In this document: piece after piece, positions 1 to 24,000 of the stretch | Layout of the letters: every line of letters begins with the position of its first letter | Position numbering within the stretch: position 1 is the stretch's first letter | From: Desulfonispora thiosulfatigenes DSM 11270 | GTDB lineage: Bacteria; Bacillota; Peptococcia; Peptococcales; Desulfonisporaceae | Reading direction: 5' to 3' | NCBI RefSeq assembly: GCF_900176035.1 | Contig: NZ_FWWT01000016.1 | Coordinates: forward strand, 56,409 to 80,408 | DNA length: 24,000 nt | Position numbers and translations under genes: made by a program | Notes under the pieces: generated by a model | Seen by the model: only the letters and a program-made list of their open reading frames with translations | Database searches by the model: none | Told to the model about the DNA's origin: nothing

Positions 1-646
1 CATAAGTAAGAGGGAAATAATTTATATTTTTAGAATTAATAACGGGGTACTCAGAATTAAAATTATCCCCATCTATAGTAATTGTTTTATTTACTTTTTG
101 AATAGTCGCATTTTTTCCCCAATAGGAAGTGCCAGTTTGAAAACTAGGAGTAAATGGTTTTGATGTTGGAACAGTTGATTTACTATTAATTATGATACTA
201 TAAGGATTGTCCCATGTATACGTAACATTTAGATAAGTCAAAATATCATAAGTTAAAGGCACATATGTAATGTCCTGGTAAACAATGGGGGGATATTCTG
301 CTGTGCTAGTGTTTATATTAACCCCATTTAATTTCACTGGAAAGTTAGGGACTTGAGCCTTTATTGAATTATTATTAATAGCATTTACATTAGAAGAACT
401 AGATTTGTTGACATTACTGGAGATTGCTGGAACACTTTTTTGAAATCTACTAGAATATGGACAAATACCACCAGAATGAAGATGAGCAGGATATCCTCCG
501 CAATGATAGTGATATGAACCAAGTCCACTTTTGTTTTTATTGTCTTTATGACCTCCTTGAGCGTCAGTTCTTCCTGAATGTCCTAATGATGGAGATGTCA
601 GAAGCAGCAGAAATACGAGTACAATACTAAAAATTCTTTTTTTCAT
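1..646 (-). CDS. Secreted YHYH-domain protein, partial (runs off the left edge of the window)
   Basis: Minus-strand ATG at 646-644, with AGGAGG (complement of 655-660) 8 nt upstream. My translation is MKKRIFSIVLVFLLLLTSPSLGHSGRTDAQGGHKDNKNKSGLGSYHYHCGGYPAHLHSGG..., open to position 1. It has a signal-peptide-like N-terminus and the GSYHYHCGG motif. The later NG.NI....PIVYQDITYVPL segment resembles a copper-amine-oxidase N-terminal-like repeat. It is absent from the ORF track because it is truncated by the window edge. Confidence 0.7.
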   Translation of the reverse strand, partial: MKKRIFSIVLVFLLLLTSPSLGHSGRTDAQGGHKDNKNKSGLGSYHYHCGGYPAHLHSGGICPYSSRFQKSVPAISSNVNKSSSSNVNAINNNSIKAQVPNFPVKLNGVNINTSTAEYPPIVYQDITYVPLTYDILTYLNVTYTWDNPYSIIINSKSTVPTSKPFTPSFQTGTSYWGKNATIQKVNKTITIDGDNFNSEYPVINSKNINYFPLTY

Positions 647-1115
647 TTACAAGACCTCCTAATAATTTAAATAATAAATCCTTAGACATAAGCTATTTAT
701 CTAAAGATGTTGAACTTTAATAAATAATATTTATTAAAGTTTCATTTAACCTAAGTTATTGACTATACATTCAATAATTAACAAAACTTTACAAGTATAT
801 TAATATTCCTTCAATAATTCCATACTCCTTCTCAAAACTTTCGTCTTATTTCGACAAAAAAAGGGTGCTGTTTCTAAATGCTAAGGTATGGAGTCCTATG
901 CTCAATCCAGGAAAAAGTCCTTATGCCTTTTTAGTGGCTGGGTATTAATGAATTCAAATAAGTTTAATGGAAATGTTCCACAAAAGCCCTACGCAATTAA
1001 TTACAACACACCACACATTTTCTAAAAACATAGCTTCAGGAGCTTTTGCTTGTGTTGCTTTTTTTTGCCCACTATGTTTGGGTAACATTACTACATTGAA
1101 AGGAGGTGAGCAGTT

Positions 1116-1184
1116 ATGCTTAAAGTTAAATATCCAGTAGGCAATAATTTATACCGAGCAATAGAATTAAATCTGAACACCTGA
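1116..1184 (+). CDS. Putative 22-aa leader-type micro-ORF (MLKVKYPVGNNLYRAIELNLNT)
   Basis: A very strong RBS (GAAAGGAGGTGAG) sits 6 nt before the ATG at 1116. The stop is at 1182-1184, immediately followed by a hairpin and T-run. There is no similarity evidence. Confidence 0.2.
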   Translation: MLKVKYPVGNNLYRAIELNLNT

Positions 1185-1187
1185 TAG

Positions 1188-1232
1188 CCAGATAGGCGCT
1201 AATTAATTAGCCGTTATCTGGTTATTTTTTTT
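1188..1232 (+). terminator. Hairpin plus T-run, a possible intrinsic terminator or attenuator upstream of the sigma-like gene
   Basis: The arms ccagata..ctaatt / aattag..ttatctgg form an imperfect stem with an internal mismatched block. The stem is followed by ttattttttttg. Confidence 0.4.
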
Positions 1233-1315
1233 GTCTTTTTTTAGGACAAACCCTGCCTATTCCTTGTGCAGGCAAGTTACATCCATTACCAAAATAAATT
1301 TTTAGGAGGATTCAC

Positions 1316-1804
1316 ATGTTAAAAACTAATAAAGATATGAAAAAATTAGGAAGATTTCTTACAAGGACACCTAAGAAAGAGGATTTTACAGAATATGTTT
1401 ACAGCTTTGTTGATGGTACTAAAGCCGTAATACCTAGAAGTGATTTAAGTGCAGAGGTAGATGAACTTCTGTATACAGAGCTTAAAAGAGAAACTAATAA
1501 CAATGAAGTTCAAATAGAAAAGCACCGATCTTACGCAAAGGAGCAAGAAAGTCAAGATATCCTTCTTAACATGCAAGCCTCAGATGATGATGTAGAAGAA
1601 ATGGTTCTTAAAGACCTTGAATCAGAGGCACTTCGTAAAGCTATCCAATCATTACTCCCAAGGCAGAAAAGAGTAATCTTTAAAAAGTATTTTTTAAATA
1701 AGACTAATACCCTAATAGGTAAAGAAGAAGGTGTCACAGAAGGAGCCATCAGAGCTACTTTAAAAAGAGCCCACAAAAATCTTCAGAAACAAATTCACAA
1801 ATAG
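1316..1804 (+). CDS. Small sigma-70 region-4-like HTH protein (mobile-element-type sigma or transcriptional regulator)
   Basis: AGGAGG lies 7 nt upstream of the ATG. The C-terminal LLPRQKRVIFKKYFLNKTNTLIGKEEGVTEGAIRATLKRAHKNLQ matches the region-4 pattern (LP.rqr.v......s..eIa...gvs.gav...l.ra...L). No region 2 is evident. Confidence 0.55.
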   Translation: MLKTNKDMKKLGRFLTRTPKKEDFTEYVYSFVDGTKAVIPRSDLSAEVDELLYTELKRETNNNEVQIEKHRSYAKEQESQDILLNMQASDDDVEEMVLKDLESEALRKAIQSLLPRQKRVIFKKYFLNKTNTLIGKEEGVTEGAIRATLKRAHKNLQKQIHK

Positions 1805-1808
1805 TTAG

Positions 1809-1860
1809 CCGTGCCAGGTACTTAACTTATTAACCTATTCAACATTCTGATAATTGTAAC
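1809..1860 (+). repeat. Cassette-boundary repeat copy 1, long form
   Basis: The core ccgtgccaggtacttaacttatt spans 1809-1831 and starts 5 nt after the sigma-like stop codon. The extension taacctattcaacattctgataattgtaac is shared with copy 6 (13601-13629). Confidence 0.85.
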
Positions 1861-1875
1861 CGTCAAATAGAAGTG

Positions 1876-1925
1876 TAAGCAATACAGATTGCCAAGTAAA
1901 TTTACTTGGTAATCTGCATTGCTTA
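1876..1925. repeat. 50-bp near-perfect palindrome (25-nt arms, 23/25 complementary)
   Basis: The arms are taagcaatacagattgccaagtaaa and tttacttggtaatctgcattgctta. They abut with no spacer, and no T-run follows. Confidence 0.8.
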
Positions 1926-2011
1926 GATTACATAATAAATGGGGTTGTATAAGCATACTATATGGACTTATTGTCTAATATAAGTAGGTAGGAGAAAATA
2001 GTTGAAAATCC

Positions 2012-2048
2012 AAAACATAGTCAAAAATTAAGTAAATGAGTATGTTTT
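2012..2048 (+). repeat. Hairpin repeat family H, copy 1
   Basis: The sequence aacatagtca-(13 nt)-tgagtatgtt is followed by Ts. It shares stem sequence and the downstream 'a(t/a)gagaagata(g/a)aa' with the copy at 22008-22047. Confidence 0.6.
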
Positions 2049-2122
2049 TAAATCTATGAGAAGATAGAAAACAAGCAAGATAACTAAAATAAGAACGTGC
2101 TTAAGAACATACTCAAATAATA

Positions 2123-2158
2123 AGAACATAGTCAAATATTAGACAAATGACTATGTTT
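2123..2158 (+). repeat. Hairpin repeat family H, copy 2
   Basis: The sequence agaacatagtcaaatattagacaaatgactatgttt has perfect 11-bp arms. It is preceded by three 'aagaac' direct repeats at 2092-2128. Confidence 0.6.
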
Positions 2159-2179
2159 ATGTGAAAATAAAAAACCTAA

Positions 2180-2202
2180 TCGTGCCAGGCACTTAACTTA
2201 TA
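2180..2202 (+). repeat. Cassette-boundary repeat copy 2
   Basis: The sequence is tcgtgccaggcacttaacttata. Confidence 0.85.
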
Positions 2203-2380
2203 CTGTTTATCTTCCCTAGACATCTAATGAAGTTTATGTTTATTTTTAAAATGAGCATAACCAACCTATAGTTCAGGCATAATATAAGTAGGGACTATTT
2301 TGCATCGGGTATCTTTTAATTGTGTTTCATGCAGACTTAAGATAAAATTAATATATTATTTTTTAGATGGATGTGGCTAT

Positions 2381-2917
2381 ATGAAAGAATTTATGGAAGA
2401 TGGAAATCTCTTTCCGGGAATACACTCTTATTCTTATGAAACATTTGAAGAGCAATTTGTTGCTGAATTTACAACTTCATCTACAAGAGGTGAAATTTAT
2501 AAAGGTCTTAAGGAATGGTTGCGATTGTTAATGGATGTCCTATCACCAAGGTATATTTGGTTAGATGGAAGTTATTTAACAACTAAAATAGATCCAAATG
2601 ATATTGATTTAGTTGTTTTTTATAGACCTGAGGATATCATGAAATTAGGTGAGGATGGAACAAGACAATTAGGAAATATTATAAACCAAATATCTTTAAA
2701 ATATGATTGCGATGCTTATTTCTGTTATACTTTAGATCATTTATCACCAGAAGATGTCGCAGCTAAATTTAAGGGTCAAGAAAAAATTATGCAAACATAT
2801 TGGATGGGTCAATTTGGCTTTGATCGTACTAGAAAACCGAAAGGTATCATAGAAATTAATAAAGAAGTAATAGAAAAGATGTTAGGAGGTGTTAAAAATG
2901 ATATTGCCTCTGAATAG
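2381..2917 (+). CDS. Minimal nucleotidyltransferase (Pol-beta fold, MNT-like) protein
   Basis: The motif WLDGSYLTTKIDPNDIDLVVFY is the GS...(D/N)DxD signature of minimal NTases. I place the start at ATG 2381 (MKEFMEDG...) rather than the TTG at 2300 used in the track. Confidence 0.6.
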   Translation: MKEFMEDGNLFPGIHSYSYETFEEQFVAEFTTSSTRGEIYKGLKEWLRLLMDVLSPRYIWLDGSYLTTKIDPNDIDLVVFYRPEDIMKLGEDGTRQLGNIINQISLKYDCDAYFCYTLDHLSPEDVAAKFKGQEKIMQTYWMGQFGFDRTRKPKGIIEINKEVIEKMLGGVKNDIASE

Positions 2918-3854
2918 GGCTGATGAAAAACTTAAAGAAACTGAAACATTTATTAAGGAGGTTGATGAAATACTTAACAAACTGGAATTGCCTGATTTTG
3001 CTAAGGAAATTCAATTAAACTCATTAAATAGAAGAGCGGAGAAGATGAAAAAAGAGTGTGAAAAGGTTCAACGTACAAGTGAATCTGAAGAGTTAATATT
3101 AACCTTACATCCTAAAGATTTACCATCAGGTCAAATATCTGTAAGGTCTTTAACAACTATTTTAGGTGGTTTTCAAGATCTTTCAGATAGTATAGCAAAT
3201 ACTTTATATAATCAACCTAGTGAAAAAGGAAAGATACCTCAAGATATTTTGGAATTTAATGAAATGATATTTAAAGAAGCAAGAACAGGATCATTTATAG
3301 CTGTATTAGATTTAAAGCATACTTCCAAAAACTTGATTGATGAACCTGTTCAGTCTCAAACTTTAGCAGAACTATTTAAGCTTCTATCTTCATCAGATGG
3401 TGAAGAATCCTTAAGTGAGTCAATTTCATTTTTAGGACCTCGTGCATTAAGAAAATACTCTGAATGGACGAAGTCAATAAAGGACTTAGATACAACAGTA
3501 GAGCTTGCGTGGACCTCTTCATATAAAGGATATTCAAAAGTAGCTATAAATCCTGAAAAGGCATGGAATATTTATAAAAGACTAAGTGACTTCTCGCAAT
3601 CATCAGAAGAAGAAATAATCTTAACCGGACGGTTAATGGGGGCAAATGTTAGGACGAAAACCTTTGAGATAAGTGATGAAAATGGGGAGAAAATCACAGG
3701 AAGAATAAGTAAAGATGCTCTTTCGGAAGTTGCATCATTTGTTCTTGATAAACCATGTAATGCTACATTGCTGAAGGTTATAACTAAAAGTAGTTCTAGA
3801 GAAAAGATTTCTTGGACTTTAAAATCTATAGTAGAAAACGAAGAAGAGATATAA
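2898..3854 (+). CDS. Hypothetical 318-aa protein, translationally coupled to the upstream nucleotidyltransferase
   Basis: AGGAGG at 2884-2889 lies 8 nt before ATG 2898. The gene overlaps the upstream one by 20 nt. The N-terminus is coiled-coil-like, and I recognise no motif. Confidence 0.6.
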   Translation: MILPLNRADEKLKETETFIKEVDEILNKLELPDFAKEIQLNSLNRRAEKMKKECEKVQRTSESEELILTLHPKDLPSGQISVRSLTTILGGFQDLSDSIANTLYNQPSEKGKIPQDILEFNEMIFKEARTGSFIAVLDLKHTSKNLIDEPVQSQTLAELFKLLSSSDGEESLSESISFLGPRALRKYSEWTKSIKDLDTTVELAWTSSYKGYSKVAINPEKAWNIYKRLSDFSQSSEEEIILTGRLMGANVRTKTFEISDENGEKITGRISKDALSEVASFVLDKPCNATLLKVITKSSSREKISWTLKSIVENEEEI

Positions 3855-3873
3855 TTTATTTAATTTTAACACC

Positions 3874-3904
3874 GCCCATTATTGAAGTTGATAATGGGCT
3901 TTTT
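3874..3904 (+). terminator. Intrinsic terminator
   Basis: The sequence gcccattat-tgaagttg-ataatgggc forms a perfect 9-bp stem followed by ttttt, 20 nt after the stop at 3854. Confidence 0.8.
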
Positions 3905-3936
3905 AGCATAGCTAATAACCCCAGTAACGTCGTTTG

Positions 3937-3959
3937 CCGTGCCAGGCACTTAACTTATT
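3937..3959 (+). repeat. Cassette-boundary repeat copy 3
   Basis: The sequence ccgtgccaggcacttaacttatt matches the consensus exactly. Confidence 0.9.
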
Positions 3960-4246
3960 CCAATATTTCCGATGAATTAGGTATTTAAATTAAAGGTTTA
4001 TACAAAACCGTTAAATTTAAAAGGTAACTGGGTATACTAAAAGTATCTAATCTAATTTAAGACAATATCTTATGAATTGAATAGATTCCAAAGAAATGAA
4101 GAACGGATTATACAAGGTTTTATATATAGTATATTTAATTTAAGCTTTATAATAATATGATATAATTCTTAATATATATATTTTAGATAATTAGAGTATT
4201 TATAATAGATTTATAATGTGATTATTCATGGGATTGGAGGGATAAC

Positions 4247-4513
4247 ATGAAATTAGAAATAAAGAACATAGGGAAGATAGAAGATATCAATGAACTGAGA
4301 GAAAAAATCCTAGAAATTTTGGAAGTTTCAAATGATAGGATTTTAAGAAAATTGATAATGGATAGAATGAATTCGGAGTTTAATGGACAAATTAATAATA
4401 TTTATTTTCCTGGGGAAGAGGGAAAAATAAAATTAAAAATACAAGATGAAATATATAAAAAATTAATGAGACCTCTTGAAAAATTACAAATTGAGAAGTA
4501 TAAGAATGATTAA
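4247..4513 (+). CDS. Hypothetical 88-aa protein, possibly the 5' part of a frameshifted longer gene
   Basis: The RBS GGAGGG lies 7 nt before the ATG. A second frame stays open from 4515 to about 4790 (FKPKEIAKRQELNNYKLSKNEVQESGNFDDFIKEMENLADEN...) without a start of its own. Confidence 0.35.
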   Translation: MKLEIKNIGKIEDINELREKILEILEVSNDRILRKLIMDRMNSEFNGQINNIYFPGEEGKIKLKIQDEIYKKLMRPLEKLQIEKYKND

Positions 4514-4739
4514 TTTAAACCTAAAGAAATTGCAAAGAGGCAAGAATTAAATAATTATAAGTTAAGTAAGAATGAGGTTCAAGAAAGTGGAAATTTTGAT
4601 GACTTTATTAAAGAAATGGAAAATCTAGCTGATGAAAATATTGATTTTTTTGGATTAGAAGCTAGGTTTGGTAAAATATATTTAAATACTGTAAAAACCT
4701 ATGACAAAGTTGAATTTGAAGATAAATTTGTTAACAAGT

Positions 4740-4919
4740 ATTGTAAGTCTAGCAGCCCAAACAGGAGTGGAAAGATTACTAAATAACCCCCCGGTAAAAT
4801 CGGAAGGCAGTGCTGCACACAGGGTATTTAACATCGGCAACAACTCCCCTGAGACTTCCATTGAAGAAGGACTGCAGAAGTTTACAGATTGGTATGTGGG
4901 GTATTATGGGGTGAAGTAA
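4740..4919 (+). pseudogene. C-terminal fragment of an NAD-dependent sugar-nucleotide epimerase (UDP-glucuronate 4-epimerase type) with an internal deletion
   Basis: GVERLLNNPPVKSEGSAAHRVFNIGNNSPE|TSIEEGLQKFTDWYVGYYGVK* matches the family C-terminus (..aPyrvyNIGnn.P ... t.ieeG...F..WY..YY). About 55 aa are missing at the bar. The left boundary is approximate. Track ORF 4701-4919 fuses unrelated sequence to it. Confidence 0.6.
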
Positions 4920-4965
4920 AACCTAGGTTAGACGATTTATTCTAAGTGAAAGGATGTTTTAAAAC

Positions 4966-5226
4966 ATGAACATTCTCGTAACTGGCGGAGCCGGCTATAT
5001 CGGCTCACACACACTTGCGTAGAGTTACTCAAAAATAACCATTCCATTATCATAGCCGATAATTTAAGTAATAGCAAAATTGAAACAATAACTAAAATTA
5101 AAAAAATATCAGGTAAAGATGTTATCTTTTATGAGGTAGATGTGACAGAAGAAGTAGCAGTTGAAGAAATCTTCAAAAACCATAAAATCGACGGCATAAT
5201 CCACTTCGCGGGCCTTAAAGCAGCTT
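4966..5226 (+). pseudogene. galE: UDP-glucose 4-epimerase N-terminal fragment, frameshifted and truncated
   Basis: MNILVTGGAGYIGSHT is followed, after a frameshift near 5008-5015, by CVELLKNNHSIIIADNLSNSKIETITKIKKISGKDVIFYEVDVTEEVAVEEIFKNHKIDGIIHFAGLKAA. This is the Rossmann GxxGxxG N-terminus typical of GalE. Homology ends near 5226. Confidence 0.7.
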
Positions 5227-5354
5227 AAACTCGTTTTAGCTTGTGCTTAGTTAAGGCAGGAAGAATTATTAGCAAACTGGACTTTAGCATTGAATAGTGA
5301 ACTTCCTTTTAAAATAGACCCATTAAAATAGGGAGGTTGAATTTATGTATTTAG

Positions 5355-5382
5355 CCGTGCTAGGTACTTAACTTATTAACCT
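5355..5382 (+). repeat. Cassette-boundary repeat copy 4
   Basis: The sequence ccgtgctaggtacttaacttattaacct shares the 'aacct' extension with copies 1 and 6. Confidence 0.85.
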
Positions 5383-5659
5383 AAAGATAATCCATATAAG
5401 TACATCAAGAGAACGGGCATAAGCTGGAAACAGAGATGTCCGCTTTTAAACAAAGTAATTTACAAAGTATCCCATCAATAGGTGGATTAGTGTTGGATTA
5501 TAATGTTATAAATATTAAATAAAAAGTAGTAATATTTATGGATTCTAGGATATAATATTAATATGGAACAAAAACTCATAGGAGTTTTTAGCGAGAGGGT
5601 GCCTGCACCAACTCGCATTTTTTGTGTCAAAAACTAAACCCCACTTTTTAGTAATGTGC

Positions 5660-6102
5660 GTAACTGTCAAAGATTTTCCTCATATGAAGGGGTTATATAA
5701 AACAGGATACTTCAAAGACCCAATAATTTTATATGACTATCAAAAAACTAGATCAAGCTCCTATAATAGATGAATTTATAGCCTATGTAGATAAAGAGAT
5801 CTTGGGTGCAGTACCCAAAAGTCCATTAGGACAAGCCCTAGATTATACTAAAAAACTTTTGCCAAACTTTAAAACATTTTTAGAAGATGGAGCTTTAGAA
5901 ATAGATAATAATGCATCTGAAAGAGCTATAAAACCATTTGTAGTGGGCCGCAAAAGCCAATGACCCAATAGTAGAAAAATATTTAATAAATAGGCTCCAT
6001 TTTAAAACCCCAGTAGAAAGCAAATATTAACTATGCTTACTACTGGGATTATTGTATCATTTGATATTTGTTAATACTATACGTCAATTCGTTGACGCTT
6101 AC
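5660..6102 (+). mobile_element. Internally deleted IS66-family remnant (~440 bp) that keeps both ends
   Basis: The left end gtaactgtcaaagattttcc (5660) is identical to the sequence at 13347. The right end ...cgtcaattcgttgacgcttac (to 6102) reads gtaagcgtcaacgaattgacg on the other strand. Both ends start GTAA, as IS66 inverted repeats do. ORF 5733-5963 (..LPKSPLGQALDYTKKLLPNFKTFLEDGALEIDNNASERAIKPFVVGRK) is the conserved C-terminus of the IS66 TnpC transposase. The region between the left end and 'ttttcctcatatgaag' is deleted relative to 13347-13500. Confidence 0.75.
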
Positions 6103-6167
6103 AGAAAAACTAGTAAAATTACATCTTATATAATTTATTCGTAAGTGTTACAATTTTTCTTGACCAG

Positions 6168-6219
6168 GAAATAAAGACAAAAGAGTTGGTATAAATACCA
6201 ACTCTTTTGTCTTTATTTC
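6168..6219. repeat. Perfect 24-bp inverted repeat with a 4-nt loop
   Basis: The sequence is gaaataaagacaaaagagttggta-taaa-taccaactcttttgtctttatttc. It lies between the IS66 right end and the next ORF. Confidence 0.85.
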
Positions 6220-6351
6220 TTAGGGAAAAAGAATCAATGGGTCGAAAAAATTCGAGGTTCCATTGAGTATTTCCCTTTATTTATTATTTAGTATATACTA
6301 TATATTAAGGTTATATTCATTTTTTGTCAAGAGAAAAATAAGGGGATAATA

Positions 6352-7551
6352 ATGAAAAGAAAATTCAATGATAACAGGATTAAAAATAATATAAATCTAA
6401 ATGAAGCGGGAAAATTTTTTATTCAGCGAGTTTTGGAAATTTTAGATCCAAAAACTATACCCGCCTATTCTATTAAATTTCTAAATTCACATATAGCCTT
6501 ACAAGAATTATTAGATGTATGTGATAAAACAATGAAAGAAATATATAAACATGATCACCTAAACCCTGTAATAAAAGAAGTCAGGACTATCATTCTTAAA
6601 GATAGCCTATTAGATAAATATGCTACTGCATACAAAAAAATAATTATTAGTAGCTTGGATATAACAAACAAGAATAAAAACTTACTCTATAATAGACTTA
6701 AGTATCATATTAAGCATGCTTTAAATCATCTTAAAACCAAATACCTAGAATGGATAATATATTCCAGAAAGTTAATATTACTGTGAAGAAAGGTTCATAT
6801 ATTATTGATAATTACCATAAAGTTTTCGATTTGAATCGAAGATTAAAAAGTGACGAGTATTATATTATTGAAAAAGCATGCTCTTACGATTATTTTTCGG
6901 CAATAGATAACTCATGGGAAAACCTGGTCAAAAAATTTGATGTACTTTCTTTTTATGGTTATAAAATTCCTGAATTAATTATGGCTCCATTTTCCTTTGT
7001 ACCAAATGTAAATTTAGTCATTCACAATAGAAATGTTGCCTTATTTGATGAAAAACCTCAAAATGAAGCTCCTGCAGATTTATTGGATCAATTTATAAAA
7101 ATCGATAGACCTGATAGCATACCTATTATAAAAATAAAAAGGACCTTTGAATTTATTCGTATGAGTAAAGATTCTTTATCAAATGAAACAAAATTTTTAA
7201 ATCAGTGGGTTGCATTAGAGTCATTTGTTAAATCTAATCATTACAGTAGTATTATTGTAAATATCTGCGGTGTTGTTCCTAATGTCATTTTTACAAGAAA
7301 TATTTTTAGATTACTAAGGGGAAAAAAACGAGAATATTTCCCTTTTTTATAACCATCTTAATCATTACTTGAACAACCTATTATCAGAAATAATTTTTAA
7401 ACTCAATAACAATAATTACGAAACAATTGATGAAATTTTCTCTGCTATGAAGGATAATTATAAAGCTACAATTGATGTTCTGGGTTCTATTAAACCAAAA
7501 GATAATTTAAATAGTTATATAAAACTTCTACTTAATGGAGCCTTGTTCTAA
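6352..7551 (+). pseudogene. Unknown ~400-aa gene broken into three frames (6352-6786, 6750-7352, 7369-7551)
   Basis: Three consecutive + strand ORFs in frames 1/3/1 overlap or abut, with a single good RBS (AAGGGG) before 6352. I recognise no family motif with confidence. Confidence 0.45.
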
Positions 7552-7564
7552 ATGAATGTGATGA

Positions 7565-7586
7565 CGGTGCCAGTCACTTAATTTAC
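7565..7586 (+). repeat. Cassette-boundary repeat copy 5, diverged
   Basis: The sequence cggtgccagtcacttaatttac starts 14 nt after the stop at 7551. Confidence 0.7.
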
Positions 7587-7869
7587 TTTGCTGAGACTGA
7601 CTTTGTCGACAATCCAGTATCACTTTATGAGGCGACTAAAAGGTCAAACGAACTCATAGCTCATACCTATAGCCACCCGTATAAAATCCCAGCTACGACC
7701 TTTATTAGCGCCTTAGAAAAAGCCCTAACTAAAGCACTAGGAAAAACAGTAGAATTTGAAAAAAATATACGAACCCGTTAAACCAGGCGACGTCCCCAAG
7801 GCGTATGCCTCTACCGATTTACTACAAGAGTGCGTAGACTTTAAACCCCAGACCTCGATTGAAGAAGCG
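7587..7869 (+). pseudogene. Internal fragments of a second NAD-dependent epimerase gene (deletion plus frameshift)
   Basis: FAETDFVDNPVSLYEATKRSNELIAHTYSHPYKIPATT|FISALEKALTKALGKTVEFEK reads on, after a frameshift in the A-run near 7760, to KIYEPVKPGDVPKAYASTDLLQECVDFKPQTSIEE. The catalytic YxxxK region (SLYEATK) is present. The fragment begins directly at the end of repeat copy 5. Homology stops after TSIEE. Confidence 0.65.
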
Positions 7870-8189
7870 AAGATCCCAATTCATCATTTTGCATTCAAAG
7901 AGATTATGCATTTCTATGCAAAAAATTTAAAGCAAATAATGAGTTCCGGGCTTTTCTCTTTTGAAAAAGTGACTATAACCTGTCAACTTTGAAAGAAAAG
8001 GTCACAGGGGCAGGGCATTTATACCATTTAGAAGACATGTATGTTTAGAATTTCATCGGTAAAAGATATGATGTTGGGAATATATATATAACAAAAGAAC
8101 TATAAAACCCTACAGCTGTAGTTAATGTGGTGAGAAAGGTTATCGAGAGTTATGAAAAGTTTTTATTGAGTTAAATAATTGGAGGAAAA

Positions 8190-10604
8190 ATGGAGAGTAT
8201 TAAAATATTGATAAATAAATTTATCGTTGCAATAGTAATGTCTTTAGCATTATTTTATACAATTGATATTGTCTTCGATGTATATATTATAATTATAGCA
8301 ATTACTTGGATTGTAATTTTTTTAAACTTTAGCATATCAAAGAATGTAGAGTTTTTTGGTACTATAATAATTGTATATTTAGGTAATTTAATAACATATA
8401 TTTTTATTAAAAATAAGATCTATAATGGGCTTTCAAAAGAAAATATCGAGGTTTTAGTTATTATAACATGTTTAATATTTCTTCTAACTATATCAAGAAT
8501 CATTTTTATAGTAAATCCATTTCGTAAAAAACAAATAATAAAACAACCCCAAATAATGATGAAAAGAAAGAAAGATCTGGAAGGACTTTTATACTATATA
8601 GATGTATTTGATATAATTGCATTAAATGGTAGATGGGGAACGGGCAAATCTTTTTTAATTAAAGAATTAAAAAAGGAAGTAAATAATAAATATGAAATTA
8701 TTGAAATTGATGTCTTATCATGTAATCTTAACGAGCTTCAGTTAATTTTAATAAAAGAAATTGAAGAGTTAATGTACAAAAATAGAATTATATCGAAGTA
8801 CTCAAATAAATTAAAAAGATTTTTAGGAAAAGAGTCTGTTATTTCAAGGGTACAGGATCTAATTTTTAGTAAAAACCAGTCTTATTCTGAAACTATAAAA
8901 GGTTTGCAGAAAGAGTTAGAAAAGCTAGGTAAAAAAATAATAATTATTTATGAAGACATAGATAGAATAACTGATATCGATATTATTAAAAATATATTCG
9001 GAATATCTGAAAAGATTTCTAACGAAAAGATAAAGATAGTTTATCAATATCATGAAGATAATTTGAAGGAAATTGGCTTTACAGCTGATTATTTAGAAAA
9101 ATATATGCCTTTTAAGATAAATTTAACTGAAATTAATTTCTTTGAAATATTAAGCTTTAAACTGAATGAAAAAAACTATGATAAAAGTATAATAGAAATC
9201 AAAGATTTTAATTTTTTAAAAGAAGATTTCCAGGGGTTCCGATATAATGTTTTAGTGAATGTCTTTAATATTAATAAGGAAATAAATTTAGTGGTAAGGA
9301 ATATTAGTATCAGAAAGGTTGAGAACTTTTTATCTGAATTGGTTAAAATATTAACTAAAAATCAATATAAAGAGCATAAAGAAACAGTAATAGCTTTCTT
9401 TTTCTTAAAACATTTTATTCCAACGATATATGAAAAACTAAATATTGAAAAAGGACTGGTAGAGACAATTAAATTCGATTTAAACTCAAACTTTTATACC
9501 ATTACAGAATTAATATCCTTGTTTAATTCAGGTAAGCTTGGTAGAGGAGATATAATCAATTTATTTAAAAATGAAGAAAATCAGATTGGTTATGGTGTTT
9601 TGAAGCTTTTTGATTATAAAGTTCTTCAAGTTATTAATGAAGAAAACTATATAGAACGATTAAAGTTAATATATGAAGAACCAATTAGAAACCTAAAAGA
9701 TAGAGATAGTAATGAAAAAAAAGATAGATTAATTTGGAGCCTATTAGCACAAGGTAAATCTCAATTTACTGACTATGAATATGTAGGTAGGAAATTTATT
9801 GAAGAAGTACTAAATAGGCCTGACACTGAAATACTGAAGGCATATGAACAATTTAACAACAGTTTATTTTATAAGAATGATCAAGAAACTGACAATAGTA
9901 CTATATTTAAAATGGGGGTTTCTTCATTTATAGAGTTATTTAAATCATTTAGAATTTTAGATGTACCTGATTATCACCAAGTGGGTTTAGTGAATATTTA
10001 TTTTAAAGTAGAAAAGATAAAAGATATAGATGATGAGTTAATTCAAACCCTTAATTATTGTAATTTAGGAACAAAAAAGGGATATATTGGTATTTTAAAT
10101 AATTTTAATAAACTGAATGTTATAGGAAATTTAAATGATGAAGAATGCTTTGCTAATTTTCTGAAAATGTATATTAGAGCTTTATCAAGTCTTGGTTATA
10201 TAAATACTGGAGGGTTTTCTAACATTTTTTTTTATGAAAAGGTGATAGAATATAAAAAATATGTAATGAAAGATCTTAAAGGAATCATAGAAAAAATACA
10301 TAAGGTAAAACACAAATTAAGTTTATTTTTAGAGTTAAAAGAATTGGATGATGAATTTAATACAATTATAATATTCATAGAAAAATTAATAGAAATAATA
10401 GATTGTAAATCTAAAGTAATTAAAAAAGAAAGAGGTCTTATTACAAGTAATATTTATAGTAGATATCAAAATCAAGAGGAATTCGACAGACTGGAAAGGG
10501 CTTCTAATGAGGGAAATAATTTAAAAGATGAAATAAAAAATAGTTATTTAAAAGGGAAAATAACAGCGTATGAAATTGAGAAGTTAATAGATAAATTGGA
10601 TTAA
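8190..10604 (+). CDS. KAP-family P-loop NTPase with four N-terminal transmembrane helices
   Basis: GGAGG lies 5 nt before the ATG. The first ~110 aa contain four hydrophobic helices. Walker A is LNGRWGTGKSFL (8628-8651), the GxWGxGKS form typical of KAP NTPases. Walker B is IIIIYEDIDR. The C-terminal region is long, lysine- and asparagine-rich and helical. Confidence 0.7.
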   Translation: MESIKILINKFIVAIVMSLALFYTIDIVFDVYIIIIAITWIVIFLNFSISKNVEFFGTIIIVYLGNLITYIFIKNKIYNGLSKENIEVLVIITCLIFLLTISRIIFIVNPFRKKQIIKQPQIMMKRKKDLEGLLYYIDVFDIIALNGRWGTGKSFLIKELKKEVNNKYEIIEIDVLSCNLNELQLILIKEIEELMYKNRIISKYSNKLKRFLGKESVISRVQDLIFSKNQSYSETIKGLQKELEKLGKKIIIIYEDIDRITDIDIIKNIFGISEKISNEKIKIVYQYHEDNLKEIGFTADYLEKYMPFKINLTEINFFEILSFKLNEKNYDKSIIEIKDFNFLKEDFQGFRYNVLVNVFNINKEINLVVRNISIRKVENFLSELVKILTKNQYKEHKETVIAFFFLKHFIPTIYEKLNIEKGLVETIKFDLNSNFYTITELISLFNSGKLGRGDIINLFKNEENQIGYGVLKLFDYKVLQVINEENYIERLKLIYEEPIRNLKDRDSNEKKDRLIWSLLAQGKSQFTDYEYVGRKFIEEVLNRPDTEILKAYEQFNNSLFYKNDQETDNSTIFKMGVSSFIELFKSFRILDVPDYHQVGLVNIYFKVEKIKDIDDELIQTLNYCNLGTKKGYIGILNNFNKLNVIGNLNDEECFANFLKMYIRALSSLGYINTGGFSNIFFYEKVIEYKKYVMKDLKGIIEKIHKVKHKLSLFLELKELDDEFNTIIIFIEKLIEIIDCKSKVIKKERGLITSNIYSRYQNQEEFDRLERASNEGNNLKDEIKNSYLKGKITAYEIEKLIDKLD

Positions 10605-10660
10605 CGGTCTTTTTATTTATAAAAATATTTGTTGTAAATCAATGTGTGGAGGTGTAACCA

Positions 10661-13321
10661 ATGACACCGAAGAAATCATCAAAGAAAAAGAAAAAGGTAG
10701 TTAAACCAGTATATAGATCTCTATCCGATTTAGAACGGTCGCGTACAGGGGGACAGGTTGCACTTTCTGGTTTTACATATCAATTTTTATATTCTTGTTA
10801 CCTGATGCTATCTGAAAAAGATGAGAGTGTGAGTTTTACCCTTGAGGGGCTTGAAGATATTGACCGATACAAATGTGATGTTACATCAAATACGATAACT
10901 CATATTCAACTGAAATATTCTACACAAAGGCAAGATGCTAGTTTCCTAAAGGATGTACTGAAAAATTATTTGGAAGTTTATTTGCTGGATAATACTCACG
11001 ATTTCAAACTTGTCTATGATTTTGATATTGCTAAAGGAAATCTAAATAAACTTGTCAATAACAATCTTGATGAGGCATCAAAAAAATATTGGGTCGGAAT
11101 AATTGAAAAGATAATGGAGGAAAATACTCAGTGGAATTGGAGTGGTTTCTCAAGTAATGCTTTCTTAGGTAAAATAACTTTTGAGAAACGAGTTAAAGAT
11201 GATCTTACATTGGAAATCGAGAAGCTCCTAATTGAGAGACATGATATTACAACAGATAATATTAGGTTGTATGTAAATGGTATAAAGGTTTGTTGTCTTG
11301 AAAAAATGGAATATCGAGAGAGTATAAATAGAAAAGAACTTGATGCAATAATACAGAATATTAATGACGACATTAGTAAGGGTATTGAGAACCCTGCTCA
11401 TGGATGGATTAAAAAGGTTGACTTTAGTGTTCTAGAGGCTACAGATGAGAAGAGCTATTTTGAAGGTAAGAAAGCATCGCCACAGGATATTGCTTTGAAG
11501 TTACCGGTTAGACGTATTGATACTGAAAAAGAAGTTGAAGACTCCATAAATAGTAATAGAGTGACAGTGATTAAGGCTTCAAGTGGACAGGGGAAAACTA
11601 CAATTGCCCTTCAAGTTGCATTGAACCTATCTAATGAGTATAACATTTATCAGTTGACATGGTGCAATGATGCTAAGGAACTCAATAATATTATTAAATA
11701 CTTTAAGTCAAGAGTTAAATTAGGAGAAAAACCACTCATTATTATTGATAATTTAGATTCACAGTTGAGCGAGTGGAATAGATTAGCTCAGTTACTCCAA
11801 GAAGAAATAACATATAACTATAAATTACTACTCACAAGTAGAGAAGATGATTGGTATAGATATTCAGGTAATTTGAGTAATGTTAAATCACTTAGAACAG
11901 TAGAGATATCACTAAATAACCAAGAGGCTGAAGATATATTTTTTCAGTTAAAGAAGAGGAATTTGTTGCATGATACTGTAAGTGATTGGAGGGGTTCGTG
12001 GAAAAGAATAGAAGAAAAAAGACTTCTGATTGAGTATGTATATCTACTTACTCATGGTGAGATGATATCAGAAAGAATAAGTCAGCAGATATCAACAATT
12101 AGTACTTCAGAGAATGGTAGGATTAAGTGTGAGATATTAAGAATTGTTTGTTTTGCAGATGTTTGTGGAATTAGGCTTCCAGTTATGAAGATAATCCATA
12201 ATTTGAAGGAACCTACTTCGAGTGATTATGGAGAAATACTTAAAAGTGTTGAAAATGAATTTTTAATTAGTATAGATGAAAATGAAAAGTTTGTTGAAGG
12301 ACTTCATCCTGTCCGTTCAATGCATATAGTTAAAAGATTGCATGAGTTTTATTCCATAAATAATACCGCTATAAATGTGATTAAACTAACGGATTTAACA
12401 TACTTGTCTAAACTATTTTCTAATTTGCCTAAATGGATTACTAATAGAGAAGAGATTTATGATGATATTGTGAAACTATGTGGATTGGAAAGGGAGAGAC
12501 TTAATTTATTAATAATGACGTGTGAATATTATATTGAGCACAAACCCAGTAAATATTTCAACAAATATTCTATTAGGTCATGGTATAGCAAAAAGAAAGA
12601 GCAACTTATTATTGATTCAAGCACAGCATTAAACCAGCTACAGGAAAATTATGATGTGTCTTTTCCAGTAGATTATTATTCGGTAGGTATTCTCAAGCAC
12701 TATCCAATAATAGCAAATAATCTAAATGTTGAAGATCCTGATGAATTAACAAAATTTTTATACTTATGTTCCTCTATTACTTCTATCGACTACGATTATC
12801 TTGTCATAGCTGTCAAATCAGGGATAAATCAAGTAATGCCAAATGGATTAAAGGTACCATACAATTTCTTGAAAGATTTAAGAGTTGCTATTGATGACGG
12901 GAATTGGGAAGTGATGGAAAAGTTATCACCTCCATTTCCGTATGAAATCTCTACAGGGTTCTTAAATTGCTTTGAAGAAAAAATGAATTTATTAGAATTA
13001 GCAACCTCACCATATGAGGGTATAGACAGTGTATTTGAATTACTTTGGTCTTATTCAATATCAAGAGACATCTTGGTAGATAAGATTGATTCAGAGTACT
13101 TGTCTGGTATATTGATGGAGTATGAAAAGAAAATCACGAATTTGCTTAAAGTATTTGAGGGCAAGATCCCTGCAAAAGAATATGCTGTTATAAAACAAGT
13201 TTGTTATGACGTTTATAATGGTGGATTTTTTGGTGATGCTGAGTTAAACAACTATAATAATAGCTTAATCTCATTAGCCAGTAACTTACAGGAAAAGGGG
13301 TCGTTTATAAAGATTACTTAA
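10661..13321 (+). CDS. Fusion protein: N-terminal PD-(D/E)xK nuclease (Cap4/DUF4297-like), central NACHT-like P-loop NTPase, C-terminal helical region
   Basis: GGAGG lies 8 nt before the ATG, 56 nt after the KAP stop. The N-terminus GGQVALSGFTYQFLYSCYLML ... LEGLEDIDRY ... THIQLKYS fits the DUF4297/Cap4 endonuclease pattern (G..yQ ... E.(E/D)D.D ... Q.K). Walker A is KASSGQGKTT (~11578-11604). Walker B is PLIIIDNLDS (~11735-11760), resembling the NACHT hhhhDGhDE form. About 500 aa of uncharacterised helical C-terminus follow. Confidence 0.65.
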   Translation: MTPKKSSKKKKKVVKPVYRSLSDLERSRTGGQVALSGFTYQFLYSCYLMLSEKDESVSFTLEGLEDIDRYKCDVTSNTITHIQLKYSTQRQDASFLKDVLKNYLEVYLLDNTHDFKLVYDFDIAKGNLNKLVNNNLDEASKKYWVGIIEKIMEENTQWNWSGFSSNAFLGKITFEKRVKDDLTLEIEKLLIERHDITTDNIRLYVNGIKVCCLEKMEYRESINRKELDAIIQNINDDISKGIENPAHGWIKKVDFSVLEATDEKSYFEGKKASPQDIALKLPVRRIDTEKEVEDSINSNRVTVIKASSGQGKTTIALQVALNLSNEYNIYQLTWCNDAKELNNIIKYFKSRVKLGEKPLIIIDNLDSQLSEWNRLAQLLQEEITYNYKLLLTSREDDWYRYSGNLSNVKSLRTVEISLNNQEAEDIFFQLKKRNLLHDTVSDWRGSWKRIEEKRLLIEYVYLLTHGEMISERISQQISTISTSENGRIKCEILRIVCFADVCGIRLPVMKIIHNLKEPTSSDYGEILKSVENEFLISIDENEKFVEGLHPVRSMHIVKRLHEFYSINNTAINVIKLTDLTYLSKLFSNLPKWITNREEIYDDIVKLCGLERERLNLLIMTCEYYIEHKPSKYFNKYSIRSWYSKKKEQLIIDSSTALNQLQENYDVSFPVDYYSVGILKHYPIIANNLNVEDPDELTKFLYLCSSITSIDYDYLVIAVKSGINQVMPNGLKVPYNFLKDLRVAIDDGNWEVMEKLSPPFPYEISTGFLNCFEEKMNLLELATSPYEGIDSVFELLWSYSISRDILVDKIDSEYLSGILMEYEKKITNLLKVFEGKIPAKEYAVIKQVCYDVYNGGFFGDAELNNYNNSLISLASNLQEKGSFIKIT

Positions 13322-13346
13322 AAACCGTGTTTTTGTTACTCTAATA

Positions 13347-13545
13347 GTAACTGTCAAAGATTTTCCGCTTAGAATCCATTAAAATCCCCCAGCTAAAATT
13401 ACAGAAAACAACGTAATTAGGAGGCTCTTTTAATGGCAAAGGAATCTGGTGAAATTAATTGGGACGTTATAATGCAAAAATTTTCCTCATATGAAGAGGT
13501 TATAGCTGATTTTTGCAGGGAAAATAAAATCAGGGCCTACCAAAA
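13347..13545 (+). mobile_element. IS66-family left-end remnant with a truncated tnpA (orfA) start
   Basis: gtaactgtcaaagattttcc starts 26 nt after the stop at 13321. RBS TAGGAGG precedes ATG 13433, giving MAKESGEINWDVIMQKFSSYEEVIADFCRENKIRAYQ..., the W....SG/S...FC.e..I pattern of IS66 TnpA. Homology is lost before repeat copy 6. The right boundary is approximate. Confidence 0.65.
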
Positions 13546-13578
13546 CTTTTTTCTTCTATTTCTAATATACCTGCAACG

Positions 13579-13629
13579 TTCTGCCTTGTATTTAATTTGT
13601 TAACCTATTCAACATTTCGACAATTAAAC
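13579..13629 (+). repeat. Cassette-boundary repeat copy 6: degenerate core, long form
   Basis: The core ttctgccttgtatttaatttgtt is degenerate. It is followed by taacctattcaacatttcgacaattaaac, which matches 1831-1860 closely. Confidence 0.65.
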
Positions 13630-13924
13630 ATAGTTGCTATCTAAAGCTGTGGTTAGAAGACTAAAAATCTTTTAATTACAGTTTTTTAAAATTACAAAAT
13701 ATAAGTTTTGTAATTAAATTCATAGCAAATCTGGCAAACCCTGCTAGATGACACTTTGAAAAACTATTAGGTAGATTAGAGTAATTGAGTTGTAACCAAT
13801 TTTAAGATCATTTTATTTATATTATAATATTGCAGAAGATTAAAATAAAAAGGACAAGCCTTTCTAGTTTTTCTTTAGTAAGATAGCCTAAATATAGATT
13901 ACTATATTAGAAGGAGGGATTTTA

Positions 13925-14865
13925 CTGGAACAAAGTACAGGGCAAGTTTTAAAGAAAAAATTAAGCTTTGATGAAATGATTGAGCACTTGGTTAAGAAAA
14001 ATGTTAAGTTTGATTTAATTTCAAAAGAAGAAGCTAAGAAAATTCTTCAGACTTCAAATTATTTTTATAAAATTACTGCTTATAGAAAAAACTTTGAAAA
14101 AAACAAATCTAATAAGTATGTTAACTTGGATTTTAAATTGCTGCAAGATTTAGCTACTATTGACATGCGCCTTCGATATTTAGTCTTGCACATGTGTCTA
14201 GACATTGAGCATGTAGTTAAAACATGGATTCTTACAGATATTACGAATGATTCAGCTGAAGATGGTTACAGTATAGTAACTGACTATTTAGAGCATGATC
14301 ATAGTTCTATTGAGGATTACATGAAAGCCTTAAACAAAAAGAGTCATTACAATTATGGTTTGTATAGAAGACATCATATTAATACACCTATTTGGGTTTT
14401 ATTTGAAGTTATGACCTTTGGTGCTTTTGTAAAATTTGTGGAGTTTTATTATTTCCGAAAAAACAAGTTAAACAGATACAAGGAACTTCAACAAATATTA
14501 AGATATGTAAAAAACATTAGAAATACAGCTGCTCACAATAGCCCTATTTTAATGGATATTACAAAAGGTCAGCAGATAGATCCTAAAAAAATAGTGAAAC
14601 CTATAACTGAATTCACAAAACAAATTTAAGGGCTATCACCATTATCCAGAAAAAAAGATTATCTAATCGAAAAATACATGATTTGACTGTACTTATTTAT
14701 GTTCATTATAAGTATATTAATAGTGAAGGTATTAAAGCTGCACGTTATGAAGAATTCAGGAAATTATTGGAGCGCACAAAACGATTAAAAAATGCATATA
14801 ATAATCAAGAATCCTTAATAGCTGTATATAAATATTTCAAGAAATTGATTGACTTCATAAGTTAA
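13925..14865 (+). pseudogene. Abi_2 (AbiD/AbiF-like) abortive-infection gene, apparently frameshifted near 14611-14629
   Basis: ORF 13976-14629 carries YVKNIRNTAAHNSPIL, the RNxxAH (Rx4H, HEPN-like) Abi_2 motif. The frame is open upstream to 13898. AAGGAGGG (13911-13918) is ideally spaced for the CTG at 13925, and ATG 13976 has no RBS. After the stop at 14629, frame 1 is open from 14611 and continues as ..RLSNRKIHDLTVLIYVHYKYINSEGIKAARYEEFRKLLER.. to 14865. Confidence 0.6.
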
Positions 14866-14949
14866 TTCGTGTAACCTTAGTATAAGGAAAAAATCGGTTC
14901 GCCCGGTTTGTAATAGCGGAGTCATACTTCGCTTAAGTTTATCGTTTTG

Positions 14950-14978
14950 GCACCTGTCTTTTAGGCAAGTGCTTTTTT
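14950..14978 (+). terminator. Intrinsic terminator
   Basis: The sequence gcacctgtc-tttta-ggcaagtgc forms a 9-bp stem with one mismatch and one G-U pair, followed by tttttt. Confidence 0.55.
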
Positions 14979-15000
14979 AATGGGAAATATAGTAACTTAA

Positions 15001-15023
15001 CCGTGCCAGCCACCTAACTTATT
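15001..15023 (+). repeat. Cassette-boundary repeat copy 7
   Basis: The sequence is ccgtgccagccacctaacttatt. Confidence 0.8.
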
Positions 15024-15318
15024 ACAGAAAATGTTTTATACCTTCTATTATCCTTTTTTACAATACAATCAATTAATGTTTCCGTATCAAACTCATAATA
15101 GATAATTCACAAATTGTTCACATTTTAATAATAAAAAATACAAAAACAATTATTATAATGTAATTAAATTAAAAATAACAAAAGGAGTTGTTAAAAATGA
15201 AAAGGTTTCCAGCTTTGATAATATCAACATTTTTAATATTAGGTCTTTTGGCAACAGTAGCTTTTGCTGATTCCACTAATGAGCCTAAAATACCATCTTC
15301 ACAAGGACCTAATCAAGG

Positions 15319-15531
15319 ATGTTTCCAACAAATATTGTTAAACCATTTAGCCCTAGGGAATTAGTTCATAGAGTAAGAGTCCTTTTAGAAAGAACTTTAA
15401 ATATAAATAATAATGAACAAAATATATTAAAATTCCCACGTTTAAAACTAGAATTGGGTCGTGATGATGGACTAGATTATATAAGTACATTATGGGGTGT
15501 GGGATATAAATTTGAGGTAACAGATGATTAA
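15319..15531 (+). pseudogene. OmpR-family response regulator remnant (C-terminal pieces only)
   Basis: ..IVKPFSPRELVHRVRVLLERT.. is the end of a receiver domain, and ..ISTLWGVGYKFE is the winged-helix C-terminus. Most of the protein is missing. The 5' end is fused out of frame to an unrelated signal-peptide ORF that starts at ATG 15197 (MKRFPALIISTFLILGLLATVAFA..). Confidence 0.65.
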
Positions 15532-16244
15532 GAAAAGCATTATAGCTAAACTTTGGGTTTCAATTGTAATGTTAATTATAATAGTTCTGCTCTTTTTTTG
15601 AATCAGAAGAATTTAAAAGCGCTTTTACGGGTAAAATAATAACAAATAGAGGTAATTATCATCACTTCAATGCACCGATGTTATCAGTTGCAATTCCAAT
15701 ATATAATGGAGAAGAAATAAATCAAGCATTAATGCTATTTAAACCAGTTGCTCCTATCACAGATATAATCAACTCTATGAGAAAACTAATATCTTATGCT
15801 GCTTTTGCTGTAATAATCTTAGCAAGTATCGTTAGTTTTTTCTTATCCAGGACACTATCAAGACCATTGATACAAATGAATAAAATTGCTACTGAAATGG
15901 CTAAAGTTAACTTTGGGAATAAAATAGCGGTTAAAAGTAACGATGAGGTTGGCTTATTAGGTACCAGTTTAAATAATATGTCAGAACGACTTAAATTTAA
16001 TATTAATGAGCTTTCTCATGAAAAAGCAAAATTAGAAAATGTATTAGATAGTATGTCTGATGGAGTAATTACTTTAGATGCACATGGAAATATAATCCTA
16101 GTAAATCCTCCGGCAAAAAGGTTTTTATCAAAATATGGACAAGATTTAAGTTTTGGACAAAACTTTTTTAATTGTATAAACCTAGTTGAGTTTAAGAATT
16201 TATTTGAAGAGGTTAATCAAAAAAGAAAAAGGCAGTACCTTTAG
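15524..16244 (+). pseudogene. Sensor histidine kinase remnant (TM, partial sensor, HAMP and PAS); frameshifted, with the kinase core missing
   Basis: ATG 15524 overlaps the regulator stop (ATGA coupling), giving MIKKSIIAKLWVSIVMLIIIVLLFF*. ORF 15678-16244 has a second TM segment, a HAMP-like LSRPLIQMNKIATEMAKVNFGNKIAVKSNDEVGLLGTSLNNMSERL and a PAS-like LENVLDSMSDGVITLDAHGNIILVNPPAKRFL. There are no H-box or ATPase motifs. It ends 27 nt before repeat copy 8. Confidence 0.65.
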
Positions 16245-16270
16245 TTTTTGTTTACCGGAATTGGTGGAAT

Positions 16271-16293
16271 CCGTGCCGGGCATCCAAAGTACT
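16271..16293 (+). repeat. Cassette-boundary repeat copy 8, with a diverged 3' half
   Basis: In ccgtgccgggcatccaaagtact the 5' half is conserved and the TTAACTTATT half is not. Confidence 0.6.
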
Positions 16294-16344
16294 CCATACA
16301 GATCCAAATTATTTAAAAATATAAGAAATTAAAGGTGATGAAAA

Positions 16345-17271
16345 ATGCGTAAAGTTGTTTTGATTGGAACAGGTGCAGTTGGTTGTGCTTATGCTTATAG
16401 TTTAGTAAATCAAGGATTAATTACTGAGCTTGTTTTAATTGATATAAATAATGAGAAAGCAGAAGGGGAAGCAATGGATTTGGCTTATGGCATGGCCTTT
16501 GCTCCTACAAATATAAAAATTAAAGCTGGTACATATTCTGACTGTACTGATGCAAATTTAGTTGTTATAACAGCTGGAGCAAATCAAAAACCAGGGGAAA
16601 CTAGGCTTGAACTAGTTAATAAAAATGCAACAATGATAAAGTCAATTGTTCAAGAGGTTGTAAAAAGCGGTTTTAATGGAATATTTTTAATTGCTTCAAA
16701 TCCAGTTGATATTTTAACATATGTTGTACAGAAAGAAAGTAAATTTCCACCAAACAAAGTAATTGGTTCAGGAACTACACTCGATACCGCAAGATTTAAA
16801 ATCTTACTTGGTGAATACTTTGAAGTCGATCCAAGAAATGTACATGCTGCAATTATAGGTGAACACGGTGACACTCAAGTTCCTATCTGGTCACAGGCTT
16901 CAATTGGCATCGAAAACCTTGACAAATTATTGGAACGTAGAAATAACCCAAAAGATAAAGAAAATCTTGATAAGATATCCATAAAAGTCCGGAATGCTGC
17001 ATATGAGATCATAAACCGAAAAGGGTTCACTAATTATGGAGTAGGAATGTGTTTAACAAGAATCACAAAAGCTATCCTAGATAATGAGAATAGTATCCTT
17101 CCAGTGTCCTGTTTGTTAGAAGGTCAGTATGGTGAAAGGGACATTTATTTATCAGTTCCAGCAATTGTTAATGAACAAGGCATAAAAGAAGTACTTGAAA
17201 TTGACCTTAATGAAACTGAAAAGGAATTATTCAAGAAATCAGTAAATACATTGAAAGAAATAAAATACTAA
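16345..17271 (+). CDS. ldh: L-lactate dehydrogenase
   Basis: The N-terminus is [37 protein letters not shown] (Rossmann fold). The substrate and catalytic motifs are GTTLDTARF and [13 protein letters not shown]. The 308-aa length is typical. The RBS is AAAGGTGA. Confidence 0.9.
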
Positions 17272-17290
17272 AACAGTTCAAAGCAGGAAG

Positions 17291-17313
17291 CCGTGCCTGG
17301 CGCATAACTTATA
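17291..17313 (+). repeat. Cassette-boundary repeat copy 9
   Basis: The sequence ccgtgcctggcgcataacttata starts 20 nt after the ldh stop. Confidence 0.75.
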
Positions 17314-17357
17314 GAACTTTACTTCATAAAAGCATGGCATCAATCTAATTTGATATT

Positions 17358-17399
17358 TATCAATTATATACGTTGAATCTTTGACGTATATAATTGATA
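17358..17399. repeat. Perfect 16-bp inverted repeat with a 10-nt spacer
   Basis: The sequence is tatcaattatatacgt-tgaatctttg-acgtatataattgata. It lies ~200 bp upstream of the amidohydrolase gene. Confidence 0.8.
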
Positions 17400-17597
17400 G
17401 TAGAAATAGAAAATAGTCTACCAAAATCAATGAATCTTATTTTTACAATTAATACATTTTATGGTAATGTTGTGGTTATAAAAATAAGTTAATATAAAAT
17501 TAATTTTAAGGAGATGGTTTTATTGAGGGAGTAGTATTCAGAATATTCAGAGGATTAAATAGGTTGTAAATAAAAAATGATTAAGGAGATGAAACGA

Positions 17598-19448
17598 ATG
17601 AAATCTACGAAATCTAGAGTATTTACTTATATGCTTATTCTGACATTAATATTCTCATTATCTATTCCTGGCCTTGCCGCAGGTGCTGAACCATCTAAGG
17701 GTGAAAAGAAAAAATCACAGAAAATTGAAGCGGATATAATCTATTATAATGGAGATATAGTTACTGTTGATAAAAACATGAGTTCTGCCGAAGCAGTAGC
17801 AGTTGTTGGTAATGAAATTGTGGCTGTGGGTAAAATGGGGGATATAATGCCCTTATCTGGGAAGAATACTAAGAAGATAAATCTTCAAGGCAAAACTATG
17901 TTACCAGGATTTTATGACGCTCATAGTCATTTCTTGTCTACTGGAATAAGCCTTCTTACATCTGTACAACTACAAAGCCCACCGATTGGAACTATAAAAA
18001 ATATGGATCAATTGCTTGCTGCTTTATCCGAAAGGGCTAAAACTATAAAGCCAGGTGAATGGATTATCGGTAGAGGTTATGATGATGGAGGATTAGAAGA
18101 AGGCCGTCATCCAACTCGTGAGGATTTAGATAAAGTATCCACAGAGATTCCGATTGTTATTACTCATTTCTCTGGTCACAATTCTGTAGTTAACAGTAAG
18201 GCTCTAGAAATTGGTGGAATCACTAAAGATACTCCTAATCCAAGTGGTTCAGAAATAGGTCACTTTGCTGATGGAAGCCCAAATGGACAGTTATGGGAGC
18301 TAAATGCTATGAAAATGGTAAGCGATCATATTCCTCCAGTTACACAGCAGCAGCGGTTAGAGGCTATTGCTTTAGTTAGTGATATTTATGCTGCAAAAGG
18401 AGTAACGACTGCAAATGATGGAGCAGGATCTGACTTTGAGCTTTTCAAAAAAGCTCTTGATAATAATTATTTGAAAATCAGATCAACTTTATGGTTTGGA
18501 TCTGTAGATGCTGCGAAAAAAGCTTATGATCAGTTTGGAGGAAAAGAGGTCAGAGGCAAAAACCAATACTATAAAGACTTGGTTGTCTTAAATGGAGTTA
18601 AATATTTCCAAGATGGATCACCCCAGCTTAGGACAGCACATTTGACTGATCCTTACTTTACAACAGGGGAATATCCTGAGGATTGGGTTGCTTATCCTAC
18701 TTATACCCAAGAGGAGCTCAATGAAAAAATTATAGAAACTCATCAAGCTGGTTTTAATCAAATCTATGTTCATACTAATGGTGACGCTGCTATAGATGCT
18801 TTAATAAATGCTTACGAAGAGGTAAGAAAACCTGAGTATAGACAGCCAGCTAAGCCTAGTGATTTACGACACACTCTTATTCATACCCAATTTAGTAGAG
18901 AAGATCAATTTGACCGTATGAAAGATTTGGGTCTCATACCCTCATTCTTAATGCATCACGCTTATTACTTAGGTGATAGACATATGGCAGAATATTTTGG
19001 ACCTGAAAGATCTTATCGTATGAGTGCTACAAAAGATGCTGCCAATCGCGATTTACCATTTACTTTACACTGTGATACACCAGTATTTCCACAAGATCCA
19101 CTTCATATAATGTGGGGAGCAGTAAATAGACTTTCTTTTACCGGTCAAGAAATATTCACTGAAAATTATAAAGAAGGCACAAAATATCGTTCAGTTGACC
19201 AAAGAATAACTCCAGAGCAAGCTTTACGTGGTATAACAATAAATGCTGCGTATCAAGACGCTGAAGAAAATATTACAGGCTCAATTGAAGTAGGTAAAAG
19301 AGCAGACTTTGTAATTCTTGCTGAAAATCCATTAAAAGTTGATAAAATGCACATAAAAGATATTAAAGTACTTGAAACTATAGTAGGTGGCAAAACAGTT
19401 TTTAAAGACGACAGCAAAAACAAAGATAAAGACAAAAAACAAAAGTAA
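17598..19448 (+). CDS. Secreted metal-dependent amidohydrolase (Amidohydro_3 / YtcJ-like)
   Basis: The signal peptide is MKSTKSRVFTYMLILTLIFSLSIPGLAAGA. The metal-binding motif is LPGFYDAHSHF, followed by ..YVHTNGDAAID.., HTLIHTQF and HCDTPV. I prefer ATG 17598, which is 9 nt after AAGGAG (17583-17588), over the ATGs at 17577 and 17589. Confidence 0.8.
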   Translation: MKSTKSRVFTYMLILTLIFSLSIPGLAAGAEPSKGEKKKSQKIEADIIYYNGDIVTVDKNMSSAEAVAVVGNEIVAVGKMGDIMPLSGKNTKKINLQGKTMLPGFYDAHSHFLSTGISLLTSVQLQSPPIGTIKNMDQLLAALSERAKTIKPGEWIIGRGYDDGGLEEGRHPTREDLDKVSTEIPIVITHFSGHNSVVNSKALEIGGITKDTPNPSGSEIGHFADGSPNGQLWELNAMKMVSDHIPPVTQQQRLEAIALVSDIYAAKGVTTANDGAGSDFELFKKALDNNYLKIRSTLWFGSVDAAKKAYDQFGGKEVRGKNQYYKDLVVLNGVKYFQDGSPQLRTAHLTDPYFTTGEYPEDWVAYPTYTQEELNEKIIETHQAGFNQIYVHTNGDAAIDALINAYEEVRKPEYRQPAKPSDLRHTLIHTQFSREDQFDRMKDLGLIPSFLMHHAYYLGDRHMAEYFGPERSYRMSATKDAANRDLPFTLHCDTPVFPQDPLHIMWGAVNRLSFTGQEIFTENYKEGTKYRSVDQRITPEQALRGITINAAYQDAEENITGSIEVGKRADFVILAENPLKVDKMHIKDIKVLETIVGGKTVFKDDSKNKDKDKKQK

Positions 19449-19586
19449 AGATAAAGACGCAGGCAAAGGCAAAAATAACTTATAAAAGGCTACCAGCTTA
19501 AACCTCGTTATTTTTGTTTTAGAGCCTGTGAAATAATTTTCCAGGCTCAATATTTTCTCTAAATTAGCGTATATTTTAATCCCCAG

Positions 19587-19625
19587 CCCCAGTAGAAAGC
19601 AAATTAACCATGCTTTCTACTGGGG
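19587..19625. repeat. 15-bp perfect hairpin homologous to the IS66 3' hairpin at 6008-6047
   Basis: The sequence ccccagtagaaagca-aattaacca-tgctttctactgggg compares with ccccagtagaaagca...tgcttactactggg inside the IS66 remnant. It is probably another IS66-derived scrap. Confidence 0.6.
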
Positions 19626-20035
19626 TTATTTGCACTAGGGTTACGAATCTCTGATCCTTAAAGGCTAGATAGTGAAGGGCAAATAAACCAAAAGAGATGA
19701 AGAAATGAAAAAACTATCCATTGATATATAAACATTTAGTAGTGCCTAAAACTAGAAAATGGGGCGAGTAAAAGTATTAACTAGGCCCAAGAATTCCCTT
19801 AAATGCCGAGGGCTTTTAAACTAGTTATTATATGAAGGATTAAACCAGTATTGGTGCCAACTACCCTTTAACTAAAAAGGAAATGCGTAATAATGGATTA
19901 AAAAATAAGATAAAGGCAATGATAAATATAAAGAGATTAATTTATAATCTATAAGGGATTTCTTTATAATCTATGCTAATATCACGGGGTTAAATATTCG
20001 TGGTATTAAATATTTGTGTTATTGGGGGGATAAAG

Positions 20036-20734
20036 ATGGGATTTATAATGTTTTTTCCCTTATTATTTTTTGCACTGCTATTATTGCCTAAGTATTTTAC
20101 ATACCAAAAATCAAGCTATAAAACCGAGACTGGAAATAGCTTTTTTAAGACCTTATTTGACAAAGGTAACTACGGCGAATTTTTAACATTTTCATATCTT
20201 GAAAAGCTAAAAGGTTACCATAAAATCATGGCTAACTTATACATACCAAAAGAAGATGGAACCACTACGGAAGTTGATGTACTAATGATCACTGAGAAGG
20301 GTATATTTGTTTTTGAATCCAAGAATTATAGTGGGTGGATATTTGGTGATGAAAAGAATAAGACCTGGACTCAATCTCTCCCAAATAAATCTAAAAATCG
20401 ATTTTTCAACCCAATATGGCAAAATGCTGGGCATATTAGCGCAGTCAAAAAAACCTTAGACTCTTGTGATAAATGTTTGTTTAGATCTTATATTATATTT
20501 AGCGAGCGTTGTACTTTAAAAAAAATTGCAGTTAATTCTCAAGACATTAAAGTGATTAAGCGAAATGAGTTACTTAAAACTATTAAAAAAGATTTAGAGC
20601 ATTTACAGCATATTCTCTCAAAAGAAGAAGTGGACAATCTCTATCTAAAATTAAAATCTTATGCTTGCGTTGATGATGCTGTTAAAAGTGCACATATAGA
20701 AAATATAGAAAATCTCCACTTAGAACGTCGATAA
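20036..20734 (+). CDS. Membrane-anchored NERD (nuclease-related domain) protein
   Basis: The N-terminal TM helix is MGFIMFFPLLFFALLLLP. GEFLTFSYLEKL.GYHKIMANLYIP....TTEVDVLMITEKGIFVFESKNYSGWIFG is the NERD E.D...ExK core. The start is placed at ATG 20036, after a GGGGGGA RBS. Confidence 0.7.
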   Translation: MGFIMFFPLLFFALLLLPKYFTYQKSSYKTETGNSFFKTLFDKGNYGEFLTFSYLEKLKGYHKIMANLYIPKEDGTTTEVDVLMITEKGIFVFESKNYSGWIFGDEKNKTWTQSLPNKSKNRFFNPIWQNAGHISAVKKTLDSCDKCLFRSYIIFSERCTLKKIAVNSQDIKVIKRNELLKTIKKDLEHLQHILSKEEVDNLYLKLKSYACVDDAVKSAHIENIENLHLERR

Positions 20735-20815
20735 AATAATTAATAAGCAGCTACCTAAAATAGAGTAGTAATGATAAAATTAAACTAATAGTAGAACAAG
20801 AAAAAAGGTGAGCCA

Positions 20816-21362
20816 TTGGATAACGAAAATAATAAAAATAATATAAAAGACACAAACGAACTATCTAAACCACATGACATTACAAATGTTACCCGTACTA
20901 AGACATGAATTCATAAATATCCGAGAATACACTGAAAAGGACATTAAACAATACAATCCAGTTACCAGAATGGTACTAAGATCATTAAAATATATATTTG
21001 AAGACAAAGAAAAACTAATAGAAGCATTTGTAATATCAGTAGATGAAATAGAATCCACAGTAACAGAAGAAGAATTTAATAAATATATCGACATATTATT
21101 AATATATTATTCGTCAGTAAATAAAAACTTAACAGAAGAAGATATATTAAGGAAAGTTCAAGAACTAGGAGGAAAGGGGGAGAGAATTATGACAATCTTA
21201 CAAGAGCGAGAACAAAAAGGAATAGAAAAAGGAATACAGCAAGGAATAATTGAAATGACTAAAAACCTAATTAGAGATGGCGTAGATATAGAACTCATAA
21301 TAAAAGCATCTAAACTAAGTAGAGAAAAAATCGAAGATATACGAGAGGAAATGTTAAATTAA
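20816..21362 (+). pseudogene. Rpn-family (YhgA-like) recombination-promoting nuclease / putative transposase remnant
   Basis: TTG 20816, after AAAGGTGAG, gives ..NELSKPHD, the family N-terminal PHD motif. The frame then breaks. ORF 20874-21362 carries the characteristic C-terminal ..TILQEREQKGIEKGIQQGIIEMTKNLIRDGVDIELIIKASKLSREKIEDI. The PD-(D/E)xK core is missing. Confidence 0.55.
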
Positions 21363-21376
21363 GAGCCTGTGAAGCC

Positions 21377-21415
21377 GAGTCTGTGAAATAATTTCACAGG
21401 CTCTTAATTTTTAAA
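21377..21415 (+). terminator. Intrinsic terminator; the stem sequence recurs at 19521-19549
   Basis: The sequence gagtctgtgaaat-a-atttcacaggctc is followed by ttaattttt. The left arm is tandemly duplicated (agagcctgtgaa at 21362-21373). Confidence 0.6.
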
Positions 21416-21673
21416 TTCAATTAATAATTTTCCTAATCTTTAACCCCAAAAATCATCTTCAACTATGAACTTAATAAAACTTATCTCTCATATTAAGAAC
21501 ATTGATTCCAAATAAGTAGGATTTAAGACTAAAGTAGTAGAAATATATATACATATTATAATATACAGCTAATAGTTAATGCTGATAGCTCAAAAATTAC
21601 AAAGGAGGATATTAAGTTTATTTTCCTGATTTTTTGGGTGATATGATAAATCATAAAAATGGAGGGGTTAAAG

Positions 21674-21937
21674 ATGATGAAATTAGAAATTTCCGAAAAT
21701 TCAGCAAATTATTTCGAACGTGAAGTAAAAAATGAGTTTAACTGGTCAATGCTTTTCTTGATGCCTTTTAAATACCTATTCAATGCTCTTATTGCAGTTT
21801 GTCTTGCGTGGTTTTTTATACCTGTATTTATAGGCGCTATTATATTCGGAATATTTGGAATTTTCGCATGGTTTATAACTAAAACATTGAGAATTAGAAC
21901 CAAAGAGAGAAAACACACAGAGTCCAGTTTGTCTTAA
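21674..21937 (+). CDS. Small membrane protein (two predicted TM helices), function unknown
   Basis: GGAGGGG lies 6 nt before ATG 21674. The hydrophobic segments are WSMLFLMPFKYLFNALIAVCLAWFFIPVFIGAIIFGIFGIFAWFI. Confidence 0.45.
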   Translation: MMKLEISENSANYFEREVKNEFNWSMLFLMPFKYLFNALIAVCLAWFFIPVFIGAIIFGIFGIFAWFITKTLRIRTKERKHTESSLS

Positions 21938-22007
21938 TTTAAAAAATCCTATCCAAAAGTCTTATACAATATAAGGCAGAGGCTTTACACTAGCATCTGC
22001 TTTAGCA

Positions 22008-22047
22008 GAAACATAGTCAAAATTAACTAAATGACTATGTTTTTTTA
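22008..22047 (+). repeat. Hairpin repeat family H, copy 3 (terminator-like)
   Basis: The sequence gaaacatagtca-aaattaactaaa-tgactatgttt is followed by tttttt. The arms match those at 2014-2046 and 2125-2157. Confidence 0.65.
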
Positions 22048-22087
22048 TTTATAAGAAGATAAAATTGAACTTATTTTTGATAAACTA

Positions 22088-22123
22088 ATAAAAAGGGAGA
22101 CGTACATTTATCTTACGCCTCCC
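22088..22123 (-). terminator. Intrinsic terminator of the MFS gene
   Basis: On the minus strand, gggaggcgta-agataaatg-tacgtctccc (one G-U pair) is followed by ttttta, 7 nt after the stop. Confidence 0.75.
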
Positions 22124-22129
22124 TTAAAA

Positions 22130-23416
22130 TTACCTTGCCACTTTTCTTTTTAACATCAAAATCATTGCCGCACTAAATAAGCTCGAAATGGCTGCTACCA
22201 TGAATGGAGTGGTAAATTTCCCTGTTAAATCCATGAAGTAACCAGCAACATATGAAGAAAGTATTGCCCCCATTCCAAATCCTGTTAAAACCAGCCCATA
22301 ATTTATGCCCATATGCTTAGTGCCCCATAAATCAGCAGCTAAAGAAGGGAATACCCCTAAAAATCCACCATATGAAAACCCTACAATAGCGATTAAAAAC
22401 AAGATAAGGTATGATTTTGCAGCAGCAACAAATAAAATACTAACACCCGCTACAATCATGAGTATTAAGAGTGTATTTTCCCGGCCTATTTTATCTGAAA
22501 CGTAGCCCCAAAAAAGCCTACCAAAAGAGTTAAAGATAGCAATAACCATTACCCCCACAGTGGCTACATTGTCAGTAAGACCCCCAGATAGGCCTAGCAC
22601 CTTTGCAAAAGGAATAACCATAAGCCCTGCCATACTAGCTAACATAAAAGAAAAGGTGATGAGATAAAACTGGCTCGACCTTAAAACCTGTCCAGGCGTG
22701 AAGTCTTGCCCCTTTTTAGAGCTTTGATTTAGAGGAGGTGTCCAGCCAACTGGTTTATATCCCTCTGGAGGATTTTTCATAAACATTCCACCTACTACCG
22801 TCACGACTAAAAAGATTAAAGAAAGCCAAGCAAATGTCTCAAGTACGCCCACATTTTTCATTAAACTACGAGCTAAAGGCGTTAAAACTAATCCACCAAA
22901 ACCAAGTGCCGACACAATTAAGCCTGTGATTAATCCTCTTTTATCAGGAAACCATTTTTGACAAATAGCAATAGTCGCCGTGTAAACTGTTCCACTACCA
23001 AATCCGCCTAAAATTCCATAAGTCAGCCACATAATCCAAGGAGCTTTTGGACTAGCAAAAGATGCAAGGAGAAATCCTAAACTAATTATCACCCCGCCCC
23101 CAATTACTACCACCCGAGGACTAAGTTTTTCCTGAATAGCCCCACCTGCCATACTTCCAAAACTTAACATTCCCAATAAAAATGAAAAGGACAAAGCTGC
23201 ATTTTTCTGTGACCAATCTAAAACCTTCACAACCTCTGGCTGAAATACCCCCCAAATATAAGCAACCCCTAAACATAATTGAATAGCAAGACCAGCTAGC
23301 ACGATTAACCAGCGATTTGTGTTAACCTGACTCGATAATATTTGATTAGATTTAATATTACCATGCCCAGATTTAACATTAATATCCGTAGATTTTACAT
23401 TAACCTGTCTCTCCAT
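22130..23416 (-). CDS. MFS transporter, oxalate/formate antiporter (OFA)-like
   Basis: There are about 12 hydrophobic helices. The N-terminal LIVLAGLAIQLCLGVAYIWGVF and the loop motif FPDKRGLITGL are typical of OFA-type MFS proteins. I start at ATG 23416-23414 (MERQVNV), after an AGGGGTGG RBS, not the upstream GTG. Confidence 0.75.
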   Translation of the reverse strand: MERQVNVKSTDINVKSGHGNIKSNQILSSQVNTNRWLIVLAGLAIQLCLGVAYIWGVFQPEVVKVLDWSQKNAALSFSFLLGMLSFGSMAGGAIQEKLSPRVVVIGGGVIISLGFLLASFASPKAPWIMWLTYGILGGFGSGTVYTATIAICQKWFPDKRGLITGLIVSALGFGGLVLTPLARSLMKNVGVLETFAWLSLIFLVVTVVGGMFMKNPPEGYKPVGWTPPLNQSSKKGQDFTPGQVLRSSQFYLITFSFMLASMAGLMVIPFAKVLGLSGGLTDNVATVGVMVIAIFNSFGRLFWGYVSDKIGRENTLLILMIVAGVSILFVAAAKSYLILFLIAIVGFSYGGFLGVFPSLAADLWGTKHMGINYGLVLTGFGMGAILSSYVAGYFMDLTGKFTTPFMVAAISSLFSAAMILMLKRKVAR

Positions 23417-23523
23417 AAAAACCACCCCTTTGAATATTTAAAATTAACATTCTATTTTGAAAATTTAGACGTAAAGCATACTTCTTGGATTTACTTATCT
23501 CACCCCTTATTTTCAGTTTAAAA

Positions 23524-23640
23524 ATAAAAAAAACCCTCCATCCCATAAAAGGGACGAAAGGTTCTATTTCGCGGTACCACTTCCCTGTAAAGCTGGGCAT
23601 CGCCTACTTTTCTTCATCATCGTGTTTACATATATTTTCA
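23524..23640 (-). promoter_or_regulatory. T-box-like antiterminator/terminator leader element; Stem I not identifiable
   Basis: The minus strand reads ..cagggaaGUGGUACCGCGaaauagaaccuuuCGUCCCuuuuauGGGAUGgaggguuuuuuuu. GGUACCGCG followed by CGUCCC is the conserved T-box core. An 11-bp terminator stem (23533-23561) and a U-run follow. A possible promoter is TTGACA (complement of 23667-23672), 17 nt, then TACTAT (complement of 23644-23649). That leaves only ~50 nt before the T-box. Confidence 0.5.
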
Positions 23641-23691
23641 TTAATAGTAGATGGTTATTATGGTTTTGTCAATAGTAAATTAACTTTGGTA

Positions 23692-23715
23692 ACTGCGCCA
23701 GGCATTTAACCTATT
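23692..23715 (+). repeat. Cassette-boundary repeat copy 10, variant
   Basis: In actgcgccaggcatttaacctatt the 3' part matches the 'ttaacctattc' extension of copies 1 and 6. Confidence 0.65.
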
Positions 23716-23925
23716 CCCCAAAATTAATTTAGATGAGTATATAGCAAATTGAGTTTATAGCAAAATAAATATAAAAGGGTTTTAAATCTGAAGGATAGAA
23801 CTTAATTATTAAGAAGTTTCTAAAATATGAAGAAGTTTAGTATTATTAATGGGGACTTAAAAGAGTATAAATAGCTTATAATAAGAAAAGAGTACGTGTT
23901 TCTATAGAATTAAAGTGGGATGTTG

Positions 23926-24000
23926 ATGCGTGTGAAAATGAAAAAATTACAAGAGATCCTTAACGAAGGTGAAGGCATAACTGTTGAATTCAAGCAAAGT
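23926..24000 (+). CDS. AlbA_2 / Schlafen-type putative DNA-binding regulator, N-terminal 25 codons only (runs off the right edge)
   Basis: MRVKMKKLQEILNEGEGITVEFKQS is open to the window end. 'E...(V/L)EFK.S' is the usual start of the AlbA_2 domain. The start could be ATG 23926 or 23938. Confidence 0.4.
   Translation, partial: MRVKMKKLQEILNEGEGITVEFKQS

Follow-up and report, generated by a model that had tools for sequence, protein, structure and literature searches.

The two adjacent genes analysed here in Desulfonispora thiosulfatigenes DSM 11270 are probably two independent, single-gene anti-phage candidates that lie next to each other in a defence island, the second being present as an allele that has lost part of its sensor and is likely blind to its trigger. 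The first-pass annotation of the window (the whole 24,000-nucleotide stretch of DNA that was analysed) had proposed instead that the two genes constitute a new two-gene defence system. The two gene families were never found together at other loci, and each gene is best read as a single-gene defence candidate of an already known kind.

Locus layout and genomic setting

The two open reading frames are on the + strand and are separated by a spacer of 56 nt. The positions of the genes and of the surrounding features in the window are as follows.

8190..10604, + strand: gene 1 (P0121), 804-aa membrane-anchored KAP-type P-loop NTPase
10661..13321, + strand: gene 2 (P0001), 886-aa Cap4-nuclease / nSTAND5 NTPase / sensor protein
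8181..8185, + strand: gene 1 ribosome-binding site GGAGG, 5 nt 5' of the ATG at 8190, read from the sequence
10648..10652, + strand: gene 2 ribosome-binding site GGAGG, 9 nt 5' of the ATG, read from the sequence
5660..5963, + strand: IS66-family remnant, a terminal repeat followed by a tnpC (DDE_Tnp_IS66) fragment
13347..13545, + strand: IS66-family remnant, the same terminal repeat and the 5' end of tnpA
13976-14629: Abi_2/AbiD gene, defence-island neighbour
20000-20734: NERD gene, defence-island neighbour

The strong ribosome-binding sites attributed to the two closely spaced genes are present, and no terminator-like hairpin was detected in the spacer. The combination of a short spacer, the lack of such a hairpin, and strong ribosome-binding sites permits co-transcription, and the two genes may therefore be co-transcribed. 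A promoter scan of this AT-rich DNA was uninformative (37 sites versus 40.5 expected), and an Rfam search of the window returned no match.

The description of the locus as a repeat-bounded cassette was also accurate. The IS66-type end GTAACTGTCAAAGATTTTCC is found at both 5660 and 13347, in identical orientation. The tnpC fragment of the left remnant spans 5733-5963, and the right remnant, which begins 26 nt past the gene 2 stop, has its tnpA 5' fragment from 13435 and includes the peptide MAKESGEINWDVIMQKFSSYEEV, which is similar to TnpA of the intact IS66 in L004. The Abi, NERD, and IS remnants reported earlier could all be located in the window, and PDC-M63 is found in the same defence island as AbiD and NERD. 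Gene 1 and gene 2 probably came together between the two IS66 remnants as neighbours, possibly co-transcribed, that do not form a functional pair.

Distribution of the two gene families

A dedicated two-gene system, in which, for example, a membrane KAP sensor signals to a cytosolic nuclease, would be consistent with two genes on the same strand, 56 nt apart, with strong ribosome-binding sites, no terminator between them, and a defence-island context. However, the GC contents of gene 1 (23.1%) and gene 2 (31.9%) differ by 9 points, and the homology of gene 2 to its relatives begins at nt 21 of the gene, inside the gene rather than in the spacer.

The pairing was also absent from other loci. 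Searches with tblastn and family HMMs detected no gene 2 relative at any of 28 loci of the gene 1 family. The same searches detected no gene 1 relative at any of 92 loci of the gene 2 family, for which at least 2.5 kb of upstream sequence was available at 63 of the first 89 loci, and for which the metagenome loci are partly redundant, many human-gut relatives being ∼54% identical. The closest relatives of the two genes (90% and 59% identical) are likewise unpaired. Among the relatives of gene 2, P0002 (90% identical) is flanked by a kinase and a serine recombinase, P0003 (89%) is preceded by a SPOUT methyltransferase, and P0004 (88%) is preceded by a HAD hydrolase. The KAP relatives P0122, P0123, and P0130 have unrelated genes directly downstream.

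Among 21 loci, any one neighbour of the KAP gene was conserved in 2 at most. The genes downstream of the KAP relatives are housekeeping genes or other defence genes (fucose pyrophosphorylase, histidine kinase, germination protease, aminotransferase, OLD-like ATPase, and HEPN protein), and a broader pairing in which a KAP gene is followed by any STAND gene was rejected on the basis of these downstream genes. The recurrent neighbours of the gene 2 family, which are a RumA-type methyltransferase, a tyrosine recombinase, IstB, and PcrA, look like insertion context. The mad8 family was considered as a recurrent partner, as it was the best PADLOC match of gene 2 and also appeared in five KAP neighbours; it was rejected when the matches proved to be generic P-loop matches that could be traced to McrB and PDC-M37B/DolB-type ATPases.

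Thus, no co-occurrence beyond this genome was seen at the loci searched, a result that the first-pass annotation had itself named as speaking against its proposal, and the two-gene system is unsupported. Members of each family keep one stand-alone architecture while their neighbours vary, and it seems extremely unlikely that the two genes form a dedicated system. An interaction between gene 1 and gene 2 that is specific to this lineage would, given possible co-transcription, be beyond the reach of comparative data alone and has a small chance. As the claimed new system is not upheld, experimental effort on the pair can be saved.

Gene 1, a membrane-anchored KAP-type NTPase

The following features were assigned to gene 1.

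8193..8531, + strand: N-terminal membrane region with four helices (aa 2-114)
8628..8651, + strand: Walker A, GRWGTGKS (aa 147-154)
8937..8966, + strand: Walker B, IIIIYEDIDR (aa 250-259)
9180..10601, + strand: helical C-terminal domain of ∼470 aa (aa ∼331-804), conserved family-wide

Gene 1 had been called a KAP-type NTPase on the basis of the motifs GRWGTGKS and YEDIDR, both of which are present, and the assignment was supported by a match to Pfam KAP_NTPase (PF07693) that is modest but above the gathering score (26.6 bits; cutoff, 20; E value, 4e-6) and covers only part of the model (positions 22-196 of 293). Most relatives of gene 1 have a precomputed PF07693 match, and the protein is a 100% match to the NCBI entry "KAP family P-loop domain-containing protein." In 33 relatives, W149, G150, G152, and K153 of the Walker A motif and E255, D256, D258, and R259 of the Walker B motif are invariant, and the Walker B motif sits on strand E249-255 of the AF2 model (pLDDT, 85.6).

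The four N-terminal transmembrane helices claimed for gene 1 were recovered in two ways. Kyte-Doolittle peaks at aa 27-45, 55-73, and 90-108, together with a weaker first helix, are kept in the 33 relatives, and the AF2 model has helices H2-24, H29-46, H53-77, and H85-114 in the membrane region. By both hydropathy and the AF2 model, the stretch from Walker A to Walker B (aa 154-250) is free of hydrophobic segments.

The gene 1 family comprises 381 clusters (50% identity) at an E value of ≤1e-30, nearly all of which are ∼800 aa long and match end to end, and is found mostly in Clostridia and Bacilli. Members are located in defence islands, and their neighbourhoods match AbiLi, MADS, AriA, type I R-M, AbiO, Nhi, GajB, and DRT. 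The C-terminal domain matched nothing in Pfam, in NCBIfam, or among PDB sequences, and the family profile searched against the PDB yielded matches at the level of the P-loop only. The nearest solved folds are those of RdrA, Avs5, ORC/Cdc6, and Avs4.

Single-gene KAP NTPases with transmembrane helices, an uncharacterised C-terminal region, and a required Walker B motif protect E. faecalis from phage (PMC13552941). The set of KAP proteins validated as anti-phage in 2026 consists of EF_KAP and three KAP proteins from gut metagenomes (PMC13552941). Gene 1, when likened to this class by described architecture, is similarly a single gene with KAP Walker A and B motifs, membrane helices, and a long C-terminal region in which no known domain is recognised; its family is found in defence contexts with no conserved partner gene. 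However, EF_KAP has two transmembrane helices, one of which is inside the NTPase domain (PMC13552941), whereas gene 1 has four, all of which are N-terminal. If active against phage, a family with four transmembrane helices, a KAP domain, and a helical C-terminal domain would extend the class validated in 2026. The PADLOC match of gene 1 to PifA was weak and confined to a 27-residue stretch surrounding Walker A, and apart from it no PADLOC family was matched at an E value of ≤1; unlike gene 1, PifA of the F plasmid has no transmembrane helices.

Tmn had been cited as a known transmembrane KAP NTPase. This was incorrect; Tmn is a YobI-family NTPase in which two transmembrane helices are inserted in the P-loop domain, after Walker A and ahead of Walker B (PMC13001434). 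Gene 1 resembles Tmn in that one gene encodes a P-loop NTPase that is anchored in the membrane and has a helical C-terminal region, and both may act by blocking infection at the membrane. Unlike in Tmn, the transmembrane helices of gene 1 are all N-terminal, the interval from Walker A to Walker B being free of them, and the Pfam match is to KAP. Membership of gene 1 in the Tmn/YobI family was rejected because there is no transmembrane insertion in its P-loop domain. Aravind et al. in 2004 reportedly described the KAP domain as having two or four inserted helices. KAP NTPases have also been described as having four transmembrane helices outside the P-loop domain (PMC13001434), and the helices of gene 1, at aa 2-114 and ahead of Walker A, fit that description and not the one with inserted helices.

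By analogy with PifA, the E. faecalis KAP proteins, and, more loosely, Tmn, the cytosolic C-terminal domain of gene 1 may detect a cue of infection. Binding or hydrolysis of NTP would then drive a membrane-level change by which phage replication is arrested.

Gene 2, a Cap4-type nuclease fused to a STAND NTPase

The N-terminal half of gene 2 carries the following features.

10718..11425, + strand: Cap4-type PD-(D/E)xK nuclease domain (aa ∼20-255)
10844-10864, + strand: candidate catalytic motif E62-D68
10907-10915, + strand: candidate catalytic motif Q83-x-K85
11453..11926, + strand: STAND NTPase domain (aa 265-422)
11579-11602, + strand: Walker A, SSGQGKTT
11738-11761, + strand: Walker B, IIIDNLDS

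The Cap4/DUF4297-style nuclease that had been recognised from the motifs GFTYQ (aa 37-41), LEGLEDID (aa 61-68), and IQLK (aa 82-85) was confirmed at the level of the fold. With the AF2 model of the domain (pLDDT, 81; pTM, 0.78), Foldseek matched Cap4 (6vm5; E value, 8e-9) and Avs3 (8dgc; E value, 6e-7), with further matches to HamA (8zue), HerA-DUF4297, and LmuA. Pfam Cap4_nuclease (PF14130) was matched by 13 of 25 members of the gene 2 family, and the NCBIfam model DUF4297_antiphage gave a weak match to aa 34-107. The motif residues of both the nuclease and the NTPase are invariant in the 25 family members, including E62, E65, D66, D68, Q83, and K85 of the nuclease. When the N-terminal domain was used in an additional protein search, most of the sequences retrieved were fragments from this family, with no gain in diversity.

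The P-loop SSGQGKTT (aa 307-314) and the Walker B motif IIIDNLDS (aa 360-367) are located as previously noted in a domain that had been termed NACHT-like. It is a STAND NTPase, and all 25 relatives match a STAND NTPase model, but the Pfam families that it matches are PF25199 nSTAND_NTPase5 (60.4 bits; cutoff, 34) and PF20720 nSTAND3 (37.7 bits; cutoff, 27.2), whereas NACHT is sub-threshold. The gene 2 family is large and centred on Firmicutes, with human-gut members, and its full-length proteins are ∼1,315 aa.

Of the proposed layout of effector, NTPase, and sensor, the first two were borne out as a Cap4 fold followed by nSTAND5, and the sensor after them is internally deleted. The same arrangement of an N-terminal effector, a central STAND NTPase, and a large C-terminal region is seen in SeAvs3 (8dgc) and SeAvs7 (PMC13581612), and the N-terminal domain adopts a Cap4 fold, as in Avs3. 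Avs3 and Avs7 have the same Cap4 effector and logic as proposed here for gene 2 (PMC13581612). Like Avs proteins, gene 2 is a single gene in a defence-island or mobile context. At the level of sequence, its similarity to the solved Avs proteins does not extend beyond the P-loop; the gene 2 family profile matched only P-loops of helicases in the PDB, with no sequence match to Avs2-5, and PADLOC gave only a weak, generic mad8 match for both the window gene 2 and the full-length P0002. As further differences, the NTPase belongs to nSTAND5/nSTAND3, no C-terminal repeats are detectable, and the copy in the window lacks 438 aa of the C-terminal region.

The nuclease fold and the E/D...QxK pattern of gene 2 are shared with Cap4 of CBASS, HamA of Hachiman, LmuA of Lamassu, and DUF4297-HerA. 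Control of the nuclease falls to a SAVED domain, a helicase, an SMC-like ATPase, or HerA in those systems, whereas gene 2 has its nuclease fused with a STAND NTPase.

In full-length members of the gene 2 family, by analogy with Avs3 and Avs7, the C-terminal region would bind a phage protein, the NTPase would oligomerise in an ATP-dependent manner, and the assembled Cap4 domains would then cut DNA. The ∼1,315-aa Cap4-nSTAND5 family is a candidate for a trigger screen of the kind used for Avs7-21.

One or both genes might have a role outside defence, such as membrane signalling by the KAP protein or regulation by the STAND protein. STAND clades shift between defence and non-defence roles (PMC13581612), and signalling proteins exist among KAP NTPases. 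However, a nuclease effector with the Cap4 fold is typically part of an immune protein, and both families are found in contexts that are variable and either defence-rich or mobile. Thus, such a role seems very unlikely.

Internal deletion in the sensor of gene 2

Two further features define the C-terminal region of gene 2.

12473..12479, + strand: deletion junction with the 7-nt microhomology AAACTAT, where 1,314 nt are absent in comparison with relatives
12480..13318, + strand: retained C-terminal lobe of the sensor (aa 607-886)

An in-frame stretch of 438 codons is missing from the conserved C-terminal sensor of gene 2. In a blastn comparison with L001, the left block extends to nt 1819 of the gene and the right block starts from nt 1813, and the offsets of the two blocks differ by 1,314 nt. 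BLASTP aligned residues 1-606 of gene 2 with residues 1-604 of the subject and residues 605-886 with residues ∼1041-1312. The helical tail of ∼500 aa described in the first-pass annotation does exist, but as the remnant of a region of ∼900 aa; the sequence after the NTPase is ∼465 aa in the window gene 2 versus ∼900 aa in relatives. The retained lobe is 74 to 79% identical to the last ∼280 aa of the full-length relatives, and the lost segment was not found elsewhere in the window.

No internal repeats were detected in the gene 2 sensor (hhalign best probability, 9%), and a tolerated contraction of repeat units was therefore rejected as the cause of the deletion. The 7-nt microhomology and the lack of repeat units favour an accidental event over a modular contraction, and the 438 codons were probably removed from the middle of the C-terminal region by a microhomology-mediated, in-frame deletion. 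The nuclease and NTPase motifs remain intact, and the most likely outcome, judged from the sequence, is that trigger recognition is lost.

The deletion might alternatively have yielded a functional short variant that is under selection, either with a new trigger or with a role in regulating another STAND protein or acting as its decoy. The reading frame is preserved across the deletion, the open reading frame and the nuclease and NTPase motifs are intact, and relaxed selection was not found when dN/dS in the window gene 2 lineage (0.12 to 0.15 for the N-terminal part; 0.22 to 0.39 for the C-terminal part) was compared with that in the full-length relatives (0.12 to 0.19 and 0.21 to 0.31, respectively). 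Furthermore, the C-terminal lobe of SeAvs7 keeps the NTPase and Cap4 domains autoinhibited (PMC13581612), and gene 2 keeps its C-terminal lobe. However, there is no comparable short form among ∼119 listed relatives or at the 92 loci, and the deletion removed 67 positions with ≥90% conservation among relatives, in a segment that is elsewhere under purifying selection (dN/dS, 0.18 to 0.26). With a microhomology junction that points to an accident, a selected short variant appears unlikely. The intact open reading frame and the lack of relaxed selection are consistent with either a recent deletion or a deleted allele that may still be in use.

It has far less probability that the deleted gene 2 was retained to work in this lineage with a co-transcribed KAP protein, for example with activation of its nuclease now dependent on the KAP protein instead of its lost sensor, as a newly assembled composite system caught at birth; retention would here be taken from the intact open reading frame and the unchanged dN/dS. 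Under the preferred reading, in which gene 2 is an independent candidate that has lost part of its sensor, the window copy represents a natural in-frame sensor deletion that can be used as a ready-made control allele.

Two adjacent genes and their spacing

8190 to 10604, + strand: gene 1, KAP NTPase gene, 804 aa
10661 to 13321, + strand: gene 2, nuclease-STAND gene, 886 aa

The ORFs, spacing, and motifs of the first-pass annotation were all found in the window, and the motifs were invariant in alignments of 33 gene 1 relatives and 25 gene 2 relatives. The products are 100% identical to NCBI entries P0121 (gene 1) and P0001 (gene 2) of Desulfonispora thiosulfatigenes DSM 11270, the source of the window. 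GGAGG precedes both genes. The 56-nt spacer, as read from the window sequence, contains no terminator-like hairpin, and thus co-transcription is possible. The GC content of gene 1 is 23.1%, compared to 31.9% for gene 2.

The two families do not co-occur

The pair had been proposed as a two-gene anti-phage system, with co-occurrence of the two families as a check. This check was run in both directions, with tblastn and family HMMs, on 28 gene 1 family loci (23 from one genome per species, 2 viral contigs, and 3 looked-up contigs) and 92 gene 2 family loci (80 metagenome loci, 4 viral contigs, and 8 looked-up loci; 63 of the first 89 extended 2.5 kb or more upstream). The families never occurred together (0/28 and 0/92 loci), and the two-gene reading is therefore refuted by its own criterion.

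The most informative neighborhoods on pairing are those around the closest relatives. Among gene 2 relatives, P0002 (90% identical) is flanked by a Ser/Thr kinase and a serine recombinase, P0003 (89%) lies between a SPOUT methyltransferase and a SLATT-reverse transcriptase cluster that follows it, and P0004 (88%) comes after a HAD hydrolase. On the KAP side, unrelated genes come after the nearest relatives (59%, 57%, and 49% identical). The gene immediately downstream of a KAP relative was a housekeeping or other defense gene, in no case a STAND gene, and neighbor clustering of KAP loci found no family common to more than 2 of 21 loci. The recurrent neighbors of the gene 2 family (RumA-type methyltransferase, tyrosine recombinase, IstB, and PcrA) look like insertion-site context. 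The PADLOC model mad8 was considered as a link between the two families and rejected, as its matches were generic P-loop matches. The locus is best described as two independent, single-gene defense candidates of known kinds; whatever is said here of the mechanism of either gene is inferred by analogy.

Gene 1 is a membrane KAP NTPase

The identification of gene 1 as a KAP-type NTPase was confirmed by a Pfam KAP_NTPase score of 26.6 bits, above the curated cutoff of 20. The NCBIfam search gave no match, and the only PADLOC match was to PifA, over 27 residues around Walker A. Strong hydrophobic segments (aa 27-45, 55-73, and 90-108), preceded by a weaker one, form a hydropathy pattern common to the 33 aligned relatives. 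The AlphaFold model (pLDDT, 85.6) has three parts.

aa 2-114: membrane part, four helices
Strands 142-146, 168-174, 249-255, 281-287, and 308-311: P-loop alpha/beta core
C-terminal domain: all-helical

The nearest solved folds were RADAR RdrA (E = 2e-6), Avs5, ORC/Cdc6, and Avs4, all with low TM-scores. These matches place the modeled protein among the AAA+/STAND-like ATPases and reveal no solved structure close to it. A profile search against 1.84 billion representatives returned 381 clusters of the family at E ≤ 1e-30, nearly all of ∼800 aa and matching end to end, which indicates that the architecture is fixed.

Tmn had been cited as a KAP protein. This was incorrect, as Tmn is a YobI-family NTPase; its defining feature is a pair of TM helices inserted into the P-loop domain (PMC13001434). 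Gene 1 does not share this feature, and a search for a hydrophobic segment between its Walker A and Walker B found none. Gene 1 has the architecture of the single-gene KAP NTPases that combine TM helices with a functionally uncharacterized C-terminal region and that were found in 2026 to give E. faecalis Walker-B-dependent protection from phages (PMC13552941).

Gene 2 combines a Cap4-type nuclease with a STAND NTPase

Gene 2 matched Pfam nSTAND_NTPase5 (60.4 bits) and nSTAND3; NACHT scored below threshold. Its only match in PADLOC (2023) was a weak, generic one to mad8. The NCBIfam model DUF4297_antiphage matched weakly at aa 34-107, and Pfam Cap4_nuclease was matched by 13 of 25 family members. 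The N-terminal 255 residues (pLDDT, 81; pTM, 0.78) have a predicted alpha-beta-beta-beta-alpha-beta core, for which Foldseek searches of the PDB returned Cap4 (6vm5; E = 8e-9), the Avs3 N-terminal effector (8dgc; E = 6e-7), HamA of Hachiman, HerA-DUF4297, and LmuA. These matches confirm the earlier nuclease call at the fold level. The predicted layout matches Avs-type STAND proteins that carry a Cap4 effector, such as Avs3 and Avs7 (PMC13581612). The family has no sequence-level match to any solved Avs protein. At least 90 defense-associated STAND families are now recognized, several with Cap4 effectors (PMC13581612).

The window copy of gene 2 carries an internal deletion

Among the matches listed, all gene 2 relatives are ∼1,315 aa long, and no more than ∼67% of the query falls within the best local alignment. 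In BLASTP, residues 1-606 correspond to 1-604 of the relative and residues 605-886 to about 1041-1312. At the DNA level, the reference was the 89%-identical relative in L001 (the locus of P0003). The homology blocks on the two sides share 7 nt (AAACTAT, window 12473-12479), and their offsets differ by 1,314 nt, an in-frame difference of 438 codons. The missing block was not found elsewhere in the window. In relatives it has 67 positions that are ≥90% conserved and is under purifying selection (dN/dS, 0.18 to 0.26).

Because the C-terminal region has no detectable internal repeats, the event is an illegitimate microhomology deletion rather than a repeat-unit contraction. No other short form was found among the ∼119 relatives in the matches listed or the 92 loci. 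In the window lineage, the retained parts are not unusually diverged and their dN/dS is not elevated, which leaves two readings: a recent deletion, or a short allele that remains under constraint. The window copy is an internally deleted, probably trigger-blind allele.

Defense island and IS66 bracket

2300 to 2917 and 2889 to 3854, + strand: PDC-M63A/B, PADLOC candidate two-gene system (E = 1.6e-31 and 3e-23)
5660 to 5963: IS66-family remnant, terminal repeat GTAACTGTCAAAGATTTTCC and transposase fragment (tnpC)
6750 to 7352: ApeA-like fragment, weak match (E = 1.4e-6) to the ApeA C-terminal part, model positions 329-415 of 601
13347 to 13545: IS66-family remnant, same terminal repeat GTAACTGTCAAAGATTTTCC in the same orientation and transposase fragment
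13976 to 14629: AbiD (E = 7e-23)
20000 to 20734: NERD

The reading of the region as a defense island was borne out by PDC-M63A/B, the ApeA-like fragment, AbiD, and NERD. The segment with gene 1 and gene 2 is bracketed by IS66-type ends at 5660 and 13347. KAP family neighborhoods elsewhere match AbiLi, MADS, AriA, type I R-M, AbiO, Nhi, GajB, and DRT models.

The overlapping PDC-M63A/B ORFs, which encode a DUF6932 protein (205 aa) and a 321-aa protein, are another defense candidate in the island. Two overlapping AT-rich ORFs at 6352-7352 (144 and 200 aa; 25 to 27% GC), the second of them ApeA-like, probably derive from a HEPN-type abortive-infection gene that has decayed into fragments. The IS66 copy at 5660, with its end fused to the tnpC fragment, looks internally deleted. 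Just downstream lies an inverted repeat of 40 nt around a 2-nt loop (6153-6234; 85% complementary), possibly a strong hairpin or a terminator. A Clostridium beijerinckii KAP relative lies ∼1.3 kb from an intact IS66 (locus L004, 11745-14121).

Other repeats, remnants, and a possible insertion hotspot

1804 to 1831, 2175 to 2202, 3932 to 3959, 5350 to 5377, 7560 to 7587, 14996 to 15023, 17286 to 17313, and 23688 to 23715, + strand: copies of CCGTGCCAGGCACTTAACTTATT

This dispersed intergenic repeat of ∼24 nt, with the palindromic core GTGCC-A-GGCAC, has eight copies in the window, all on the + strand; five were within 3 mismatches, compared to 0 expected by chance. It matched no Rfam family and may be a REP-like element or protein-binding site of the D. 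thiosulfatigenes genome. A 188-aa ORF at 15678-16244, adjoining lactate/malate dehydrogenase and amidohydrolase genes, has only HAMP and PAS domains and looks like a truncated sensor-kinase remnant. Two copies of a 31- to 35-nt hairpin-forming repeat, GAGCCTGTGAAATAATTT..CAGGCTC (19518-19556 and 21377-21411), flank the NERD gene and a 162-aa ORF, which suggests a small cassette or paired terminators.

At gene 2 family loci (L029 to L113), a RumA-type rRNA methyltransferase was beside 27 loci and a tyrosine recombinase beside 23, a recurrence that suggests an integration hotspot in gut Clostridia. The closest relatives of gene 2 were found beside a SLATT-reverse transcriptase-Schlafen-helicase cluster (L001, 12124-16115) or beside a Ser/Thr kinase and serine recombinase (L116, the P0002 locus, 6235-13474).
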